Positions 1-64,000 of a stretch of 64,000 nt of DNA are shown here, one piece after another (positions within the stretch are counted from its first letter, which is position 1; every line of letters begins with the position of its first letter). Where the stretch lies: the IMG/VR virus record IMGVR_UViG_2903352716_000007, positions 19,591-83,590 of that record; one strand, 5' to 3'. The notes under the pieces are model-generated. The model saw only the letters and a program-made list of their open reading frames with translations. It did no database searches and was not told the DNA's origin. This stretch comes from a virus. Taxonomy: Duplodnaviria; Caudoviricetes. The position numbers and the translations under genes were made by a program.

Positions 1-509
1 TTGGCCTTTTGCACAAGGTGCGTAACCATTGCCTTCTTACCGTCTTTAGACCGGAAGGACAGCGTGACGCTGGACAGGTTAAACATGGAGTCAAACAAGC
101 GCTTACGTGCTCGCTGATTAATATCCGTTGGACGCAATCCGCACATCCGCGCAAACTCGGTAAACGGTAGAGTTATCTTCTCAGACGTGAAGCCATAAAC
201 GGAGAACGCGCTGATGATCCCAACCCACGTTTTAAAATCCGTGGACATGTTGAGTTTAGCGCCCTGAATTTTAATGTCCGTATAGCCTTCTCTACGGGCC
301 ACCTCAAGGCTGGAAAGTTCTTCTGAGGCATCTATGAGAAAATCACGCTTGCCGCGCTCACGTGGCGATACAGGCGTGAATACGCTAAGACGCAGCAAAG
401 CGACCGGCTGAACCGTCTTATTGCTGTTAGGTGTCAGTTCATAAACTGTGTCTGAATCTTTTTTAGTGACAGCAAAAGGGCTGACGATCTCTTTGTTATT
501 CAAAGACAT
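1..509 (-). CDS. repA: Plasmid replication initiator RepA (P1/RepFIB family), runs off the window start
   Basis: Manual translation from ATG at 509: MSLNNKEIVSPFAVTKKDSDTVYELTPNSNKTVQPVALLRLSVFTP..., typical RepA/RepFIB N-terminus; iterons directly upstream. Confidence 0.9.
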   Translation of the reverse strand, partial: MSLNNKEIVSPFAVTKKDSDTVYELTPNSNKTVQPVALLRLSVFTPVSPRERGKRDFLIDASEELSSLEVARREGYTDIKIQGAKLNMSTDFKTWVGIISAFSVYGFTSEKITLPFTEFARMCGLRPTDINQRARKRLFDSMFNLSSVTLSFRSKDGKKAMVTHLVQKA

Positions 510-515
510 TCCTAT

Positions 516-524
516 TTATCCACA
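516..524 (+). promoter_or_regulatory. DnaA box
   Basis: Perfect TTATCCACA between the repA start and the iterons. Confidence 0.75.
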
Positions 525-547
525 TAGGGCGCTTAAAAAACAAGCAA

Positions 548-651
548 ATTATGAAAGTGACCGTAATCGGATTATGAAAGTAGCCGTATTTATTATGAAA
601 GTAAACGTATTTATTATGATAGTGACCGTATTCATTATGAAAGTGACCGTA
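548..651 (+). repeat. Five origin iterons, consensus ATTATGAAAGTGACCGTA
   Basis: Copies at 548, 571, 592, 613, 634 (spacing 23,21,21,21), same number and helical spacing as P1 oriR iterons. Confidence 0.9.
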
Positions 652-652
652 T

Positions 653-778
653 GATCTGCCTTTTTCGGTAGTTATATCAAATGGATACGGCATCGGTGAT
701 CTTTATTGATCTTTTAATGATCTCTATTGGACTAAAAGAATTGATCTATCAGGTGGATAAGTGGGTAAGTGGGTAAGT
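653..778. promoter_or_regulatory. Origin core: Dam GATC cluster and DnaA-box-like repeats
   Basis: GATC at 653, 698, 708, 719, 743 in AT-rich DNA, followed by GGTGGATAA and two GTGGGTAA copies; P1 oriR-like layout. Confidence 0.7.
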
Positions 779-1131
779 CAGGTAACTCTGAACCAGGACA
801 TAGATAGTCCCTCAGGCTGGTGGGCATTGCAGAAAACTACGAGAAACCTTTGAGTTTTTGCAAAAATAGCGCTGCAGCATACGGCGCAATGTCTACATTC
901 GCCAATGAAATCATCACTCGATCAAATTTTCATTTTTTTTTGCGAATAATTGACATAGCCTCCAGGCCTTATAAGACGCGCACTTAGCGTTTCTTTCCCT
1001 TTTGCAACCTCAATTTAACCTCAAAATCAACTCTTGTACTGAAAAGAATCCTTACTAGAATATCCCCATATACAGGAAGTTATAGCAGTGGTAGGCGCAA
1101 GATATAGTGTTAAGTCCATCGAAGGGTCAGA

Positions 1132-1221
1132 AATGAAAAGGCCCAGTTGATGAGACTGGGCCTTTCAATCGGTATTAAGAGTTCGCACCTCTTTAACCGT
1201 GCCGAATGTATCTGGCAGCTC
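1132..1221 (-). ncRNA. Candidate type I antitoxin sRNA (~90 nt)
   Basis: Minus-strand TTGAAG(1255-1250)-17 bp-TAAGAT(1232-1227); 5' end is the reverse complement of a 21-bp repeat also found at 1353-1373 in the peptide leader; ends in hairpin 1137-1165 plus U-run. Confidence 0.7.
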
Positions 1222-1442
1222 CGTTAATCTTAACGGCATGAATGACGTCCTTCAAACTTTTTTGTTTGATAGACGGGTTCACCACTGATTAAGAAGTAAA
1301 TTTAGTTCCGGGTTCTTTGTGATGCTTGAACCTTGCTCAAACCAAAATTCGAGCCGAATGTATCTGGCAGCTCAGGTACGACAACTGCAAAGGAAAACCC
1401 AAGAGTGTTTGCAGCCAGGCGCGAAGAAAGTAAGGAACCAAC

Positions 1443-1529
1443 ATGCAGATGCTGCTGTTGTTTTTGAAGCTCGCGCACCCAGTGACGGTCATTGTTTTGA
1501 CCTTGTTGGGATTTTTTAAAGGCCGTTAA
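1443..1529 (+). CDS. 28-aa hydrophobic peptide, candidate type I toxin
   Basis: AAGGAACC SD; MQMLLLFLKLAHPVTVIVLTLLGFFKGR; below the ORF-track size cut-off. Confidence 0.7.
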   Translation: MQMLLLFLKLAHPVTVIVLTLLGFFKGR

Positions 1530-1553
1530 CACTGAAGCCTATGGAGGCTCAAA

Positions 1554-1631
1554 ATGGTGAATTTGTTGTTGAAGATCGTACCTTCAATAGTCGAGATTGC
1601 TATCGCGATTATTGATTACCTAAACCAATAG
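1554..1631 (+). CDS. 25-aa amphipathic peptide, second candidate type I toxin (TisB/ShoB-like character)
   Basis: GGAGG SD; MVNLLLKIVPSIVEIAIAIIDYLNQ. Confidence 0.7.
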   Translation: MVNLLLKIVPSIVEIAIAIIDYLNQ

Positions 1632-1640
1632 CCGTAAGAC

Positions 1641-1666
1641 AAGGCCCACGGATGTGGGCCTTTGTT
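1641..1666. terminator. Intrinsic terminator between the peptide genes and convergent ORFs
   Basis: AAGGCCCAC-GGAT-GTGGGCCTT followed by TGTT. Confidence 0.75.
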
Positions 1667-1671
1667 GCCTG

Positions 1672-1950
1672 TCATACCTTTGCGGTCTTATCTTCATCAA
1701 AGAGTTGTGCTTTACATGCCGCTTTGAAGGTCAGACAAGAACGGCTGCGTAACGCTGGTGCAAATGCCTTTTCCAGTTCCTGTCTATCAAACCCATCTGC
1801 AGCAAACAAAGATATTTTCTTTTCAATACGTTCTTTGGCTTCAGATAGCTTTACATCTTTGTTATTACGTAAAAACCGTAAGATGTAGTCAGCAATAATA
1901 CGAACCGGTTTAGTGACATTACGCTCAGTCTGGATGGCGGAATTACTCAT
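1672..1950 (-). CDS. Hypothetical protein, 92 aa
   Basis: ORF coupled (ATGA overlap) to 1947..2834 and ending at the terminator. Confidence 0.65.
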   Translation of the reverse strand: MSNSAIQTERNVTKPVRIIADYILRFLRNNKDVKLSEAKERIEKKISLFAADGFDRQELEKAFAPALRSRSCLTFKAACKAQLFDEDKTAKV

Positions 1951-2834
1951 TTTTCCAGCTCCCAGCGGCGAACAATTTCGATCCAGTTAGCGCCTAACGC
2001 GAACACCATCGTTTCTGCAATAGCATTGCCAATGCTGATTATCGTGTCGCCCTCGCGCATGAATTGACGCATTTTGCTCTGTGTCTCCCTCTCGTGAGTG
2101 GGTTCACCTGAAAAACCTGGCATTACCTCCCAAAATGAAGCAGCTAAAGGGTTATATGTCACTTGCGGGGTCATGTCAGATACCCTGACAGCATATCCAC
2201 CATCACGGCGCTTGATGATCAGGTGAAGCATAAAGCGCGGGACATCGACCCCAATAGAAACCAGCTCGTTTATTTCCAGCGCTTCGCTGTGAGCGGCGTT
2301 AAGTGCTGCAGTTTTCAGCAAACCATCCGGCAGGTTCTCAATAGCGCCGCCAGGTAGAGCAATACTGCGTAACCGCTCCTGATTCCCCGCTTCATTAAGC
2401 GCCATTTCTGTCTGAATGGCCTCCAAAGCTCGGTTGTAATAGTTATCAGCCTTGCGGATAGCCAGTAGTGCTGTTTCTGCGCTACAGCCAGTGGCTTCCA
2501 CCAGATTCACCACGAATTGTTTACGGTATTGCTCTGTGTTGCGAATGTGGTTTTCTACTTCACCTTTCAGGCGTTTGTAGTCGGCCTTGAACTCGTCAAC
2601 TTCGCTCAGGTCGATCCACCAGCCACAACTGACGCCTTCATCATAAATTGGACAGGTGTCGTTCTCCCAACCCGCAGCCGTTAGCATGTCATCCATTGCT
2701 TCCAGAGTCGCAGCCGGTGCGTTATCAATGGTGAAGTGCTGTTTACGACCACGCAGAGCAGGGTTTGCTTCAGTGATGGCGTTGCGAGTCAGTTTCATAA
2801 TGTTTTCCTGAATTTTCATCGTCGGCTGCGTCAT
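1947..2834 (-). CDS. Hypothetical mosaic phage protein, 295 aa, with a UBA-like helical segment
   Basis: Long ORF; LVEATGCSAETALLAIRKADNYYNRALEAI resembles a UBA-like three-helix motif. Confidence 0.7.
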   Translation of the reverse strand: MTQPTMKIQENIMKLTRNAITEANPALRGRKQHFTIDNAPAATLEAMDDMLTAAGWENDTCPIYDEGVSCGWWIDLSEVDEFKADYKRLKGEVENHIRNTEQYRKQFVVNLVEATGCSAETALLAIRKADNYYNRALEAIQTEMALNEAGNQERLRSIALPGGAIENLPDGLLKTAALNAAHSEALEINELVSIGVDVPRFMLHLIIKRRDGGYAVRVSDMTPQVTYNPLAASFWEVMPGFSGEPTHERETQSKMRQFMREGDTIISIGNAIAETMVFALGANWIEIVRRWELEK

Positions 2835-2845
2835 GCTGCCGCCCT

Positions 2846-2905
2846 AATGAGTAAATATTTACTCATTTGAAGCAGGGAGTCAATGAAAAGAGTAAATATT
2901 TACTC
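2846..2905. promoter_or_regulatory. Twin palindromic operators between divergent genes
   Basis: Perfect 22-bp palindrome AATGAGTAAATATTTACTCATT (2846-2867) and its 16-bp core repeated at 2890-2905. Confidence 0.7.
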
Positions 2906-2957
2906 ATGAACATTAAGACGATATGATGCCCTTACCCAAAGTAACCAGGAAGAGAGT

Positions 2958-3371
2958 ATGAAAGTGAACTACGTGAGGAAAGGCACCGGCACACGCACGA
3001 CGATCGTTATACCCGATCATCTATGCCAGCTTTGGTTAGCCGCCACCCCTTCTGATGCGGTAAAGCGCGATACGCAGCGCATTAAAGAACGTCTGGAACA
3101 ACTGGACGAACCAGGCGAAGGCGAGCCGTTCCAGCGTATGGCAGAATCGGCGCTGGTGGCGGATATCGACGCGTACCAGACTCGGTTGCTTGCGTCCGGT
3201 GAGCACATGAAAAACCGTGTTATTGATGCCCTGCTGCCGTGGTTACAGGGTGCGGTTGAGCCGACAGCCAGCGTAGATGATGTGTTTAAGGCGATTGAGC
3301 AGTTCAAGTCCATTCCGTGGGAGATTGAGGAATCATTCGAAAGCCTGGAAAGACAGCACTATGCAAGTTGA
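2958..3371 (+). CDS. Probable ribbon-helix-helix DNA-binding protein
   Basis: N-terminal beta-strand RTTIVIPDHLCQLW then helices; next to the twin palindromes. Confidence 0.5.
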   Translation: MKVNYVRKGTGTRTTIVIPDHLCQLWLAATPSDAVKRDTQRIKERLEQLDEPGEGEPFQRMAESALVADIDAYQTRLLASGEHMKNRVIDALLPWLQGAVEPTASVDDVFKAIEQFKSIPWEIEESFESLERQHYAS

Positions 3372-3440
3372 CCGCTATCATCAAATAACCCAGCATGCAT
3401 AGGGAAGTGCTCTCAAAACCGTATCGAGTGAGTAATAAGA

Positions 3441-4514
3441 ATGACAAAGGATCAAGGAACGCCGCTGCAAGGAGAAATCCAGGCACTGATAGAAAACGGT
3501 CTCGATTTCCTCAATAAGGCGCGAAAAGAGCTGGAAGCTAAACAGTATAAACACTCAATCGTAAATTTCTGGACAGCGGTTGAGATCATGCTGAAAGTCC
3601 CATTGGTTTACGAGCATTGGACTCTGGTCTGCAGCAAAAAAAACAAACCTAAAAAGCAGGACTATCTTGATGGCGATTTTCAGTCTGTCACTTACGATGA
3701 AACACGGGATCTGTTTCGTGACGTGTTAGAAAAACCTATCAGTAAAGAGACACATGAGGCCTTTAATAAAGTCCGAAAACATCGGAATCGCGTCGTGCAC
3801 TTTTACCATTCATCATTCTCCTCTGCAGATTTGGATACAATCTTGAAAGAACAGGCGGATGCATGGTTTGCGTTAAACCGTCTGATGCGGGACGAATGGC
3901 AAAATATATTCGGTGATAATCACAAACACATTCTCGCTTCCGGTGAGACTCGTCTTCTTCAGGGAAGCAAGTTTTACTCCACAGCACGGCTAAAACAGGT
4001 TGAACCTGAACTGAGAAAGCGGGAAAAGGGAGGTGCTGACATTCAGTGTTGCCCTGATTGTGGACAGAATGCGGTTGTTAACGAACCTATCCACACAGGC
4101 AATCAGTCAATGCCTGAACTTATAGTTGGTCGATGTCTCGTGTGTGAGAGCATCAACCGCCAAGTTCGTCTGCACTGCCCAAGTTGCGGAGAGATCATGT
4201 CATGTGACGAAGGTGAATTGAGTGTAGAGTGTGATTCGTGCCATGACAGATTTGAACGATACGAACTGCTCGGTGATTATTTACTTCAAAATACTGATGA
4301 GGATGAATATTTACCGGCTGGTTGTACTAATTGTATGAGTCCTGAATCGGTGGCTAAGTTTGGTAATGGCTATCTGTGTACACGATGTCTGAACTTTTAT
4401 AATCAAATGGTTATTTGTAACTTCTGTGATCATATGAGTGATGCAGTCCCGGAATTCAGCCATATCAGAGGATGTGAGTTCTGTGACGGTGACAAGCGAT
4501 ACCTTGATGATTAA
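3441..4514 (+). CDS. HEPN-domain protein with multiple zinc ribbons
   Basis: HEPN-like helix FLNKARKELEAKQYKHSIVNFWTAVEIMLK and RxxxxH motif RNRVVH; eight CxxC pairs in the C-terminal half. Confidence 0.7.
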   Translation: MTKDQGTPLQGEIQALIENGLDFLNKARKELEAKQYKHSIVNFWTAVEIMLKVPLVYEHWTLVCSKKNKPKKQDYLDGDFQSVTYDETRDLFRDVLEKPISKETHEAFNKVRKHRNRVVHFYHSSFSSADLDTILKEQADAWFALNRLMRDEWQNIFGDNHKHILASGETRLLQGSKFYSTARLKQVEPELRKREKGGADIQCCPDCGQNAVVNEPIHTGNQSMPELIVGRCLVCESINRQVRLHCPSCGEIMSCDEGELSVECDSCHDRFERYELLGDYLLQNTDEDEYLPAGCTNCMSPESVAKFGNGYLCTRCLNFYNQMVICNFCDHMSDAVPEFSHIRGCEFCDGDKRYLDD

Positions 4515-4531
4515 AGAGTGCTATACGGGGG

Positions 4532-4843
4532 CTACCGCCCCCTCCCCTGGCGACACTCAGGGCATCGGTTATCACAAAAGTACGGGAGGCTGTTGTCCAG
4601 CTCGTCCACCCACTGTTTATGTTCGTAGCAGTAAAAGACCTCCCAGGGCAGACCATACTCAAACATCCATTCACGCACCGGCGCGCTGATCTGAATTGGC
4701 GGGATCGTGCTCTGGTTGGTGTGGTAGCACTCTAACCGACTTTCCGCCTCTCGTAGCTGGCGCTCAAGGCTCGCTATCTGCTGGCGCATCAGTCTACGCT
4801 CTCTCAGCATTTTGAAGTAAATGCTTTCGTCAGTTACTGCCAT
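4532..4843 (-). CDS. Coiled-coil plus Cys/His (zinc) domain protein, paralog B
   Basis: Likely start ATG 4843 with GGGGAAG SD; WEVFYCYEHKQW...RCPECR. Confidence 0.7.
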   Translation of the reverse strand: MAVTDESIYFKMLRERRLMRQQIASLERQLREAESRLECYHTNQSTIPPIQISAPVREWMFEYGLPWEVFYCYEHKQWVDELDNSLPYFCDNRCPECRQGRGR

Positions 4844-5129
4844 CTTCCCCCCTGCACTCCGGGCAACTACTGCCATACATATCGTGTGGGAAGCTACTGC
4901 ACACCTCATCCAGCCAGCGTTCGTGCTCGTAACACCAGAACACTTCCCACGGAACCCTATGCTTTTTCATCAACGCCATAAGGTTCGTTGGCATGTCGGC
5001 TGGCTGGCGTTCTTCCGGAAGTAGTTTCCCGGTTAGTTGTCGTTCCATACAGAGTAGCTGGCGCTGCAGCGCGGCAATGTCCTTTTCCAGTTGCTCGCAT
5101 CTGGCCTGGAGTTCCATTTTCGTTGGCAT
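4830..5129 (-). CDS. Coiled-coil plus Cys/His (zinc) domain protein, paralog A
   Basis: WEVFWCYEHERW...SCPECR, clearly similar to the neighbour. Confidence 0.7.
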   Translation of the reverse strand: MPTKMELQARCEQLEKDIAALQRQLLCMERQLTGKLLPEERQPADMPTNLMALMKKHRVPWEVFWCYEHERWLDEVCSSFPHDMYGSSCPECRGEDGSN

Positions 5130-5137
5130 TATTCATC

Positions 5138-5467
5138 CTATATGACGGGCAGCTCATCGACCGCCGCCCTCGATGCTCTGTTAATGAGGAAGGTAACGAC
5201 TCCTGCGACCGTTACATCATCAAGTGCATCCCCTTCCAAAGCCTCGCCGTCGTCTGTTATCAACGCCCTCCCCATTACGCGCGCAAACTGGCTGCGACCG
5301 CAGAATGAGATAAGTACCAAATCCTGCTGTTTTGGTTTGATTGAGTGGTTTACAACGGCGTAGCCGGTTGATGTTTGTATTGTCAAACAGTTAGCGTCAA
5401 CTTGGCAGAGATCGTTAACAGTAAGTGTATGTTCTACATAGTCATTTGCTGGTGATGGGAAGCCCAT
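5138..5467 (-). CDS. UmuD'/HumD-like protein lacking S24 catalytic residues
   Basis: Starts MGFPSPANDYVE (UmuD GFPSPAADYVE); ends VAGVVTF; SOS box upstream. Confidence 0.75.
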   Translation of the reverse strand: MGFPSPANDYVEHTLTVNDLCQVDANCLTIQTSTGYAVVNHSIKPKQQDLVLISFCGRSQFARVMGRALITDDGEALEGDALDDVTVAGVVTFLINRASRAAVDELPVI

Positions 5468-5490
5468 ATAAATCGCCCTTCATAATAATA

Positions 5491-5506
5491 CTGTATATGT
5501 AAACAG
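5491..5506. promoter_or_regulatory. LexA (SOS) box
   Basis: CTGT-ATATGTAA-ACAG within an extended inverted repeat 5483-5514, 24 bp upstream of the UmuD-like start. Confidence 0.9.
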
Positions 5507-5539
5507 TATTATTATTCTTGGTCATGGTGTCAATCCTGG

Positions 5540-5833
5540 TTACTTGCTGTACTTCTCTTTGATGTGCGTGACTGTTCGGTCAACTATGCGGATCAGGGCT
5601 TCGGCATCGATACCATCAACCGATTGGGCTTGGTGTTTCGCCGTCCATTCTAGCGGTTCTTTCACTATGGCCAGCATGTCCAGCGCCCGGTCTGCACTGT
5701 CCTCTACTATCATCAATTCTGCTAATTCCAGGCGCTGTTGCTTCACCAGGTCCAGTACCTCTTGCTGGTGGCAAATTAACAGCCGGTTAAGTTGCTGCCC
5801 ATGACGGGCCAGCAGTTCGCTACGTTTACTCAC
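5540..5833 (-). CDS. Hypothetical helical protein
   Basis: Likely GTG start at 5833 with GGAG SD, overlapping the stop of the upstream ORF. Confidence 0.6.
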   Translation of the reverse strand: MSKRSELLARHGQQLNRLLICHQQEVLDLVKQQRLELAELMIVEDSADRALDMLAIVKEPLEWTAKHQAQSVDGIDAEALIRIVDRTVTHIKEKYSK

Positions 5834-6219
5834 AGAATGATCTCCACGTATACACAGCAACAATCCCGCGCCCAATCAGCGTTGGCAGACATCTTCCATC
5901 GAGTCCATCCAGAGATAGTGGTTTCAGGCCATAGATAAACGTAACCGTCCTGATTTTGTGCCACCTGGTGAGGATGCTCGCCGTAGGCATAGTGATCAAC
6001 ACGACCAGCCCAGCTCGCAAAGAATGTTTCTGGCGAGAAAACCAGATCATAGAACCGGCCCAGTTCCTCAGATTTACGCGGGGGTGTTTTGAACTTCACG
6101 CCTTTCAGCAGGGTTTGCTTATACGTCACTCCATTAAGTTCTGTCACTTCCATATCCGAGCAGAAAAGAGTCACCATCTTATTTATCCCCTCCATTTTTA
6201 GTCGAGTAAGTGTTTCCAT
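5830..6219 (-). CDS. Hypothetical phage protein
   Basis: ORF in the leftward early operon, coupled to neighbours; exact start uncertain. Confidence 0.6.
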   Translation of the reverse strand: METLTRLKMEGINKMVTLFCSDMEVTELNGVTYKQTLLKGVKFKTPPRKSEELGRFYDLVFSPETFFASWAGRVDHYAYGEHPHQVAQNQDGYVYLWPETTISGWTRWKMSANADWARDCCCVYVEIIL

Positions 6220-7007
6220 GACCGGTTGTGAACTATGTTTGAAATTGATGCTACGTGAGTGTCATAAAGTTTAGATATTTCACAAATGCGATTACCTTTT
6301 TTGTAGAGCGTTCGAATCGTTATGACATCTTCACTGGTTAATTTTGCACGATAGTGTTTTTCACCTCTTGGTTTCAGAGTTAATCCTCTCTCGGCCCGTG
6401 TTGTATAAAACAAATTTTTTGGTGATATATCATTCTTAATCAAATTTTTAAAACCGATAATTTGTCCTTCTGGATGCGGTCCGTGAAAAGCATCAGCAAC
6501 AAGGTAATGAGCTAATTTTGTTTGATTCACACCAGTTTCCGAAACGATGTTTACTGTTAAATAGCCTGTCGAACCATGAGATAAAGTCAGAACGCGATGT
6601 AGCTTTCTTTTTTGTGAGATAATCAGCCCTGTATCTGTTGCTGAATAACCCGGAAAAGATGGGCATGGTCTTATATCTATCGGATCTGGAGAAGGGGTGT
6701 CTTTTGATGGGATTTCTCCTTGCCATGAGCCATCATCATTCTTTGTTAAAAAAATTCGCTGTTCCCCGCAAATATCCACAAATTTCCGAGGACATGAAAA
6801 CGTCGACCTATATCTTTTTGCTAAATTGAACTCCGTACCTTTCGGTATCAATTTAATTTTGTTATCACTAAATTTTAAGTCGACAGTCTGACCCTGTAGG
6901 TTCATTTTACTACTTGTATAGCATTCAGCCCCTGATTTATTATAGTTGAACCTGATAAATGCTTTTAGTTTAACCTTCTGGTTTCTCTTGGTAATCCAAT
7001 CTTTCAT
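6198..7007 (-). CDS. NUMOD4/HNH homing-endonuclease-like protein with C-terminal HTH, AT-rich
   Basis: PSFPGYSATDTG, GYLTVNI, AHYLVADAFHGP, NDISPKNL, GEKHYRAKLTSEDVITIR. Confidence 0.75.
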   Translation of the reverse strand: MKDWITKRNQKVKLKAFIRFNYNKSGAECYTSSKMNLQGQTVDLKFSDNKIKLIPKGTEFNLAKRYRSTFSCPRKFVDICGEQRIFLTKNDDGSWQGEIPSKDTPSPDPIDIRPCPSFPGYSATDTGLIISQKRKLHRVLTLSHGSTGYLTVNIVSETGVNQTKLAHYLVADAFHGPHPEGQIIGFKNLIKNDISPKNLFYTTRAERGLTLKPRGEKHYRAKLTSEDVITIRTLYKKGNRICEISKLYDTHVASISNIVHNRSWKHLLD

Positions 7008-7009
7008 AC

Positions 7010-7291
7010 TCAGTTCTCAATTCGTATTTTAATAGCAAACACGTTTACCGGATCTGGTCCAAAGTGCTTGTGAGTTATTGATTGCAACTCGTAGCCACAA
7101 TACGGAATGTTTATGCGCTTGCTCAGGTCATCACGCTTTGGATACCCTCTCGTGATTATCAGGCGGTCATATTCACGATTAACCAAGCGCTTTCGCCAAT
7201 AGTCGCTCTGCAGCCGGTATTCGAATTCCTTCTCACCTGACTTCATCTGATCGAAGTATTCACCGTTTACAGCGATCTGCAGGTTAGCCAC
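7010..7291 (-). CDS. ASCH-domain protein
   Basis: LQIAVNGEYFDQMKSGEKEFEYR is the ASCH GxKxxExR signature. Confidence 0.85.
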   Translation of the reverse strand: MANLQIAVNGEYFDQMKSGEKEFEYRLQSDYWRKRLVNREYDRLIITRGYPKRDDLSKRINIPYCGYELQSITHKHFGPDPVNVFAIKIRIEN

Positions 7292-7565
7292 GGTTCGCCG
7301 CCGATGTAATCGTATTTAATGGACATGCAACACCGAATGGGTGAAAACCATTACAGATAAAACAGCGGATAGAGTTGAGTGGCTTATAAGTGCTGACCAC
7401 CCTCTCACGATCTTCCAGCGCATCACGAAACTCTACGGCGACAACCTTGCCGCCGAACGCTTCCATGTGAGCGTGTACAGGAGGCTCTTTGCCATCTTCA
7501 AACTCAATGACGAAAGTTAACTTAATGAGTTTTTTTTTAGCATCAGGCGTCATTTTTCCCACCAC
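7284..7565 (-). CDS. Hypothetical phage protein
   Basis: Coupled ORF in the early operon. Confidence 0.6.
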   Translation of the reverse strand: MVGKMTPDAKKKLIKLTFVIEFEDGKEPPVHAHMEAFGGKVVAVEFRDALEDRERVVSTYKPLNSIRCFICNGFHPFGVACPLNTITSAANRG

Positions 7566-8028
7566 TCAGGCTATGTGTATGGCGTCCCTGACTTGCATCA
7601 GGCTCTCCAAGATGGAGATGACCGAAATTGCAATAAAAACTAATACAGCCAACATGCGCGCAGATTCCATGCGGAACATGCTCATTGCCTGAAGGGGCTA
7701 CGGAATATATCGAGTTCGGCCCCGGACATTCACGCAGCGAGCCATAGATTCGCTCATAAATCCCAACTCTAGTTGCCAACTGACTGTTACGTACATCTTT
7801 CGCAGTCCAGGCTACAGGATAAGCGCTATCAGTCTTGCGGCGTTCCTGCAGCTCAAGCAGTGCTTTAAGTAGCACGGTGTGTACAGCTTGTTGCGCTGCA
7901 TCACCCTCTCTGGCGTGACGATCTACCATTTTCCGCCCAATAGTTATCAACATTTCCAGTGATTCGTTATCAAGGCGTTCGTCTGTTTTTTTGTTATTGA
8001 TCATCCTGTTTTGCCCCTTGCGGGGCAT
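7543..8028 (-). CDS. Ea/Ead-like early phage protein
   Basis: ALLELQERRKTD...PVAW motif typical of lambdoid Ea-region proteins. Confidence 0.5.
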   Translation of the reverse strand: MPRKGQNRMINNKKTDERLDNESLEMLITIGRKMVDRHAREGDAAQQAVHTVLLKALLELQERRKTDSAYPVAWTAKDVRNSQLATRVGIYERIYGSLRECPGPNSIYSVAPSGNEHVPHGICAHVGCISFYCNFGHLHLGEPDASQGRHTHSLSGGKNDA

Positions 8029-8049
8029 CTCCGCTAGTGTGGTTATAGG

Positions 8050-8256
8050 TCATTCTTTATCTGTCTTAGCTTTGCGCTCGACTTCACGGATGGCATATGA
8101 GAAATCATTCAATATGATGACTGCAGCCATAATATTGTTATGAAGTTGCTCCTCGATGCGATTAAGCATGACGCGCTGGTCAGGGTGTTTTTCTTCGAAT
8201 TTTGCGCGCTCAATCTGCCAGAAGTTTGCCGCTTCAAGGGTTTTGTTGGTAGCCAT
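8050..8256 (-). CDS. Hypothetical protein
   Basis: Likely start ATG 8256 (MATNK) with GGAGAATGAG upstream. Confidence 0.55.
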   Translation of the reverse strand: MATNKTLEAANFWQIERAKFEEKHPDQRVMLNRIEEQLHNNIMAAVIILNDFSYAIREVERKAKTDKE

Positions 8257-8257
8257 C

Positions 8258-8605
8258 TCATTCTCCTTTGCTGATGTTAGCGGCTCGGTCAATTCGCTCA
8301 ATTTCAGCCAAAATAAGAGCACCCGCTTTGACTAAATCCTTTCGCTGCCCTGATTGTTTCCACCAGTTATCAGACCAGGGCCAGTGGACCGGAATGGAGA
8401 AACCCTGTTCACTTGCCAGAAGTGCATAACATGCTGCAGCGTCAGCCATTTGACCTTCAACATGTTCATCATCGTGTTCTGGAGTCCAGCCCTCTGCGTT
8501 TATCTGGCGCTGGCGCTCTGCTAGGACATCAGTTGCGGCGGCGGTGAGTGCCACCCCGTTGAGTTCAGTGATGCCTGGCGGGGTTAAGTCACGCTTCTGG
8601 TTCAT
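8258..8605 (-). CDS. Conserved phage protein
   Basis: AATDVLAERQRQINAEGWTPEHDDEH motif common in phage early regions. Confidence 0.7.
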   Translation of the reverse strand: MNQKRDLTPPGITELNGVALTAAATDVLAERQRQINAEGWTPEHDDEHVEGQMADAAACYALLASEQGFSIPVHWPWSDNWWKQSGQRKDLVKAGALILAEIERIDRAANISKGE

Positions 8606-8919
8606 AAGCCCCTCTTTGCCTCGAATTGAAATTGTTCGGCCTCTTCCGCGTCGTGGCGGTCGCGTTCGCTACAGAAAAATTCGTATTCCGTCAGTATTTC
8701 TGAAGGCCACTTGTCGGTGTCCGGGCCATACTCTTCCTGAATGGCTGAAATACGTTTTACACACTCGCGATGTGGGTTTTTAAGAGGGTTTGCGGGGGCT
8801 AGCATGGAAAGAAGTTCGTCCATGCTCCCTGCCCCGTTAATGTCGGCAATTAGTTGTTCGGCGATTTTAGCCACGGTGATCCTCCGGCAACTCCTTGTTA
8901 ATTTTTTCCACCAGCTCAA
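8602..8919 (-). CDS. Hypothetical protein
   Basis: ATGA-coupled ORF. Confidence 0.55.
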   Translation of the reverse strand: MSWWKKLTRSCRRITVAKIAEQLIADINGAGSMDELLSMLAPANPLKNPHRECVKRISAIQEEYGPDTDKWPSEILTEYEFFCSERDRHDAEEAEQFQFEAKRGL

Positions 8920-9106
8920 TCCACTGCGGCTCCAGCGTTTCTATCGCTTTTGCGCGACTACCAGCCGGACCTCCCAATAGCACACTGTAATGGTTGTATG
9001 GACATTTCAATCCACCCCACACCCAGCCCATATAATTTGGCTTCAGCGCGTATTCCGGCATGTTTCCGCAGGTCGGGCAGCGGGGTAAGTCAGACTGCTT
9101 CATCAC
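8867..9106 (-). CDS. Small zinc-finger phage protein
   Basis: LPRCPTCG...KCPY. Confidence 0.6.
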   Translation of the reverse strand: MMKQSDLPRCPTCGNMPEYALKPNYMGWVWGGLKCPYNHYSVLLGGPAGSRAKAIETLEPQWIELVEKINKELPEDHRG

Positions 9107-9309
9107 GCAACCCCTGCTTCGATAATTGGCTTAATGCTTGTCAGCACAAGGCGGCGTTTTGTGAGTGGTGCGCCTACGCGACGACCGGTGAATTTGTCGT
9201 ATGTCTCTTTGGGGCCGACACACCAGGTTGTCGCTGTTCCATGCAACTTAACGGTCTTTTCGCCATCTTTGGTGATGATGGTTCCCGTATGCGTTTTTGG
9301 TGTGCTCAT
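9103..9309 (-). CDS. Hypothetical phage protein
   Basis: ATGA-coupled ORF. Confidence 0.65.
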   Translation of the reverse strand: MSTPKTHTGTIITKDGEKTVKLHGTATTWCVGPKETYDKFTGRRVGAPLTKRRLVLTSIKPIIEAGVA

Positions 9310-9881
9310 AGTGCTGCTTCCTTACGAATTGAATTATCTGCCAATACCAGACGCCCATCGCACAGCGCCGCAATAACTTCCTGATATTCCCAGCCGTAAC
9401 ACATGCTTTCGACGTACACGCGCAATGGTGGGTAGTCGTGTTGCTTGCGACGAATGAATGCGTCTGCCGCTTCTCTGGTCAGGTGCGCATTTACGTGCTG
9501 CCATTCTTTGCGATACCCACAAACGGTATGGTCGTCCAGGTCAGCAAGAACCAGCCACTGCTCATCCTCTTCGCACTCAAGGAAATCGCATTCCCATGCT
9601 CCCTGGGCCATGCTGTTCAGCTTTTCCCGGTCTTCCTCATCGGCGTCATCCCAATACTCCTGCGGTGAATGCCAGTCGTATTCCTCGTAATGAAGTACCT
9701 TGCCTTCGCAGTATTCGTCAGCCAGGCCGTAAATTGTCGATTGCTTCTGCACCATGAAAATTGGATCGGCGGTGTGGTGGCGGCTCACTCCTTCGCCTTG
9801 ATGGTGATACTTCAGGCGCTCAATAAAATCAGCGAAGGTTTCCGGCGTCAGCTTTGCCCCGTCAGCGATAGACTTGCTCAT
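9306..9881 (-). CDS. Conserved acidic phage early protein
   Basis: HHTADPIFMVQK...HLTREAADAFIRRKQHDYPPLRVYVES; coupled at both ends. Confidence 0.7.
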   Translation of the reverse strand: MSKSIADGAKLTPETFADFIERLKYHHQGEGVSRHHTADPIFMVQKQSTIYGLADEYCEGKVLHYEEYDWHSPQEYWDDADEEDREKLNSMAQGAWECDFLECEEDEQWLVLADLDDHTVCGYRKEWQHVNAHLTREAADAFIRRKQHDYPPLRVYVESMCYGWEYQEVIAALCDGRLVLADNSIRKEAAL

Positions 9882-10078
9882 TGGGCTGCCTCCCCTTCGG
9901 ATTTTTTAGCGATAAAGCGGGATGGTGACCAGTCGCAATAGGTGTCTGTCTCAGTGTGACCAAACATAGCTTTGCAGCGGCGAATGTGATGGCAATTACC
10001 ACATGTCACACCAGTCGGTAAACGCATCTTGTCAGGATCGGCAGGGTCGTAATTCAGCGCTTTGGTGTTGATGCTCAT
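9878..10078 (-). CDS. Small Cys-rich phage protein
   Basis: TCGNCHHIRRC...YCDWSPSRF. Confidence 0.65.
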   Translation of the reverse strand: MSINTKALNYDPADPDKMRLPTGVTCGNCHHIRRCKAMFGHTETDTYCDWSPSRFIAKKSEGEAAQ

Positions 10079-10506
10079 TGGGCCTCCTGGCGAAGCTGTG
10101 CAGCGAACTCTGCAACGGCATCCGGTAGTGAACGGTAATAAGCCTTAGATTCAACAAATACGGAGTTTTCTTCACCACAGAACGCTATAAATCCCTCCGC
10201 ACCCTGCGCCCGTACTTCAGACAGGCTCTTACCGAACGCGTGAACGTATTCTTCAACTGACATTCCCCAGTGCATCGGGCATTGCTCTACGGTTTCGTCT
10301 TCGTTCTCTTCATCCGGCACTTCGCGAGTAAAGAACTCGCGTTCAACGGCATGTAGCGTGTCAGCGAAGCGCCGCAGGTTGCCGATCCCGACTGTTATGG
10401 CGAATACTGGAGCCTCACAGCCAACATCCATTTGCTGGTACACAGCGGTTTTAAATTTGTTAAGCGCCGCGCATTCGGCTTCTAATTCTTCATAGGTCGG
10501 TTTCAC
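10075..10506 (-). CDS. Ead/Ea22-like protein
   Basis: MKPTYEELEAECAAL start and EVRAQG...AEFAAQLRQ end typical of this family. Confidence 0.6.
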   Translation of the reverse strand: MKPTYEELEAECAALNKFKTAVYQQMDVGCEAPVFAITVGIGNLRRFADTLHAVEREFFTREVPDEENEDETVEQCPMHWGMSVEEYVHAFGKSLSEVRAQGAEGFIAFCGEENSVFVESKAYYRSLPDAVAEFAAQLRQEAQ

Positions 10507-10516
10507 TGTTAATCCT

Positions 10517-10870
10517 TTATTTCGCAGTCATTCGGAGCAACTTCACACCGAAATTGCATAACTCGCACCTGGCAGACATAGAACCGGCGCGGGACTGTTT
10601 GAGGCTGTATTTCTTGCACTGAGGACACTGAACTTCAGTGATCCGTATGGTCATGAGGCGGTTAATCTCGGCAATAGCTTCTGGTGACTTCGTGCGGCGT
10701 TTCCTGCGTGGTGGAGCCATGCCAAGCGCTTTAAGGATGCGGTTGTATTCTTTATTTACCCATTTTCCGCCTGGCTCGTTAGCAACACCGTCGCCGATCA
10801 TATCGCCCAGCTTTACCAACTGAGCGTGAAGGTGCGCTTTGGTTTCTTTGCTGAGGTTGCTGGTGGTCAT
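10517..10870 (-). CDS. Zinc-ribbon phage protein
   Basis: Likely start ATG 10870; CPQC and CELC. Confidence 0.6.
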   Translation of the reverse strand: MTTSNLSKETKAHLHAQLVKLGDMIGDGVANEPGGKWVNKEYNRILKALGMAPPRRKRRTKSPEAIAEINRLMTIRITEVQCPQCKKYSLKQSRAGSMSARCELCNFGVKLLRMTAK

Positions 10871-11499
10871 CGTGCGCCCTCGCAACTGTAGTTTCTGCAT
10901 CCCTCAAAGTCATAAGGGTTGAGCTGCCAGCTAATGCGCCCACAGTAAGGGCAATTCCAGCGGGTTTTGCCTGTGTTTTTGCGTTTACGACGTTTCAGGA
11001 GTGCAGGTACGCGCAAGCCAGCGCCCTGGACCATCTTGCGGCGGTTTAGCAGGTTTATATTGAACGTGCGGCGCTTAACTGCGTCCACGGTGGAGAACGG
11101 AAGCCAGACAAGACCCTCGCTATCTTGGCGCGCCGCCGGGTAAATCGCGGCTTTGCTAAAATCGGTCGTTGGCAGTGAGCCGTCAGCCAGCCAATAAACG
11201 TCGTTACCATCCCACTTGCCAGTAACGAATGCGACGTAGGCGTTACAGCCATCCACCAGCGTTGTCGTATTGGGGATTTTCTGGCAGTCAACGTGCCACA
11301 CTGCCAGCGCATCGATGCAGTCAGCAGAAACAGGGAGATCAATATCCCGGCCCTTGTTCCATTTGGCCTGTGCTTCTTCCTGGGTGTACACGTGAGCTGA
11401 GTCGATATTGGTGTTGTAACCATGTCCATCAACGCAATGAAAGGACATGTTGGTGCCAACGGTATCGCGCAGACAGGCCATGTAAAATCGGTCACTCAT
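10867..11499 (-). CDS. Conserved phage protein with C-terminal zinc finger
   Basis: 210 aa with AAGGAAGGAG SD; WNCPYCG...EGC. Confidence 0.7.
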   Translation of the reverse strand: MSDRFYMACLRDTVGTNMSFHCVDGHGYNTNIDSAHVYTQEEAQAKWNKGRDIDLPVSADCIDALAVWHVDCQKIPNTTTLVDGCNAYVAFVTGKWDGNDVYWLADGSLPTTDFSKAAIYPAARQDSEGLVWLPFSTVDAVKRRTFNINLLNRRKMVQGAGLRVPALLKRRKRKNTGKTRWNCPYCGRISWQLNPYDFEGCRNYSCEGAR

Positions 11500-11514
11500 G
11501 CGATTCTCCTTCCT

Positions 11515-11721
11515 TCAATGGGTTCCATTTGTTGTTCCCCTTTTCCTGTTTCGTCCTTTCCTTCGATAGCTATCACAGCCGTAAACAATGGCGAGAAGGC
11601 TTGAACCCAGGGCTATTTTTCCTGCTGCTTCTGTCCCCCACTCCACTCCCCATGCCAGAGCGATGAATACGCCCCAACCGAGGAAGGACAAGCCCACAAA
11701 CAGCGCTCTAACCAGTCTCAT
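11515..11721 (-). CDS. Small two-TM membrane protein
   Basis: Two hydrophobic stretches and basic tail. Confidence 0.6.
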   Translation of the reverse strand: MRLVRALFVGLSFLGWGVFIALAWGVEWGTEAAGKIALGSSLLAIVYGCDSYRRKGRNRKRGTTNGTH

Positions 11722-12158
11722 TTTTTTGGCTGGTATGCCTGACGCATTTCCTCACCGCCGACTTCAATCAGGATCAGGCGCAATCCCTTTGATGCAGAGC
11801 CGTCACCGCGTTTCTTTAAAAAATCGGCGGCTTTACCGGGGATATAACAAGAAAGTGATACGGGGTTTTCTATCTTGCTTGGTGCGCCTACGCGGGGATA
11901 AAGCACCGAGCTAATGATCTCTTTGTTACTGGCGCTGGTGGGCATATCCAGAATGATGGCCCCGGCACGTTTCATGACGATGCGATCCGCCATCTGACGT
12001 GTCTCGGTTTCGTTGGTCAGCAATTCACGTAATCGGGCATCAATAACCCGGCGCGAATCCGTCTGTAAGTTGTGGCTTGTCGCCCCCGACTTGTATGCAA
12101 AGTAAATCTCGTAAGACACGGTAATTCCCTGTTGGACAATTTCAGAGTAAAGATACAT
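11718..12158 (-). CDS. First gene of leftward early operon; C-terminal RHH-like DNA-binding motif
   Basis: GAPSKIENPVSLSCYIP...RGDGSASKGLRLIL. Confidence 0.55.
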   Translation of the reverse strand: MYLYSEIVQQGITVSYEIYFAYKSGATSHNLQTDSRRVIDARLRELLTNETETRQMADRIVMKRAGAIILDMPTSASNKEIISSVLYPRVGAPSKIENPVSLSCYIPGKAADFLKKRGDGSASKGLRLILIEVGGEEMRQAYQPKK

Positions 12159-12209
12159 GCAATTCTAACGAAAATAAATATTTTTGATGGTATTTTTTGA
12201 AAGGTAATC

Positions 12210-12230
12210 AAAGTACAAACCGCATAACTT
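12210..12230 (+). promoter_or_regulatory. Late promoter (capsid operon)
   Basis: AAAGTACAAAC-cgca-TAACTT; one of ten copies of the late motif. Confidence 0.65.
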
Positions 12231-12282
12231 CTACGCGTCAAAAGTAACTCTCGCATCCGCGCCCTAAGATAAGGGCTAAATT

Positions 12283-14034
12283 GTGAGCAAAGATATTCAA
12301 CCTGCCCGCGCGCGTTTGGAGGACATCAACCACCGCGCCGCGCGAGTCGCAGCATTTACCGTCGACATTCAGAAAAAGAATGGCGTCACCATTACCGATC
12401 CAAAGGAACTGGCTCAGGCCTCAATGGATGCGGCGTTACGTGATCCAATGTTTGAGAATGTTGACCCACGCTTTGTAAAACGCGTAGCGAGTGCGTGGAC
12501 GTCTGCTGTTATGGAGCATCAGGAACGCACTGGTGATCTGCCGTCTGCTGATTTGCTGGCGAACGCTCAACATTGCTGTGAAAAACTGATGCTGGAAGCC
12601 GCAGCCGATTCGCACACAGGCGCAGGCCGCGCGATGTTTGAATCTGTCGCAGCCGATATGCGCACCTCTGATGGTGTTTTACGTCTGGCGCAGTTTGTGG
12701 CTCTTATCCTGCCGGTATCTTTGGGTGCTGCGACGTCTGACGCATGTACGTTCGTACCGTGCGAGCGTGATAAGGCCAACATCTTCGAATTACTGAACGT
12801 TGCGGGTACTGAGTTCGGCTCGTTCAAGCCTGGCGATGAGCTGCATATGCAGCGCGCGGGTATGTATTCGCAACTCAAGCGTTACTACATCTTCCCTAAA
12901 ACCATCCAGCCAGACGGCACGAAAAAAGTCTTTAACTTCGCGATTAAAGATCTGGAAGGCAAAGACATGCCGATTCGTGCCGGTCGCACGAAATTGCTGA
13001 TTAACCGTCGTCAATCCAAAGCCGATGATGGTGATGGCAACCTGTATTTCAACGATAAAGACTTTAACGGCGTTGCGTACTCCGCGACCTGTAAAGTGGC
13101 CTATGACAAGGGGACCGTTGCTGTCACCTTTACTGAAGTGCCACCAGCCGACACTGAATTGGCTATCCAACTGGAAATCAACATCGAGAAAGCGCCAGAG
13201 CTTATCCCTGTGATTAACCAGTCTATGCGTGAGTGGGAAGTTAGCCCGTCTCAGTACGTCGTAGCGTCCGAACACACTGTAATGTCGGCGTCCGATCTCA
13301 GCCGTGAATTTGGTATCAACCTGCAGTCTGTCCAGTTTACCGCGCTGCGTAACTGGCTGTCCCACGAGCAGGACATGATGCGTCTGCGTCTGATGGCGTT
13401 CTTCTGCGTTAACAACTACGAGTTTGACGTGGCAATGCCGGAAGCCCAGCAGTATGAGTCCTGGGTAGGTCTGATCCGTCACCGCGTGAACGAGATGAGT
13501 ACGGCGATGGTCAACAAGACCCGCAAATCTGGTATCCGTGGTGGTTTTGCTGGTGGTGAAGCGGCGAACTTCATTAAGTCCCTACCTCCGCAGTATTTCG
13601 CCCAGGACTCGAACTACGTTGAAAGTCCTCACGTCCAGTATATCGGTACGCTGTTTGGCTACATCCGTATCTACGAAGTCCCGACCGCTGTCTGTGAGCA
13701 ATTCGTTGAAGATGGTTATAACTTCAATCCGAACGACGTAATTTTCTACGGTCGTGGTAACAGCATTGGCGAAGCTGGCCTGATTGCCGGTGATGCCGTC
13801 CCTGCCATTCCGTACATCCATGAAACCAACCCTGCTTTGGTTAACCGCACCACTATGTGGGGATCTGCGCTCAACGAGATCCACCCGCGTAAAGGTGAAA
13901 ACTACTTCTGCAAGCTGAAGCTGACCAACACCAAAGTCGGTGCGTTCAACATGCTGACCGGCAAGAAAATTGAAGCCGAACAGCCACCTGAAGTTGACGA
14001 GCCTGAAGATAAAGCGGCTAAAGCCTCCAAGTAA
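12283..14034 (+). CDS. Major capsid protein precursor (P1 gp23 equivalent)
   Basis: 583 aa, highly biased codons, first gene of the head-sheath block as in P1; AMFE|S motif ending at residue 120. Confidence 0.85.
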   Translation: MSKDIQPARARLEDINHRAARVAAFTVDIQKKNGVTITDPKELAQASMDAALRDPMFENVDPRFVKRVASAWTSAVMEHQERTGDLPSADLLANAQHCCEKLMLEAAADSHTGAGRAMFESVAADMRTSDGVLRLAQFVALILPVSLGAATSDACTFVPCERDKANIFELLNVAGTEFGSFKPGDELHMQRAGMYSQLKRYYIFPKTIQPDGTKKVFNFAIKDLEGKDMPIRAGRTKLLINRRQSKADDGDGNLYFNDKDFNGVAYSATCKVAYDKGTVAVTFTEVPPADTELAIQLEINIEKAPELIPVINQSMREWEVSPSQYVVASEHTVMSASDLSREFGINLQSVQFTALRNWLSHEQDMMRLRLMAFFCVNNYEFDVAMPEAQQYESWVGLIRHRVNEMSTAMVNKTRKSGIRGGFAGGEAANFIKSLPPQYFAQDSNYVESPHVQYIGTLFGYIRIYEVPTAVCEQFVEDGYNFNPNDVIFYGRGNSIGEAGLIAGDAVPAIPYIHETNPALVNRTTMWGSALNEIHPRKGENYFCKLKLTNTKVGAFNMLTGKKIEAEQPPEVDEPEDKAAKASK

Positions 14035-14079
14035 TTGCAAGGCGGCGCCTGAACGGGCGCCGCTAAAAGGACTCTGAGA

Positions 14080-15666
14080 ATGAAACAAATTCCTTATGCA
14101 GTTGGTCAGGCGGCTGGTGTTGCGGTCATGCCGATCAATGCTGATGCGACCAACACCAATACGTCAGGCGGTGCTTCCGTTTTTGCCGGATTGGTTATTT
14201 CCCGTCGTGGTAAGCCTGGCGAAGTATTGCGCGTCACTGCCAATAACTTCGAGTCAGTGCTTGGCGCGGCAATTCACCCACGCCAGGGGGCAATTTTCGA
14301 GCCTTTACGCCACGTTGAACGTGCAACGAAAGGCGGTGACGGCTATGTCGTGCGTGTTTGCCCGTCAGACATGAAGATCCCGACGCTGGCCTTCATGCTG
14401 GATGCCGAAACCAAAAAGCTTACGGTGACAGCCTCAACGGTAAATGTCGGCGCTGCACCTGCCCTGCCGGAAGGTGCTTATGCACTTATCTACATTGATG
14501 ACGGTGACGCTTCTGCATCCCGAGCGATTAATTTCTATGAGGACGAAACCTCAGAAGGGTTATTCATGCTGGAGCTGCAGGAAACCGACTCCGCAGGGAC
14601 TGTCACCATCCTGGAATCGCACCAGGTCTCTTTTGACCCGGAAGCGCGTTCTGATATGGGGACTCCGGCATTCATGGATACTGCGCTGGAAAATGGTTCC
14701 ACGCGGTTACGTGCGCTGGTGGCTGATGACGCGCATGAAGCGCTCTCTCAGCTTAAAGGGGAAGCCATTACGGTTGAGGCTGCGCCGTTTGTCGGTGGTA
14801 GCGATGGTGACATGTCTAAGCTGGTCGCAAAGGACTATCAAAAAGCCCTTACCGTACTGAAAAAGTCTATGTTCAGCTTTACCGCCGTGCTGTCTCTCGG
14901 TTGCTATGACCCGACCGTGATCGCGGATCTGGATAAGTTTGCTCAGGACGTGCGTGTTGACATGTTCTACGACCTGCTGGGCGCTCAAACCGCTGCATTA
15001 GCTATTACTGAAGCCAAATCTCACGGCCTCGGTGGTTCACATCAGCCGTGCCGTTACTACTTCCCGTATTCCTGCCGTGACGTGTTCACCAGTGCGAATG
15101 TCGTATTCGGGATCTCCTGTGATGCGTTTGTGGCTAAGGCTAAAGGTGTTGCGCTGGTCCCTGATGTTGGTGGATGGCACTACTCACCGGCTGGCGTCTC
15201 GCGCGCCATTATCAGTCGTCAAAATATCAAGCCTATTCCTAACCTGGATGAGATTGATAACGAAGAGTTCGTGAAGGCGCGTATTAACCCGGTTGCCATG
15301 AATAGTGCGGGTGATCTCTATATCGACGACGCGCTTACCACTCTCACCAAAAATAACTACCTGCGTCTGCAGCATATTAGCTCGCTGATGAACGCTATTG
15401 CGCGTGGCTTCTATGAAGTGGCTGAAGCTGCAAAACATGAACCCGATGGTGTGACGTACACCGTGTTGATGTCCGGGATGACCGATTTGCTGGAGCGCTT
15501 TGCCGCCGCTGAAGCGATCGTGAAACCGCGTGACCCAAGCCAGGGTGAATCCCCGTTCGCTCTGACGCTGATTCAAAAAGATATTGATTTGTGGGAGCTG
15601 GAGTGGGCCGTTTGCCCGACTGGTTCATCCCGTCGAATTGTCGGTAAACCGATGCTCTTGCGCTAA
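14080..15666 (+). CDS. Contractile tail sheath protein (P1 gp22 equivalent)
   Basis: 528 aa; sheath motifs GGWHYSPAG, ARINPV, YIDDALT; follows the capsid gene as in P1. Confidence 0.85.
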   Translation: MKQIPYAVGQAAGVAVMPINADATNTNTSGGASVFAGLVISRRGKPGEVLRVTANNFESVLGAAIHPRQGAIFEPLRHVERATKGGDGYVVRVCPSDMKIPTLAFMLDAETKKLTVTASTVNVGAAPALPEGAYALIYIDDGDASASRAINFYEDETSEGLFMLELQETDSAGTVTILESHQVSFDPEARSDMGTPAFMDTALENGSTRLRALVADDAHEALSQLKGEAITVEAAPFVGGSDGDMSKLVAKDYQKALTVLKKSMFSFTAVLSLGCYDPTVIADLDKFAQDVRVDMFYDLLGAQTAALAITEAKSHGLGGSHQPCRYYFPYSCRDVFTSANVVFGISCDAFVAKAKGVALVPDVGGWHYSPAGVSRAIISRQNIKPIPNLDEIDNEEFVKARINPVAMNSAGDLYIDDALTTLTKNNYLRLQHISSLMNAIARGFYEVAEAAKHEPDGVTYTVLMSGMTDLLERFAAAEAIVKPRDPSQGESPFALTLIQKDIDLWELEWAVCPTGSSRRIVGKPMLLR

Positions 15667-15676
15667 GGAAAAAGAG

Positions 15677-16387
15677 ATGCTGAACAAACGAAACTTGAAC
15701 CATAGCCTACTTCTTCAGGCAGGTTTTGCACCAGCCCCGGCTTCCGGGGAACATGCCATGCTGGAAAACAACGGTGATAAGAAAGGTCAGGAGAAAAAGG
15801 GCGCCGATAAAGAAATGGCGATGATGGAAGCTGTCGAACGCCGCTTTAATGAAGACCGTCGCGGTTTGGCGGCGTCCATGCTGGTGGAATGGGCGAGCGA
15901 TGGCGAACCTACCTGGCAGGACTTCAGCGCCTTAGCTATTTCCCTGGCAGACCTCCCTGATCTGGAAGACGGTGACGACGACTACACCGACGAACAGGTG
16001 GACGCCTACAACGAAGCGCTGGCTGATCTTGCTTATGCCGCCATTGCACTGGGCGCTGATCAGGATGACGTAACCAGCATGATCGACGATGAGGACGACG
16101 ACGCCGCTGCCGCTGTCTATGACGCGATCAATGATATTGAAGATACCGATGACGCTATCGCTCAATACACCATTGCCGGTGACGACGACGACGCTATGTT
16201 TGAAGCGCCGAAAATCAAAGTGGTCCGTGATGGTAAGGTGAAGCTGATCCGTAAGCGTATCCGCAAGCAACGCCGTACTTCAAAGCAAAAAGCAGCCCTC
16301 AAAAAAGCCCAGCGTAAATCGCATACGTCTACGGCGAAACTCAAACAACGCAAATCCATGAAACTCCGCAAGAAGCGCGGAATGTAA
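15677..16387 (+). CDS. P1 gp21-position protein, acidic core and very basic C-tail; candidate head scaffold/core
   Basis: Likely start ATG 15677 after AAGGAAAAAGAG; synteny; three M-x-E-(A/N) motifs. Confidence 0.6.
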   Translation: MLNKRNLNHSLLLQAGFAPAPASGEHAMLENNGDKKGQEKKGADKEMAMMEAVERRFNEDRRGLAASMLVEWASDGEPTWQDFSALAISLADLPDLEDGDDDYTDEQVDAYNEALADLAYAAIALGADQDDVTSMIDDEDDDAAAAVYDAINDIEDTDDAIAQYTIAGDDDDAMFEAPKIKVVRDGKVKLIRKRIRKQRRTSKQKAALKKAQRKSHTSTAKLKQRKSMKLRKKRGM

Positions 16388-16414
16388 TGTGCTTGAGCCA
16401 CCAGCGCCCTGCTG

Positions 16415-17029
16415 GTGGCTTTTCAGGGAGTCATCGTAATGATTTGTGGCGCAATAATGCCAGACGGCGTAAGCCCTTTCCTGAAAGTCTTTATCACGTC
16501 TGAAACAGATATGGTTGTTGGCTATATCGGTCAGGGTAGCAGCGCTGATCTGCAGTCTATGTGGGAATCTCCATTCGGTAACGATAGCTTAGGGGGAATG
16601 GCTGGTGCGGTGAGTTCTGCAGCCGGTAAAGTGGCGTCAACCGGACAGGCAATGACTGACCAGACAACCAAATCAACGTTTAACAGTTTGCTGATATGGG
16701 AAGGCCAGACCCCACCTACTTTTAACCTTGTCATTGACCTGATGGCGACGATGAATGCAAAGGTGGAAGTGAACGATGCCATCACAACCTTGCTGCAGAT
16801 GGAATCGCCGGAGCTGGCTGCAATGGCGGCAACTGGGCGCCGACCAATACCTGTTGTGCTGGATGTTGGGCGGAGGCTCAAACTGATGGATGTCGTGATC
16901 CAGAATGTCAGTTTTCAGTTAGATGTACCGCGCACAAGCGATGGGTACTACACGCACAATACTGTAACGCTGCAGTGTTCAGGAATGGCTGTACAAAACC
17001 AGTCTGATATTCCCTACATGTTTATCTGA
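16415..17029 (+). CDS. pmgG: Tail/baseplate morphogenesis protein (PmgG equivalent)
   Basis: Size and position in P1 order 23-22-21-pmgG-bplB; symbol by synteny. Confidence 0.6.
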   Translation: MAFQGVIVMICGAIMPDGVSPFLKVFITSETDMVVGYIGQGSSADLQSMWESPFGNDSLGGMAGAVSSAAGKVASTGQAMTDQTTKSTFNSLLIWEGQTPPTFNLVIDLMATMNAKVEVNDAITTLLQMESPELAAMAATGRRPIPVVLDVGRRLKLMDVVIQNVSFQLDVPRTSDGYYTHNTVTLQCSGMAVQNQSDIPYMFI

Positions 17030-17039
17030 CCCCCTTCGC

Positions 17040-17060
17040 AAATCACAGACTACTTATTCT
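17040..17060 (+). promoter_or_regulatory. Late promoter
   Basis: AAATCACAGAC-tact-TATTCT. Confidence 0.75.
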
Positions 17061-17108
17061 ACCCCCGGTGCAAATTGGCACTGCCATTGTGTTAACTGAG
17101 GGGTATTT

Positions 17109-17600
17109 ATGTCTGGATTTTCCAACACCAAAGCCGATGTAGGCTTCCTTAAAAAACGTCTCAATCAGAGTATTGCCGCCGGTGAAAAACTGATTGGCTC
17201 TGAGTTCTGGATGCGTATCAAAGGGTATGACAATTTGTCGATCCTGGTGCGTACCGCTCAACTTCCCGAAATGACCCGTGAAGATGTGGAAGACTTCGCG
17301 CCTGGCGGCATGAAGTTCAACCAGCACGGCGCTATTCGCAACTCTGGCGAACTGCAGGTTACTTGTGCTGAAACCATCAAAGGCGATGTGTTTAAAGCCG
17401 TCCGTCAAATGGTATACGGCAAGGAATACGTCGACATCGAGCTGAAAGCGGCGGCTGAGTCCAATAGCGGCTCTGACGGTGGCATTTCCCGTACCCTGTT
17501 GCACTGTAAGGTTTACAGCGATGCTATTGATTTTGGTTCGGAAGACGTGACTACGGTCGTGCGCCCTACCCTGCGTATCGTTTTCAACTGGGCTGAATAA
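17109..17600 (+). CDS. bplB: Tail tube-type protein (BplB equivalent, T4 gp19-like)
   Basis: 163 aa; LVRTAQLPEMTREDVE...GELQVTCAE; synteny. Confidence 0.7.
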   Translation: MSGFSNTKADVGFLKKRLNQSIAAGEKLIGSEFWMRIKGYDNLSILVRTAQLPEMTREDVEDFAPGGMKFNQHGAIRNSGELQVTCAETIKGDVFKAVRQMVYGKEYVDIELKAAAESNSGSDGGISRTLLHCKVYSDAIDFGSEDVTTVVRPTLRIVFNWAE

Positions 17601-17602
17601 TC

Positions 17603-18154
17603 ATGACGCCAGTCGAACTACTGGAAAGCGTCAAGGGGCGCTTTCAGCCGCTTTTAGCGGATGACGAAACATTGCTTCAAACCCTGCTACGTCAGGCGCT
17701 GACCACTTACCAGGATAAGGCTGGCGTGATTAAGCCTGTGCGCATCAAAAAAGAGGATGGTGTCAGCCTGAAGCCACCAGAAGACTACCTGGCGTTAATC
17801 CACGTCACAGATAGTCGTGGGTGTCTGGTGTATTCCGATCCCTTCCCGGACTCCATTGACCTTGATTTGAATGGGGATGAGCGCTACCCCTTCACAATGC
17901 TCTACCTGGTCAATCTGCGAGATCGCAATTACAAAGAATGGAATATACCGGCTGACATTATCGGGATGCTGGAAGACTACCTGGAGGCGCTTATCGCAAT
18001 AAAGAACACAGAGAGACTTCGTATTGTCGCCATTGCCGGGAAGCTGGACACAAGCGGATACCCGGATGAAATCACCCTGCAGCAGCGCAAGCAAGAGCTG
18101 GAAGCGCAAATGTCAGCTAACAGGGCCATTATTCCTGGGGCGACCGTTCTGTAA
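17603..18154 (+). CDS. pmgC: Head-tail/neck morphogenesis protein (PmgC equivalent)
   Basis: Synteny (pmgC-tub-pmgB-sit); symbol by position. Confidence 0.55.
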   Translation: MTPVELLESVKGRFQPLLADDETLLQTLLRQALTTYQDKAGVIKPVRIKKEDGVSLKPPEDYLALIHVTDSRGCLVYSDPFPDSIDLDLNGDERYPFTMLYLVNLRDRNYKEWNIPADIIGMLEDYLEALIAIKNTERLRIVAIAGKLDTSGYPDEITLQQRKQELEAQMSANRAIIPGATVL

Positions 18155-18203
18155 CGCGTGGGAAAGTGCTGTATAGCTTGCAGCACTCCACCAGCATATT
18201 GAG

Positions 18204-18911
18204 GTGAATATGGGATTCTTTGATGGGCTGGCGAGTAACATCACCGGCGGGGCCAGCGCAAAATCCATTGGCAGTAATTTAATCTCTAACATCCTTGATC
18301 GCGCCACATCCATTTCGAGTGGTAGGCCTGTGTCATTCGGTGGCCTACCCGCTGAGTTATCGAATGCGAAGTCTATTTTACAGGCCGCAATGCGTATTCG
18401 TTACGCGCAGGGCTGGCAGTGGACCATTGAGGCCGATGGTATGCCCGGACTCGACATGTACGCTAAAGACGTTACCTATGGGTTCGGCAACATAGAAACG
18501 GAGTCCAAACTTATCGGAGGGATTGAGTTCAATAAACCGACTCACCGGACGGCTGGAAACCTTACGATGACCGTGCGTGATAACGAACGGGGTGATTTGT
18601 ACCGGTGGTTTGATCAGCGCCGAGCGAGGGTTATTAATAATGACGGGACTATTAACCTCCCCCACGCCTATCTGATGAACATTCGAATTTACCGGGTAAC
18701 GCAGGAAGGCCAGCGCAATTTAGAGGAAGAAGTCTCGGTGATTCCAACGACGCTTGGAGAGATTACCCGTTCGCGTGACCAGGTAACTGAGTTCACGTCC
18801 TACCCTTTGTCGTTTGTTAAATACTCGTCGATTAACCGGGGGCTGGGAGGCCTTGCAGAGAGCGCCATTTCAGGGCTGACAGGCAAAGTTAGTAGCGCCA
18901 TTCAATTCTAA
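18204..18911 (+). CDS. tub: Tube-related protein (P1 Tub equivalent)
   Basis: Tube-like segment YAKDVTYGFGNIETES...GNLTMTVRDNE; synteny. Confidence 0.6.
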   Translation: MNMGFFDGLASNITGGASAKSIGSNLISNILDRATSISSGRPVSFGGLPAELSNAKSILQAAMRIRYAQGWQWTIEADGMPGLDMYAKDVTYGFGNIETESKLIGGIEFNKPTHRTAGNLTMTVRDNERGDLYRWFDQRRARVINNDGTINLPHAYLMNIRIYRVTQEGQRNLEEEVSVIPTTLGEITRSRDQVTEFTSYPLSFVKYSSINRGLGGLAESAISGLTGKVSSAIQF

Positions 18912-18912
18912 A

Positions 18913-19224
18913 TGTCACACAATCATATAGTGTGATTGTCATTTGATAATGCTGAATGATAGTCACACTGTCATAAGTTATGACTGAAACAAAAGATGAC
19001 GTAGTGACCGTCGTATTATCGTAAGGAGTGTTTGTCACTCTATCATTCTTTCACATCATCACATCATCACATCATCACATCATCATTCTGTCATATCCTC
19101 ATATCCTCATATCCTCATTCAGCGTTAATGCCGGTCTTTTGCAGTGCCACATTGTATTAAAGTAATATTGTCATTTTGTAATATCTTCACATCGTCATAC
19201 ATTCATATCATATGAAAGTCACAT
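18913..19224. repeat. Phased array of 39 consecutive 8-bp units, consensus NNTCAYAW, with inverted copies
   Basis: Includes (TCACATCA)x4 at 19051-19082 and (TCATATCC)x3 at 19091-19114; TCA keeps the same 8-bp register over 312 bp of non-coding DNA. Confidence 0.85.
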
Positions 19225-19248
19225 CAGTAATGTGTGGTGCCACGAGAT

Positions 19249-19269
19249 AAAACACAGACTGACTATCCT
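19249..19269 (+). promoter_or_regulatory. Late promoter
   Basis: AAAACACAGAC-tgac-TATCCT. Confidence 0.75.
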
Positions 19270-19300
19270 ACCCGGCATCACTCAATTGCTGGGGCTTAAA

Positions 19301-20119
19301 ATGAATATTCCCGCTTTCCCATTACCATCCCGACCAAAAAAAGAGATCAGTTTTCGAATGCCCACTGTGGCGGATTCCATGGAATACAGCGACAGCCAGG
19401 AGGAGCAGGAAGAAGTCACTACCACTGAATACCTGAATGCCATGCAGCCTGGCGAAGTTAATGACTCTGCCCTATGGACGGCGCAGGACCGTCGGACCGC
19501 GTTATGGTGGATTTACATCAATTCCCGCACGGACACCGTGACCACATTCCCTTATGAGTGCAAGCACTGCGGGGAAACTCATTTCTATGATTGCGACCTG
19601 AGAGCGCTGTCTGAAACTGCAGAGTTGCTGACGGAAGAACCAGTTCGCCGCGTCACGGTGCCGGTTAAAGGCGTTCCTACAGAGTGGACGCTAAAGCCGC
19701 TGGATGGTCGGGGTATTTGTATGCTCGAAAAACTCCGATTCATGCTGCCTGACGAAGCCGACCCTGAATACAACAACGCTGTACGGCGAATGCGCCTGGC
19801 TGAAATAGCCCTGCATACGGCGCTTGACGATGACCCTGAAGACTTTGAAGCCGCTGCAAACCGTCGCTTCGACCTGATTCAAAGCATGACCACTGATGCG
19901 GAATTTGTGCCGCTGGTGGCCCATGTTCACTTAATGCAGCGCGACTTACGGCATGGACTGGAAGTGAGCATTGATCGCGGCGCTGTCAGCCTGGTTTTAC
20001 CTCCGCACCACTGTGAAGCTGAGGGTAAGGAGGGTATGGCAACACGGTTGCTCGTTCCCTTTCGGCCTGGCGCATTCATTCCAAACTTTAAATCTGAGTG
20101 GCTGGCTAACAATTATTAA
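19301..20119 (+). CDS. pmgB: Tail assembly/baseplate hub protein (PmgB equivalent)
   Basis: Start ATG 19301 lies downstream of the late promoter; CxxC motif; directly before the tape measure. Confidence 0.65.
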   Translation: MNIPAFPLPSRPKKEISFRMPTVADSMEYSDSQEEQEEVTTTEYLNAMQPGEVNDSALWTAQDRRTALWWIYINSRTDTVTTFPYECKHCGETHFYDCDLRALSETAELLTEEPVRRVTVPVKGVPTEWTLKPLDGRGICMLEKLRFMLPDEADPEYNNAVRRMRLAEIALHTALDDDPEDFEAAANRRFDLIQSMTTDAEFVPLVAHVHLMQRDLRHGLEVSIDRGAVSLVLPPHHCEAEGKEGMATRLLVPFRPGAFIPNFKSEWLANNY

Positions 20120-20230
20120 CAACCTCACGTTATACGGCTATCAGCCAGTGAGCGACGTCGAACGGTTGCCGGAGTGGAGAGCGCTGGAAATGAATAAAGC
20201 GCTACAGGATAAGTACAAAATTAAGAGTTC

Positions 20231-23200
20231 TTGACGATGGTGAAACAGGATCGGTTGAGCATCATTGATGCCATAGAAAAAGCCAGCGAAGCGGAATTGG
20301 GCGAGTTAGCGCGGATCTCCCAGGCGTTACAAAATATCGCCCCGGCGCATACAGGCGGAGTACCAGCGAACGACAGAGGCTCATCTGAGCAAAGCGGTCC
20401 GACACTGGTAGTCAGCCGTCGGTTGAAGCAGAGAACCAATTCACACGGCACCCAACGCAAACAGTCGCATGAGGACGAAAACGACAATTCACAAAGTCCA
20501 AAAGGGGAAAATAAAGACCATAAAAGGACTTATAGAAAGGACAATTTAAGCAAAGACTCGCGCAAACCCGAAAATGTACCTACCGAAAGGACTAAACAGG
20601 AACAAAAGGAACCGAGAAAGCGAAAATATCAGGCCTCCGGTAACAGAACCTATGCTGATGTAATGGCGGCGAATGGTCTGCCGCTGACGCGGGAGCAGGG
20701 GCCAAAGCCATCCCGGAAACAGCGACAAGTTCACGCTCGAGACACCGAAGCCAGCAATGACAGTAGTAACTCAACAAAACGCGATTCGTCCGGGCGTTTT
20801 GTGTCTCGTGATAAAGCGGAAGAGACAAGCCGGGTTCGTCAGCAAAAGCTGGGGCAAAAAGAACAAGAGAAACTGCAGGTTGGTTTTTTCAGCCGCCTGA
20901 GCAACATGCTCAAAGGTAACAGCGACAAAGAAGCCAATTCGAACGCCGACGGCGCGGAGCTGGTGGGCGGTGCTGCCGTAGGTGGTCCGGTGTGGATGCT
21001 GGGGCGGGGAATGTTCGATCTCGGCAAGAGTGTGAGTGATAACGTTGTTTCGCTGCAGAAATGGGCAAATGACAAGAAAGAGGGCAAAGAGCTGGGCGAG
21101 CCTTCGCCAGCAAAAAAATATCCTGATGTAGTAACACAGCCACTTCCTCCGCCGGTGATGGGCAAGAAGTCATCGGCTGAAACCTTCACGCGTGGAAACG
21201 TGGAAAAGGGCATCCAGGCCACCAAAGAACAAACCCAAACCATCGCCGCCAATGATGAGCGAATCATTGAAGGGCTGGACGAGATCCGGGAAGAAATTAA
21301 ACGGAGTGGCAAGGGGGCGAACGGTGGCGGTTTAGGGGGCTGGTTCGGCGATCGCTTTGGTCGAAAGGGAAGGCGAGGGCGAGCTGGCCATATTGGGCGT
21401 GGAGACATATCACTGCCTGATAAAGCGGGGAAGAGGGTGCGCAAGCCGACCGGGAAGGCGGGCAAGCTGGGCAAACTCAAGGCGGTTATGTCCTCCGCTA
21501 ACGTGCTTAAAGGCGCTGGTGGAGTTGTTGCCAGTGGTGCGCTTGCTGCCACCGGCGCGAAAGTGGCATCCGACGCGGTTGCTAAACCCGCTGCCGAAAA
21601 AATTGCAAATAAAGCCGTTGAAGCTGCCGCCAAACCTGCAGCGGTCAAGACTGCAACACCAATAGCGGAGGAAGCAGGGGAGGCCATAGCGAAGAAAGGC
21701 GCGCTAAAAGCGGGTGGCAAACTTGGGGCAAAAGCCGCATTGAAGACGATCCCCATTCTCGGTACTGCGCTTGGTATTGGCTGGGATGCGTATGACGGTG
21801 TAAATGACGAAGAAGGCCAGAGAGCCGCGTTTAACGTTGCCGAAGGCAAAGAAGTCAACGCCCGACAAAAAACAGCCTTCACCGCTGCGAATGTGCTCAA
21901 TATGGGAGGGCTGGTATCTGGTGGAGCCGGATTACTGGCTTCCGGCGCGCGAATGATTGGTATGGATAAGGTTGCTGATTCGTTGACCTTTGACACCGAG
22001 ACGATTGCTAAAGGCCTGGATTCAGGCATGGCGACTGTTGGTGATGCCATATCAAAGGTTACGTCATCCTATGAAGATAAAGGCAATGAGATAACCAAAG
22101 CCGTATCTGATGGTACAGATAAAACCGTTACCGCCATCAATAAGCTTGGCTCACAAATGCAGGGCGGTGAATGGGGGCAAGATAACGTTGGTGCCGCCGG
22201 TCAATCTGTATCGGATTACGCGTCCGTTCAGGCCAATGACATTTCGGCGGATCTGAACATTGGCGGGAAAAATGCAAAAGTACGCTCATTCCGTAACAAC
22301 AACTTTGGGAACCTGAATTACGTCGGGCAGGAAGGCGCGAGACTCGAAGATCCGAACGGGAAAGGCCTGGCAAGGTTCGCGAAGTTTAATACGCCAGAAG
22401 AGGGCTTTAGGGCGCTGGCGAACCAACTCACGCTGTATTCAAACGGGAAGTCAAAAGCTACTGGTGGTAAGAAACTCAATACCGTTGAGGACATTATCAA
22501 GATCTACGCACCAGAGAGCGAAAACAACACGAAGAACTATATCAGTTCGCTTTCCAAAAAAATGGGCGTGGAGTCCGGGCAGCAACTGGATATGACCAAT
22601 CCCGAGGTTATGACCCAGTTAATGCGCGGCATCGCCACCATTGAAGGCGGGAACCCACAGGTTACGGATCAGTTCATTAAGGACTCTATCGGTACACACC
22701 AGGACGGAAAATGGGTTGGCGGGAAATTTAGCAACGAATCCCTGAAAGTCGTCAATGAACAACGGGCCAGCAAAGGCCTGGCACCAATTGCAGGTAATTC
22801 CCTCTACAGCACCGGCAGTAAGGCGATCACCACAGCGTCACCGAATGCGATTACCCCATCACCGGCAACTGGCGCCAGCGCAGCAGCAGCTATTGCCAGT
22901 GTACCGGCGAAGGTGGATAAGGCCGTTCAGGAGCAGTTAAACGAACACAATGTTAGCGGCCTGACAAAAAATCGTCCGGATGCAGGGATCACTCAACCAA
23001 AAGCAGCCACTCAATCTGCCATTAAAGCCAGTGAAGAACGGGAAAAAGCGGCATCCAGTAAAGATGGCGTATGGGATAAAACGAAATCAGCTATGGCTAC
23101 GGGCGCCAGCGCGGTAATGGCGGTACCTGGCAAGTTAGATGATGCGCTGCAGGAGAAAATGACAGAGTTCAGCGTCCGAGGCATGAAAAAAAATCGCCCG

Positions 23201-23992
23201 TCTGCCGGGTTAACTCTGCCTAACGGAGCTGCGTTGCCATCGTCACTTGAAATGGCAGCATTACCCGCCTCAGAAATCGCCCGTCGCAGCCGTGAGGCCA
23301 GCGCCAGGGCAACTACGCAAACAGCAAGCACTACGACAACAGTATCCGGGCGTTCGCCAGCCAATGCGTCAGGCGTTACGAAAGTCAGCGCCATCGATGC
23401 AGCCGTCCCCGAAGAAAGCATGTTTGAAAAAGCAATGGGCGGGGCCGTTGACGGACTGAAAACGGTCGGCGCGTCCATCCTCCCGGCAGTCAGCGACACG
23501 CTAAACCAGACAATCAGTGGTTTCAGTGGTAGCCAGGTGGTAGGGGACGCGTTGAACGCAGCAGGAATGTCGGACCCTACCATTCAGCGCGCTATCGCGC
23601 CCATTACCGATAAGGTTGGAACCTGGCTTGATGGCGGGGTTGATTCGTTTAAAGAGGCCTCGACGTCGCTGTTAACTAAGGATCAGACCGCATTACCGAC
23701 ATCCATTACGTCACAGTCGTCTGGCCTGTCCATTCCGAAGTCTATGCCTACCGTTCAGGATCTGGCGGGAAGTGGTATCCGACCATCGTTAAGCACTGAC
23801 ACTGCAAATCATGATGTGGATATCCTGAAAGAGTTAAGAGGCATGGGGGCCACGTTAGAACAGCTTTTGAGTGTATCAAAACAGAAAGGGGATGCACCGG
23901 AAAAAGTTGTTCATACCGCACAACCAGCACCGCGCAAGGCGGCGTCTTTTTCCATTAAAGATGCGACGCTCGATGACCTATTGAGGGAATAA
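20231..23992 (+). CDS. sit: Tape measure protein with internal peptidoglycan-hydrolase domain (Sit equivalent)
   Basis: 1253 aa Ala/Gly-rich; lysozyme-like segment RSFRNNNFGNL...FNTPEEGFRAL...YAPESENNT. Confidence 0.85.
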   Translation: MTMVKQDRLSIIDAIEKASEAELGELARISQALQNIAPAHTGGVPANDRGSSEQSGPTLVVSRRLKQRTNSHGTQRKQSHEDENDNSQSPKGENKDHKRTYRKDNLSKDSRKPENVPTERTKQEQKEPRKRKYQASGNRTYADVMAANGLPLTREQGPKPSRKQRQVHARDTEASNDSSNSTKRDSSGRFVSRDKAEETSRVRQQKLGQKEQEKLQVGFFSRLSNMLKGNSDKEANSNADGAELVGGAAVGGPVWMLGRGMFDLGKSVSDNVVSLQKWANDKKEGKELGEPSPAKKYPDVVTQPLPPPVMGKKSSAETFTRGNVEKGIQATKEQTQTIAANDERIIEGLDEIREEIKRSGKGANGGGLGGWFGDRFGRKGRRGRAGHIGRGDISLPDKAGKRVRKPTGKAGKLGKLKAVMSSANVLKGAGGVVASGALAATGAKVASDAVAKPAAEKIANKAVEAAAKPAAVKTATPIAEEAGEAIAKKGALKAGGKLGAKAALKTIPILGTALGIGWDAYDGVNDEEGQRAAFNVAEGKEVNARQKTAFTAANVLNMGGLVSGGAGLLASGARMIGMDKVADSLTFDTETIAKGLDSGMATVGDAISKVTSSYEDKGNEITKAVSDGTDKTVTAINKLGSQMQGGEWGQDNVGAAGQSVSDYASVQANDISADLNIGGKNAKVRSFRNNNFGNLNYVGQEGARLEDPNGKGLARFAKFNTPEEGFRALANQLTLYSNGKSKATGGKKLNTVEDIIKIYAPESENNTKNYISSLSKKMGVESGQQLDMTNPEVMTQLMRGIATIEGGNPQVTDQFIKDSIGTHQDGKWVGGKFSNESLKVVNEQRASKGLAPIAGNSLYSTGSKAITTASPNAITPSPATGASAAAAIASVPAKVDKAVQEQLNEHNVSGLTKNRPDAGITQPKAATQSAIKASEEREKAASSKDGVWDKTKSAMATGASAVMAVPGKLDDALQEKMTEFSVRGMKKNRPSAGLTLPNGAALPSSLEMAALPASEIARRSREASARATTQTASTTTTVSGRSPANASGVTKVSAIDAAVPEESMFEKAMGGAVDGLKTVGASILPAVSDTLNQTISGFSGSQVVGDALNAAGMSDPTIQRAIAPITDKVGTWLDGGVDSFKEASTSLLTKDQTALPTSITSQSSGLSIPKSMPTVQDLAGSGIRPSLSTDTANHDVDILKELRGMGATLEQLLSVSKQKGDAPEKVVHTAQPAPRKAASFSIKDATLDDLLRE

Positions 23993-23996
23993 GCAC

Positions 23997-24380
23997 GTGA
24001 TATACGAGATTGACGGATTACTCAGGGTTGATGCTGGTGGCGTCATCGTTGTTGAGGGGACTGGCAAGGTAAGCCAAATCCGGCTGGAGGAATGGCTGAG
24101 AACACCAATAGGCAGCGTTTACGGCTTGCCATCATGGGGTAATCCATTAGCGAAATTCAAACATGAACCCATTGGATCGGAGAAAAGCTATCTGGTGGAG
24201 GTCGCTATTGAAAACGAGCTGATTAAAAAACTCCGCATGGATTTGCCTTCCGTCCGTCTCCTGCAGGTGCGGTGTGAGTCGGTATCTGAAGATACGTTGG
24301 CAATTACCTTTGTGACGCCAGACGGTGAATTTACTACCCCTATGCCTATGCAAAAAGAATCAAACGGGAGAACATCTTGA
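23997..24380 (+). CDS. pmgA: Baseplate wedge protein, gp25-like (PmgA equivalent)
   Basis: EWLRTPIGSVYGLPSWG motif; synteny. Confidence 0.75.
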   Translation: MIYEIDGLLRVDAGGVIVVEGTGKVSQIRLEEWLRTPIGSVYGLPSWGNPLAKFKHEPIGSEKSYLVEVAIENELIKKLRMDLPSVRLLQVRCESVSEDTLAITFVTPDGEFTTPMPMQKESNGRTS

Positions 24381-25816
24381 GCATTCAGGAATTACTTGAA
24401 AAGTTTAACGGCTTACTTCAGGACAAGCCGTGGTGGGCGCGCTTCGCGAACAGTCAGTTTATCCAAATGATGAGCGTGTTTGGCGCTCAGGTTATCTATA
24501 TCGCTCAATCCCACGCCAGGCGAGCGCTGGGGGAGGGCTTTATCTCTACGGCAACGAAACGTTCAAGTATTCTGGCTGCAGCCGAAGACCGTGGATACGT
24601 CGGGCCGCTAATCACCCCGTCGTCAGGTGCTATCAGCATCAGGAACAAGACGAAAAAAGAAATTCAGTTACCCATCTATGCCGAATTGTTGTCTTCGCTG
24701 GAGTTGCCCTATGTTCTTTCGGATGCCGTGACGATCCCTGCCGGGGGAACCGTTGAAGTCAAAAACGTCCTGCAGATGGAAATGGTCAGCATCAGTGCTG
24801 ACATTGAAAAAGAAAGCGCCTTTTTCACCTTACTTTTACCTAAAGATATCACCGCAGAAACGGCCTCTATCAACGTGTTTGTGCTTGCTGGTGGGTTGCG
24901 CCGGAAGTGGAAATATAACCCTATGTTCAGGCTGTCACGTGCGACCAGCGAGCATTACGTTCTGGTGTACCGACCATCTGAACAATTAGGCGTCCGTTTT
25001 GGTAATGGTTCTACCGGCGCAATGCCACCGGCGGGAAGCCGTGTTGAAATTGAAGCATGGTGTAGCCAGGGCGAAACAACGTTGGCGCAGGGGCAAAAAC
25101 TCACCCCCGCAGGTAATATTTCGTCAATGGCAGAAATGCTGGAAGTGGTCACGACGACCCCCATTACCGGCGGTAGTGGGTTTGAATCGACCGAAGATAC
25201 GCGCTATCGCGCTCAGTATTACGTACCGTTTGATGAGCAGGTTGTATGGGGTGGTGATTATCGCTATTTCATTCATCGCCATGTTCCGGGCATGAGCTGG
25301 CTTGCTGTATGGGGAGAACAGCAACAAGAAGCCGCAACCGGCGTCAAAGACCTTCGCAATATCAATACCATTTTCTTCAGTGGACATAAGCCGGGTGTTT
25401 CTCAGGAGCAGTTAGCCGATTCCATTCATATGGCACTGAAAAGCGTACCCAATGCCCTGAATAAAAACTTCCGCTGGATGGAGGTAAATCAGAAACCGTT
25501 CACCATTACTTTGACCGGTCGCGCCAATAAAAACGTGGTCATTAACGACGCCAAAAAAGCCATCACCGATGAACTGGAGTCTCGTTTCGGCTACGACTCC
25601 AAAAGCTTTGGTGACGAGCTGGAAAACGGCGACGTGCAGTTTGTTCAGGTGAAAGTGAAGGATATGTGGACGTGCGTTGATGAAATGGGGTTGCTAAGTA
25701 CCTATGACATAACGGTTGAGGGTATGCAGGAGTCAGAAAATCTCAACGATTTTATCTATCTCGATACCAAAAACTCTACGTTTGATATCCGCCAGTCAGG
25801 GGAGGTGATCCGGTGA
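24377..25816 (+). CDS. bplA: Baseplate J-like protein (BplA equivalent)
   Basis: FISTATKRSSILAAAEDRGY; ITGGSGFESTEDTRYRA. Confidence 0.8.
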   Translation: MSIQELLEKFNGLLQDKPWWARFANSQFIQMMSVFGAQVIYIAQSHARRALGEGFISTATKRSSILAAAEDRGYVGPLITPSSGAISIRNKTKKEIQLPIYAELLSSLELPYVLSDAVTIPAGGTVEVKNVLQMEMVSISADIEKESAFFTLLLPKDITAETASINVFVLAGGLRRKWKYNPMFRLSRATSEHYVLVYRPSEQLGVRFGNGSTGAMPPAGSRVEIEAWCSQGETTLAQGQKLTPAGNISSMAEMLEVVTTTPITGGSGFESTEDTRYRAQYYVPFDEQVVWGGDYRYFIHRHVPGMSWLAVWGEQQQEAATGVKDLRNINTIFFSGHKPGVSQEQLADSIHMALKSVPNALNKNFRWMEVNQKPFTITLTGRANKNVVINDAKKAITDELESRFGYDSKSFGDELENGDVQFVQVKVKDMWTCVDEMGLLSTYDITVEGMQESENLNDFIYLDTKNSTFDIRQSGEVIR

Positions 25817-26667
25817 TTAAAGACTGGTTAAAAAAACAGTTAATTCCCGAAAAACAGCGCCAGGGCTTATGGCCTGACTTCGCTGATGTGACACAGGCGG
25901 TCTATGAGGAACAGGTAGCCCCTCTGCTTTCCCGACTCAGCGATCGTAAGTCGTTTTTTTCCATGCACCCGGAGGACATGGATACCCGTATCAGTGAGTA
26001 CGGGCGATTTTTCGTTATTGGAGAAACAGACAAAGCGAGTAGGCCAATACTGCTGGCCCAGCGTCTTGATGAAGTCCATTTTAAGGGAACCGACCGGCCT
26101 ATTGTCTCTACGTTCTGGCGTGAGTTTGGCAACCTGCCGGTCAACTGGGAGCCGTTATACGCACCGGTAGACCAGGAGCGTTTCCCGTATGGCACGTTTT
26201 TTACTACAGAAAGCGGCGTTAAGATCGCGCAGGGGAGTTATGGGGATTTCTTTCTCACCTCGCGCGGCACCATTAATGTTGACCTGAACAAGCTGTATGA
26301 AATTTACGGCTATGAGGAACAGGACAAGTTAATTAAACGGCTGATAAAAGACGTAGACCGAATTATTGCCCCGTTACTGCCTCTCGAAACAGTATTTGAT
26401 GGCATTTCTCTCCGTCTGGATTTCTGGCTTGAGGAAGCAGAAGAAACCATAAAGCTTGCCCATTCCTCGGTAGGTTGTAGCCGTGCTTTTCTGTTTCAGC
26501 CTGTCCAGGAGTTAGCGAACCTGCAACAAACACAGGTTAGTTATGATGCTGGCGAAGTGACACCCCAAACGTGTTCCCTGGAACCTATCTACCTAACCCT
26601 TGACACTATACCGGTTGACGCGTGGCCTCTGGATTTACCTATCCTCGTGCGGGGGGAGGGGGGTTAG
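25813..26667 (+). CDS. Baseplate wedge protein (P1 gp16 equivalent)
   Basis: 284 aa coupled to bplA; synteny. Confidence 0.7.
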   Translation: MIKDWLKKQLIPEKQRQGLWPDFADVTQAVYEEQVAPLLSRLSDRKSFFSMHPEDMDTRISEYGRFFVIGETDKASRPILLAQRLDEVHFKGTDRPIVSTFWREFGNLPVNWEPLYAPVDQERFPYGTFFTTESGVKIAQGSYGDFFLTSRGTINVDLNKLYEIYGYEEQDKLIKRLIKDVDRIIAPLLPLETVFDGISLRLDFWLEEAEETIKLAHSSVGCSRAFLFQPVQELANLQQTQVSYDAGEVTPQTCSLEPIYLTLDTIPVDAWPLDLPILVRGEGG

Positions 26668-26677
26668 CCGCCGACAC

Positions 26678-26698
26678 AAAGTACAGACTGATTATTAT
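26678..26698 (+). promoter_or_regulatory. Late promoter (tail-fibre operon)
   Basis: AAAGTACAGAC-tgat-TATTAT. Confidence 0.8.
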
Positions 26699-26729
26699 CC
26701 CGTCACAGTTCTAGTGACGGGGTTTTCAT

Positions 26730-27188
26730 ATGTCAGACAACATCAATTTATCTTCGCCGAATGGGAGTATGTATAAGGCAAAACTGCTGGATTACTACTA
26801 TACCCGTCGCGCGGAATCCGCGATCGGCATTGGTAGCCGTTTTACGCTAATGAAAGCTTACTGGGGCCGCTCTGACCTGGTAACGAAAAATCCTGATGGC
26901 GGTTGGAATATTGCCGAAATTCCAAATGATTTCGCCAATGAACAGCTCATCGGAAAGTTTGCCGAAAGTGAATTGATATGCACGTTGCAAGGTGCAGTCA
27001 TCACGGTAAGCATTGTCCTTCCGGAGTCTGCACTGCCGGAAAATGATGTGTTCGATTTTAATACTCTTGCCCTAATAGACGATCAGGGCGCTGTATTTGC
27101 CGTGCTCTGCGCCCAGCAAGACAGTCTTTATAAGGGCAAAACGTACAATATTTTGCTCACGATTGAGCAGAAAGGAAACTCAAGATGA
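26730..27188 (+). CDS. Tail fibre attachment/assembly protein (P1 R equivalent)
   Basis: 152 aa immediately before the fibre gene. Confidence 0.65.
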
Positions 27189-29284
27189 GCGAGGCCATTA
27201 ACAAAATCGCCATCCTGAGTTCAGCGATCAAACATGCGCTTCTGGCTGATGTGCAGTTCATGGATGGTCATGTCTCTTCTGCATTTAACCGCAAGATGAA
27301 AGGGATCATTACACCTGGCATCTACGGAGGATTTGCACCTGAACTTGCTGGTGGGTTAAACCTTAAAATTACATCTTTGCATGGTCCCGGTGGGCATGGA
27401 GTAGCCTCTGTAGATGTGAATAATCTTCAGATAACCGTCCAGCAAATCGAAGATGTGATACTGGCTATCCCGGTAAATGGCATAACGCGGGTAATGCTGG
27501 AAGCAAATTACGAGTATGGTGTCAAAACCAACCAGATTGATGGTAGCTCAGATATTCCGGCTGCGCGGATTTTCACTGCCAGCATCAGTGAGCCGGTAGC
27601 TGGCAACCATCTGGAGTTATGCCGTTTAACCGTTCCCGCTGATGCGACAGAGTTGACTCTGGATATGATCGACTTATCGCATCGCCGGAATAAAGCTCTT
27701 GGTATTACGCTGAGTAGTGAGATTGACAGTGATGATGACCATGTTGCGGCATCGTCACACGCAGTCAAAAAGGCGGTTAAAGCTGCTAATGACATAGCTA
27801 CATTGCTGGTGAAAGAACTTGTTGGCGGCGCGCCAGCCATGCTGAATACGCTGAAAAAAATTGCGGATGCAATTAACAACGATCCACATTACAGCGCCAC
27901 AGTAGCTGCTGCGCTTGCACAGAAAGCACCACTCAATAGCCCCGCTCTGACAGGGATACCAACGGCCCCTACAGCACCATTAACAGTTAATAACTCACAA
28001 ATTGCGACTACGGCATTCGTAAATGCTGCAGTGGCTGCATTAGTGGGATCGTCTCCTGAAGCGCTGGATACGCTCAGTGAGTTAGCGAAAGCGTTGGGCA
28101 ATGATCCGAACTTCGCAACAACGATTACTAATCAGTTAGCGAAAAAACAGCCACTGGATGCCACTCTAACGGCACTTGCAGCGTTGGCTACCGGTGCAAA
28201 TAAACTACCGTATTTCACCGGTGCAGACACAGTTGCACAAACAGATTTCACGCAGGTGGCGCGTGATATCCTGGCTAAATCGTCGATCGCCGACGTTATA
28301 AAATACCTTGGTTTAAGCGAAACCATCGAGATCGCAAAAAATGCAGTACCGGCGACCCGAAAAATCAACGGTCACGCGCTGTCCGGAGACGTCAATGTCA
28401 CGTCTCAGGACATCTTCAACGGTCAGTGCGTCGAAATTGGCGCAAATCAGGATCTGAATAACTACAAAACACCCGGCCTCTATGTTCAGAGTGCAAATGC
28501 CAATACCAGTGCAGCGCTGCATTATCCAGAGAATAACGCCGGTTCTTTGGTCGTGTTGAAAAGTGCCGGAGTCACGCAGATTTATCGCACGTATAACTCT
28601 TCTCGCAGTTATACGCGAAGCCAGTATTCAACTGGAGGTTGGACGCCGTGGACCCCCGACAATTCCTTCCCAGTGGGAGCGCCAATCCCGTGGCCATCTG
28701 ATACCACCCCTCTGGGTTACGCATTAATGCAGGGCCAGGCTTTTGACAAATCAGCATATCCATTGCTTGGCAGTGCGTATCCGTCGGGGGTAATCCCTGA
28801 TATGCGCGGTCAGACCATTAAGGGGAAACCTGCAACCGGGCGTGCGGTATTGTCACAGGAACAGGATGGCATCAAATCGCATAACCATAGTGCCACCGCT
28901 GCAAATACCGATCTTGGGACAAAGGCGACGACGTCATTTGATTACGGCACTAAAACATCTTCCTCGTTTGATTATGGAACGAAAACAACGAATACAACGG
29001 GGGCACACGTACACTCCAGGAATAATGGAGGTTCTTACGTAGATTCGGGTAATAACACACAAAACCAGGTGCCACGCTGGGGATCGGCGTCTAACTCATC
29101 ATCGGCTGGAAACCACGCGCATGCTGTAACCATCGGCGCCCATGCTCATACTGTGGGTATAGGTGCGCACTCACATAACGTCACTCTTGGGCCGCATGGC
29201 CATGCCATTACAGTTAACGCCGCTGGTAATGCTGAAAATACCGTAAAAAATACTGCATTTAATTATTTAGTGAGGCTTGCCTAA
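27185..29284 (+). CDS. Tail fibre protein (P1 S equivalent)
   Basis: [37 protein letters not shown] repeats, collar domain [12 protein letters not shown], end [16 protein letters not shown]. Confidence 0.9.
28296..28321 (+). other. Relic gix/cix-type inversion crossover site inside the fibre gene
   Basis: TTATAAAATACCTTGGTTTAAGCGAA matches the recalled gix TTATCCAAAACCTCGGTTTACAGGAA at 19/26 by hand, at the constant/variable junction (KYLGLSET). Confidence 0.55.
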
Positions 29285-29865
29285 TGACTTTTAAAATGAC
29301 CGGAGAATGCCGGACTGTAACTGTTTATAATCTTCGCTCAGATACCAATGAATTTATTGGACAAGGCGATGCTTTTATTCCAGCATTTACTGGACTACCT
29401 GCCCATTGCACAACCATGAAACCACCAGAGAGTAAAGACGGTTTTATTTTTATTTTTGATACTAAAAATGAAAAGTGGGAAGAGGCAGAGGATCATCGAG
29501 GTGAGATTGTTTTCGATACAGAAACCGGTAATCAAATAGAGATAACAGAACCAGGCGGATATCCTGTAGGAACAACGACAATTGCGCCTGAAAACGCTTG
29601 GCAAAAATGGGATGGCATATCTTGGGTCGATGATACTGATGCAGAGAGAAGTACGTTCATTGAGGAAGCACAAAACAAGAAAATTACGCAACTCAAACTA
29701 GCGAATGAAGCTATTGAAACATTACAGGATGCCGTTGATTTCGATATGGCAACCGATGATGAAAAAGAGTCGCTTGTTGCATGGAAAAAATACCGGGTAT
29801 TACTGAGTCGTGTAAAACCAACTGATGCGCCAGATATTGAATGGCCCGAATCTCCGACCATATGA
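29284..29865 (+). CDS. Tail fibre assembly chaperone (Tfa/U)
   Basis: VYNLRSDTNEFIG...WEEAEDHRGE; LQDAVDFDMATDDE...WKKYRVLLSRV...IEWP. Confidence 0.9.
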   Translation: MTFKMTGECRTVTVYNLRSDTNEFIGQGDAFIPAFTGLPAHCTTMKPPESKDGFIFIFDTKNEKWEEAEDHRGEIVFDTETGNQIEITEPGGYPVGTTTIAPENAWQKWDGISWVDDTDAERSTFIEEAQNKKITQLKLANEAIETLQDAVDFDMATDDEKESLVAWKKYRVLLSRVKPTDAPDIEWPESPTI

Positions 29866-29903
29866 AAAAGCAAAGCCCGATTAGCTCGGGCTTTACTCAA
29901 TTA

Positions 29904-30098
29904 TCATGATGGGACCGGGGGCCACTCGGGGTTTGATGTATCTACCCGGTTAACCATCACGCTGTATCGTTCCCACGCCTCAAGTTGTTTGACCTCTTCA
30001 TCAGTTGCTATGTTCAGCCTTACCGTTCGTTCAAGTGGGGAAATGATTGACTCTGCTTCAGCAAGACGTTCTGATTTCTTTATCTCATCCTCCCCCAA
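29904..30098 (-). pseudogene. Inverted C-terminal remnant of a second Tfa (U') gene
   Basis: [40 protein letters not shown] is a Tfa C-terminus without its N-terminal domain. Confidence 0.7.
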
Positions 30099-30130
30099 TA
30101 ACCACTTCCCCGGCTAACTCCTTCATTTGC

Positions 30131-30151
30131 AAATCACAGACTCACTATTCT
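30131..30151 (+). promoter_or_regulatory. Late promoter (lydA-dar operon)
   Basis: AAATCACAGAC-tcac-TATTCT. Confidence 0.75.
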
Positions 30152-30185
30152 GCACCCTCTCAATCAGGAGTTTTACGGAGGGTTT

Positions 30186-30500
30186 GTGACAGAAGTAGAA
30201 GCGAATCTCATACAGGCGCTTTTCCTGTCGCTACTCAGCGGCACAGGCGTTTTCCTGCATGGGGTGCGCGAGGAAAGGATAAAGGCGTCATCCCTTAACT
30301 TGCTCACCGAATGGGTGTTAGCGGTACTCGCAGGACTGACCGCGTATTACATCGCCAGACATAAGGCGTGGGACGACAGCTTGCTTTATCTCGCCGTGTT
30401 GGTTGTCAGCAACAACGGTCGCGAGGTGTCAACAGCACTTAAAAACCGTCTTATCGAAGCTATCCAATTCTTATTTGGGCCAAAAGGAGGCCGGGGCTAA
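30186..30500 (+). CDS. lydA: Holin (LydA equivalent)
   Basis: 104 aa with about three TM segments; synteny lydA-lydB-hdf-darA. Confidence 0.75.
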   Translation: MTEVEANLIQALFLSLLSGTGVFLHGVREERIKASSLNLLTEWVLAVLAGLTAYYIARHKAWDDSLLYLAVLVVSNNGREVSTALKNRLIEAIQFLFGPKGGRG

Positions 30501-30949
30501 TGAATGACATTCAAAACTATTTCCTGCTGGGAATGGCGGCGGTGGCGGCAATTGATCGCTTCATTTTTAAAAGAAAACAGGTCGTGTTACTGGGCGCGGG
30601 GGAAGCAGTCGAAAGGGACAATGCGATAGCGTTTCCGGTCAAGTTTCAGGTCAACTGCGAGAAACTCACTGGGGCGCATATCGAATACTGGCTTCGTGAC
30701 TCCAGTAACCCCACGGCAGTTATCACGGGCAAAACCAGGACGCTGGATTTAACGCCGAAAGGCTTAAACCATGAGTACCTGCTGATAGATACGCGTTATC
30801 TGGACAATGGTACATGGGAACTAACGATCCGTATTACCCACGGTAACAGCCGTATGAACCCGTTGTACCGCATCTTCCCACTTCAGGAGTCAACCGTTCG
30901 CAGCTATGAGATTGCGAAAGGTAAGGGGGGATACAGTGTCATCAACTAA
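30500..30949 (+). CDS. lydB: Antiholin/lysis regulator (LydB equivalent)
   Basis: 149 aa, N-terminal TM; synteny. Confidence 0.7.
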   Translation: MNDIQNYFLLGMAAVAAIDRFIFKRKQVVLLGAGEAVERDNAIAFPVKFQVNCEKLTGAHIEYWLRDSSNPTAVITGKTRTLDLTPKGLNHEYLLIDTRYLDNGTWELTIRITHGNSRMNPLYRIFPLQESTVRSYEIAKGKGGYSVIN

Positions 30950-31568
30950 AGATAAGGGCTACGTCACGCTTAACTTTGATGAGTTAAACGAGAAAGGCCT
31001 GGATAAGCTGAAAAAAGCGATTTCTAAAGCCGGTTATGAGGTCGTCAAAATCACCCCGGCAGGGCCAGCCAGACGAAAAGACGGCATTCCCGTAAAAACG
31101 TTTGAGCTGAAAGGAATTGATGAGCAGGTCATGTCAATTCAGGTGAACAACACCGGCGATATCTCCGGCATTAAGCTGAATGGCAAAAACGCACCATACA
31201 CCCCCGTAAAAACAATGGCTGAACTGGGTAAATCACTGGCTGATTTATTCCGTAAAGGCTCAACCGCTTTTCAGAAGTCACTATCCAGAAAGCTGGCCCG
31301 TGCCGCTAAGAAAGACACCGACGGCAACAAGCCACAACCCAGCAAGGGTGTTAAGTCTGGGGTGCAAATGCTCAGTGACGCACGGGCGCGCCGCGACGAA
31401 CTGAAGGGGACGATCGCCACGACTCAAAAGAAAATTGAGTCCCTCTCTTCGGATTCCGACGAAGCGAAAAAATCGCAAGAGAACATTCAGGCGGCACTGA
31501 ATCTCGAAATGGCAAAGACCAGCCAGTTAGAGAAAGAGATCGCGCAACTGAAAGAAGGTACAAAATGA
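30939..31568 (+). CDS. hdf: Hdf, DarA-related antirestriction accessory
   Basis: Likely GTG start at 30939 (MSSTKDKG) after GGGGG SD; position before darA. Confidence 0.7.
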   Translation, partial: SSTKDKGYVTLNFDELNEKGLDKLKKAISKAGYEVVKITPAGPARRKDGIPVKTFELKGIDEQVMSIQVNNTGDISGIKLNGKNAPYTPVKTMAELGKSLADLFRKGSTAFQKSLSRKLARAAKKDTDGNKPQPSKGVKSGVQMLSDARARRDELKGTIATTQKKIESLSSDSDEAKKSQENIQAALNLEMAKTSQLEKEIAQLKEGTK

Positions 31569-33466
31569 CCGTTAAACTGATTGATACAATCACTCTAAAG
31601 GATGTGCCTGGCTACATCGCACCTGCAATCACTGACGCTATCTACGATGACCTGATGAAAGGGCAAGGTGCAGATCTGATGCTGGAAAGCGTCACGATTG
31701 ATGAAGTGGATCACTCTTATCTCGGTGACGAGCTGATCTACACCACGCACTCCGCGATGTTTGAAGCGATTACTACGGAACGTATGCGCCTGTCTCAGAC
31801 CATGCGCGCCTTTGTCCGATCGCTCAATCGTGGCCTGAACGGGACGGGCATTAAAGCCGGGACCGATGATGCTGGCCTGGACGATAGCGGAGAAAAAACG
31901 ATTGGTGGCGCCATTATCGGGAAGGTTCGCCGTGTTAACGGCATTCCGATCATGACTGCGCTGATACCGTTATCAGATGGTCAGTCTATTTCTCTGGTCT
32001 TCCACTCCCCGACCGCAGATAACGGGCGCATCAAAAACGATGATTTGCTGGTGGCTTTCCGTTTCCTGCTGAACAAGCGCGATGTAACGCATATTGTGGC
32101 CCCGATTGGTGGTCGCGACGTGTCGTTACAACAGGTTACTCAGGCGCTGGCGAACCTAGTCGAGCGCAACAGCGCAAAGTTCACCAAACAGCAATCGGCG
32201 CAGGTTAAATTGCGTGGCGATATTGACGCAATGAACGCCGAAAACGACCAGTTAAGTGAGCAACAATCCTCATTGCTCACTCAGGTTGAATCCATGCAGA
32301 GCAAATTACTCACTCACCAGAGCGACGAGCAAAGCGCACGTGAGAAACTCGCCAGCCAGCGCCGCATTAACGCAGAGCTGGAAGCCGAGTTGGTTGCTTT
32401 ACAGAACGGCACTCCGTCAGGCAGTGATAGCGCTGCAGGTTCATCTTTCACTGATACGACGCGCAAAGTGAAAGAGCGCATGGGTGTTGATGGTAAAGCC
32501 ACTTTGAGTAACGGCGCGGAGATCCGTTACAACTCATATGACAACGACGGCGAATTGATGGGGAGCGTAATCATCGCCGATCCGTCCGGTAAGGTGTATG
32601 AAATGCCGTCCCCATCCTCCCAGGGCGGAGCTATGGGGGTTACGGCAACAAAACTGCTTAAAGCCTACCGTGAAGGGCGAGCAGACCGTTACGTTGTCAC
32701 GACAGCGGATGCCGGTCAGGAAGAAAAGCCGCCGCTACCAGAACAGCAACCGCAGCCGGAGCCACAACCGGAACCGGAGCAAGTCGGCAAATACCGCTAT
32801 GCGCTGGTAAATCGTCCTGCCGGGATTGGTGCCGTCCCTGCAGGCCAGACTGCTATTTTGGCAGCACCGGCGCAGGACGATAAATATGGTCGCGTAGCAC
32901 GTCATGGCTTCATTGAATACGACCATAAACTGACGGAACAGGAGGCTTCTAACTTTGAGCTGAAGCTGATCCCGACTCAGGCCGATCTCGATGCGCTGGC
33001 GAAGGATGTCGCGAGTGATTCAATGGGGCGCTATGCAGAGCAATACGTTGAAATGGCTGAGACGGACGCCAAGATGTTTGACTCTCAGGTTAAGCTGAAC
33101 GCAAAGAAAATCGCACCGAATATGGCGTACCCGGAAGGGGACGATCTCGCTTACTTTTTAGGGCAAGTTAAAGCCGAGTTAGCGAACCAAACGCCACCAG
33201 CACCGGAACAAAACAACGAGGACCAGCCTGTGGTATCTGAAGCTGATAAAGCCGCAAATGACGCGTTAGATTATCTGGATGCCGTGACCAAATTGCAGTC
33301 CAAAGATATCGCGGAGATCCGTGATGCGCGCAGCAAGGTTCGCGGTGCCATTGCAACACTGCAGGACGCCGGTCGTTTTGACGAAAATGAAGACAAAGTG
33401 AATGCCGCCGCGCAACACCTGTCTGATCTGCTGGTGGCTATTCAACGAGAAGGGGCAGGGGCATGA
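31565..33466 (+). CDS. darA: DarA antirestriction head protein precursor
   Basis: 633 aa (P1 DarA size); LSDGQSISLVFHSPTAD...FRFLLNKRDVTHIVAP; coiled coil. Confidence 0.8.
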   Translation: MTVKLIDTITLKDVPGYIAPAITDAIYDDLMKGQGADLMLESVTIDEVDHSYLGDELIYTTHSAMFEAITTERMRLSQTMRAFVRSLNRGLNGTGIKAGTDDAGLDDSGEKTIGGAIIGKVRRVNGIPIMTALIPLSDGQSISLVFHSPTADNGRIKNDDLLVAFRFLLNKRDVTHIVAPIGGRDVSLQQVTQALANLVERNSAKFTKQQSAQVKLRGDIDAMNAENDQLSEQQSSLLTQVESMQSKLLTHQSDEQSAREKLASQRRINAELEAELVALQNGTPSGSDSAAGSSFTDTTRKVKERMGVDGKATLSNGAEIRYNSYDNDGELMGSVIIADPSGKVYEMPSPSSQGGAMGVTATKLLKAYREGRADRYVVTTADAGQEEKPPLPEQQPQPEPQPEPEQVGKYRYALVNRPAGIGAVPAGQTAILAAPAQDDKYGRVARHGFIEYDHKLTEQEASNFELKLIPTQADLDALAKDVASDSMGRYAEQYVEMAETDAKMFDSQVKLNAKKIAPNMAYPEGDDLAYFLGQVKAELANQTPPAPEQNNEDQPVVSEADKAANDALDYLDAVTKLQSKDIAEIRDARSKVRGAIATLQDAGRFDENEDKVNAAAQHLSDLLVAIQREGAGA

Positions 33467-33819
33467 ATTTAAGCGCGCTGGAACGTCTTGACCTAAATGA
33501 CCGTCTTGATGAGCTGATGGTACAAGCAACGACGGCTAAAGGGCTGGATTTGCTGGACCTGAATGACGAAATCGACGCCATTTTAGTTAAGCTGGGCTAT
33601 GGCGCTGAAGCAAGTCCAGACGAGGCCAAAGACGACGCCAAAGAAAATGCGCCGTCAATCGTTAAAGACTTTCTCTCCGGGAAGTTTGTAACACAGGCGC
33701 AGATGGACTTTGTGGACACGCTACGCCAGGTTGGTGAGTACCTTAACGAGTTCCTGACCCTGGATGATATGAAAGGCCAGGCTAACGCGTGGGCGACTCA
33801 AAACGAGTATGCACTCTGA
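33463..33819 (+). CDS. ddrA: DdrA
   Basis: 118 aa directly downstream of darA. Confidence 0.7.
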   Translation: MNLSALERLDLNDRLDELMVQATTAKGLDLLDLNDEIDAILVKLGYGAEASPDEAKDDAKENAPSIVKDFLSGKFVTQAQMDFVDTLRQVGEYLNEFLTLDDMKGQANAWATQNEYAL

Positions 33820-33870
33820 ATACTGATTACCGGCCCCGTTCATCGGGGCTTTTTCTTCCTCCCCCTGAAT

Positions 33871-33891
33871 AAAACACACACTCCTTATCCT
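33871..33891 (+). promoter_or_regulatory. Late promoter variant (ddrB)
   Basis: AAAACACACAC-tcct-TATCCT after a terminator hairpin. Confidence 0.6.
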
Positions 33892-33922
33892 TCACGAAAC
33901 CCAAAACGTGGAGGTATGACCG

Positions 33923-36900
33923 TTGGACGCAACACAACAGGCCATTAACGGCACATCAGGTCTGGATGGCCTTATTGCGCTGGTGGCATCGCTGCAATTC
34001 ACTGAGTCCCCGCTGGGGCGAACGTCGTTTGTAGTGACGAGCAAGGGCGATGAAGTCAAAACGGGCTTTAAAGTTGTTAACGCCGGAAACCTGATCATCT
34101 CAAACAACCTGGACGGGACGATAAACCCGGCATTCCCGACAGAGCTGCAGCCGCGGGATCGAACCCGTATGTCGAGCAAAATTCAGGTGAGCAAGATCGC
34201 CGGTAACTTGAGGCCAGCACAGCTAACCGATTCGGGGCTAAGTAGCCACGGCGCGCCAATTGTTGGCCCCGACAATGTGGTTGAGTCGGGTAATGGGCGA
34301 TCAATGGGGATACTGAGGGCTTACGAGCAGGGGCAAGCTGACAGCTACCGCGAGTATCTTATCGACCATGCCGCCGACTATGGGCTTAAAGCTGAAGATA
34401 TTGCCCGGATGGACAGGCCGGTGCTGGTCAGGGAACGAATTACCGACGTCGATCGCGCGCAGTTCGCCAGAGACTCCAACCTTTCCGACCTTCAGGAAAT
34501 GGCGGCAAGCGAGAAGGCATTCGTAGACGCTGAAATGCTGGATGAGCGCCTTATGGCAATGTTTTCGCCGTCCGAGGAAGGCAATCTCCTTGCCCGGTCA
34601 AACGACAGCTTTATTCAGGCGTTTATGCGCGAAATTGGGGACACGGCTACTGCAGGTCTGGTGACAACGGACGGCAGACCGACGAAGCAGTTAATTGACC
34701 GCATTCAGAACGCTATTTTCGCCAAAGCGTACAAGGATGAGCGCCTGGTCAAAATGGTCGCAGAAGAACCCGATCCTGATATGCGCAATATTCTGACGGC
34801 ACTCAACACTGCAGCCAGTGATTTTGCACAGATGCAGATGCTATCCGGTGATGTTCACAAGGAGGCCGTCAACGGGCTGGTGGGGGGACTTGATGAAGTT
34901 GATGGTCTGGATAAACAGGCCATTGCCGCGCTACAGGAAGCAATCAACCTTGTCCGACGAGCGAAAGACTCCGGGCAAGCGCTGGAAGAGGTGATCGCCC
35001 AACAAGGCCTGTTTGAAGATACCAGCAAAGAGGCGGAAGCCCTGGCATTGTTTATCGTCGCTAACAACCGTAGCGCAAAGCGTATTGGCGCAGCGTTTAA
35101 GAAGATGGCGCAGAAGATTAACGATGAGCTGATCCACCAGCAACAGGCTTTAGGGGATATGTTCGGCGGCGGTAGTCTTTCTCTTGGGGATGTACTGTCA
35201 TCAGTATCCGCCGAAATTGAAGAGGAATACGGCGAAGGAAAAGGGCTGAACTTTGCGATGTTTGAATCCGCACCGGGTGACACCGGCGCGTATATATCCC
35301 AAATGATCGCGAATGCAACCAGCGTAGACGAGCTGGTGAACGCCATCAAAATGAGCGGCAAAATTGAAACGGCTAACCCGGATACCGAAGAAAATCTCGC
35401 GCGCCTGAATTTCTCACTGGGAAGAAAGATGCCGTTTGTTATTGGCGCTAATACCCTTACCAACATTCGGTCATGGGCAGAGTCGAACGGGTATAGCGGT
35501 AAGTTGCTGGGCGCGATGGCTGATTCGGTCGAAAACAGTGCCTTCTACAGTAAGGCTGTGCTTGAGTCCATCAATAGCAACACCCCAGCACCATCGCTGG
35601 CTGATGCACGAAATATTAATTACCGGGTGAAGATATTTTTGGAGGCTGCGGAGGCTGGCGCCAGTAGCGATCGTCTCTTCATGCTCATGCACCGGCTGGA
35701 AGAGGTAATGGCGTCAGACTTGAGCTGGAATGAGTTGCGCAAGGCTTGCCGTACCTGGATGGACAACAGCATGAAAATGCCGAAAAACATCTATGAAGAA
35801 ATAACGAACAAGGTTGATAAACGTCTGCCAGAGGCAAACACAATCCCGGAGGTGATCTCCGTTCTCCAGAAGGCCATTACCGCCGGGAAAAAGGCGCTGA
35901 CCAATATTGACGGCGTAATGGGAGAAGGCAAAGCCGCGCTTGATGCCGTTGGGTTGTCACCGATTTTTAGCGGCGACGAGCTGGCGGATGCCTATATCGA
36001 TGTTTTGCAGCGCGTTAAAGCAATTGCAGAGGTCGGTGATCAAAAGGACCAGCTTTCATTGCCGGAACAAATCGATTTTTATGTCGGTGAAATCAACAAA
36101 GTCCGTGACAGGCCCGAGAGGTTGAAGCCTTACTTGAAAGACGTCTTCACATCGCGTGGTGGGATAGGCATGGATATAGAACGGCTTGGCTGGCTGGTGG
36201 ATCGTGAATCTGATGAATCATTCCAGTTGGCTGAGATAGGGCGGTTATTCAAGGGAACGACGCAATACCCTCCAATGATTATTGAGAACATTCACGGTAA
36301 GGTTAAAGCGGCCTTTGATGCGGTGATCCAGTCTTCGTCGGTGACAGAAGAAGAGGCCAGCGCATGGGCTGGCGCGCTCAACGTTAGCGATGATGTCACA
36401 CAGAAAACGGCTGTTACTGCAAAATGGCGTCCTGGATACGATGCGCGCGATATTGCGGGGCGAGTCTATACCTTAACCGGCGGAAAGCTGAATACACTGG
36501 AAACGATCGAACATCAGTCTCGTGTGAGGGCGTCAGCTAACAGGACATCAAAGTCTGTGACAATCGAAGCAGACAGTAACGATGAATCTGTTATGTGGCA
36601 CGAGCTGGGACACCATGTTGAATTTTCTAATCCGCACTTGCTTGAACGTGCAAAAGGTTTTCTGAAATCGAAGGCTGAAGGCCGACTGACCTACAGTAAT
36701 TTCGGTGGGTACGGCGATGCTGAGTACAAGGTCAAAACGTCACTGAGTCACTACTACATGTCCAAAATCTACATGGAAAGAAAGGTGAGTCTGGCTAGTG
36801 GCAAGGTATTATCGAAAGCACCGTCGTTGAACAATTGCCTTTCTACTGAAGTGTTCTCAATGGCTTTACAGTGTTATGCCGATCCTGAATTGACGGCAAA

Positions 36901-36973
36901 CTCATATTTAAACGGTGACGGCATTATTGAGTTTTTACTGGGATGCTTTAAGGAGCTGCAAAATGCGCATTAA
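33923..36973 (+). CDS. ddrB: DdrB: ParB-superfamily N-domain and C-terminal zincin-like HExxH domain
   Basis: TTG start 8 nt after GGAGG; LQPRDR, GAPIVGPDNVVESGNGR; WHELGHHVE and STEVFSM. Confidence 0.8.
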   Translation: MDATQQAINGTSGLDGLIALVASLQFTESPLGRTSFVVTSKGDEVKTGFKVVNAGNLIISNNLDGTINPAFPTELQPRDRTRMSSKIQVSKIAGNLRPAQLTDSGLSSHGAPIVGPDNVVESGNGRSMGILRAYEQGQADSYREYLIDHAADYGLKAEDIARMDRPVLVRERITDVDRAQFARDSNLSDLQEMAASEKAFVDAEMLDERLMAMFSPSEEGNLLARSNDSFIQAFMREIGDTATAGLVTTDGRPTKQLIDRIQNAIFAKAYKDERLVKMVAEEPDPDMRNILTALNTAASDFAQMQMLSGDVHKEAVNGLVGGLDEVDGLDKQAIAALQEAINLVRRAKDSGQALEEVIAQQGLFEDTSKEAEALALFIVANNRSAKRIGAAFKKMAQKINDELIHQQQALGDMFGGGSLSLGDVLSSVSAEIEEEYGEGKGLNFAMFESAPGDTGAYISQMIANATSVDELVNAIKMSGKIETANPDTEENLARLNFSLGRKMPFVIGANTLTNIRSWAESNGYSGKLLGAMADSVENSAFYSKAVLESINSNTPAPSLADARNINYRVKIFLEAAEAGASSDRLFMLMHRLEEVMASDLSWNELRKACRTWMDNSMKMPKNIYEEITNKVDKRLPEANTIPEVISVLQKAITAGKKALTNIDGVMGEGKAALDAVGLSPIFSGDELADAYIDVLQRVKAIAEVGDQKDQLSLPEQIDFYVGEINKVRDRPERLKPYLKDVFTSRGGIGMDIERLGWLVDRESDESFQLAEIGRLFKGTTQYPPMIIENIHGKVKAAFDAVIQSSSVTEEEASAWAGALNVSDDVTQKTAVTAKWRPGYDARDIAGRVYTLTGGKLNTLETIEHQSRVRASANRTSKSVTIEADSNDESVMWHELGHHVEFSNPHLLERAKGFLKSKAEGRLTYSNFGGYGDAEYKVKTSLSHYYMSKIYMERKVSLASGKVLSKAPSLNNCLSTEVFSMALQCYADPELTANSYLNGDGIIEFLLGCFKELQNAH

Positions 36974-37259
36974 AGTGACGATGCCGGGGGATAAATCCGG
37001 AGTAGTTGAGTGTAGCGAGACTGGCGCACTGGCGATCGTCGAAGGGGGTATTACCCTGGACGATATGCGCGCCAGCCTTCACGGTGTGCGTCCGAACTCT
37101 GCGGTCGGAGAAGTGAACTCGCTGGATGCTGAGGCTCACCTGGTCCTACGCAGCCTGGAAAGCGCTGGCTGGCTGGTGGACTGGCCTGAAGTTGAAGGCG
37201 GAGACGATGATCCGGACGACGATGAAGGCATACCGAATGTAGACAACACGGTCAACTAA
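36963..37259 (+). CDS. hxr: Hxr equivalent
   Basis: Likely ATG 36963 (MRIKVT) overlapping the ddrB end; synteny. Confidence 0.55.
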   Translation: MRIKVTMPGDKSGVVECSETGALAIVEGGITLDDMRASLHGVRPNSAVGEVNSLDAEAHLVLRSLESAGWLVDWPEVEGGDDDPDDDEGIPNVDNTVN

Positions 37260-37322
37260 GAGCAAAGCCCACGTTATGTGGGCTTCTTTTTGTCACGGGG
37301 TCAGGATGCTCGCCAGCGGGGT

Positions 37323-37343
37323 AAAGTACAGACCGGTTACTGT
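37323..37343 (+). promoter_or_regulatory. Late promoter (endolysin)
   Basis: AAAGTACAGAC-cggt-TACTGT. Confidence 0.75.
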
Positions 37344-37372
37344 TTTGGCTCAGAGCAAAAAGAGGAAAAAGC

Positions 37373-37864
37373 ATGAGTCAACCTATTGATCCGCGTTGGG
37401 TCGCGGAAGCCCGTAAACACATTGGTCTGCGGGAAATCAAAGGCCAGGAAAACAACCCTGAAATCGTCCAGATGTGGAAAGATATCAAGCGTGGCGGCAT
37501 CAAAAACGACGAAACCCCGTGGTGTGCGGCGTTCGTTGGTTCGATGCTTGAACGTGTGGGCATCAAGTCTACCCGCTTCGAATCTGCCCGAAGCTACTCA
37601 TCCTGGGGTGTAGCCCTTCACGATCCGGCGTATGGCTGCATTGTCACGTTTACCCGTGACGGCGGCGGTCATGTTGGCTTTGTCGTTGGTCAGGACGCAA
37701 ACCGTAATCTGTTAGTGCTGGGTGGCAACCAGGGCGATGCCGTGAATATCCGGGCGTTCCCGCGTAGCCGTGTGACAAGTTACCGCTGGCCTTCCGATGA
37801 ACCCGGACCGGAGTCCTACAAGCTGCCTAACCTGAATGGGCAGACGTCCACCAGCGAAGCGTAA
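37373..37864 (+). CDS. NlpC/P60-CHAP-like peptidoglycan hydrolase (TIGR02594-type), probable endolysin
   Basis: PRWVAEARKHIG, DETPWCAAFV, GGGHVGFV, VLGGNQGDAV. Confidence 0.85.
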   Translation: MSQPIDPRWVAEARKHIGLREIKGQENNPEIVQMWKDIKRGGIKNDETPWCAAFVGSMLERVGIKSTRFESARSYSSWGVALHDPAYGCIVTFTRDGGGHVGFVVGQDANRNLLVLGGNQGDAVNIRAFPRSRVTSYRWPSDEPGPESYKLPNLNGQTSTSEA

Positions 37865-38788
37865 TTACCGAAAGCCTTTTGGTTTTTTGCTGTAATCCAC
37901 GTTTGCGTAGCTTGAACGGAACATAACGTCTTCTCGCTGGTGGGTGGAGCTTTTAAAGACATCCATCAGCTTGATGAACATGTGTTTGTAGCGCTTCTCG
38001 TTGGCGCTGAGTGCTGACAGTCGTTCCTGGTAGTTGCGTTCTGCGGTGTTGAGCTGGCCCTGTATCCGGGTCTGGTTAATTTGTTCATCCCACTGCGTCA
38101 ACGTTTTGCCCTGCGGCACTTCCGAGTTATCCACAGAATTAGTATCACCCGTCCCAATATTTATCTTTTCTTTCTGACTTTTAGAAGGGGGTAATATCTT
38201 GTTTTGTAGCGCATTCTGCGCCCCCTCTCCGGGTATCGTTTTGCGCCCCCCTGATTTGGTGAAAAGCACGGATGACGCGGCTTTCAAGGCGAAGGCCATT
38301 ACCTTTTGTTTCACTCTGCTGACAGTCTTCCGAAACAGGGAGATCGCCAGACAAAACAACATGGCCCCGCGTGTCAGTGTGCGCCTTGCTGTTTCAAGGC
38401 CAATTTTATCTTTGGGAATTTCAGACGTGAAAATAGCACGACCTGCAGCGCCGGATGTGAAGCGATCCAGTGTGGCGACAGAGACTTCTGCATCGAGGGC
38501 GAGCGTTTTACGGCTGGCATAGCAAACCCCTGTGTGTGATGGGTTCACTTTGTTGGCAATGCTGGCGGCAATCAGTTTTCCGGTGCGGCTGATAAGCGTG
38601 GCAGGGAGGCATAAAAAGGCGTGGCTGAGTTTGTACCCGGTGGGATAGCTTTTCTGAACCTCATTCCAAAGCGCGTTGTTGTCCATGCTGCGGTAGTGCT
38701 CAAAATCAGGTAGGTCGGCGCTGATCACATAGCCCTGCATATCAGTCCGTGGTTCCTTTGCGTTATCCATTTTTCTGTCTTTTTCCAT
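37865..38788 (-). CDS. repL: Lytic replication initiator RepL-like
   Basis: wHTH region GYKLSHAF...SRKTLALDAEVSVATLDR and C-terminal KGFR resemble recalled P1 RepL. Confidence 0.65.
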   Translation of the reverse strand: MEKDRKMDNAKEPRTDMQGYVISADLPDFEHYRSMDNNALWNEVQKSYPTGYKLSHAFLCLPATLISRTGKLIAASIANKVNPSHTGVCYASRKTLALDAEVSVATLDRFTSGAAGRAIFTSEIPKDKIGLETARRTLTRGAMLFCLAISLFRKTVSRVKQKVMAFALKAASSVLFTKSGGRKTIPGEGAQNALQNKILPPSKSQKEKINIGTGDTNSVDNSEVPQGKTLTQWDEQINQTRIQGQLNTAERNYQERLSALSANEKRYKHMFIKLMDVFKSSTHQREDVMFRSSYANVDYSKKPKGFR

Positions 38789-38916
38789 CGTTATATTGAT
38801 TCAGAAACCCTTCAGACGCGGGGCTTCCTGTCACTGAGTAACATTTGGTCAAAGATGATCGTGAGTGAGCAAAAAAAACACTTGAGTGCCGGGATCGGCG
38901 CTAGTAAACTGGACGC

Positions 38917-39126
38917 GAGTCTAGTTACCAGACAACAAAAGGCCTTCGCTCAGTAAAGAACGTTTCATCTTTGTTGGCGGGGGAAAGCGGTTAGGGTTAA
39001 TTCATATTTACCTCCTTATTGCCTCCTTGTTTGTTCCCTTTTTTGTTGGTCTTGGTTGCTGACTTATCACATAGAATTTCAGGGGTTTAACCCCCGGCAA
39101 GAACCACCTGGCAGGGTGGTTTTTTG
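38917..39126 (+). ncRNA. Candidate antisense RNA (~210 nt) over the repL leader
   Basis: TTGAGT(38882)-17 bp-TAAACT(38905); no ATG ORF; terminator AACCACC-TGGCAG-GGTGGTT-TTTT at 39102-39125; carries two CCTCCTT motifs. Confidence 0.6.
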
Positions 39127-39207
39127 CTTTCTGCGGGTAATATCCCCCACGCATTTACAAAAAGCACGATCTTTTTAACCATGAAGATCCGGATCGTCTG
39201 GAAATGG

Positions 39208-39236
39208 ATACTATTCTGATCTCCTGTTTTTGACAA
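39208..39236 (-). promoter_or_regulatory. Sigma70 promoter for the repL leader transcript
   Basis: Minus-strand TTGTCA-17 bp-TAGTAT, downstream of the pro terminator (39295-39316). Confidence 0.6.
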
Positions 39237-39335
39237 TGCTGTATTTATTTACACCTTAGTATTTATGTTATCTTTTGGTGGAAAAAGGGTATAAAAAACC
39301 GCCAGTTAAGGCGGTTGGGTTGAGACGGCAGGTGT

Positions 39336-40349
39336 TTATCGTTTAGGGCGCAACCAGAAAACGTCCTCATCACTGGCGGTCGTGACTTGTTTCCCCGGAT
39401 CGCGTTGGCGTGGCGGGGTATCGCCTAAAGGCAGACCGGATGATACATGCCCTGCAGCCGACTCCAGCATCGCAGACAGTACCTGAATGTCTTCCTCCGT
39501 TTCCATTCGGATCAGTGCCTGACGTTGCTCCTTGCTGATAAACACCGGCAGGTTGTTCAGCGTATCCCGCATAATGCGACGACGGGCTTTCGCCAGTTCA
39601 CCATTGCTTTCCAGCATGGCGTTTTGCTCATTAACCCGCGATTGCGCCTCTTCTAACCGGCCCCGTAATGCCCACACCTGGCTTTCAAGATGGCTGGTAT
39701 GATCCACGGCCTCAAACATCGCCTGGTCTTTCTGCAGGGTTTCAAAGTGATGACAAATGTCGATAGCGGCATTTGGGCTGAAGCCTGACTCAATCAGGGA
39801 TGCAATCATGATATCCGTGCGCGTATCGGCGGATTCCAGCATCAATGACTTTTTGTCCAGACTGATAAAGTTAGGTGTGGTCACGTAGTCGAAGCCATAG
39901 AACCCGGTGACAATCGAACGAACGGAACTGTCGTCGCCGCTGGTGGCCCAGCTCCAGCCGCCAGCCTTTGATGCCTCCATACCGCTGACGATCTGGCCTG
40001 GCTCAGTGTCCAGAATTTCCTGGGTGTGCGTGACTACCCCATCATCGTCTACGGATACCGAAAGGGTACGGTTTGAGGGGACATTCGTCAGGGTTACGGG
40101 CTTGCCTTCCACGACGGCTACGGATACTTCAGGCAGAGTAAGTTTGCCCGTTTTGGCGTAGTGCATAGCGCGGCGCCCGTGACCGTAATAGCCGTACATT
40201 TCACCGAGCGCGATACATTCCTGCACCGATGGGTTGCTGAAGGTGGCGCGAACGGACTTGAGAATGTAATTGCGCTCATTCTGTGGCGTGTGGCGGCGAA
40301 TAGTGTCCACCAGAGAAAAGCGATCAGTAACTGTTTTAAGTGATTTCAA
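39336..40349 (-). CDS. pro: Prohead protease/head-processing protein
   Basis: MYGYYGHGRR, GGWSWATSG, GFDYVTTPNF; follows the portal as in P1. Confidence 0.8.
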   Translation of the reverse strand: MKSLKTVTDRFSLVDTIRRHTPQNERNYILKSVRATFSNPSVQECIALGEMYGYYGHGRRAMHYAKTGKLTLPEVSVAVVEGKPVTLTNVPSNRTLSVSVDDDGVVTHTQEILDTEPGQIVSGMEASKAGGWSWATSGDDSSVRSIVTGFYGFDYVTTPNFISLDKKSLMLESADTRTDIMIASLIESGFSPNAAIDICHHFETLQKDQAMFEAVDHTSHLESQVWALRGRLEEAQSRVNEQNAMLESNGELAKARRRIMRDTLNNLPVFISKEQRQALIRMETEEDIQVLSAMLESAAGHVSSGLPLGDTPPRQRDPGKQVTTASDEDVFWLRPKR

Positions 40350-40364
40350 AATGTGCTCCGTGTA

Positions 40365-42053
40365 TTACTGTTGGGTCATAACGAATTTGGCGAAATTAAG
40401 CAGTTGCTCCCGGCTCCATGTCTCCGGGTTGCTGTCGTCGCCTTTTCCTGGAGTGGATTCGTACATCATGTCGTCGTGTTCAGAGGGGTCTTGAGTGGCG
40501 CTAAACTCCTTGATCATGGACTGCAGTGTTTGGTCATCCATCTTGAGTTGGTCGCAGAACAGGTAACGCATAAACGTCTCGCTACCCGCCAGTTTCGGGC
40601 TTTGCTGGATCTGGTCGAGAATTTGCGTGATGACGGCGATGAAGTTGGCGCGGGAATCCTGATCGCGGGCTTCTTCCTGCATCAGCGCGGTATTGATGGA
40701 ATTAAACTGTACGGTGTACGGTCGCTGGTTCGGCAGGTAGGCTTTGCCGTGTTTGTACGCCAGGTGAATATCTGCGATTCGGTAAATCGCATCACTACCG
40801 GCCTGTCGCAACCATTGCGCGCGGATCGCCGCCTGTATAGCAGTTTGCGCCCAGCCTCCTTCCCCCAGTCCTCCGGACATTTGGTCTGCCCATCCGAGCA
40901 TCGTCGAATCAATGCCCAGGCTTGAACACAACTGGCGCAGGTGAAACATCACGTCTTCAATTCCGTTGATATCCGCCGGAATGTACTGGGTATCAATCGT
41001 GACGTTGTTCTTCCCGTCACCCATTACCGGGATCAGGTGGTTTAGCACCGTTGGCATTGTGTTGGCTTGCAGCGAACGCCGTGACATAGCATCGCTGTTG
41101 CGCTTCAGTGACTGGCTTACCGTGCGCGTGTAGTTGGCGGCGTTTACCGGATCGAGGGTGCCGGTCGTCAGGGCGATCAGGCGGTCAATTTTGGCGGCGT
41201 TATAGCGGGTGGCTTTCAGGGCATTCAGGGCGCCGCAAAGGTTCATAAACGGTTCATATGAGTTCTCCAGAAAGCTGGTGCCGTAATTCTGCGTTTCGGC
41301 GAGGGTGTGCTGGGCTTGTTCGGTTAATAGCGAATAGCCGCGCGTACCCGTTGTGACCGGAATGATATTCCCCGATGGTGTCCAGAAAGGGTTTTTCATC
41401 GCCACGATTTCCCACGGATTAGCCAGCATTCGTTGCATCGTGTCCGGGGCTAGAAGGTAATCACCGGCGAACCCCGCCAGTGTGCCGCCTTTGTTGAACT
41501 CCTGAATGAAGTACGGGAGGGTGTAATAGGATGACTCAATATTGATGATGCCGCGCCCTGGCTCACCGTAGGGACGCATATAACCCACGCCAAAAATTGC
41601 CATGAGCAATCCCCATGACGGCAAACCGGTGTTAATCATTTCCCCCAGGTCGTCCATTAGCTCGTTGCAGCGCGCTACGGTTTCTTTGTCGCCGGGATCT
41701 TTTGCCGCAATGGTAAAGGCCAGCCCGGTACGTTTGCTGGGGGATAGCGCTTGCGCGATATGGATATTCAGCGCCTGTGAGACGGTTGCGCTTTTCGACA
41801 TTTCTTCCAGCACGGTATACCGGGACAGTCTGTCCAGCGGCAGCTCAAGATTAATGCCTATGTGATCCGCTTGTGTGGTCAGTTCTCCGGGGGCGTCCTG
41901 CCGGTTGCCCGTCATAAATGACAGTCCAGATCGCGAAACAACGTTGTGACCACTACTGATGGGGAGTTGTGCCAGTGGCGTACTCGGCGCACTGGAGAAC
42001 AGTTTTTTCAGGGCAGCGAGTGGCCCGGAGTTCGTCGATTTTCTGTTAGCCAT
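40365..42053 (-). CDS. prt: Portal protein
   Basis: 562 aa; divergent from darB and followed by pro, as in P1. Confidence 0.8.
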   Translation of the reverse strand: MANRKSTNSGPLAALKKLFSSAPSTPLAQLPISSGHNVVSRSGLSFMTGNRQDAPGELTTQADHIGINLELPLDRLSRYTVLEEMSKSATVSQALNIHIAQALSPSKRTGLAFTIAAKDPGDKETVARCNELMDDLGEMINTGLPSWGLLMAIFGVGYMRPYGEPGRGIINIESSYYTLPYFIQEFNKGGTLAGFAGDYLLAPDTMQRMLANPWEIVAMKNPFWTPSGNIIPVTTGTRGYSLLTEQAQHTLAETQNYGTSFLENSYEPFMNLCGALNALKATRYNAAKIDRLIALTTGTLDPVNAANYTRTVSQSLKRNSDAMSRRSLQANTMPTVLNHLIPVMGDGKNNVTIDTQYIPADINGIEDVMFHLRQLCSSLGIDSTMLGWADQMSGGLGEGGWAQTAIQAAIRAQWLRQAGSDAIYRIADIHLAYKHGKAYLPNQRPYTVQFNSINTALMQEEARDQDSRANFIAVITQILDQIQQSPKLAGSETFMRYLFCDQLKMDDQTLQSMIKEFSATQDPSEHDDMMYESTPGKGDDSNPETWSREQLLNFAKFVMTQQ

Positions 42054-42073
42054 GTTTTGACCAGTACCCTTAT

Positions 42074-42122
42074 TAAATACAGACCGCTTAGATTTGCTGG
42101 GATTTTATTGGGTCTATGTTTT
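42074..42122. promoter_or_regulatory. Face-to-face late promoters for darB (+) and prt-pro (-)
   Basis: Plus TAAATACAGAC-cgct-TAGATT (42074-42094); minus AAAACATAGAC-ccaa-TAAAAT (42122-42102). Confidence 0.7.
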
Positions 42123-42141
42123 ACGGGCATAAGGTTAAAAA

Positions 42142-45100
42142 ATGGCAAATCAGCTTTCAGAAGCAATAAATGGGGCATCAACGTTAAGTGAGTTGATAGC
42201 CGTCATACTCCGGGCGCGTAAAGTTCGAAGCGTGGCGCGATTCGGTATTGAGAAGGAAAGCGGCGTCAGTATTCAGCGAGCACGGCGACAAGCGAACAAT
42301 GACGCTATGCGCCTGTTGAACGAACTCCCGCAAAACTTCAACGGCAACAACCTGAGCGACGAACAGCGCGCGATTCTGGCTGGCTATACGGGGGAGGGTG
42401 GCCTTTCTGATGGCGGAAGCCAGTACGAATATTACACCCCGCCATTTATGGCAGAAGGTGTGTGGGATCTTCTTGCCGACTATGGCGTTACGTCCGGTCA
42501 CGTGCTGGAGCCGTCGGCGGGGACCGGGATTTTTCAGGAGACGAAACCCGCCGGTGCGATCATGACGGCTGCAGAAATCTCCCTGGTGTCCGGTCGTATT
42601 AACCAGCTACTTCACCCCGAAGACAGTGTGAATATTGGCGCGTTCGAAAGCCTGGCAGTTAACGTGCCTGATGATACCTACGACCACGCGGTCGGGAACG
42701 TCCCGTTTGGCGAAAGCCGCACCGGGTACGCTGAACTCGATCCGGCCTACAAAAACGAAACGAACGTCGGGCATTACTTCATCCTGCGAACCATCGACAA
42801 GGTTAAGCCGGGAGGCCTGATTGTGCTGGTGGTCCCGAACGGCATGACAGACGGCGGCGGAACGAATAAGAAGCTGCGTGACCGCGTATCCCGCAAGGCG
42901 GAGTTTTTGGGCGCCCATCGTATGCCGTCCGGCACCTTTGCCGAGAGTGGTACATCAACGGTGGTCGATGTTTGGGTATTACGCAAACACACGAAAGCAC
43001 TGGCGACGATCGTCAACGATGCCACCGACAAGACGCTCACCGGCGCGAATGTGCTGTGGCCTGTTTTCATCAAGGGCAAGTGGTTCCTCACTCCGGAAGG
43101 AAAGCGGTTTGTTCACGGCGAAACTGAGCGCTCATCTTTCAACAACATACTCACGGTCAAGAAGGATGGCCAACTCACCAACGCCGCAATGAAACAGGCG
43201 CTGTCCCGTCGTTTTGACAGTCGAATTGACTGGTCCATGCTCACCATTGAACAGGATGCTTATCAGGGCGCGGTCGAAGGCGACAAGCGGCTGGTGGGGG
43301 ATATCTGGCATGTATTCGACGGCGAAAAATGGATACGCGACACAACCACTAACCACACGGCAATTGATCCCGCCAGATTCGGTGCTGCAACGTTTGGTGA
43401 TCTGCAGACGAAATGCCGCTCACTGCAGGGGCTGCTGTCACTGACTGCCAGCGAAATTAAAGCCGTCCTCGATGTTTACCCGTCACTGCTTACCGACCGG
43501 CAAAAGGGTGTCGTTTCCTTTGCGCTGAAGCAGAAGGCCAGCCAGCGTGAACGTGTTATGCGTGGTGGTCTGATCGGCCTGACGATTAACGATGCGCAGG
43601 ACATGATCGCCCAGGGGTATGACGCCGGTTCCGTGCTGGTGGACGCGGCGCGCCTCACCGCCGAAGAGGTCGCCCGAAGTGGTTCGCCTAACGGTCTGCG
43701 GTTAACGGGGTTGTCTGACAGCAAAGCGAAGGCCTGGCTCACCTTTCAGGCGAACGTTACCCGGGAAGGCCAGCTATCGGATTTGCTGACCGGAAATATG
43801 AATGATAGCGAACTGAAAACACTGGATACCGCCAATCCGGAGCAGGTCGTTAGCCATTTGTTCAGCCAGATTGACCTGATCCCCGTCACCCTGGAGCAAT
43901 TCAGGGAAGTATGCACCGCCAAACTGCCAGAAAGTGATGATGCGTTACTGGCCTACCTTGCCGGGTTCCCCGAAATTGCGCTCGACGGCTACGGAAATAT
44001 GCTGCCAATGTCCCGCGCCACCAGCGGGAACGTGCGCGGCAAAATAAACCATCTGGCTGGGCTGGTGAATGAGTACCCGGACGGGCCAGAAAAGCAAAAC
44101 TTTGTCCGTCAGATGGAGCTTATTAATACCCGTCGTGTTGCCGCCCCGATTGACAAAATCAAGGTGAACCTTAACGCCCGTTGGCTTGACCGCCGTCTGA
44201 TTAAGGAGTTTCTCGCCGAACAGGGTTATGACGCGTTCCGGTACACGAAGGATCTGGAAGTCGAGGACGGCTATCTGATCTCTGAGGATGATTACGACGG
44301 CAAGGACGGTGTTTTTACCGGGTATCAGCTACGAACGGTCAACGGCAAAGGTGGTGTTGCTGAATTTAAGAAGGCCAATAACAGCGATGGCTTCCTGAAC
44401 CAGTTGGAGAACTACCTTAACGGCGTTAAACCGCGTGGGCCCAAAGCAAGTGACTACCTGGCGCGCATCGCCAGTCTGGAAGGCAGTTTCAATGACTGGC
44501 TGAAATCGCACCCTGATGTTGACGGGGTTGTGAATGATTACAACGACGCGTTCAACAACTACATCCCGTTTGAACACTCCAGCGAATCGTTAAGCCTGGA
44601 AGGGCTATCCGGTAAGCGCATCCCGTTAAGCTATCAAAACTCAGAGGTTCGCCGCCTTTCCGAAGACGGACGCGGGATCATGGGTTTTGGTACTGGCCTG
44701 GGTAAAACCACAACCGCGCTGGCGCTGGAAGCCTTCAACTACCAACACGGACGCTCAAAACGTACTGCCATCGTCGTACCCAAAGCGGTTTACCACAACT
44801 GGTATCACGAAGCGCGGGACTTCTACAGTGATGAGGTCTTTGCGCAAATGCTGTTTGTCGGCATTGATGAGGTCATGGGTGAAGACGGGACGGTCCAGAA
44901 ATCACAGGTTCGTAACGAGAACAACGAGCCGATGATGGATGCCTCCGGCAGTCCGGTTATGCGTAACGTCATCAAGGACGCTGACAGCACCACGATTCTG
45001 GAACGCATGAACCGCATTCCGGCGTCAAACTTCCGCAGTGTGATTATGACCAAAGAGCAGTATGGCATGATCCCGTTACGCGAAGAAACCATAGATGAGA

Positions 45101-48100
45101 ACTCGGCACAGGCGCTTTATAACGCTATCGACATGGGGCGAACCGACCTTCTGAAAGGTAGTCACCGCGCGGAGCTGGCGAAAAACAAAATCAAAGACAA
45201 GGCCGCTGACACCGGCACCGCCAAGAAGCAACAGGTTCCGTATTTTGAGGACATGAACTTTGACAACGTGATCGCGGATGAGGGCCACAACTACCGCAAC
45301 TCACTGGCTGCAGGTCGCGAAACCGCTCAACTGGCTTATTTGCCGAACCCGTCTGTCTCACAAATTGCCCGTGATATGGCTGTAAAAAGCGCCTACCTGA
45401 TGAAGAAATTCAATGGTCGCGGCGTCACCCTGCTAACGGCTACCCCACTGGTAAACAGTCCTCTCGATGCCTTCAACATGCTTTCCCACGTTGTGCCGGT
45501 TGAAGAGTGGAAAGCGATGGGGATCTTGACCCCTGATGACTTTGTGCGAGTGTTTGGCGAAACCGCCAATGTGGTAGTCCAGAAGATATCCGGCGAGGTG
45601 GTGGATAAGCAGGGGCTGGTTGGCTTTAAGAACCTAGACGGCTTGCGCGGTATTTTCCATCGCTGGACGACGCTCAAAACCGCTAAGGACGTGAAAGAAA
45701 GCGTCAAAATCCCCGACCTGAACGAAATCAACGTAGACGTGCCGCTGACAACCGAACAGGTGGAAATCTACGAGGAATTGCGCCAGCGCGCGGCGAAAAT
45801 CGGGCAAAAAGAAGTCGTTGAGCCTAATGGAGACGGCACTGTCTCTGTCACGTCGAACAAGAATGATGACTTCATTTTCTCGGTGATCCGAGACATGGAC
45901 AAGCTGGTCATTGATCCGGATTTATACCGTTCGTCCATGACGTTCATCTTCCCGGAAGACCAGCGTGAAAAAGTGATGGCTATAGCTGCCGGTCTTCCGG
46001 CTGCGGCTGGTGGAGTAGAGTCTGATGACGATGAGACTGATACCGGGTTAGTGAGTACGCGAGCCAGTAAGGTCGTCGAAACCAAAGTTAATACCCGTGG
46101 GGATGCCGTAGAGCTGGTGGTTAGCGTGGAGCTGGAAGCCGCCGTACTCGATGCTATCGCGAAAGCCGGTATCGACATGAAGACGGTCACACACCCGATA
46201 CCGCCAAAATATGCCGCGCTGATTGCCAACCTGAAAGCCGGAATGGTGAACGGTAAGCAAATCATCTTCATGGATGAGAAAAGCCAGCACGGTAAGCTAC
46301 GGCGCATTCTGTCCAACGCGCTGGGGCTGGATGAGAGTCAGATCGGGATAATCAACGCCACCAGCGTACAGCAAGCCACCGGCGTAAAACTGAAAAAGGT
46401 CAAATGCCCGGTAGAACCGACGGAAAAGGCCGACGGCAGTTACAAAGATGGGGCATGGGAGAAGTATTACAGCGAGCTGGCGAAATACGAGGACTATGTT
46501 TCCGCGCTGAATGATATGTCCCTCTCCGGCATGGAAGGGATCGCCGCTGACTACAACGAAGGCCGTACCCCGATCGTCATCTGTAACAAGAAAGCCGAAG
46601 TGGGGATTAACCTTCACAAAGGCACCACGGATATTCATCACCTGACGTTACCGTGGACCCCTGCCAGCATTAACCAGCGAAATGGACGCGGCGCCCGTGT
46701 CGGTTCGTCACAGGATAGCGTGAACGTCCATTACTACTGCGGCAAAGGCTCATTCGATGAGTTCCGTTTGAGTACGCTGAAGCGTAAGGGCGACTGGATC
46801 AGCGAAATCATGACGTCAGACGCATCCACACTGAAAAACGGTGACATGGATGAAAACGAAGACATTCAGCTATTGCTGGCGGCAAACCAGGACGAACGCA
46901 AAGCCCGTCTTGAGGCGCAACTATCCGCGCGCCGCGAGGCCGAACGCCGTAAAGCCGAAAAAGATGCGGAAGTGGCACTCGACGTTTATCTGCGGTCATC
47001 CATTGCAGCAAACGAAGATCCGGCAGACCTGGAGCGCAACCTCAACGCCCTGACTGAGCAGGTCAAAGTCCAGGAGGCAACCGTAGAAGACGCGCGCACC
47101 AGCGTTACGCAGGAAGAATCTGACTATAACGAGTGGGCAGAGAAGCACGGCAAGAGAAGCGCTGATGTCTATCACGGCTCATCGCGTCGTAACGCCCGTA
47201 CCATGTTGAAATACCAGATTGAGAAACTGAGTGAGCTGAAAGGCCAGGCTAAAACAGCCCGTAACACGCTGACGCGCAATAAAAACGCCTCCACGATGTT
47301 AAAACGTTCTAAAGGTGATCTGGAGCGTGGCATCGCCGCCGGTGTGATCGACATTGACCCGGATGTGCTGCTGAATCCGTCGAGCTATATGAAAACGCAT
47401 GACGGTCGGGTAATTAAAAGCGGCGGTTACTACACCATCAAAACGGACACCCCGCAGCAGGTCGTTGTGTGTATCACTCGCCTGTTACCGGAAAAACAAG
47501 CGGTTGAAGCGGAGATCACTTATACCTCCGTGTACCTGTATTCCGACTACCGCATGGGGGCGAAAAAAGAGCTGACAGTGGCTGATCTCGACACCCAGCT
47601 TGACGTTACGCCGGATACGGCAGAAGCCCGTCGCCGAGCTGCAGAAGGGCTAACCCCTCTCCGGGTTGCCAGCATCCTGACCCGCGCCCAGTTCTACGAC
47701 GCCGTGACTGAGAAGGTTTTCCGCGTGAGCGGTGATTACTGGATGGCAAACATAGACGGGAAGCTTGAGCTGGTTTATCCCGTGCGTGGTGCGATACCAG
47801 ATGATATCCCGCCAACCTCTCTGGTGTATCCGGACAGTAGCGACGAAGGCCTGAAACGTGATCTGTTTGCGTATAGCCGTAGCGGGGGAAGTATGTACTC
47901 TGCGCGAATGTTCATGAGTGCTGTGTTTGGCGAGAACTATGACGCCGAGCTGGAAGCCTATGGCGAACAAGGGACCGTTGAAGATGTGTTGCCGGTGCTC
48001 AATGAGTCGGTTGCTAAGGCAGAGGCCGAATTTAACGAATCCCTGACCGGGGCATCGGATAGCGACATTCGCGCTCAGTTTAACGGCAACTATGAGGCGA

Positions 48101-48984
48101 TCAGGGCTACCTGGAAGCGCCGCATTCCAACGTCATCCCTGGCACCGCTAAACGAGCGTTTCTCTAACAAAAGTCAGTTGGCGAACATTTTTATTCAACT
48201 ACGTGACGAAAGGCTGGTGGCAAAGCTTCAGTCCATGAAGGACGGTAACGAAAAGCTGTCACAAAAACTGTACTCGCAATTCACTCGCCTTAGTGGTGTG
48301 CGGTCGCTGGAAGTGATCCGCGATATGGAAGAAACATCCTCATCTGAATTGATGAACCGGGTAAACAGCCATGACTCCCTGCTAACGTCACCGCTTGCTG
48401 ATTACCTGATGGCTGGTGTGCTGGTGGGTTCCTATCTGGAAAGTCGCATTTCTGCAGAAGATTTCCGTAGTGCTGAACTGGTTCGGCGTCACATTGACGG
48501 AATTAAATATAAATTACAGGAGATTAAGCACGGGGGGTATAAACAATTTGCGGCATCATGGGAGGATTATCTATCCCTGATGGCGGGAGAGAAAACGGCT
48601 GAGGAAATTGAGGCTGGAAAACAGGAGCAAGCCGCTAAACAGGTAGAAGCGACTGATTTCACGCAGGAACAGACGGATGAACAGGACTATGGCTACAGCA
48701 TCCAGCAGAATACGCAGGATCTGGAGGGCAAACGAGTCTGGCGCCGTCGCACCTTCAAACTCAGTTACCCGGCTGGTGGCGCTCATGTACTGATTGATAC
48801 GTCAGGCAGAGCCACCCTGAAGAAGAAGGCCGTGCGGGAGCTGCTTAAAGAGAAGTACGGCGCGACGTTCTGGAACTTTGAAGACGATCCGGTTGAAGGT
48901 AATGAGTTTACCCAGCCAGCCTGGATTGTCTCCAGCCGGTTCGACAGGGCTGATATTCAGGCCAGCATTCAGGCCATCATGTAA
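42142..48984 (+). CDS. darB: DarB antirestriction protein (N6-methyltransferase plus SF2 helicase)
   Basis: 2280 aa; EPSAGTG, VGNVPF; GTGLGKT, DEGH, TATP, QRNGRGAR. Confidence 0.92.
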   Translation: MANQLSEAINGASTLSELIAVILRARKVRSVARFGIEKESGVSIQRARRQANNDAMRLLNELPQNFNGNNLSDEQRAILAGYTGEGGLSDGGSQYEYYTPPFMAEGVWDLLADYGVTSGHVLEPSAGTGIFQETKPAGAIMTAAEISLVSGRINQLLHPEDSVNIGAFESLAVNVPDDTYDHAVGNVPFGESRTGYAELDPAYKNETNVGHYFILRTIDKVKPGGLIVLVVPNGMTDGGGTNKKLRDRVSRKAEFLGAHRMPSGTFAESGTSTVVDVWVLRKHTKALATIVNDATDKTLTGANVLWPVFIKGKWFLTPEGKRFVHGETERSSFNNILTVKKDGQLTNAAMKQALSRRFDSRIDWSMLTIEQDAYQGAVEGDKRLVGDIWHVFDGEKWIRDTTTNHTAIDPARFGAATFGDLQTKCRSLQGLLSLTASEIKAVLDVYPSLLTDRQKGVVSFALKQKASQRERVMRGGLIGLTINDAQDMIAQGYDAGSVLVDAARLTAEEVARSGSPNGLRLTGLSDSKAKAWLTFQANVTREGQLSDLLTGNMNDSELKTLDTANPEQVVSHLFSQIDLIPVTLEQFREVCTAKLPESDDALLAYLAGFPEIALDGYGNMLPMSRATSGNVRGKINHLAGLVNEYPDGPEKQNFVRQMELINTRRVAAPIDKIKVNLNARWLDRRLIKEFLAEQGYDAFRYTKDLEVEDGYLISEDDYDGKDGVFTGYQLRTVNGKGGVAEFKKANNSDGFLNQLENYLNGVKPRGPKASDYLARIASLEGSFNDWLKSHPDVDGVVNDYNDAFNNYIPFEHSSESLSLEGLSGKRIPLSYQNSEVRRLSEDGRGIMGFGTGLGKTTTALALEAFNYQHGRSKRTAIVVPKAVYHNWYHEARDFYSDEVFAQMLFVGIDEVMGEDGTVQKSQVRNENNEPMMDASGSPVMRNVIKDADSTTILERMNRIPASNFRSVIMTKEQYGMIPLREETIDENSAQALYNAIDMGRTDLLKGSHRAELAKNKIKDKAADTGTAKKQQVPYFEDMNFDNVIADEGHNYRNSLAAGRETAQLAYLPNPSVSQIARDMAVKSAYLMKKFNGRGVTLLTATPLVNSPLDAFNMLSHVVPVEEWKAMGILTPDDFVRVFGETANVVVQKISGEVVDKQGLVGFKNLDGLRGIFHRWTTLKTAKDVKESVKIPDLNEINVDVPLTTEQVEIYEELRQRAAKIGQKEVVEPNGDGTVSVTSNKNDDFIFSVIRDMDKLVIDPDLYRSSMTFIFPEDQREKVMAIAAGLPAAAGGVESDDDETDTGLVSTRASKVVETKVNTRGDAVELVVSVELEAAVLDAIAKAGIDMKTVTHPIPPKYAALIANLKAGMVNGKQIIFMDEKSQHGKLRRILSNALGLDESQIGIINATSVQQATGVKLKKVKCPVEPTEKADGSYKDGAWEKYYSELAKYEDYVSALNDMSLSGMEGIAADYNEGRTPIVICNKKAEVGINLHKGTTDIHHLTLPWTPASINQRNGRGARVGSSQDSVNVHYYCGKGSFDEFRLSTLKRKGDWISEIMTSDASTLKNGDMDENEDIQLLLAANQDERKARLEAQLSARREAERRKAEKDAEVALDVYLRSSIAANEDPADLERNLNALTEQVKVQEATVEDARTSVTQEESDYNEWAEKHGKRSADVYHGSSRRNARTMLKYQIEKLSELKGQAKTARNTLTRNKNASTMLKRSKGDLERGIAAGVIDIDPDVLLNPSSYMKTHDGRVIKSGGYYTIKTDTPQQVVVCITRLLPEKQAVEAEITYTSVYLYSDYRMGAKKELTVADLDTQLDVTPDTAEARRRAAEGLTPLRVASILTRAQFYDAVTEKVFRVSGDYWMANIDGKLELVYPVRGAIPDDIPPTSLVYPDSSDEGLKRDLFAYSRSGGSMYSARMFMSAVFGENYDAELEAYGEQGTVEDVLPVLNESVAKAEAEFNESLTGASDSDIRAQFNGNYEAIRATWKRRIPTSSLAPLNERFSNKSQLANIFIQLRDERLVAKLQSMKDGNEKLSQKLYSQFTRLSGVRSLEVIRDMEETSSSELMNRVNSHDSLLTSPLADYLMAGVLVGSYLESRISAEDFRSAELVRRHIDGIKYKLQEIKHGGYKQFAASWEDYLSLMAGEKTAEEIEAGKQEQAAKQVEATDFTQEQTDEQDYGYSIQQNTQDLEGKRVWRRRTFKLSYPAGGAHVLIDTSGRATLKKKAVRELLKEKYGATFWNFEDDPVEGNEFTQPAWIVSSRFDRADIQASIQAIM

Positions 48985-49022
48985 TTTTAACGGAGTGGCC
49001 TGGGCAACCGGGCCAAAAGGAA

Positions 49023-49460
49023 ATGACGACACTAATCGACACCATTAAGCCTACTGAAGAGTATGTAGAGTCAGTATTACAAGAGCACGCGCTGGCTGGG
49101 CGCAGTGAGGAAGAATTTATCGCAACATACCTGAAGGGGCTGGCAGAACGGCTGGAGGCCGACGCTCGCGCTTACAGGTCATTTGGTCCGTGGTGGCCTT
49201 CGCTGAAAGTGATGTTACTGGAAGCCGAACAAATGGACTTTGGGCAAATCGTTGATGGTGATGTGGCGGCGATCTACAGCATGAGCCGTCCAGCGCTTAC
49301 GCTGGTGGCAGCGCACCTATATGCTGACGAAATTGTAGAGTCTGGTAATATTTACAGTGCTGATCATTTACTCAGTGTCATGCCGTCGGCTGATGACACC
49401 GAGCCTTACCACTATGTCAGCTACGATGAGTCCATCGAAAAATACAAACTGTCCAGATAA
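49023..49460 (+). CDS. ulx: Ulx equivalent
   Basis: 145 aa directly after darB; MTTLIDTIKP start. Confidence 0.7.
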   Translation: MTTLIDTIKPTEEYVESVLQEHALAGRSEEEFIATYLKGLAERLEADARAYRSFGPWWPSLKVMLLEAEQMDFGQIVDGDVAAIYSMSRPALTLVAAHLYADEIVESGNIYSADHLLSVMPSADDTEPYHYVSYDESIEKYKLSR

Positions 49461-49469
49461 GGAGCGCAT

Positions 49470-49733
49470 ATGTCAAAAGACAGATCCCGTAGCGAATGCC
49501 GGTTTTACAACTCAGAACAGTTACAGGAGAGAGCCGAAGCAATGGGATGTTGCTTGCGATTTGCACGGGCGCAGGGTGTGTTTGAATTGACGATTGATGA
49601 TAAGCAGGATCAGAACTGGACATGGGTGATGCGTCCGGGCAGCAATGAGCGGGTGCGCCTGGTGCGTGAACTGACGCGTGATGAGTGGGATCAGGCGCTG
49701 GCTAATGCGCGGAAGGCACTACTTCTTTTTTAA
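49470..49733 (+). CDS. Lxc-like C1 corepressor candidate
   Basis: Position after ulx; C-terminus RDEWDQALANARKALLL resembles recalled P1 Lxc FEEWEQIIIDNALLL. Confidence 0.5.
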   Translation: MSKDRSRSECRFYNSEQLQERAEAMGCCLRFARAQGVFELTIDDKQDQNWTWVMRPGSNERVRLVRELTRDEWDQALANARKALLLF

Positions 49734-50238
49734 ATCTGAAGTTCTCTATTAGAGAAATACCTTGCATAAAATAAATTAAAGCCTTAGATTTTACTGGAGC
49801 AAAAGAAAAGCCCGGCAGAGCCGGGCTTCACATCCACCTGTAGGTTTACGCCGTCAAACTTAGGCCTACAGGGAACAACAGGACTATAAACACATGAAAA
49901 CCTATGCGCAACGCGATTTTGTAAACCACCCTCATTTCTCTGCAAAAAAAACTCACGATTCTTCCCTGGAAAAAACCCTGATCGTCTGGCTGGCGCTTCT
50001 GCTGTCAACTTTTGGTGGTGTCTGGATTTTAAGCCTTATTTATCAGTTCGCTCTGCGGTGACATAGCACACTTTTCCCTAAGCTAAAACCGATGGTAAAC
50101 GTCGGTTTTCCATTCTTTTCAGCGTTTACATTGCAAACAGCCATTAGCTTGGCTGTTGCTATTGTGTTTTTTTTGAAACGCGATGAGAATAAATGTAATT
50201 ATTCATTATCTCTTAGATAGGTTGATATTTTTCGAGAT

Positions 50239-50844
50239 GTGATACCTTATTTGCTTTATGGAACGGGTATGCGAGTTTCGTCAGAATGGCTTGAAGGATA
50301 CAAAAAGAAAAACCACACACGTCGCAGCGATAAGGCCAGGAAAGCCGATGATAGCTGGCTGGCGGTCGTTGTTAAGGTTTCAGTTCACGCAGCCGCACTC
50401 GCGGCATTGATAAAAAAAACCGACTTACTGGAAGGGAACCAGGAACACTACGATCAGGTTCGGGTGTTCGATTGCATGGAGCGGAAGCACCCCGATCTTT
50501 ACGTTCGTCTTCACTCCACCCCAAACGGGGGCCATCGCGGTAAAAAAAGCGCATCAATGATTCAGGCTGAAGGCCAGAAGAAAGGCTATCCGGATATGTC
50601 GCTTGATAAAGCCGCCGGTGTGTACCACGGAATGCGCGTAGAACTGAAGCACGGGAAGAGGAAGCCCACCAAAGAACAGATCGAATGGCTGAATGCGTTA
50701 ACCGACGAGGGTTACTACTGCGTTCTGGCATTTACCCCGGAAGAGGCGGTTGCTGCAATGGTTGCCTATTCGCAACTCAAGCCTGGCGAGTCCATGCCAG
50801 CCCATGCGAATGACAGCTACTGGAGGGTATCAACTGAAACATAA
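50239..50844 (+). CDS. VRR-NUC (PD-(D/E)xK) nuclease
   Basis: PNGG...AEGQKKGYPD...VELKHGKRKPTKEQIEWLNAL. Confidence 0.85.
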   Translation: MIPYLLYGTGMRVSSEWLEGYKKKNHTRRSDKARKADDSWLAVVVKVSVHAAALAALIKKTDLLEGNQEHYDQVRVFDCMERKHPDLYVRLHSTPNGGHRGKKSASMIQAEGQKKGYPDMSLDKAAGVYHGMRVELKHGKRKPTKEQIEWLNALTDEGYYCVLAFTPEEAVAAMVAYSQLKPGESMPAHANDSYWRVSTET

Positions 50845-50930
50845 CACCGAGGGAATGGGTTCAGTAGTTTTGCTGGTGGCTCGCTGCCATCAGTATTTAT
50901 TTCACAGCGCGGGTAGAGGAACGGGGTTAC

Positions 50931-51137
50931 ATGGATCTTAATGCAGTATACAACACACTCAGTAATAACCCCGAAATTACAGGTCAGCGGGAAGGTCGTG
51001 CCGAATTTCTCACGTATGAACCAAATGAAGCAGGGGGTGAAGGGGTGTTTGTACTGAATGATATGAATGGGGGGATGCAGCCGTTCGAGCCGTCCATTGA
51101 TGATCAGCTTAGTGATGATTGGGTGTGCCATGCGTAA
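50931..51137 (+). CDS. Tad2/DUF2829-like small protein
   Basis: C-terminal NGGMQPFEPSIDDQLSDDW resembles the family motif PW.PS..D.LA.DW. Confidence 0.5.
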   Translation: MDLNAVYNTLSNNPEITGQREGRAEFLTYEPNEAGGEGVFVLNDMNGGMQPFEPSIDDQLSDDWVCHA

Positions 51138-51423
51138 ACACTACTTCAATGTGTCGTTTGTCGGCGAGAAAGGGCAATTTCGGAGCGCGGTCATTGCATT
51201 GGACCATAATGCAATGACCATTCCCGATATTGAATCCGCCAGGCGGTCGCTGGAAATGGATGACAGTACAGGACTGATGTCTGTCAGCCATCTTGGTCGC
51301 ATGACTGAACAGGAATACTTTCAAGGTATTGATGCTACCCGCAACTGGAACAGATGGGGGATTGTTGCGTCGTGTATGCTGCCGTTTGTCATTCTGGCGC
51401 TGGTGGTCTGGCTGCAGCGTTAA
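51130..51423 (+). CDS. Hypothetical protein with C-terminal TM anchor
   Basis: Likely ATG 51130 (MRKHYF) overlapping the previous stop. Confidence 0.65.
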   Translation: MRKHYFNVSFVGEKGQFRSAVIALDHNAMTIPDIESARRSLEMDDSTGLMSVSHLGRMTEQEYFQGIDATRNWNRWGIVASCMLPFVILALVVWLQR

Positions 51424-51497
51424 ACAGTAGCCCTGGTGTTTAGGTGATTAGTCCTGTGTCATTCGTGCCACAGGACTTTTTTATGTGGCTAGAGTCG

Positions 51498-51974
51498 CTA
51501 CGGTGTGGCTTGGGCTTTAAGGCGTTCGTCTGCGAGAATGAGCAATTGATAAAGACTCAGGCCTTTGTTCATCGGGTCGTTCATCAGCCTCGATGCTTCA
51601 ATGGTAAGCCGGGTATGTTTCGTTTCGTCCTGGTATTCAGGGTGAGTGGACATAAATTTACTGATGTCCTTTTGCGCTGCTTGTTTCTTCAGCGTCATTT
51701 CTTTTTTTTGCCGCTCGTATTCGTTTTTGTCAGTTGTCCATCCTCGCTTATACATGCAATAGCTATAGATGTCTGTCATGCTTGCATTTGACAGCTTTGC
51801 ACACTCAGTTTTGTCAATTTTAAAATTTTGTTTCAACTCTTCCTGTGTGTCATACCTCGCGTTATACCGCTTCGTACAGCCGGTTAATGAAAGGCAGAGT
51901 GATACGGCGATCAGACAGCAAACAGGTCTGTTTATTTTTCCTGGTGTTGAAGTGCCCATTAAATGTATTCCCAA
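51498..51974 (-). CDS. Predicted lipoprotein
   Basis: Signal with lipobox LSLTGC; Cys pair; Lys-rich. Confidence 0.6.
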   Translation of the reverse strand: MGIHLMGTSTPGKINRPVCCLIAVSLCLSLTGCTKRYNARYDTQEELKQNFKIDKTECAKLSNASMTDIYSYCMYKRGWTTDKNEYERQKKEMTLKKQAAQKDISKFMSTHPEYQDETKHTRLTIEASRLMNDPMNKGLSLYQLLILADERLKAQATP

Positions 51975-51990
51975 TGATTGCGCTGTGATG

Positions 51991-52476
51991 TTAGGCGGCG
52001 TCTTGCATAGCCTTTAGCGTTTCTTTTGACGCACATGCGTCACGCATACCTGCCGCTGCTCGTTTATCACTTACTTTCGTTAACTCGATAGGTGCTTTTT
52101 TGCGAACTACGGAAATAAGCAACCGGACATGGATATTGTCCATTGATACAAATTCGTCTCGGTATTGCATCCGGGCAATAGTCTCTGCCGATTCACTGAC
52201 TGTTATTCCGTAGCTGTTTGCCCAATGGCAATTTTTTTTGCCCCAGGCCAACAGTGTCTCCCATTGTTCTTTGTCTTTTTTAGCTTCCTCCTTCGCCTGT
52301 TTTGCCGCCTCCGCGTTTACCTTAGCCTCGTATTTTGCGTGTTCCTCTCGCGCTTTTTGCATTCTGACGTACTCATCGCGTTCCTTCTGGCGCGCATCAG
52401 CCCCAAAATTCACGGAACTGCAGGCGGTCACGCCCACCAGCAATGAAGCAACCATTGCGAGTTTCAATAATTTCAT
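51991..52476 (-). CDS. Predicted lipoprotein
   Basis: MKLLKLAMVASLLVGVTAC lipobox; charged coiled coil. Confidence 0.75.
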   Translation of the reverse strand: MKLLKLAMVASLLVGVTACSSVNFGADARQKERDEYVRMQKAREEHAKYEAKVNAEAAKQAKEEAKKDKEQWETLLAWGKKNCHWANSYGITVSESAETIARMQYRDEFVSMDNIHVRLLISVVRKKAPIELTKVSDKRAAAGMRDACASKETLKAMQDAA

Positions 52477-52664
52477 TTTCTTACATTCCTTGTGTCCATA
52501 ATTTTTCCGTGGAATGTATCAGCAAACCCCTGGTGGGTGATGGGCGAAAAATGTGGCTGTACCACAGACCTTTTTTGTCCGGTATCAATAGACTATTAGG
52601 AAATTACAGATTATTATTTGCCGCGAAAGATAACGTAAAATCTAACAAGGATTCTTAGAATAAC

Positions 52665-53969
52665 ATGTCAAATGCTGCAGAAAATATCACCACGAAAACC
52701 CGCATCACTGATGAAGTAATCCACCTGTCTTTTGTCGGCGTATACAACCAGCTAGCTCTGACACTGCGGCGCATTGGCGGTGACGATCTCGACCGTCGGG
52801 CGCTGGAGTCCTGCATCAGCATAATTGAACAGCTACAGGGCGATATACACGCTCGCCTGGATGATGAAACCAGCGACTACAACGCCGTTATGGAACGCCT
52901 CGAAGGTGCGAATAGAAAGCTGCTGGAAATGAACATTTATAAGTCCAATGTGGAGGACAATGCTCAGGCTAAAGAGGATGAGCTGGAGGAGCTGCGCCAC
53001 CAGGCCAAAATGAAAACCCTTGAGTTAGAAGGGGCGCTCATTCAGTTAAAGGACCAGATAAATTCATCCGGGCAGGAGCTGGAGACGGCACAACTGGCGT
53101 ACAAGGCACTTAAAGCGGATTTTGACACCTATAGGCGGCTTAACCCCGAGTCTTTGCACCGCGAACGCGACGAACTGACGAAATCTGTCTCCAAATTGCG
53201 AGCTGAACGCAAAGACACAAATAAGCGTATGCAGTCCCTGCAGGGAAAACTCAACATAGCCGATAAGGAAGTGTCTGTAGCCCGGACGAAACTCATCGCC
53301 CAGCGTCAGGATCTGGATAAGCTGAACATCGTGCATGAACACCTGAAAAAGCGCGTGGATTTTCACGACGGTCGCGAGAGTGTGAAACTGTATACGGTAG
53401 TGTCTGATCAGGGGAGTGAGTTCAACCTGTTTATCTACAATTACCATTTCGGCCTGATGGCGCGTAACAGTCACATCAAGGGGCATGTCATTGAGCTGGC
53501 TGACTTCCATTTCCAGATCCGCACGTCCATGCTCACCGCAATGGATGTTATACCAGGCGTATGGGGTAATCCTATCTACGAACGTCTGAGCGTATTTGAA
53601 AAGGCATGGGATAGCGCCATAGACGAAGAGTTACATCAGCGGATCATGGTTCGTCTTGAAATGGACTTCCCGAAAATCCATAAGCGCGTCGTGGACGCTA
53701 TCGCTGCAGAAATCGGAGAGTTAACGCTTCCGGCAAAGGTGATCGCGCTTCTGAAGAATGCAGGGTTCCATAACGTTCAGTCTATTGCTGCGGTCCTGCC
53801 ATTTGAGCTGGTGGACATTAAAGGGATAGGGCAGCAAACAGCGGATGAGATAGTCAATGCAGTGAATAGCTGGGCGATCTGCTGGTCACGAGAAAACGGG
53901 GACATTGAAGTGTACAAGTCCAACCTGCTCAAAAGCACCAAATCCAGCAAGAGAAGTAAAAACAAATAA
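52665..53969 (+). CDS. Long coiled-coil protein with C-terminal RNAP alpha-CTD-like/HhH domain
   Basis: IGELTLPAKVIALLKNAGFHNVQSIAAVLPFELVDIKGIGQQTADEIVNAV. Confidence 0.7.
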   Translation: MSNAAENITTKTRITDEVIHLSFVGVYNQLALTLRRIGGDDLDRRALESCISIIEQLQGDIHARLDDETSDYNAVMERLEGANRKLLEMNIYKSNVEDNAQAKEDELEELRHQAKMKTLELEGALIQLKDQINSSGQELETAQLAYKALKADFDTYRRLNPESLHRERDELTKSVSKLRAERKDTNKRMQSLQGKLNIADKEVSVARTKLIAQRQDLDKLNIVHEHLKKRVDFHDGRESVKLYTVVSDQGSEFNLFIYNYHFGLMARNSHIKGHVIELADFHFQIRTSMLTAMDVIPGVWGNPIYERLSVFEKAWDSAIDEELHQRIMVRLEMDFPKIHKRVVDAIAAEIGELTLPAKVIALLKNAGFHNVQSIAAVLPFELVDIKGIGQQTADEIVNAVNSWAICWSRENGDIEVYKSNLLKSTKSSKRSKNK

Positions 53970-54492
53970 AAGCCTTAGAATATACTTGCTAAAAAATGGC
54001 GCAGTTCGTAAAGTATCTGCGCGTTATCTGAATTACCTTTGATCTTGGCTTTAACATTAATGGGCTGACCTTTTATCAGCCTTTTTTTTACCGCCAGTAC
54101 ATCATGTGGCGTTAACCTGCGGTTGTAGCGGAAGTTCCTTTGCTTCCGTCCCTTTGCATTGTGGGGATAGCACACCCGGCGTCAGGAAATGATGAGCCGT
54201 TTTTATTCATATCACAGGACAACCACTGGGGCGATAAGGTTTGGAAATCCGGGAGAGACGGATATTGCGGGATGCCGAAACACAGGCGCGGCGATATGGT
54301 GTTAGCGGGATTAATCCCGTGAGGACAGAACCCGCCCCGCAATGCTTTACCTGCGAAGACCAATAGAACACAAAACCATCAATCTGTATCCCACCAACAG
54401 TATATTCATACCTGGACTAATACTTTATCTGCCTATAGTGAATTTGAGCATCTGAATTTCCTTTCTTTTGACTCTATTCAGCCGGAGGCATT

Positions 54493-55599
54493 ATGAGCTT
54501 AGTGCGTATTGTATTCATCGCGACCCTTTCACTGATTTTAACCGGATGTGCAGCATCTAATTCATCTTTATCAACGGCAGAAGGAACCGAAACAGGAACA
54601 ACAGCGGCAAACAAGCTGGGGTACAGTAAGATAAAAGTGTTTTTTGCCACAGACCGGAATCTAACCGGGGATAAGAACCCCGCTGATATGTTCGGAGAAA
54701 AACGTTCAGATATTACATATGGTACATGTGAAGTGAGTATTCCACGTGACCACAAGATGGGCAAAATGGAGTCTCCACTCTGGCGGGTTATATTCAAAGA
54801 ATATCCGGCAAAGCATATTGTACTAATGAGCGCCGACATCACCTCCAAAGACAAATTCTTCGCAGATCTCGCAGCCCGTGTACATCAATCGAAAAAAAGC
54901 ACAGCATTGATATTTGTTCATGGATATAACGTCACTTTTGAGAATGCTGCGCGTAGAACTGCACAGATGACTTATGACCTGGGCTTTGATGGTGCGCCGA
55001 CTTTCTATAGCTGGCCTTCGCTTGGGAAAAGGGCAGCTTACACCATTGATGAAGATAATATTGAATGGGCTGAAGCCAATCTGAGAAATTTTCTTGATGA
55101 CTTTTTTACGCGGTCTGATGCTCAACATGTCTATTTAATCGCGCACAGCATGGGAAGCCGCGCTCTCACTCATGCTGTCGCCTCGTTACTCAGGGATAAG
55201 CCAGCATTAAGAAACCGACTTCAGGAAGTGATTCTTGCCGCACCGGATATTGATGCCCAGATATTCAAAAGAGATATAGCACCTGCGCTAGCTGCTACAG
55301 GGCGACCTGTGACGTTGTATGCTTCGTCTAATGATGCGGCTCTGGCTGCTTCACAAGAAATAAATGGGTATCCAAGAGCCGGTGATTCCGGAAAAGGTTT
55401 AGTTATTGTCCCGGGCATCGAGACAATTGATGCAACGTATGTCGATACTGATTTTATTCACCACTCATACTTTGGCGATTCGACGTCAATTCTGTCTGAT
55501 ATGTACTATCTAATTAAAAACGATGACAGAGCAAATGATCGCTTTGGTCTTCGCCCAATTGATGTACCTCCGGGGCGTTATTGGGAAATCAAACCATGA
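54493..55599 (+). CDS. Alpha/beta hydrolase lipoprotein (DUF900-like), moron
   Basis: LTGC lipobox; VFFATDR, FVHGYN, FYSWPS, AHSMG, AAPDID, SSNDAAL, HHSY. Confidence 0.85.
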   Translation: MSLVRIVFIATLSLILTGCAASNSSLSTAEGTETGTTAANKLGYSKIKVFFATDRNLTGDKNPADMFGEKRSDITYGTCEVSIPRDHKMGKMESPLWRVIFKEYPAKHIVLMSADITSKDKFFADLAARVHQSKKSTALIFVHGYNVTFENAARRTAQMTYDLGFDGAPTFYSWPSLGKRAAYTIDEDNIEWAEANLRNFLDDFFTRSDAQHVYLIAHSMGSRALTHAVASLLRDKPALRNRLQEVILAAPDIDAQIFKRDIAPALAATGRPVTLYASSNDAALAASQEINGYPRAGDSGKGLVIVPGIETIDATYVDTDFIHHSYFGDSTSILSDMYYLIKNDDRANDRFGLRPIDVPPGRYWEIKP

Positions 55600-55808
55600 C
55601 AGCCAACAGTGCAGACGTATATTTCTGAGCTGGGCCATTGAATGGCATAAACGAGGGGGATTGCTCATGCTTTCCATTTGGTGACAACTCCCCTTAACCC
55701 CAACTAACAGCCAAAACGCAGTAACAGCGCTCAAAATTTGAAGTCACGTGATTGGACGTGTTTTTTATTCCCTTAGAATTACAAGTATTCTTATAGGGAG
55801 GGAATGAA

Positions 55809-56219
55809 ATGTCTGATCGTATAACCAGTGTCGAAGTAGCTGCAGTTATGCTGAAATGTGGTCGTTACATGACGATCGCCGAGATAATGGCGACACTAAC
55901 CGAAACCTACCCTGAACTGGAGAACGGGCATACATCAGTCACTAACGTAGTGCGCACCTTCATGAAATCCCCATCCGCAAGCTGTTTCTCACTCCCAGGC
56001 GCATACCCGCGCATGTACTTACTGACGTCAGTCTCAGGCTATCTGTTTAAGGTCAGGGGGAACCGGCAGGTTTGCTACGATGATTTGCCATTCCATAGCG
56101 GAAGCAAAAAGGATCTGGAACTGGAGAATAAAAAAAGCCAGGAGGTTTCCCGTCTGGCTTTTGGTTTGTTCAACAGTATTTGTCGGCGTCGTATTGCGTC
56201 AGGAATTGCTATCGTCTGA
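55809..56219 (+). CDS. Winged-helix protein; candidate late-promoter activator
   Basis: YMTIAEIMATL...SVTNVVRTF helix-turn-helix pattern; operator-like site at 55770. Confidence 0.45.
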   Translation: MSDRITSVEVAAVMLKCGRYMTIAEIMATLTETYPELENGHTSVTNVVRTFMKSPSASCFSLPGAYPRMYLLTSVSGYLFKVRGNRQVCYDDLPFHSGSKKDLELENKKSQEVSRLAFGLFNSICRRRIASGIAIV

Positions 56220-56693
56220 TGGACGACTCAGCCTAACTGTCTTGCGTGGCTGGCGCCCACTCTCTACCTGAAGCGGCTTAGTGCCTGGAATGCTGGTATC
56301 CTCTTCGCTCTCAGTAGATTGTGTAGCTGCTAGCGGTTTATTAACAACGCTTCGCGCCGGTACGGGAGTTTCTGACGCTGCAGGGGCAACGCGATCGCCT
56401 TTCTTCGCTTGCTGGTGGTCAGTCACTGCAGCCACCCCCATCAATGACATAGCCATGCTGATAAACCGCTCGGCACGTTCACTTTCCGGTAATGCCATCA
56501 GATCCTGACGCTCCAGAAGCGCTACCAGCGCCCCCAGTCCCATCTTCTCCAGCGCATAACCATAACGCAGACAGTCCAGCATAAGCCGACGTTTGGCAGC
56601 ATTGCTTTGCAAGCTGCTGTACTCCGTCGCCAGCGCGTCAGTTAAGGGGCTGTACTCAGCCAGCCCGGTAATCTTGATGGTTTGTTTTGTCAT
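56199..56693 (-). CDS. parR: ParR/StbB-like centromere-binding adaptor
   Basis: Downstream of and coupled to the actin gene; KRRLMLDCLRYGYALEKM; flexible C-terminal tail. Confidence 0.65.
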   Translation of the reverse strand: MTKQTIKITGLAEYSPLTDALATEYSSLQSNAAKRRLMLDCLRYGYALEKMGLGALVALLERQDLMALPESERAERFISMAMSLMGVAAVTDHQQAKKGDRVAPAASETPVPARSVVNKPLAATQSTESEEDTSIPGTKPLQVESGRQPRKTVRLSRPSDDSNS

Positions 56694-57772
56694 TAATTCC
56701 GCTCGCTCAGTTCAGCCAGTATCTCGTCACGCACCGGGTCAAGTGCGAAGTAAACGCCGCGTACAATGCTTGTTTCCGGGTAGTCTGGAATGAAAACCAC
56801 ATCATGCCAGTCGGCTGTGTAATCCGGCATATCATGCAGTTTTCCACCAATATAGTTTGCACCGCCGCCTACCAACAACAGTGCATCAACATCACGCATG
56901 TTTCTGTGAACCTTGCGGATATCGGCGCGAATAATTTCAGCCAATTCACTCGCGGCCTGGCTGATAACGCTCGTTACATCAATGCGCTTGTTGCGCGCGG
57001 CTTCCAGGCGGGAGCCGATGTAACCCTGACGGATGATCGTATCAATGCTATCGATGTTGAGGTCTTTGGCATTGATATTCTTCCCGCTGGTGGCCTCAAA
57101 CTCCTGCAACAGAGCGTGAACCCGTAAAATCATGCGATGGATGCCGTTCTCTGACGTTCTACGGCTAATCACTTGCATATCCTTATCCACGACCGCCATG
57201 TCGCACGTGAAGCGGCCTAAATCGACCACGAGGACGCTTTCAGCCTCAGCCAGATCAGGAATGTCATTCTGCGCGGAAATCAGTGCAGGGACGGCTTCAG
57301 GAAATACTTCAACGTGCGCAATGCGCGGGGGAGTGATATCACCGTTGAAATTGCGAACGGGTATCAAAAGGTTGTCGGCTTTGGCCTTAATGCGGGAACG
57401 GTCAATTTTGCCGATATCAGAATAGAACTGATTCACTGGGAGTGTTTCGGCGACAATCACGTCGCACCCATCCAGGCCAGCACGTACCAGCGCTTCGTTT
57501 ACCAGTACGCGGTGTGCTGCGCTCACCTGATAGTCAGGGTCGCAGGTATCAACCAGGTCGGCCCCCTGATTCACCACAACATAACTGCGTTCGCGCCCTG
57601 CATCGGTGGTCAACCATGAGGAAGAGGTTTCACTGGAAAGCGTCTGCTGGTTGCCAGACCGGATCAGAGAAGGGGTGATGTATGTTTCCATCTGGCCATC
57701 ACGTTCGAACGTCAGCGCAACGTTACCGGAACCTGCATCCACTGCAACGAAAGTATAGTTTTTATTGGTCAT
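56693..57772 (-). CDS. parM: ParM/StbA actin-like partition ATPase
   Basis: AVDAGSGNV, VFPEAVPA, VVDLGRFTCD, LLVGGGA actin-fold motifs. Confidence 0.9.
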   Translation of the reverse strand: MTNKNYTFVAVDAGSGNVALTFERDGQMETYITPSLIRSGNQQTLSSETSSSWLTTDAGRERSYVVVNQGADLVDTCDPDYQVSAAHRVLVNEALVRAGLDGCDVIVAETLPVNQFYSDIGKIDRSRIKAKADNLLIPVRNFNGDITPPRIAHVEVFPEAVPALISAQNDIPDLAEAESVLVVDLGRFTCDMAVVDKDMQVISRRTSENGIHRMILRVHALLQEFEATSGKNINAKDLNIDSIDTIIRQGYIGSRLEAARNKRIDVTSVISQAASELAEIIRADIRKVHRNMRDVDALLLVGGGANYIGGKLHDMPDYTADWHDVVFIPDYPETSIVRGVYFALDPVRDEILAELSERN

Positions 57773-57907
57773 GACTTAATTCCTATTTGGTAATTTCAAA
57801 GTAATAAATCGCAAAGGAAATGTATCACACGGCCTCAAAAAGTCCATATTAAAGGGACGTTTAAATATTGATTGGGCGTAAATTGTCCTTATCGTAAGCA
57901 CAAAACG

Positions 57908-57978
57908 TGATCATGTTTTTGTGTGGGATTGAAGTGATCAAAAAAGTGATCAAAAAAAACTGATCAGTCGCGTGATCA
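57908..57978. repeat. pac-like TGATCA hexamer cluster
   Basis: TGATCA at 57908, 57935, 57947, 57961, 57973, with more at 58208, 58360, 58487 inside pacA; P1 pac uses Dam-methylated TGATCA/G hexamers. Confidence 0.7.
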
Positions 57979-57982
57979 CTCT

Positions 57983-58003
57983 AAAAACCAGACCGCCTAT
58001 CCT
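57983..58003 (+). promoter_or_regulatory. Late promoter (terminase operon)
   Basis: AAAAACCAGAC-cgcc-TATCCT. Confidence 0.65.
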
Positions 58004-58034
58004 CGCGGTAGTGTGGTTTTTAGCGGTAGGCGGC

Positions 58035-59255
58035 ATGGCAAAGATAGATTGGCATTGGCACAGGGAAAACTATAGAAAACATAAGCTTGAGTCTGGTGTG
58101 ACTTACAAGGAGTATGCCGATCACCACTCCCTTAACCCGAATACCGCGCGTCGAGAACTGAGCAAAAAGACAGGTGACGAGCCGCAGGAACCTACCGCAC
58201 CGGCACGTGATCAGACTGATGATCTGACCATCAGGAAAAGAGGGCGAAAACTCAAGCACAGCAAGGAGTTAGAGGAAATCACCGCGCAGGATGAGCGCGG
58301 CGAAACACGGGCGCCCACCAAAAATAAAAAAAATAATTCCAAAGGCACACACGCCAAAATGATCAAAAACGTACATGAGGGGGAAGTGATCCCGCATGTA
58401 CCGAAGCCACGGGGTAAGGGCAAGCAATTCGAAGACGGTAACGAGGTGAAAGTTGTCGCCAACCTTCGAGGCAAACCCCGGGTCGTTGATCAGGATGCCG
58501 CCGTTCCGTTGCTGGAGGCCGGGCTGGAAGAGTGCGAAGTCGCCACGGTGCAAAGCGCCGTTGAGCATATGAAGCTACTGCAGCGCACAACAACCAGAGC
58601 CGTTGCCCTGTTTGAAGACGAAATCTCCAACATGATCGCTGGAGGGGGCAAGGACCAAGACGACGACAAACCATCCGGCCCACACCCCCTGTTAAAGATG
58701 ACCAAACTGCTGATAGAAGTCGGTTATCGAATGGATGACCACGCCACACGTATCAGCTCCATCCGTTCCTCACGTGAAAAGCTACGGATTGACCGGCAAA
58801 AGCTCGATGCCAAAGCGTTAGAAATGGAGGTCATTGCAAATGCCTATGCGCTGCGTGACGAAAACGAGTGGGACACCGCGCAAACTGCCGAATTTATCGA
58901 ACGCCACGGGGTAAAACTGCCCGACTCAATAGCCCTTCGACTGGCTAAGGAAATCAGGGAGGCCGAGCCTGAAGTGGAAGACACCGGCGCTGTAGATGAT
59001 GACCAGTTAGAAGAAGAGGCACGTCTCTACCGCGCGGCACAGGCCGAAAAAGAGAAGTTTATACGGTCCCGCCGGGAATCCGTCGCCAGGATAGTTGATA
59101 CCCACGGGTACGGTGACACCAACAATGACGGCATCAGGCGAGAAGGGGAGTTTGAGGCGGATGAAGAGGGGCTGGACATTGATTACGACGCCACACGTGA
59201 ATTGTATGGCGATGAGGATGAGATCCCCATAGCGGCCCCGGAGGACGATGAGTAA
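58035..59255 (+). CDS. pacA: Terminase small subunit
   Basis: Start ATG 58035 (MAKIDW) downstream of the late promoter; HTH YKEYADHHSLNPNTARR; coupled to pacB. Confidence 0.85.
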   Translation: MAKIDWHWHRENYRKHKLESGVTYKEYADHHSLNPNTARRELSKKTGDEPQEPTAPARDQTDDLTIRKRGRKLKHSKELEEITAQDERGETRAPTKNKKNNSKGTHAKMIKNVHEGEVIPHVPKPRGKGKQFEDGNEVKVVANLRGKPRVVDQDAAVPLLEAGLEECEVATVQSAVEHMKLLQRTTTRAVALFEDEISNMIAGGGKDQDDDKPSGPHPLLKMTKLLIEVGYRMDDHATRISSIRSSREKLRIDRQKLDAKALEMEVIANAYALRDENEWDTAQTAEFIERHGVKLPDSIALRLAKEIREAEPEVEDTGAVDDDQLEEEARLYRAAQAEKEKFIRSRRESVARIVDTHGYGDTNNDGIRREGEFEADEEGLDIDYDATRELYGDEDEIPIAAPEDDE

Positions 59256-60766
59256 TGGCTTCCGGGAAGAAGAAAATCAAATGCGTCACGTCCGATCCGC
59301 GCTGGCGTGACATGGCGGTTCGCTACCGTCATGACTGGGGGCTGGCGGTCGTTGAATTGTTCGGGATGCAACCGAGCTGGCAGCAGGACGAAATTCTGGA
59401 GTCAGTTCAGAAAATCAAGAGCATGACTACCGTCACGTCAGGGCATGGTACGGGTAAGTCATCCCTGACCGCTATGATGCTGATGATTTACATGATCCTG
59501 TATCCGGACGCGCGTGTGGTCATCATCGCGAACAAAATCGCGCAGGTTAAGTCTGGCGTCTTCAAGTATGTGAAAACGTTTTGGGCAAACGCCGTCAAGC
59601 GTCACCCCTGGCTGCAAAACCACTTTGTACTGACCGACACCATGTTCTACGAAAGAAGCCGTAAGGGTGTGTGGGAAGTCCTCTGTAAAGGTTATCGCCT
59701 GGGTAATGAAGAAGGGCTGGCGGGTGAGCACTCCAAACACCTGCTAATCATTCTGGATGAAGCGTCCGGTATCTCTGACAAGGCGATCGGCGTCCTGACC
59801 GGCGCACTGACTGAAGCCGATAACCGTATGCTGATGTTGTCACAGCCTACGCGCCCAAGCGGTTACTTCTACGATTCCCACCACAGCCTGGCGAAGACGG
59901 AACATAACCCTAAAGGGATCTGGACGTCGATTGTTCTCAACTCCGAAGAATCACCGTTCGTAACCGACGACTTCATTATTATGAAGCTGGCGGAGTACGG
60001 CGGTCGTGACAGCATGGAGTACAAAATCAAGGTGCTGGGCCAGTTCCCGTCCGTGATAGATGGCTTCCTGTTAGGGCGTGACGCCTGTGAACGCGCGCAG
60101 CGCCGCAAGGTGTATCTGGAGAAAAACTGGGGCTGGGTGGCGCTTGCTGACGTCGGTAACGGTCGAGATAAGTCTGTACTCAACATTATGAGGATTAGCG
60201 GATACCGGGAGAAACGGCGCTTTGTTCCGTTCATGGTGCTGGAAATGCCTGGCACAATGAACCCTACCGAGTTCGGCGACTTCATAGCGAACGAATGTAC
60301 ACAAGAGAAGTTCCCCAACATCACTATTGCCGTGGATGGCGACGGCGTGGGGTCGGCGACGGCTGACCGGCTGGAGCGCAGGGGGGTGAACGTGATCCGC
60401 ATCCGTTGGGGTAAACCTATGTTCGCCAAAACAGACAAGGATCGCTTTGTCAGCCAGCGCGCCTACGCCAACATCGCAGCGCGTGACGCTATCCAGTCAG
60501 GGCGTATGAGGCTGGACTCATCCCCGAAAACAGCAGAACAAGCCGCTAAAATTCCGTGGAAGATTAACGAAGACGGGCGCGTGGCGATGATGAAAAAAGA
60601 CTACATGCGCCAGAAGATGAACATCAAATCGCCTGACCGCTGGGACACGTATTGTTTTGCTACGTTGGTAACGTATCGACCGGCTAATGATGATATTGGC
60701 GGAGATATGGAAGAGACGCGCGCAGACGCACTGGCAGAACTGGCTCAATATGATGATGTGATCTAA
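59255..60766 (+). CDS. pacB: Terminase large subunit
   Basis: Walker A SGHGTGKS, Walker B IILDEASG, nuclease motifs LADVGNG, VDGDGVG, SPDRWD. Confidence 0.93.
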   Translation: MASGKKKIKCVTSDPRWRDMAVRYRHDWGLAVVELFGMQPSWQQDEILESVQKIKSMTTVTSGHGTGKSSLTAMMLMIYMILYPDARVVIIANKIAQVKSGVFKYVKTFWANAVKRHPWLQNHFVLTDTMFYERSRKGVWEVLCKGYRLGNEEGLAGEHSKHLLIILDEASGISDKAIGVLTGALTEADNRMLMLSQPTRPSGYFYDSHHSLAKTEHNPKGIWTSIVLNSEESPFVTDDFIIMKLAEYGGRDSMEYKIKVLGQFPSVIDGFLLGRDACERAQRRKVYLEKNWGWVALADVGNGRDKSVLNIMRISGYREKRRFVPFMVLEMPGTMNPTEFGDFIANECTQEKFPNITIAVDGDGVGSATADRLERRGVNVIRIRWGKPMFAKTDKDRFVSQRAYANIAARDAIQSGRMRLDSSPKTAEQAAKIPWKINEDGRVAMMKKDYMRQKMNIKSPDRWDTYCFATLVTYRPANDDIGGDMEETRADALAELAQYDDVI

Positions 60767-60798
60767 TGGCAGGGGGCTGGTGGCCCCCTGTCAGGTGT

Positions 60799-61833
60799 TC
60801 AGTCTTTATTGATGAGAATGTTGAAATTCTTACCGCGACGGCTGCGGGTATCGCCAAACATGGAGCGCAACTCTGTGATGGAAAGGACGTTGTTATTATC
60901 AGTCGCAAATTTTCGCTCAAGTAATTTGCGATCTTCTTCTGTTAACAAATCCAGTTTACGCCGCCCCGCCTCTATCGAACGGTTGGCTTTTTCTATTTCA
61001 GCCTCAGTTTTCGCTTTAGCCAGTTTTGCTTTTGCTCGCCTTTCGAAATGCGTAATACGGCTTAGTATTGATTGTTCCACAATGGTTTTTTGCGCGGCTT
61101 TAGCCTCTGCAATTTCTATTTGGTCAATGCCGTATATATCGCCTACCGTAAATATTGAGCACTTCAGAGGCTTAATCAGACTGTATTTGTTAAAGTATTC
61201 AGTCTTAGGTTCATGAGATATTTTTATATCTTCTTTTACCCATGCAGGATGATAAATCATGACACCATGCGCACCGCAACGGGCGCGAACTGGCTCAACT
61301 TCCCCTTTGAAAACAATATCTAACAACGTGTCTTGATACCCACTAACTCGGTATCTAAATTTGTGTCCTTCAGGGTATGCCGCGAACGTTTCCATTTCTT
61401 CTTTCAGGGCTTTAACCGCTTCTGTAGTGTGCGGAAACTTCATCAGCTTTTTAATCTGTTTTTCATAGCGAGTAAGCAAGTCCTCGCGAGTATGTGTACA
61501 TGTTGTTGCTGCATTAAAAAACCCAATAGCCACAGACACTGGTTCAATGATTAACATTGGAACCGGTGAATAAATGGAAGTAGATATCGCAATGCTTTTG
61601 TTCTTTTTCATCTCAGTAGCGAGTTCAGCAAACTTCTTCCACCGAATATGTAAATCAACGGCCTTATTAAAAGTTGCCTCATCGTTTGAAAATGCGATAG
61701 GCCGAATCTTTTCGTCCTTTGCATTCCTGCTGTGACAGATGGCGAGAGAATCAACCAGTTGCAGCCAGTCTTTTTTGGTCTGCAAAAACAACTTGTACTG
61801 CTGCTCAAACATCACGTCATTAAACGCTGGCAT
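60799..61833 (-). CDS. c1: C1-like primary repressor with C-terminal extension
   Basis: YPEGHKFRYRVSGYQDTLL aligns with recalled P1 C1 YPEDEKFRMRVHGFSETML; convergent with pacB as in P1. Confidence 0.8.
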   Translation of the reverse strand: MPAFNDVMFEQQYKLFLQTKKDWLQLVDSLAICHSRNAKDEKIRPIAFSNDEATFNKAVDLHIRWKKFAELATEMKKNKSIAISTSIYSPVPMLIIEPVSVAIGFFNAATTCTHTREDLLTRYEKQIKKLMKFPHTTEAVKALKEEMETFAAYPEGHKFRYRVSGYQDTLLDIVFKGEVEPVRARCGAHGVMIYHPAWVKEDIKISHEPKTEYFNKYSLIKPLKCSIFTVGDIYGIDQIEIAEAKAAQKTIVEQSILSRITHFERRAKAKLAKAKTEAEIEKANRSIEAGRRKLDLLTEEDRKLLERKFATDNNNVLSITELRSMFGDTRSRRGKNFNILINKD

Positions 61834-62170
61834 TGTGTGATTGTCCTTTTGGTTGTACTAACACGTTCTTACCCACTTGCTACCCACATTGAAAGTAATC
61901 AACGAACACGGTAAAGCCTTAGAAAGACAGCGATCTCAATAAAGCCACACTTCAAGCACCTTACGTGTCCCATCGCCTGGCAGGTGATCACTTCAACGGA
62001 TCACTCATATGAGGTGGGTAACACTACGACGAACCGGAATCTTGTCGCCCTCATCCTGAGTTGGCTAATTCGTGAGGTCTGTCATAGGGTACATACTAAA
62101 GCAAAGCTTTCCCTTTATATATACTTTTGATTCTAAGCTCACTCACGTTTAGGCCAAATCTGATAAAAAA

Positions 62171-62204
62171 ATAACTATAGATAATGGGAGTTATATAAAG
62201 TTAC
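62171..62204. other. lox/rox-type recombination site
   Basis: ATAACTATAGATA-ATGGGAGT-TATATAAAGTTAC, 13-8-13 with 10/13 arm symmetry, 175 bp upstream of the recombinase. Confidence 0.8.
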
Positions 62205-62379
62205 GTGCTATGATCGCTCAAACGGGTTATTTAAGTGATCATTTTAGTAGCCTGTAGAGATTTGAGTCGCATTGCCTTGCCAGCGACTCTATTTTTTACG
62301 CACGACACCGTTTCTTAGAAAACATGTATTTCAGTTGGAGGCCGCGCGGCACAGCCGAGCGTTATCAAGGAGGTCATAG

Positions 62380-63405
62380 TTGAACAATCTGAGTATTACA
62401 GACATGGTTTCGCGTTTTCCTGAACTTACGGGGGTTACGCCGGAAGAAGTAGCGCAAAATCTGCGCAACTTCATGGCAGATAAGGAGGCGTACTCAGAAA
62501 ACACGTTTAAAAAGCTTATGTCCGTTGTCCGGGCGTGGGTTCCGTGGTGCCAGCAAAAGCAGATCCCCGCGTTACCGATACTGCCGGAATACGCCAGGGC
62601 GTATTTTCTTGAGCTGCACGAAGCTGGCATGGCATCCACCAGCATTACTAATCATTTTGCGATGCTTAACATGTTAGCCAGGATAACCGGACTTCCCGAT
62701 CTCACCAACAGCAACGAAGTCCAGTTGGCTATGAAGAAAATCCGGCGCCAGGCCGTGCTCGGCGGAGAAAAAACCGGACAGGCCGTCCCGTTCCGGCTCG
62801 CCGACCTGCAGTTAGCCAGTCACCTTTTGTCCCAGTCCGACCGCCTTGCTGATTTGCGCAACCGCGCGTTCCTTTACGTTGCCTACAATTCGCTGCTGCG
62901 TATTCAGGAAATTGCCCGTATCCGGGTGAAAGATTTATCCATCAACGATGAGCGGATCATCATGGACATTTCACACACGAAAACGGTCGTTACCGCCGCC
63001 GGTGTTATCAAACATTTGAGCGTTCCCGCCAGTAATGTGCTGAAACTTTGGCTCAATGCCTCGGAGCTGGTCAGCCATCCCGACGCGGTAGTGTTTTGCC
63101 GGGTATTCAAAAATGACCGGGTTCAGATCTCAACAACCCCTATGACCACGCCATCACTGGAGAAAATCTTCCAGGATACCTGGCGGTTACTGGACAAACC
63201 AATACAAACAACGAACAAGGGACGCTATCAAATGTGGTCCGGTCACAGCGCGCGGGTCGGCGCGGCACAGGATATGGCTGAACGCGGGGTGAGTATGGCG
63301 CAGATCATGCACGAAGGAACATGGTCAAAACCAGAGACGGTAATGCGCTATTTACGCCGCCTGAAAAACGAAAACAGCGCAATGAGTGACATTATGGAAC
63401 GGTGA
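62380..63405 (+). CDS. cre: Cre/Dre-family tyrosine recombinase
   Basis: AYSENT, RNRAFLYVAYNSLLRIQEI, HTKT, WSGHSARVGAAQDM, GTWSKPETVMRY; closer to recalled Dre than Cre. Confidence 0.93.
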   Translation: MNNLSITDMVSRFPELTGVTPEEVAQNLRNFMADKEAYSENTFKKLMSVVRAWVPWCQQKQIPALPILPEYARAYFLELHEAGMASTSITNHFAMLNMLARITGLPDLTNSNEVQLAMKKIRRQAVLGGEKTGQAVPFRLADLQLASHLLSQSDRLADLRNRAFLYVAYNSLLRIQEIARIRVKDLSINDERIIMDISHTKTVVTAAGVIKHLSVPASNVLKLWLNASELVSHPDAVVFCRVFKNDRVQISTTPMTTPSLEKIFQDTWRLLDKPIQTTNKGRYQMWSGHSARVGAAQDMAERGVSMAQIMHEGTWSKPETVMRYLRRLKNENSAMSDIMER

Positions 63406-63484
63406 TAATCATAATTCTAAGGCTTTTATTTGTTGTAACGTGACTGTTATTAGGACAGAATCGGACACGCACCAGGGAGGTGTT

Positions 63485-63811
63485 ATGTCGGGTTCTGTTC
63501 TGCTTCACAGGCACTTTGTAATTGACCATCACAAGATTAGTTTTACTGCTGGCATCAAGTGCAACCGTGCCGTTGTCGTGTTTGGTGTAGCCACTCAATC
63601 CGAAGTAACCCCCCTCCTGACGCTTGAAAAAGAGTACCCGGACAGTCACGCCGCTTGTCAGTACGTAGAGCGAGTGACCGAAACGGCAGCGCGCAAGCTA
63701 CTGGCTTACTACCAGCAGGAACATCAGCCTATCGTTGACCGCATCAGCGCCGTGTTTTCCGGGCAGTTAAGACTGGAATACTCCAGCCGTCACAAACCTG
63801 TATCGAGATAA
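63485..63811 (+). CDS. Hypothetical protein after the recombinase
   Basis: Likely ATG 63485 after GGGAGG SD. Confidence 0.6.
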   Translation: MSGSVLLHRHFVIDHHKISFTAGIKCNRAVVVFGVATQSEVTPLLTLEKEYPDSHAACQYVERVTETAARKLLAYYQQEHQPIVDRISAVFSGQLRLEYSSRHKPVSR

Positions 63812-63813
63812 GC

Positions 63814-64000
63814 ATGTCCGTATCGTCAAACGTCGTGCGCCTGTTTGTAGCCGTCGCAAGCGCCCATGACATTAATGATCCCGTCGGCACCTATACCAAT
63901 GGCTCATATGTAGATTCATACAGTGGGTACTACTTCGGCCCTGACATTTTTCAGCACCCCAAGACGCTGGCAACGCTGGTTAAACACGGGGTTATTGAGT
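63814..64000 (+). CDS. Hypothetical protein, runs off the window end
   Basis: Open frame MSVSSNVVRLFVAVASAHDINDPVGTY... to the end of the window. Confidence 0.6.
   Translation, partial: MSVSSNVVRLFVAVASAHDINDPVGTYTNGSYVDSYSGYYFGPDIFQHPKTLATLVKHGVIE

Follow-up and report, generated by a model that had tools for sequence, protein, structure and literature searches.

Centromeres of type Ib partition systems normally adjoin the genes of their proteins, and automated annotation searches for them there. On plasmid pSM19035, the ribbon-helix-helix protein omega is both a repressor and the centromere binder, and it recognizes WATCACW heptads in mixed orientation, arrays of which are present at three promoters. 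In the phage-plasmid N15, centromere sites lie among phage genes and not all of them are beside the par genes. The type Ib system of plasmid TP228 has been described at the level of its boxes: the centromere parH and the operator OF are built from boxes of 4 bp in mixed orientations, with spacers of 4 bp between them, and each box binds one ParG dimer (PMC3130281). The operator OF has eight boxes and represses parFG, and the 12 boxes of parH constitute the centromere (PMC3130281). N15, which is a linear phage-plasmid, has a SopA/SopB system with dispersed centromere sites, IR1-4 (PMC7205306). On plasmid R1, the centromere parC likewise consists of short repeats arrayed in direct orientation (PMC2241845).

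Here we analyze a stretch of 64,000 nucleotides (hereafter, the window; positions 19,591 to 83,590 of the IMG/VR record IMGVR_UViG_2903352716_000007) which, according to PHROG and Pfam scans, belongs to a P1/D6-like plasmid prophage. It contains a 312-bp lattice of 8-bp units, and our analyses indicate that this lattice is probably a parH-like centromere lying remote from its type Ib, ParF/ParG-like system, which is encoded beside repA. Like the ParF/ParG/parH-OF system of TP228, this system has a small Walker ATPase, whose best full-length match among solved structures is ParF, and a partner of about 95 aa in which a flexible N-terminal tail precedes a putative C-terminal domain of the ribbon-helix-helix type, predicted with a modest Z in our case. 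It also shares with TP228 the 8-bp period, the presence of direct and inverted boxes, and the combination of a short operator with a longer array. However, the box is TCAY here and ACTC in TP228; the lattice spans 312 bp and has about 27 boxes in its 39 units, as opposed to 12 + 8 boxes over about 160 bp; and the array is located about 21-23 kb from the operator, inside a cluster of phage tail genes, whereas both are contiguous in TP228. Moreover, the small protein has no sequence similarity with ParG, and its model contains an extra C-terminal helix.

The other systems resemble the locus in fewer respects. As in the delta/omega system of pSM19035, the boxes are short, contain TCAC, occur in mixed orientation and are found at more than one locus; unlike the omega heptads, the lattice is depleted at lag 7 (z -3.1) and enriched at lag 8 (z +7.3), the proteins have no sequence relation, and there is one large array that is remote from the genes. 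Like N15, the window derives from a phage-plasmid with a proposed centromere site away from the par genes and among phage genes, but N15 has a type Ia system whose ParB is a helix-turn-helix protein and whose four sites are single 16-bp palindromes rather than one 300-bp lattice. As R1 does, the window encodes ParM and a putative ParR; the parC iterons of R1, however, have 11 bp and lie directly upstream of parM, while the 8-bp lattice is 37 kb from parM. Finally, the backbone is like that of P1 and D6 (sheath, tub, pmgB, pmgC, pmgG, sit, lpa, pacAB and an iteron-type repA). P1 differs in having a type Ia ParAB system with parS beside the genes. D6-like relatives carry parMR together with a parF/parG-like pair (PMC6799933), as does the clade of the window, but in these relatives arrays with an 11-bp period lie beside the parF/parG-like genes, and the gap between tub and pmgB holds repA with iterons.

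Results

A lattice of 8-bp units between tub and pmgB

The plus strand of the window carries, in this order, a large conserved gene, sheath, a gp21-like gene, pmgG, a bplB-like gene, pmgC, tub, pmgB and sit; relatives annotate a capsid protein at the position of the large conserved gene ahead of sheath. The lpa, ParM and pacAB-like genes are found near 55.8-60.8 kb of the window. The features relevant to this work are as follows.

3..509, minus strand: repA of the iteron type, cut by the window edge, adjoining the iterons
540-660: five iterons of 21 bp, with a GATC-rich origin at 680-750
18204..18911, plus strand: tub (tail tube), left border of the gap (phrog_1842, E 4.5e-76)
18913..19224, no strand assigned: whole lattice of 39 in-phase 8-bp units (312 bp), proposed as a remote parH-like centromere
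18913..19032, no strand assigned: left block, 15 units in mixed orientation, from the 8-mer cut and box count
19033..19120, plus strand: central block, 11 consecutive direct boxes, with tandem copies of CATCACAT (3-4 times) and CCTCATAT (3 times)
19121..19168, no strand assigned: box-poor island of 6 units, whose flanking blocks are in one register
19169..19224, no strand assigned: right block of 7 units, 5 direct, 1 inverted (CATATGAA) and 1 degenerate
19255..19269, plus strand: late-promoter-like motif CAGACTGACTATCCT, between the array and pmgB
19301..20119, plus strand: pmgB-like gene, right border of the gap (phrog_1854, E 6.6e-113)
56199..57772, minus strand: parM (56693-57772) and putative parR (56199-56693), which do not co-vary with the array

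A non-coding gap of 389 bp, bounded by the tub stop codon (18909-18911) and by the ATG of pmgB (19301), encloses the lattice, which agrees with the preliminary description of this DNA, in which the lattice was called non-coding. A single base separates the lattice from the tub stop codon, and about 30 bp lie between its right end and the late-promoter-like motif. This motif, CAGACTGACTATCCT, recurs at 57989 before pacA, and the portion of the gap that contains it is conserved in relatives of both array types described below.

When the sequence was cut into 8-mers from position 18913, our recount gave the same 39 in-phase units, 21 with TCA and 6 with TGA, as had been counted before. The 21 direct TCAY boxes occupy unit positions 3-6 (phase 2) and the six inverted RTGA boxes occupy positions 4-7 (TGA at 5-7; phase 3), that is, they are offset by +1 with respect to the direct boxes. 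TCA (positions 3-5) is invariant across the 21 direct units and the other positions are variable. Five TCAY sequences are out of phase, all of them overlaps within the tandem copies of CATCACAT. Direct units of the left block include TGTCACAC, AATCATAT, TGTCATTT, AGTCACAC and TGTCATAA; the inverted ones include AGTGTGAT, TGAATGAT, GTTATGAC, AAGATGAC and GTAGTGAC, and TCGT variants are present too.

The lattice is real and lies far above chance. Compared with 300 dinucleotide-preserving shuffles, its autocorrelation reaches z values of +7.3, +7.8, +7.3 and +5.6 at lags 8, 16, 24 and 32, respectively, in line with the periodicity that had been anticipated, and is negative at lags 7, 9, 15, 17, 23 and 25. 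Each third of the lattice is periodic by itself, with a z of +4.1 in the left third (lag 24), +6.2 in the middle one (lag 8) and +5.2 in the right one (lag 16). The lattice is the top periodic stretch of the 64-kb window for any period from 4 to 24, and it is the only place in the window with at least four in-register boxes per 64 bp (up to eight out of eight), the maximum elsewhere being three. Tandem Repeats Finder detects its central part alone (19035-19118).

The central block is the portion that grows and shrinks by 8-bp slippage across relatives, and unit copy numbers vary even among close ones (ACTCATAT is present 7 times in one and 11 times in another, and TGTATGAC 4-5 times). Because the array grows by slippage of 8 bp, part of the phase conservation is automatic. 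The earlier observation that a single register runs through the whole lattice stands, and its reading as selection on spacing is subject to this caveat.

Other kinds of element were considered for the lattice. A replication origin was rejected, as repA, the iterons and the GATC-rich origin are located elsewhere in the window. A pac site was also rejected: the array does not contain GATC, and a TGATCA cluster is present at 57901-57975. A search for structured RNA gave Rfam matches at chance level only (E 0.5-0.9), and scans for promoters and terminators gave counts similar to those of shuffled sequences.

Gap arrays in related phage-plasmids

Megablast of the array against phage and plasmid collections gave no match, while short-word blastn gave matches in plasmids of Citrobacter, Leclercia and Pantoea and in phage D6. 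IMG/VR relatives were retrieved with an alignment query, a single-protein scan of viral contigs having given none. This alignment-based scan yielded 80 P1-like loci, in most of which tub and pmgB are separated by 0-38 bp. D6-like phages have an insert of 1.45-1.77 kb between both genes; the annotation of D6 assigns repA and iterons to it. A non-coding array (156-432 bp) occupies the gap only in the clade nearest to the window, and such arrays are of two unrelated kinds: an 8-bp lattice of the TCAY type, or ATGTA..TAC motifs with a period of about 11 bp. In Pantoea relatives that retain a homologue of ParR, the tub-pmgB gap has 11 bp and contains no array. The junction between tub and pmgB appears as a cargo site for maintenance functions, with a proposed centromere here and repA plus iterons in D6.

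Two Citrobacter plasmids, CP047774.1 with the 8-bp lattice and NZ_CP114569.1 with the 11-bp array, are 96-98% identical nearly throughout. Their parMR region is part of a 36.8-kb block that is 98.25% identical, and ParR and ParM are each 100% identical; the tub-pmgB arrays are unrelated. Two maintenance segments of these plasmids cannot be aligned, namely the tub-pmgB array and a two-gene module near dam and repA; accessory and tail-fibre islands likewise differ. The module encodes a protein of about 95 aa and a ParA-like ATPase, and in CP047774.1 it is located 22.5 kb from the array. As the intervening DNA is 97-98% identical, the array and the par module are separate patches. The module occurs as two families that are just 24-31% identical: family A consists of a 208-aa ATPase gene and an overlapping gene of 96-99 aa, and family B of a 220-aa ATPase gene, a 90-bp spacer and a gene of 92-94 aa. 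In the complete sequence of CP047774.1, in-register lattices were found only at the array, at the par operator and at one coding coincidence that is also present in the family-B plasmid; no array-like sequence flanks the par genes of this plasmid.

Array type follows the family of the par module

The array type matched the type of par module in all 18 records that were directly examined, without exceptions, although these represent few independent swap events because the relatives are phylogenetically clustered. The records group as follows.

8-bp lattice with family A, nine records: the window replicon, CP047774.1, NZ_CP099368.1, NZ_CP126882.1, NZ_CP042508.1, NZ_CP040893.1, G004, G005 and G009
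Array of about 11 bp of the ATGTA type with family B, six records: NZ_CP114569.1, NZ_CP115618.1, NZ_CP125312.1, the ERZ940655 contig, G001 and G003
No array and no ParF-like gene, three records: CP009882.1/G006 (Pantoea), G007 (IMG/VR) and NZ_CP134741.1 (Pantoea)

At least one of the three relatives without an array (NZ_CP134741.1) has a ParR homologue. In tblastn searches, the family-A small protein was found with 99% identity in four Citrobacter plasmids, precisely those that have the 8-bp lattice, and with 57% identity in the two Leclercia plasmids, which have variant units in their 8-bp lattice; no match was obtained in the three plasmids of Citrobacter that carry the 11-bp array. Family B and an 11-bp array also occur together in a food-metagenome contig, the RepA of which shares 99% identity with that of the window. 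The module type cuts across backbone similarity: the backbone of the Citrobacter plasmids with family A is closest to that of the Citrobacter plasmids with family B, and they share module and array type with the window, to which their backbone identity is about 75-80%. Therefore, both patches must have been exchanged in concert at least once.

The par module of the window replicon

The window starts within repA, and the module of its replicon was sought on other contigs. In the protein records, RepA P0012, which is 100% identical to the RepA fragment of the window, has the same longest contig (83,590 bp) as the family-A small protein P0120 and a PAAR protein. From run SRR5942188, contig L017 is 100% identical to positions 1-944 of the window, and contig L106 encodes a 208-aa ATPase with 93.3% identity to that of Citrobacter family A. 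P0120 (98 aa), also encoded on L106, is 84.7% identical to family A and 23.5% to family B. Its gene lies directly downstream of the ATPase gene, with a 4-bp overlap, and is directly followed by a terminator; L106 contains no array. By analogy with the relatives, the par genes appear to lie beside repA, roughly 2-3 kb to the left of window position 1, which would place the array about 21 kb from them.

The ATPase is of the small (208 aa) deviant Walker-A ParA type without an N-terminal DNA-binding domain. The best solved relative of the family-A ATPase (copy of G004, on contig L102) is ParF of TP228 (4dzz, E 9.5e-14, residues 7-207). The ATPase of the replicon matches the NCBIfam model ParA_partition over positions 3-203 of 203 with an E value of 2.2e-43; this match falls short of the curated cut-off, yet no other comes near it.

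The small protein belongs to no Pfam or NCBIfam family, and a phmmer search against all PDB chains, including ParG, with the family-A small protein of L102 (51.5% identical to P0120) as query gave no match at E values up to 10. Its own family comprises 219 proteins at E <= 1e-8, which are mostly named hypothetical. They share the invariant N-terminal residues R2, R4 and F14 (an MRNR...F motif) and a conserved K-x-x-P-V-S/T-x-S-L stretch, with predicted helices. An AlphaFold model from an alignment of 60 sequences has a pLDDT of 76 (59 for a single-sequence model) and predicts residues 1-37 to be disordered, 38-45 to be extended, and helices at 46-61, 69-82 and 85-97. Foldseek found nothing in the PDB at E <= 0.001 with this model. 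The best structural matches have Z scores of 5.0-5.4; ribbon-helix-helix domains (TraM, ParD, Arc, PutA, NikR and ParG) recur among the top matches with Z scores of 3.2-5.0, from the N-domain of TraM (3omy; Z 5.0, rmsd 2.4, 49 residues) to ParG (1p94; Z 3.2). In addition, the homologue P0119 is named a ribbon-helix-helix protein in one source. Because these Z scores are modest, a ribbon-helix-helix-like C-terminal domain in the small protein is suggestive only.

The boxes of the array recur at the par operator

The family-A sequence upstream of the ATPase gene reads TCGTCACA TTATAATA GTGTCATT CAATATGA CAGTATGA. It contains two direct and two inverted boxes, the inverted ones offset by +1 as in the array, and these four boxes overlap the TATAAT sequence (-10 element) upstream of the ATPase gene. 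For the window replicon the operator was read from its relative L107, a contig from another run that is 99.1% identical to L106 over an overlap of 868 bp and encodes an identical ATPase. The same rule of box and offset at the operator was seen in five lineages: L107 and CP047774.1 follow it, and so do Leclercia, G004 and G005 with box variants specific to their lineage. In the sub-lineage formed by Leclercia, G004, G005 and G009, the variant units AGTATTAC, AATATGAC and AGTGTGAC are present in arrays and operators alike. The family-B operons, in turn, are flanked by the ATGTA..TAC motifs of the family-B arrays. When arrays and operators were compared by the 6-mers they share, the matrix was block-diagonal: pairs of the same type have z values of 1.3-9.9, mostly at least 2.5, whereas the cross-type pairs are below 2 in 24 of 32 cases and reach 2.0-4.4 in the other eight, which mostly involve a Leclercia-type array or operator.

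Homologous operons of a ParA and a small protein on ordinary plasmids of Cronobacter, Enterobacter, Pantoea and Atlantibacter have arrays with an 8-bp period directly upstream and downstream, for example GTTATCTT in 4-5 copies in both orientations. The order in D6-like phages is parM, parR, array, parF-like gene, parG-like gene, array. Thus, adjacency is the norm of the family, and the remote position would be derived in the clade of the window.

Discussion

The lattice had been proposed to be parC, on which ParR (56199-56693) would polymerize for the actin-like motor ParM. This proposal is understandable, in that ParM is a clear member of its family (Pfam StbA_N, E 4.9e-20), that ParR proteins bind repeat arrays, and that no tidy iteron array is present immediately upstream of parM. 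It had also been stated that no repeat array is visible upstream of parM, which is not entirely accurate: five TGATCA-containing units of 12-14 bp are located at 57901-57975, 130-200 bp from the start of parM and next to pacA. They resemble the hexamers of P1 pac, and may be a P1-type pac site or parC. The relatives argue against ParR as the partner of the lattice. As ParR and ParM are identical in two plasmids with unrelated arrays, ParR cannot decide the array type; the ParR of the window, on the other hand, is 71% identical to that of CP047774.1, yet both replicons have the same type of array. Nor do array and parMR co-occur consistently, since the Pantoea plasmid NZ_CP134741.1 carries a ParR homologue without a gap array. 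Furthermore, the boxes of the array recur at the promoter of the ParF-like gene, and the scan for in-register lattices flagged none upstream of parM. We give very little credence to a parC served by ParR. What is retained of the original proposal is the general notion, well backed by the comparisons, of a centromere-like lattice that is remote from its par genes and would be bound by a protein of the ribbon-helix-helix type; the ParM/ParR partner, identical in two plasmids with unrelated arrays, is not.

Three further explanations do not involve ParR. The array might function mainly in transcription, a coat of the ParG-like protein or of another factor insulating or silencing the late pmgB-sit operon or blocking read-through from tub, with partition being secondary or absent. 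The position between the tub stop codon and the late-promoter-like motif would suit such a role, tub and pmgB are close enough in most relatives to be presumably co-transcribed, and the Sop partition system reportedly influences late gene expression in the phage-plasmid N15 (Ravin, Rech and Lane, 2008, cited in PMC11652158). We nonetheless find this explanation unlikely, because these plasmids have no second large array to serve the ParF/ParG-like system, homologous systems elsewhere always have an adjacent array, and some 27 boxes are needless for a pure regulator. A transcriptional role is compatible with a centromere role, and it is more likely an additional role than the sole one. That the array is instead an incompatibility or titration element, acting as a sink for the small protein or excluding related plasmids and not as a segregation site, seems quite unlikely: the number of boxes far exceeds that of the four-box operator, and array and par module were swapped together as incompatibility determinants would be, but centromeres exert identical incompatibility themselves, and lattice scans of CP047774.1 and the window found no separate centromere. 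A functionless minisatellite generated by 8-bp replication slippage would account for the variable number of tandem copies between close relatives and for the constant phase, which slippage maintains. It would not account for the invariance of positions 3-5 in 21 direct units whose other positions vary, for the fixed +1 offset of the inverted boxes, for the repetition of boxes and offset at a promoter about 21 kb away, or for the co-variation of the array type with the protein module, and we attach almost no probability to it.

The reading that we favor is therefore a remote parH-like centromere of the ParF/ParG-like system. A separation of about 21-23 kb between centromere and genes, uncommon among type Ib systems, weighs against it, as does the dissimilarity in sequence between the small protein and ParG. 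By analogy, we infer that the small protein binds the lattice cooperatively and that the two have partition activity, and the following sequence of events could be envisaged. Each TCAY box, of which an 8-bp unit holds one in either orientation, would be bound by one dimer of the small protein, and cooperative coating of the approximately 27 boxes by dimers would produce the partition complex. The N-terminal tails would then recruit and stimulate the nucleoid-bound ATPase, and the plasmid prophage would be positioned. Autorepression would come from the four-box copy of the lattice that covers the -10 element at the par promoter. A dual role is a tentative possibility that we consider rather unlikely: the ParG-like coat might be the segregation complex and at the same time a roadblock or silencer between tub and pmgB-sit, which would couple maintenance to the expression of the tail genes, as Sop does in N15. 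Since array and par genes form two unlinked patches that are exchanged together, they would as a pair also define incompatibility types on one backbone.

The types of component are already known, and a type Ib system with a parH-like lattice is of a known kind. The size of the lattice, the concordant exchange of unlinked patches and the coexistence with ParMR in one replicon are new. So, we think it likely, is the relocation of a centromere of about 300 bp to an operon of phage tail genes, at a distance of about 21-23 kb from the par genes; no published description of such a remote centromere was found in the literature searched, whose scope did not extend to the D6 genome paper.

These results have several implications. 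The array now has a directly testable partner in the ParF/ParG-like module, and the clade carries two partition systems, ParMR and the ParF/ParG-like one. If the centromere and its binding protein have been exchanged together although they are unlinked, this constitutes a natural swap of specificity at two loci. Judging from sequence, the lattice of 8-bp boxes, first defined for parH of TP228, may be a general binding mode of a wider family of small proteins that has gone unannotated. Finally, a centromere within a tail-gene cluster would mean that the partition sites of phage-plasmids can hide in morphogenetic operons.

Plasmid origin, second partition pair and late-promoter-like motifs

The following features of the window lie outside the proposed centromere:

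540-750, P1-type plasmid origin, adjoining repA (3-509, minus strand)
56199-56693, putative ParR, 164 aa
57901-57975, five TGATCA-containing repeats of 12-14 bp (AAGTGATCAAAA type), between the divergent genes parM and pacA
19255-19269, motif CAGACnGnCTATCCT, upstream of pmgB
30137-30151, motif CAGACnGnCTATCCT, upstream of the gene starting at 30186
57989-58003, motif CAGACnGnCTATCCT, upstream of pacA

The origin carries five 21-bp iterons of the ATTATGAAAGTGACCGTAT type beside repA, followed by a GATC-rich stretch (680-750). Downstream of repA, just beyond the window, incA-like iterons are present on a contig that is 100% identical to window positions 1-944 (L017:1300-1500).

The putative ParR of the second partition pair gave no match in Pfam or NCBIfam; it shares 71% identity with the Citrobacter copies and about 36-61% with those of Leclercia and Pantoea, and the 3' end of its gene overlaps the end of lpa. 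The TGATCA repeats between parM and pacA, which are also kept in the Citrobacter plasmid CP047774.1, are similar to the Dam-site hexamers found in the pac site of P1, and they could alternatively be the parC on which ParMR acts. The late-promoter-like motif comes after these repeats, and the pacA start (57972) may therefore be wrongly placed. The three CAGACnGnCTATCCT sites are probably Lpa-dependent late promoters, although three matches in the window is not a significant count, as 6 of 100 shuffles reach that number.

The array and the tub-pmgB junction

Comparison of the tub-pmgB gaps of near-identical relatives (L001, L002, L023, L111, L004 and L114) showed that tandem copies of the 8-bp unit vary in number, from seven to eleven for ACTCATAT/ACTCATAC and four versus five for TGTATGAC. 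The proposed centromere grows and shrinks by 8-bp steps. Four in-register TCAY/RTGA boxes also occur within a conserved 259-aa gene adjoining the par module (L007:4953-5016, with a counterpart at the corresponding position of NZ_CP114569.1); this cluster is probably a coincidence, because it is found in both family-A and family-B plasmids.

An alternative occupant of the tub-pmgB gap is the family-B array, located on these sequences:

L003:2209-2518
L020:2946-3256
L022, L024, L112 and L113

Its period is about 11 bp, and its building blocks are ATGTAnnTAC / TGTAAATACA-like motifs. These motifs recur both upstream of the ATPase gene of family B and in the 90-bp spacer that separates this gene from the small gene. 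In D6-like plasmids, parM, a 114-aa parR-like gene, a ParF-like ATPase and its 94-aa partner form one cluster (L109, IMG/VR D6-like record G008), with GGTG-box arrays of 11-bp period between and after the genes; this places two partition systems next to each other. In D6-like phages, the junction itself is occupied by a Rep_3-type repA with flanking iterons (phage D6, L006:3041-4565; L028-L043). The tub-pmgB junction seems to be a place where cargo for plasmid maintenance is repeatedly inserted.

Follow-up and report, generated by a model that had tools for sequence, protein, structure and literature searches.

Among the described systems closest to the locus analysed here, phage P1 is the reference. 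The P1 kilA–repL operon has its own promoter, P53, with the operator Op53, and a known 180-nt antisense RNA, P53as (Heinrich et al. 1995, Nucleic Acids Res 23:1468, as cited in PMC9948254). The P1 record (NC_005856) annotates the antisense promoter PaskilA/P53as with its start site and places three Dam sites together with Op53 at PkilA/P53; a terminator matching the PaskilA start gives an RNA of ~180 nt. In the same record, repL lies after kilA. To our knowledge, countertranscript control of a lytic replicon has been proven in P1 only.

The closest sequenced phage is D6 (MF356679; repL is orf20), whose portal is 64% identical to the one encoded here. D6 RepL is clearly of the P1 type (99.7% to the P1 family profile), its leader is ~100 nt long, and repL is followed directly by c4, a1b1, icd and ant. 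Judging from its sequence, D6 appears to have a countertranscript of its own, since a strong convergent promoter (10/12) is predicted inside the 5' end of repL with a terminator ~95 nt away, and the resulting ~95-nt RNA would cover the repL start codon. Antisense RNAs also act on the rep leaders of plasmids R1 (CopA/tap–repA) and ColIb-P9 (Inc RNA/repY–repZ), where a short ORF with its own Shine–Dalgarno sequence (SD) lies in the antisense target, and in CopA/CopT and RNAI/RNAII antisense pairing begins with loop contacts. In phage lambda, the bar minigenes (AUG AUA UAA/UGA) consist of a start, a single sense codon and a stop behind a strong SD on a phage transcript, and they are associated with AUA-dependent peptidyl-tRNA drop-off and toxicity.

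Architecture of the locus

We estimate, with a probability of roughly 0.6, that the region described here controls the lytic replicon of a plasmid prophage of the D6-like (P1-family) type, with a strongly diverged RepL and a convergent countertranscript of ~208 nt. Coordinates refer to the window, that is, the whole 64-kb stretch of DNA that was analysed. The features are as follows.

37865–38788, minus strand: diverged repL-like gene of 307 aa (P0001), assigned by profile–profile match, C-terminal motif and genomic slot
38871–38906, minus strand: imperfect hairpin (38906-38879) followed by U8 (38878-38871), from folding
38871–38910, plus strand: antisense promoter, with A8 (38871-38878), -35 TTGAGT (38882-38887), 17 bp and -10 TAAACT (38905-38910)
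38918–39125, plus strand: predicted ORF-less countertranscript of ~208 nt, bounded by the conserved promoter and terminator
38997–39017, minus strand: SD2 AAGGAGGT (39017-39010), 4-nt spacer AAAT and minigene ATG AAT TAA (39005-38997), read from the sequence
39018–39059, minus strand: A/C-rich, G-poor tract including SD1 AAGGAGGC (39028-39021), read from the sequence
39082–39125, plus strand: hairpin GGGGU-UUA-ACCCC (39082-39094) and intrinsic terminator, from the terminator scan
39168–39221, no strand assigned: four GATC (Dam) sites (39168, 39186, 39192 and 39218) around and just downstream of the sense start
39208–39236, minus strand: sense promoter of the repL leader, with -35 TTGTCA (39236-39231), 17 bp and -10 TAGTAT (39213-39208)
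39239–39262, plus strand: operator-like block just upstream of the sense -35, with LexA-box-like and C1-operator-like motifs
39297–39316, minus strand: intrinsic terminator of the upstream pro (head-processing) gene, from the terminator scan, conserved in clades A and B

The arrangement resembles that of P1 in several respects. A regulated sigma-70 promoter with a cluster of Dam sites precedes the gene of a RepL-type initiator, and a convergent promoter a few hundred base pairs downstream would yield a discrete non-coding countertranscript (180 nt in P1, ~208 nt here) that ends in a hairpin and intrinsic terminator beside the sense promoter and is presumed to restrain lytic replication. The differences are equally clear: kilA is missing here, and the leader comprises 415–430 untranslated nucleotides, compared with ~75 nt in P1. 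The antisense RNA would stop ~75 nt after the sense start, whereas that of P1 crosses the promoter and operator, and in this clade an SD–minigene lies within the antisense target. The P1-type C1 operator consensus has no match in the window; upstream of the -35 there is instead another operator-like core, together with a LexA-box-like motif. Between the RepL proteins, a relationship is seen at the profile level only, and the RNAs show neither sequence nor covariance-model similarity. Neither the P1 nor the D6 locus is matched by a covariance model (R1) built on the 3' domain of the countertranscript, so that P53as is a parallel in architecture and not in sequence homology.

With D6, the locus shares a repL that directly follows pro on the same strand, a predicted convergent promoter and an A-run hairpin as antisense terminator just downstream of the sense promoter; the sense -10 of D6 is, like that of clade C, of the TAGGATCGCG type with neighbouring GATC sites. 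Unlike in D6, c4, a1b1, icd and ant do not follow the gene. The absence of c4, icd, ant and kilA, part of the original prediction, was borne out in both the window and a complete 85.6-kb relative. Rfam searches of the leader, of the full window and of the complete relative gave no C4, although C4 and a1b1 were both detected in D6 as a positive control, and tblastn searches of the window and the complete related plasmid with P1 and D6 Icd and Ant were negative. The proposal that the locus represents a different RNA switch did not hold. It had omitted P53/Op53 and P53as, and since P1 kilA–repL has its own promoter and operator and a 180-nt antisense RNA, the present locus reads as a variant of known countertranscript control. 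More generally, such control would be a conserved design principle across P1, D6 and the present lineage, in which the RNAs, leaders and operators have been replaced.

A distant RepL downstream of pro

The identity of the 307-aa protein rests on three observations. Comparison of the profile of its family (A6) with that of the P1 RepL family (A5) by hhalign gave a probability of 94.7% (E 6e-8) over 198 columns. At the extreme C-terminus, the P0001 family, the P1 RepL family and D6 RepL have the motif (I/V/K)PxGFR(G) in common (KPKGFR, IPSGFRG, IPKGFRGYQE and IPHGFHG in the P0001 family; IPAGFRG in P1 and D6, IPTGFRE and VPKGFRG in comparison RepLs). Finally, the gene occupies the slot directly after pro (prt–pro in D6) that holds repL in D6. 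By these sequence criteria the protein is a distant RepL, and the predicted assignment of the downstream gene as repL is thereby upheld, albeit for a very distant relative. Its start in related genomes corresponds to the ATG at 38770 (MDNAKE...). The repL start has a poor SD and lacks GGAGG.

Further comparisons are consistent with this assignment. The N-terminal winged-helix stretch (HTH_36-like) can be aligned between the P0001 and P1 RepL families, and both P0022 and P1 RepL give weak matches to HTH_36. In the ESM Atlas, the RepL cluster (PF26868 Phage_P1_RepL) is the best match by structure and ranks third by features. A second RepL homolog was found neither in the window nor in the complete relative (85.6 kb), and distant relatives of the 307-aa protein have ParA-type partition genes as neighbours. 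The AlphaFold2 model, with a pLDDT of 38, was too poor for use, which is a point against. The homology escaped single-sequence and shallow-profile comparisons: D6 RepL has no BLAST similarity to the protein, which had no match in Pfam (in a model set lacking PF26868), in NCBIfam, in tblastn against 50,697 phage records or in a PDB profile search (0 matches), and PHROGs and PADLOC searches gave no useful result. An orphan family (6 clusters among 1.8 billion representatives, no Pfam match) would thus gain a function as the RepL-type lytic initiator of a phage-plasmid lineage found in Citrobacter, Leclercia, Hafnia and Atlantibacter.

The sense promoter and its surroundings

Conservation was assessed in 14 related leaders that fall into four clades, A–D, of which clade A is the Citrobacter type. 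Both convergent promoters, the plus-strand hairpin and the terminator are kept in the 14 leaders, while spacers and flanks vary. Outside this set, blastn of the leader against the 50,697 phage records gave no match, a search of genome contigs for related loci found none, and a scan of the contigs for the terminator pattern returned unrelated generic terminators only.

The minus-strand promoter proposed at 39236-39208 was recovered by the promoter scan as the sole sigma-70-like match in 38500-39600, and it is conserved in all four clades. Its hexamers vary little (TTGTCA, TTGCTA or TTGCCA and TAGTAT or TAGGAT), the 17-bp spacing is constant with differing spacer sequences, and identity within clade A is 97%. 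Transcription would start at ~39201. Upstream, the terminator of pro marks off the late operon from the control region of repL.

The operator-like block contains a LexA-box-like CTGTATTTATTTACAC (39239-39254), which abuts the sense -35 without overlapping it, and a C1-operator-like core CCTTAGTAT (39254-39262). In clades C and D the LexA-box-like site has the full CTG-N10-CAG form (three are perfect CTGT-N8-ACAG, and L026 has CTGG-N8-ACAG) with TACTG as its left arm, whereas in clades A and B, including the window, the right half deviates (CTGT-N8-ACAC or ACAT). The sites in the sister clades hint at a direct SOS input into lytic replication. A canonical LexA box, TACTGTATATGTAAACAGTA, precedes a humD-like ORF elsewhere in the window (5489-5508). 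Four copies of the 13-mer AAAGCCTTAGAAT, with 0–1 mismatch, are present in the window, and among the related leaders printed the core CCTTAGAAT is exact at the operator-like position in L001, L003, L008, L013, L002, L015, L010 and L026, with L014 as the exception. The four GATC sites form the third densest cluster in the window, behind those at ~57909 (pac-like) and ~653 (oriR-like), and their positions relative to the terminator are kept in 14/14 leaders.

The predicted countertranscript

The plus-strand promoter at 38882-38910 was also confirmed as a conserved element. In 14/14 leaders its -35 TTGAGT is invariant and its -10 reads TAAACT or TAGACT, always at 17 bp with six different spacer sequences and with an A-rich stretch upstream. 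Its match to the consensus (8/12, under the scan threshold) counts against a countertranscript. The plus-strand terminator, likewise as predicted, was called by the scan and is conserved; it lies at 39099-39124, with a core stem at 39102-39121 and T6 at 39120-39125.

Together these elements delimit an RNA of ~208 nt that would be complementary to ~+73 to +284 of the sense leader. The plus-strand stretch contains no ATG or GTG, and the fold of the RNA has a z of -2.9. Predicted lengths in the other leaders are 108 nt in clades C and D, 163–190 nt in clade B and 188–210 nt in clade A. An ORF-less plus-strand antisense RNA over the SD–minigene part of the leader is well supported by phylogenetic footprinting, and the conserved promoter–terminator pair provides exact coordinates for tests.

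The 3' domain of this RNA folds with a dG of -25.3 (z -3.4), is 98% identical in clade A, and is the only part of the leader that matches Leclercia plasmids by blastn. The hairpin is kept with differing stem pairs (GU/AC, GG/CC, CU/AG, CU/GG and UC/GA), and a terminator pair changes from A-U to G.U to G-C, of which G.U is valid on the plus strand only. In a formal count, 89% of cells in the 3' domain were paired, compared with 40–65% in slid controls. Across the four clades, covariation yielded two compensated pairs, which is not above shuffles and counts against the countertranscript model; these formal counts under-report the first hairpin because MAFFT and covariance-model alignments lack a common register across clades. 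In Rfam, the ColE1 RNAI model (RF00106) scored 28 bits, below its gathering score of 47 (E 0.039), with only the terminal hairpins aligning.

The original prediction also described two CCUCCUU motifs in the antisense RNA and suggested that it might act in trans. Both motifs are present in the window, but clade A retains only one of them and clade C neither. As the repL start has no GGAGG and CCUCCUU is lost in other clades, pairing in trans finds no support.

On the opposite strand, a GC hairpin and T8 run had been proposed as a sense terminator before repL. The sequence is present, but the stem is imperfect, its stability (dG -9.1 kcal/mol, z -1.7) is equalled in 13/200 shuffles, the terminator scan made no call, and clades C and D have no equivalent. 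It overlaps the conserved antisense -35 and A-tract, and a role within the antisense promoter accounts better for this weak element. It is possible that it serves as a weak attenuator in clades A and B.

The SD–minigene block

The predicted pair of SD sequences ahead of ATG AAT TAA was found as described, but SD1 is not conserved and the minigene is confined to clade A. SD2 and the minigene form a conservation island in clade A (96% identity), whereas the adjacent A/C-rich tract with SD1 is 60% identical with 18% gaps and indels. SD1 is deleted in L003, L008 and L009, and it is also lost in a soil relative (X2, 95–99% identical, with deletions at 39018-39044) that retains the minigene; by this pattern, SD1 is dispensable. 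Clade B has AAGGAGG (L013) or AAGGAGC (L014) without a start codon, and the entire SD2–minigene block is missing in clades C and D. Another mini-ORF, of 3–4 codons and with its own SD (MVTG*, MMTG*, MTE*), occurs in clade C leaders, outside the antisense-covered segment.

Since the minigene and the double SD are lineage-specific, they cannot be the core of the mechanism. Most likely, the minigene is an accessory site at which ribosomes load onto the long untranslated leader, or it belongs to a sense–antisense recognition element. It shares with the lambda bar minigenes a strong SD, start, single sense codon and stop on a phage transcript; the sense codon here is AAU (Asn) rather than the rare AUA of lambda, and the minigene lies in an antisense-covered leader and is conserved in one clade only. 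The resemblance to R1 and ColIb-P9 consists of an antisense RNA on a rep leader and a short ORF with its own SD in the antisense target. In contrast to those plasmids, 210 nt separate the mini-ORF from the rep start, to which it is not translationally coupled; neither a pseudoknot nor an activator element was seen, the antisense RNA is 2–3 times longer, and the Rep family is unrelated.

Model and alternative explanations

Based on these data, a simple model would be that the sense promoter at 39236-39208, preceded by the C1-operator-like core and the LexA-box-like motif (degenerate here) and lying within four conserved GATC sites, transcribes a leader of ~415–430 nt into repL. The convergent TTGAGT-17-TAAACT promoter (38882-38910) would generate the ~208-nt ORF-less countertranscript, which would end ~75 nt past the sense start. 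From the conservation of these elements we infer that both promoters fire and that the RNA acts negatively, silencing the lytic replicon unless sense transcription is strongly induced, as P53as does for P1 kilA–repL. The route may be interference by convergent transcription over the 284-bp overlap, formation and processing of a leader duplex, or both. Masking of the repL ribosome site by the countertranscript cannot contribute, because the site lies ~130 nt outside the overlap.

A more specific role for the minigene, as a working switch, is conceivable but unlikely. Ribosome loading at SD2 and translation of Met-Asn-stop would shield the leader from Rho or RNase E or would block the attenuator, and the antisense RNA would block SD2, so that sense transcripts abort before repL; this would be leader-peptide-type control in two codons. 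SD2 is near-ideal in strength and spacing (GGAGG, short spacer, ATG), the repL start has a poor SD, a C/A-rich tract lies just upstream of the minigene, and a hairpin with U8 follows in clades A and B. The 96% conservation of the block beside a tract that is 60% conserved with indels, and that is deleted in the soil relative keeping the minigene, points in the same direction, as does the recurrence of tiny ORFs in leaders, including those of clade C. However, clades B, C and D have the promoters, the terminator and repL without this minigene, the mini-ORF of clade C lies outside the antisense segment and so follows a different logic, conservation is lacking for the attenuator, which is also weak (z -1.7), and the substitution pattern does not separate coding from RNA constraint. 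That the clade A minigene is a ribosome sensor, with the countertranscript gating SD2 loading and hence leader survival (through Rho, RNase E or attenuation) to repL, is a slightly longer shot still. If true, a bar-like minigene would here have a natural regulatory role for the first time, and the leader-peptide control of a replication initiator would be reduced to Met-Asn-stop; in either case, the clade-specific block offers a compact natural test case for regulatory two-codon ORFs. The constraint on SD2 and the minigene could equally well act on either strand, and the SD2-ATGAATTAA block might instead be an untranslated RNA recognition element whose resemblance to a ribosome site is incidental or only keeps the segment unstructured. 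In the whole-RNA fold, the SD2 complement pairs with GGUUAGGG and presents AAUUCAU (containing a YUNR-type UUCA) in a 7-nt loop, which would make the first contact as in CopA/CopT and RNAI/RNAII. This reading is improbable, given that the local hairpins are weak (-4.6 to -7.1 kcal/mol antisense, -1.3 to -5.4 kcal/mol sense) and vary in shape among clade A members, that no covariation is seen, and that clades B–D have no equivalent.

It is also doubtful, to a similar degree, that there is no regulatory antisense RNA at all. The terminator would then only shield the pro–portal late operon against read-through on the plus strand, such as that coming from the lysin gene, the apparent promoter would be a protein-binding or sense-RNA element, and the SD–minigene would be the fossil of a lost gene such as kilA, which in P1 sits between promoter and repL. 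The terminator could in principle serve such read-through, which counts against the countertranscript: the lysin gene (37373-37864, plus strand) abuts the repL stop without a terminator of its own, and the additional plus-strand terminator that clades B–D have directly ahead of the repL start indicates that read-through is an issue. The covariation statistics, too, are weak. Against this, TTGAGT and TAAACT at exactly 17 bp with six unrelated spacers and an A-tract constitute a promoter footprint, and RNA contigs from the convergent lysin side end near 38040-38200, 900 nt before the terminator. In addition, an antisense RNA is proven at the corresponding position in P1 and predicted there in D6, and a fossil would not show the highest conservation in the central leader, as these 24 nt do. 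In a 100% identical strain, an RNA-seq contig with a mean depth of 43.7 spans the entire leader, compared with 0–4 over the repL body; this contig-level, unstranded depth, averaged with the pro gene, is a weak hint. Positions 38202-38645 fall outside the RNA contig cover, a gap that is not evidence of silence.

Minor features of the locus

Three candidate elements were rejected. A 48-aa ORF (39154-39008) ends beside the minigene, and its start is not kept in the Citrobacter relatives; a long-range pairing of 39091-39103 with 38971-38983 is lost in the same group; and the palindrome TGTAAATAAATACA, considered as a repeated operator, is not enriched. A search for oriL inside the repL-like gene found neither iterons nor clear origin features, only a mild AT-rich dip at 38100-38199 (41% GC).

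Identity of the repL Gene

The 307-aa product of the minus-strand gene (P0001) was not identified by Pfam, NCBIfam, or PADLOC and had zero tblastn matches across 50,697 phage records. Its family comprises 17 clusters in a 5.8-billion-protein set, nearly all from contigs of about 80 kb, and 6 representatives among 1.8 billion. Compared directly, P0001 and P1 RepL showed no significant similarity. A family profile including the remote relatives P0019–P0021 matched the P1 RepL family profile with 94.7% probability (E 6e-8, 198 columns), and a C-terminal motif outside the profile-aligned range, (I/V/K)PxGFR(G), is common to both families. In the ESM Atlas, RepL clusters (PF26868) ranked top by structure and third by features. 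The annotated repL of D6, the closest sequenced phage (portal 64% identical), occupies the same slot, after prt–pro, and no further RepL, KilA, Icd, or Ant homolog was found in the window or in a complete 85.6-kb Citrobacter relative; RepA-like, HrdC-like, and Dmt-like genes are present in both. Based on the profile match, shared motif, ESM Atlas ranking, D6 slot, and absence of another RepL, the name repL in the original prediction is correct, for a very distant family member.

Remote relatives of P0001 adjoin ParA-type partition genes on plasmid-like contigs. The most distant (25–31% identity; L017:3201-4217 and L018:5001-6032, both metagenomic) also neighbor a ProQ/FinO-like gene and toxin–antitoxin pairs, with no nearby phage structural genes. 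The window's repL ORF opens at an ATG (38788) that shares its frame with the conserved start codon (38770). Citrobacter relatives (L001:5632-5660) differ here by 2 nt, so that this ATG instead begins a seven-codon uORF, MEMKQNG*, which overlaps the true repL start.

A Predicted Countertranscript across the repL Leader

All elements originally listed for the leader were found in the window sequence, and the control region is laid out as follows.

39316-39297, minus: pro stop codon and its terminator
Between the pro terminator and the sense promoter, minus: AT-rich block
39236-39208, minus: sense promoter, TTGTCA-17-TAGTAT
39168-39221: four GATC sites, around and after the sense promoter
After the GATC sites on the minus-strand reading: hairpin pair acting as a terminator for the plus strand only
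Directly before and containing SD1, minus: A/C-rich tract
39028-39021, minus: Shine-Dalgarno sequence SD1, AAGGAGGC
39017-39010, minus: Shine-Dalgarno sequence SD2, AAGGAGGT
39005-38997, minus: minigene ATG AAT TAA, then about 120 nt more leader
38878-38871, minus: T8, preceded by an imperfect hairpin, about 80 nt ahead of the 307-aa ORF
38788-37865, minus: 307-aa repL-like ORF
38882-38887 and 38905-38910, plus: antisense promoter, TTGAGT-17-TAAACT
39099-39124, plus: antisense terminator

Between the antisense promoter and the plus-strand terminator lie about 208 nt without an ORF in the window sequence, the predicted countertranscript. Fourteen leaders were collected in four clades: A (the window, Citrobacter plasmids, and four IMG/VR contigs), B (L013 and L014), C (Leclercia L002, L015, and L010), and D (L026). 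In the alignments, the sense promoter recurs across clades as TTGTCA, TTGCTA, or TTGCCA and TAGTAT or TAGGAT, 17 bp apart with unrelated spacers. The antisense promoter combines an invariant TTGAGT with TAAACT or TAGACT, also 17 bp apart, with six differing spacers and an A-rich tract upstream. The best-conserved part of the leader is the plus-strand terminator with its preceding hairpin (98% within clade A), the sole segment still matched by blastn in Leclercia plasmids. Predicted countertranscript lengths are 208 nt in the window, 188–210 nt in clade A, 163–190 nt in B, and 108 nt in C and D. Clades B to D (L002:~4240-4290, L015, L010, L013, L014) have a second terminator on the plus strand, placed between the antisense promoter and the start of repL in a segment of roughly 200 nt that was lost from clade A.

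The hairpin keeps its shape despite changed inner pairs (GU/AC, GG/CC, CU/AG, CU/GG, UC/GA), and one terminator pair varies among A-U, G.U, and G-C, of which G.U is valid on the plus strand only. In a covariance-model alignment, 89% of cells were paired, compared to 40–65% with slid partners. Because compensatory changes occurred in only two pairs, with no excess over shuffled controls, the structural evidence for the RNA 3' domain is suggestive rather than statistically strong, and the case for the predicted countertranscript is borne by the promoter and terminator footprints.

Sense-Strand Hairpin, Minigene, and Proposed Mechanism

The GC hairpin and T8 run noted earlier are present in the window. 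The stem is weak (imperfect, −9.1 kcal/mol, z −1.7), was not called by the terminator scan, and has no counterpart in clades C and D. Within this stretch, the letters that never vary coincide exactly with the antisense −35 and −10, and T8 is, on the opposite strand, the A-tract upstream of the antisense −35. The element may have a weak attenuating effect in clades A and B.

The most probable mechanism (roughly 0.6) would have the countertranscript reduce productive sense transcription by collision across the 284-bp overlap, and possibly also pair with the leader and trigger its processing. Either would set a threshold surpassed only when the sense promoter is strongly induced. Alternatively, the switch could be centered on the minigene, which we consider improbable. 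In favor of that model, SD2 and ATG AAT TAA are 96% identical within clade A, versus 60% with indels for the adjacent SD1-containing A/C-rich tract, and a soil relative (95–99% identical) lacks SD1 yet retains SD2 and the minigene; the minigene thus appears to be under some constraint in one clade. SD1 is also absent from L003, L008, and L009. In clade B, AAGGAGG (L013) or AAGGAGC (L014) persists with no start codon, and leader alignments of clades C and D lack the SD2–minigene block altogether. Because that block occurs only in clade A, the minigene cannot be a mechanism common to all clades. Of the pair of SD sequences with a minigene proposed for the window, what stands is a clade A island of SD2 and minigene; SD1 is missing from several relatives. 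Either translation or the RNA pair could be what is constrained, and the data fit both; in the countertranscript, the complement of the SD2–minigene block folds into a weak hairpin displaying AAUUCAU.

Clade C carries another ORF of three to four codons with its own SD (MVTG*, MMTG*, MTE*), preceding the second plus-strand terminator, farther downstream than the minigene site and outside the antisense-covered part. In L014 (~2040-2080), five tandem CCCTAAG heptamers occupy the position of clade A's minigene and TTAACCCTAACC, the last copy running into AAGGAGC.

Relationship to P1 and D6

An antisense-controlled repL leader is a known theme, of which the window is a variant. The annotation of P1 includes PkilA/P53, together with Op53 and three Dam sites, and PaskilA/P53as, from which an RNA antisense to the 5' end of kilA is marked as starting; a 13-bp terminator lies 180 nt downstream of the P53as start, in agreement with the published RNA size. 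D6 (L178:4760-4890) repeats the window's layout in shorter form, with a sense −10 of TAGGATCGCG type, GATC sites, an A-run hairpin, and, opposite the repL strand inside the first repL codons, a strong promoter-like TTGAAA-17-TAAAAT (10/12) with a terminator about 95 nt away. A countertranscript over the D6 repL start is therefore predicted; the D6 record carries no annotation of it. D6 has C4, a1b1, icd, and ant downstream of repL; none of these was found in the window or the complete 85.6-kb relative, and the originally reported absence of c4, icd, ant, and kilA was confirmed in both. Since the RNA 3'-domain model has zero matches in P1 or D6, the kinship is architectural. Unlike in P1 and D6, the window's leader is long and untranslated, its countertranscript ends before the sense promoter and falls short of the repL ribosome site, and one clade of its lineage carries an SD–minigene. 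The case adds a very divergent new RepL lineage, a precisely bounded predicted countertranscript, and a clade-specific minigene.

Motifs at the Sense Promoter

Motifs at the sense promoter suggest possible control by a repressor, LexA, and Dam. Its GATC sites, kept in position in all clades, form the third densest cluster of the 64 kb. The denser clusters, at ~57909 near packaging genes and at ~653 beside the RepA-like gene and origin at the window start (five sites per 100 bp each), match P1's Dam-rich pac and oriR sites. Immediately before the sense −35, clades C and D have LexA-box-like sites whose left arm is TACTG and which match CTG-N10-CAG in full (three of four are perfect CTGT-N8-ACAG; L026 has CTGG-N8-ACAG); in clades A and B, and thus also in the window (39239-39254), the right half reads ACAC or ACAT. 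CCTTAG(A/T)AT, which adjoins this box, is the core of a 13-mer of which the window contains four copies, none with more than one mismatch, a candidate C1-like operator; no P1-type C1 operator was found in the window. Elsewhere, a 109-aa minus-strand ORF (5467-5138) resembling a UmuD'/HumD-type protein is immediately preceded by a canonical LexA box, TACTGTATATGTAAACAGTA (5489-5508), an arrangement like that at P1 humD.

Transcript Coverage

In one small RNA-seq run from a 100% identical strain, a contig spanning the leader, pro, and the portal 3' end (38820-40944) had a mean depth of 43.7, compared to 3.6 for 38646-38820; no contig covered 38202-38645, and the lysin-side contig (37000-38039) had a depth of 18.4. 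Because these data are unstranded, contig-averaged, and from a single study, they give only a weak hint that leader RNA far exceeds RNA from the repL body, and likewise that plus-strand lysin transcripts stop short of the 39099-39124 terminator. The CHAP/TIGR02594 lysin gene (37373-37864, plus) directly adjoins the stop codon of repL (37865), no terminator separates the two, and lysin-side contigs extend to about 38040-38200, antisense into the repL 3' end.

Follow-up and report, generated by a model that had tools for sequence, protein, structure and literature searches.

Does the DNA between an immunity gene and a tyrosine recombinase gene in this viral contig hold a recombination target of its own, and, if it does, is the resulting enzyme/target pair independent of Dre/rox, Panto/pox, and Cre/loxP? 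The question stems from a sequence-only reading of the window (the whole stretch of 64,000 nucleotides that was analysed), where a recombinase gene and a rox-like site were taken for a new pair and a possible orthogonal tool. Judging by sequence comparison, the best explanation of the locus appears to be a Cre-type recombinase module with a 32-bp site as its substrate, to which we assign a probability of roughly 0.85. The assignment of the enzyme and the site is based on homology, intact catalytic residues, synteny with the rox–dre region of phage D6, and purifying selection. The features referred to are listed below in window coordinates.

57972–59255, + strand: pacA-like terminase gene (PHROG terminase match)
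59255–60766, + strand: pacB-like terminase gene (PHROG terminase match; 74% identity to D6 PacB)
60799–61833, − strand: c1-like repressor gene, divergent from the recombinase gene (E 2e-34 vs. D6 C1, with 28% identity across 321 aa)
62172–62203, no strand assigned: lox/rox-type recombination site of the 12-8-12 layout (single copy in the window, position of D6 rox, conserved arms)
62172–62183: left arm of the 32-bp site, TAACTATAGATA
62184–62191: spacer of the 32-bp site, ATGGGAGT
62192–62203: right arm of the 32-bp site, TATATAAAGTTA
62206–62215, + strand: candidate extended −10 element TGCTATGAT, read from the sequence, adjoining the right arm and sharing bases with a GATC motif
62367–62373, + strand: strong Shine–Dalgarno motif AAGGAGG, read from the sequence, 6 nt before the TTG start
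62380–63405, + strand: gene for a 341-aa tyrosine recombinase of the Cre/Dre family, starting at TTG (homology to Dre/Cre, PF00589, catalytic set)

The recombinase ORF is intact; an in-frame TAG stop (62377–62379) directly precedes its TTG start, and the Citrobacter orthologue likewise starts with TTG. The start codon implies low expression of the recombinase. In a tblastn search against phages, the best match was Dre of phage D6 (52% identity over the full length, E 2e-105), followed by Cre of P1, P7, and their relatives (44% identity); the identity to the Panto-type proteins of the Pantoea clade containing Panto is ~57%. Near identity to a characterised recombinase, named beforehand as fatal to the claim of a new pair, was not found. 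A phmmer search of solved structures matched only Cre and its engineered derivative Tre (E 6e-79), with residues 17–340 aligned to Cre residues 16–340, so the two-domain Cre architecture is recognizable by sequence. The phage-integrase catalytic domain (Pfam PF00589) scored 67 bits against a cut-off of 27. The residues R174, K201, H289, R292, W315, and Y324 correspond to Cre R173, K201, H289, R292, W315, and Y324, and all six are invariant in a six-protein alignment; the intact recombinase with its R-K-H-R-W-Y set, as first read from the ORF, is thereby borne out. Recognition of loxP vs. rox/pox has been separated experimentally by the positions of Cre K43, R259, and G263 (PMC4957104). The protein encoded here carries K43, P259, and K263, i.e., it is Cre-like at position 43 and Dre/Panto-like at positions 259 and 263.

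The exact 32-mer is present on the + strand, as had been expected of a rox-like site upstream of the recombinase; the start given earlier for the locus (62171) is one base before the site. It is the sole match with up to three mismatches within the 64-kb window of the ~84-kb contig, with 0 expected in shuffles, and each 14-nt half of it occurs in the window once. The site ends 176 bp upstream of the recombinase ORF, and its arrangement is that of a Cre-type target: two inverted 12–14 bp arms with two mismatches between them, an asymmetric 8-bp spacer, and proximity to the gene. The right half-site, when reverse-complemented, reads TAACTTTATATA, so the arms differ at positions 6 (A/T) and 9 (G/T) of the 12-mer, in agreement with the imperfect symmetry reported at the outset. 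No other inverted repeat with up to three arm mismatches was found in the 546-bp intergenic region.

The reference for comparison was the Dre/rox system of Escherichia phage D6 (GenBank AY753669; Sauer and McDermott 2004, as cited in PMC4957104). The rox sequence, TAACTTTAAATAATTGGCATTATTTAAAGTTA, was checked against the D6 record (L002 4909–4940) and the pEVO-rox primers; in gene orientation, its arms are TAACTTTAAATA and TATTTAAAGTTA, and its spacer is ATTGGCAT. In the 12-8-12 frame, the site considered here differs from rox at two positions in the left arm, at one in the right half-site, and at three of the eight spacer positions. The earlier count of two differences per arm plus the spacer is correct in the 14-4-14 framing against D6 rox. 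The locus is therefore not Dre/rox itself, considering 52% protein identity, three arm and three spacer differences, and a placement of the enzyme in a separate, well-supported sub-clade.

The order pacA–pacB–c1(−)–site–recombinase reproduces that of the annotated immC region of phage D6 (pacA–pacB–c1(−)–rox–dre), the c1-like gene being placed and oriented like c1 in D6 immC. The recombinase's own protein cluster is represented on one contig only, 83,590 bp in length. Over 24 kb, the window shows ~80% identity to seven phage-plasmids of Citrobacter (~84–95 kb), which bear portal, tail, and baseplate genes. Overall, the location beside c1 and pacAB and the phage-plasmid size of ~80–95 kb make it very probable that this ~84-kb contig carries a plasmid prophage of the D6/P1 kind and that the locus is its module for site-specific recombination. 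As a separate feature of the region, positions 61752–61931 (the start of the c1-like gene with ~100 bp upstream) display 98–100% identity to the Citrobacter plasmid, as compared with ~60–90% in the remainder, and represent an unusually conserved 5′ end and promoter/operator region of the immunity gene.

The immediate right flank of the site deserves attention as well. In addition to the GATC overlapped by the −10-like element, a second one is found at 62237–62240; among the relatives, those from Citrobacter, Leclercia, and D6 have a TATGAT or TATAAT hexamer directly to the right of the site, and those from Citrobacter, Leclercia, and Pantoea have GATC motifs downstream of it. In the P1 record, Dam sites and cre promoters are annotated right of lox. 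These features hint at a recombinase promoter or a Dam-sensitive control region beside the site. A generic promoter scan called no promoter between the site and the recombinase gene. At the level of the whole neighborhood, clusters of GATC motifs (TGATCAC, GGATCAC, ATGATCG, GTGATCA) occur on either side of the site, at 61984–62010 and 62210–62242, resembling the annotated Dam methylation sites by lox in P1 (L005 37–109); the Citrobacter, Leclercia, and Pantoea relatives have clusters of a similar kind.

The question of whether such sites are a general attribute of the family was approached by a survey of 165 loci with homologues, in which 900 bp upstream of each gene were scanned for a 12-8-12 inverted repeat with no more than three mismatches and ATA/TAT beside the spacer (ATA-N8-TAT). 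Among the 152 scorable loci, an upstream site was present in 140, vs. none in an equal in-gene stretch (0/152) and one in the shuffled upstream DNA (1/152). At least 70 distinct natural site variants were recorded in the sample. Their arms are asymmetric in 53 of the 70 distinct sites, and position 9 is among the positions most often asymmetric (16 sites); asymmetry, to which the sequence-only reading drew attention, is thus the common state. The diversity of the arms was 0.00–0.09, vs. 0.13–0.73 in the 40-bp flanks on each side (Pantoea, D6, and Rahnella clades). Considered together, the rox-like position, the conservation against a saturated background, the generality of the arrangement, and the within-clade diversity argue that the site is, as far as sequence can tell, a conserved and selected element and not a chance palindrome.

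The spacers behave differently from clade to clade. Their diversity amounted to 0.34, i.e., the flank level, in the Pantoea clade, and to 0.08 and 0.04 in the D6 and Rahnella clades, respectively; diversification of the spacer as a general rule was rejected in view of the low values in the latter two. In the Pantoea clade (e.g., L004 2736, L098, L093, L099, L139, L104), the arms are nearly fixed and six spacers occur: ATAAGCCT, ATAAGTCT, ATAAGTGT, ATAAACAT, ATACCCAT, and ATTACTCT. The P1, D6, and Rahnella clades have essentially one spacer per clade. Spacer variety could isolate co-resident phage-plasmids from mutual recombination.

The arms of related loci are informative of the origin of the asymmetry. 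The Pantoea-clade loci combine the left arm AAACTTTAAATA with the right half-site AAACTTTATATA, and the printed native target of Panto matches this arrangement. The native predicted target of Panto was described as having “only one asymmetry”, and Panto is highly active (PMC4957104); by our reading of the Pantoea-clade loci, this asymmetry would fall at half-site position 9, as one of the two does here. Panto thus provides a precedent of an active enzyme with an asymmetric target. In eight D6-clade loci encoding near-Dre proteins (L111, L116, L119, L121, L128, L130, L133, L106; position ~2817 in each), the left arm is TAACTTTAGATA (A to G) and the right arm is that of rox, which implies that Dre tolerates the A to G change in one arm. 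A recent origin of the site as a hybrid of a Leclercia-type left arm and a rox/pox-type right arm, via a lox-by-lox cross of two phage-plasmids, was considered and rejected because there is no identity step at the site relative to Citrobacter and both share the asymmetric arms. Since the Pantoea clade possesses a like right arm, the asymmetry is old. A loose version of the site pattern was also run against viral and metagenome collections, and the matches listed were almost all chance AT-rich stretches; after filtering for a Cre homologue, those listed were Citrobacter-type loci known before, plus another two of the Leclercia type.

The nearest relatives of the recombinase, at 89–90% protein identity, reside in phage-plasmids of Citrobacter freundii and C. 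portucalensis (e.g., NZ_CP126882.1, CP047774.1; Citrobacter protein accession WP_234105101.1) and in four IMG/VR contigs, and are labelled only “tyrosine-type recombinase/integrase”. These relatives share with the window both arms (24/24 positions, including the asymmetry), the TTG start, synteny, and nucleotide identity of ~80–83% across the window. They differ in the spacer (ATGGGGGT vs. ATGGGAGT, 7/8 identical) and in 35 amino acids, none of them at the examined DNA-contact positions. The identity of the intergenic region to Citrobacter ranges from 60 to 100%, yet both arms are retained in full; for the recombinase genes, the comparison with the Citrobacter orthologue yielded dN 0.059, dS 0.96, and dN/dS 0.06. 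By these sequence measures, the gene and both arms are under strong purifying selection.

The protein search also revealed intermediate relatives with 82% (Enterobacter asburiae, Cronobacter sakazakii), 80%, 77%, 73% (Atlantibacter hermannii), and 69% (Leclercia, Enterobacter hormaechei, Salmonella, E. coli) identity, all on contigs of ~80–96 kb and all under the same generic name. Within the 69%-identity cluster, a metagenome phage record gives one protein the annotation “telomere resolvase”; this label almost certainly denotes a mis-annotated Cre-type recombinase. Scans of viral contigs with the 82%, 80%, and 77% relatives as queries returned only loci already in the set. The genome-contig scan gave 0 loci with a single-protein query and 80 loci with an alignment-based query. 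Tn3-family transposons or IS elements were observed in or next to the pac genes, just upstream of the c1–site–recombinase module, in one Citrobacter (L001 1–4465) and one Leclercia (L003 1–713) plasmid. In the Leclercia plasmid, the large terminase gene is truncated, and the elements with such insertions may have lost packaging.

A maximum likelihood tree of 118 distinct proteins was built with a quick method and midpoint-rooted, so only its well-supported groupings were used. The window protein and its Citrobacter relatives (SH-aLRT 96) are sister to an IMG/VR contig (L010) plus Leclercia, with a support of 99 for the five rows. These five rows are nested in a 49-row Dre/Panto clade (96), and so are the Pantoea/Panto and D6/Dre groups as well as two contigs whose TAACTTTATATA site is symmetric; the Cre/loxP clade is separate. 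The Citrobacter/Enterobacter/Leclercia sub-lineage features K43-K44, N/T90, and T258, vs. R43-D44, K90, and A258 in Dre and Panto. In its sites, position 9 of the 12-mer is often G, in both arms in L010 and Leclercia and in the left arm here. The A at position 6 is limited to the window site, Citrobacter, and Leclercia; two Xenorhabdus-type sites also lack T at this position (G or A). This co-variation of residues and sites suggests a shifted arm preference of the sub-lineage. On the sequence evidence, the enzyme is a member of a separate sub-lineage of the Dre/Panto clade, with its own residues at known or suspected DNA-reading positions (Cre 43, 44, 90, and 258), and its specificity is probably not the same as that of Dre and Panto but overlaps with it.

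The mechanism envisaged for the module follows from these relationships. One recombinase monomer would occupy each 12/13-bp arm of the 32-bp site, and two sites would synapse as a tetramer. Cleavage by Y324 is expected at the spacer edges, with strand exchange proceeding in the asymmetric 8-bp spacer via a Holliday intermediate; the asymmetry of the spacer would set the direction of the site. By homology to Cre/loxP, no accessory factors should be required. Cre/loxP circularises P1 DNA and resolves P1 plasmid dimers. In a similar manner, the module would turn the linear, terminally redundant DNA into a circle once it has been injected, and would resolve plasmid dimers ahead of partition. We infer this exact 32-mer as the substrate, and likewise the cleavage positions, the cofactor independence, and the biological roles.

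A functional module, in turn, is not necessarily an independent one. The reading which, in our opinion, has slightly better than even chances is that the pair works but belongs to the specificity class of Dre/rox and Panto/pox, being cross-reactive and hence no orthogonal tool, with the spacer alone blocking the crossing with rox. Cre-type exchange requires matching spacers, so this site and rox, whose spacers differ, should not cross. For Cre/lox, crossing with the wild-type site is strongly reduced by changes of the spacer such as lox511. As to the arms, the half-sites are only two (left) and one (right) positions away from rox. In a 13 × 13 matrix, Dre recombined pox, lox8 (two half-site mismatches), and lox11 (four) (PMC10250229); Dre and Panto each recombine the other's site (PMC4957104). 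With a reported tolerance of Dre for 2–4 half-site mismatches (PMC4957104, PMC10250229), the proposal of an orthogonal tool becomes doubtful. The near-Dre loci of the D6 clade with G at the same position in one arm (TAACTTTAGATA) and the P259 and K263 common to this protein, Dre, and Panto speak for the same. Collectively, the few mismatches to rox and the tolerance of Dre and Panto make cross-reactivity with Dre and/or Panto the outcome to be expected on balance. Set against it are the above-mentioned sub-lineage residues at positions 43, 44, 90, and 258, residue 43 being a specificity determinant (PMC4957104), the left-arm A at position 6, almost unique to the sub-lineage, and the fact that cross-reactivity in the family is non-reciprocal and hard to predict, as reported in PMC10250229.

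These counterarguments open the way to a stronger claim, namely that the sub-lineage forms a specificity class of its own, which reads G and tolerates T at position 9, accepts A at position 6, and is orthogonal to Dre, Panto, and Cre. We consider it unlikely, although the residues at 43, 44, and 90 and the A at position 6 give it a real chance. If true, the enzyme would natively act on two different arms and would provide an independent tool together with a natural model of one Cre-type enzyme operating on asymmetric targets.

Somewhat less likely still is that the system is weak or decaying, so that the arm asymmetries and the TTG start reflect a relaxed function and recombination is poor, as reported for YR8 and YR9. 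At position 6 of the 12-mer, T is found in 65/70 natural left arms and 67/70 right arms, but the left arm here has A; a conserved T at position 7 of active sites is noted in PMC10250229. With one of the two asymmetries being the loss of a nearly invariant T, the activity on the left arm could be weak; in addition, about half of the predicted pairs tested in the cited work were inactive and two were weak (PMC10250229). Decay is, however, at odds with the dN/dS of 0.06, with both arms conserved at 24/24 positions, asymmetry included, across a dS of ~1, with the TTG start kept in the Citrobacter orthologue, and with asymmetric arms in 53/70 natural sites. Finally, it is highly improbable that the inverted repeat is mainly a regulatory operator of the divergent c1/recombinase region with the true crossover elsewhere: although it abuts a −10-like element and GATC motifs in a divergent intergenic region beside the immunity gene, it lies where rox, a site defined by experiment, lies in D6, shows the ATA-N8-TAT layout of the Cre family, as do 140/152 loci, is the only such repeat (up to three arm mismatches) in the 546-bp region, and the regulatory and crossover roles are not mutually exclusive.

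The Cre-type module acting on its own 32-bp site, thus preferred, is new in a limited sense. The recombinase does have its own rox-like site and is distinct from the characterised enzymes, so that part of the sequence-only reading holds; at the same time, relatives with the same arms are already public (Citrobacter plasmids, IMG/VR), and the family sample alone comprises at least 70 distinct natural site variants. The exact site with the spacer ATGGGAGT was absent from the plasmid and viral collections and from the metagenome matches listed. A published pipeline predicted ~500 Cre-type pairs, of which 17 were tested (PMC10250229). The literature search, covering the main text of PMC10250229, which names no organisms or sequences, returned no paper with these arm sequences in the context of a recombinase and no experimental characterisation of this pair. 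The pair or its Citrobacter variant may correspond to a published YR enzyme, e.g., YR8/lox8 (“2 mismatches from rox”). Overall, the pair is best viewed as a natural variant, one among many, of a familiar system, and its clean independence from Dre is unlikely.

The significance of the locus is to be assessed accordingly. Multiplexed genome engineering benefits from independent Cre-type pairs, and natural pairs of known specificity help to train designer-recombinase models; this pair, if active, would contribute to the sparsely sampled range between Dre and Panto, with changed 43/44 residues and two different arms. The catalogue of 70 site variants may aid the choice of candidates, the arms being strongly constrained and the spacers ranging from fast-evolving (Pantoea) to fixed (P1, D6, Rahnella). 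From the biological standpoint, a module for cyclisation and dimer resolution is what one expects of a D6-like phage-plasmid, so the general picture is unchanged.

Cre/loxP of P1 is one of the known systems used for comparison. The likeness includes the fold and mechanism, to be presumed from 44% identity to the solved Cre structures, a probable biological role by analogy, the position of the module between the immunity/packaging genes and ref, and the GATC motifs beside the site, as in the P1 cre regulatory region. In contrast to the site described here, loxP has CGT where TAG or TAT is found; in P1, lox lies ~420 bp upstream with cra in between, and Cre has R259 and G263 instead of P and K.

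Panto/pox of Pantoea sp. aB (PMC4957104) is another: the enzyme belongs to the same 49-row clade, it comes from the same kind of phage-plasmid, and its native site is asymmetric at 12-mer position 9, with a right arm of the same type as here, TATATAAAGTT(T/A). The differences comprise the ~57% protein identity, the left arm (AAACTTTAAATA vs. TAACTATAGATA here), another spacer, and R43-D44 and K90 in Panto.

Dre/rox differs in its 52% protein identity, in the perfect repeat of rox vs. the asymmetric arms here, in the residues R43-D44, D89-K90, P241, and A258 (vs. K43-K44, T89-N90, R241, and T258 here), and in the repressor, since the c1-like product is only 28% identical to D6 C1. The two systems nevertheless share the gene order with a 32-bp site 150–180 bp upstream of the recombinase gene (rox is 152 bp before dre; the gap is 176 bp here), the ATA|AT....T|TAT pattern around the spacer, the catalytic residues, P259 and K263 (Cre numbering), and the type of element, a plasmid prophage of ~85–90 kb.
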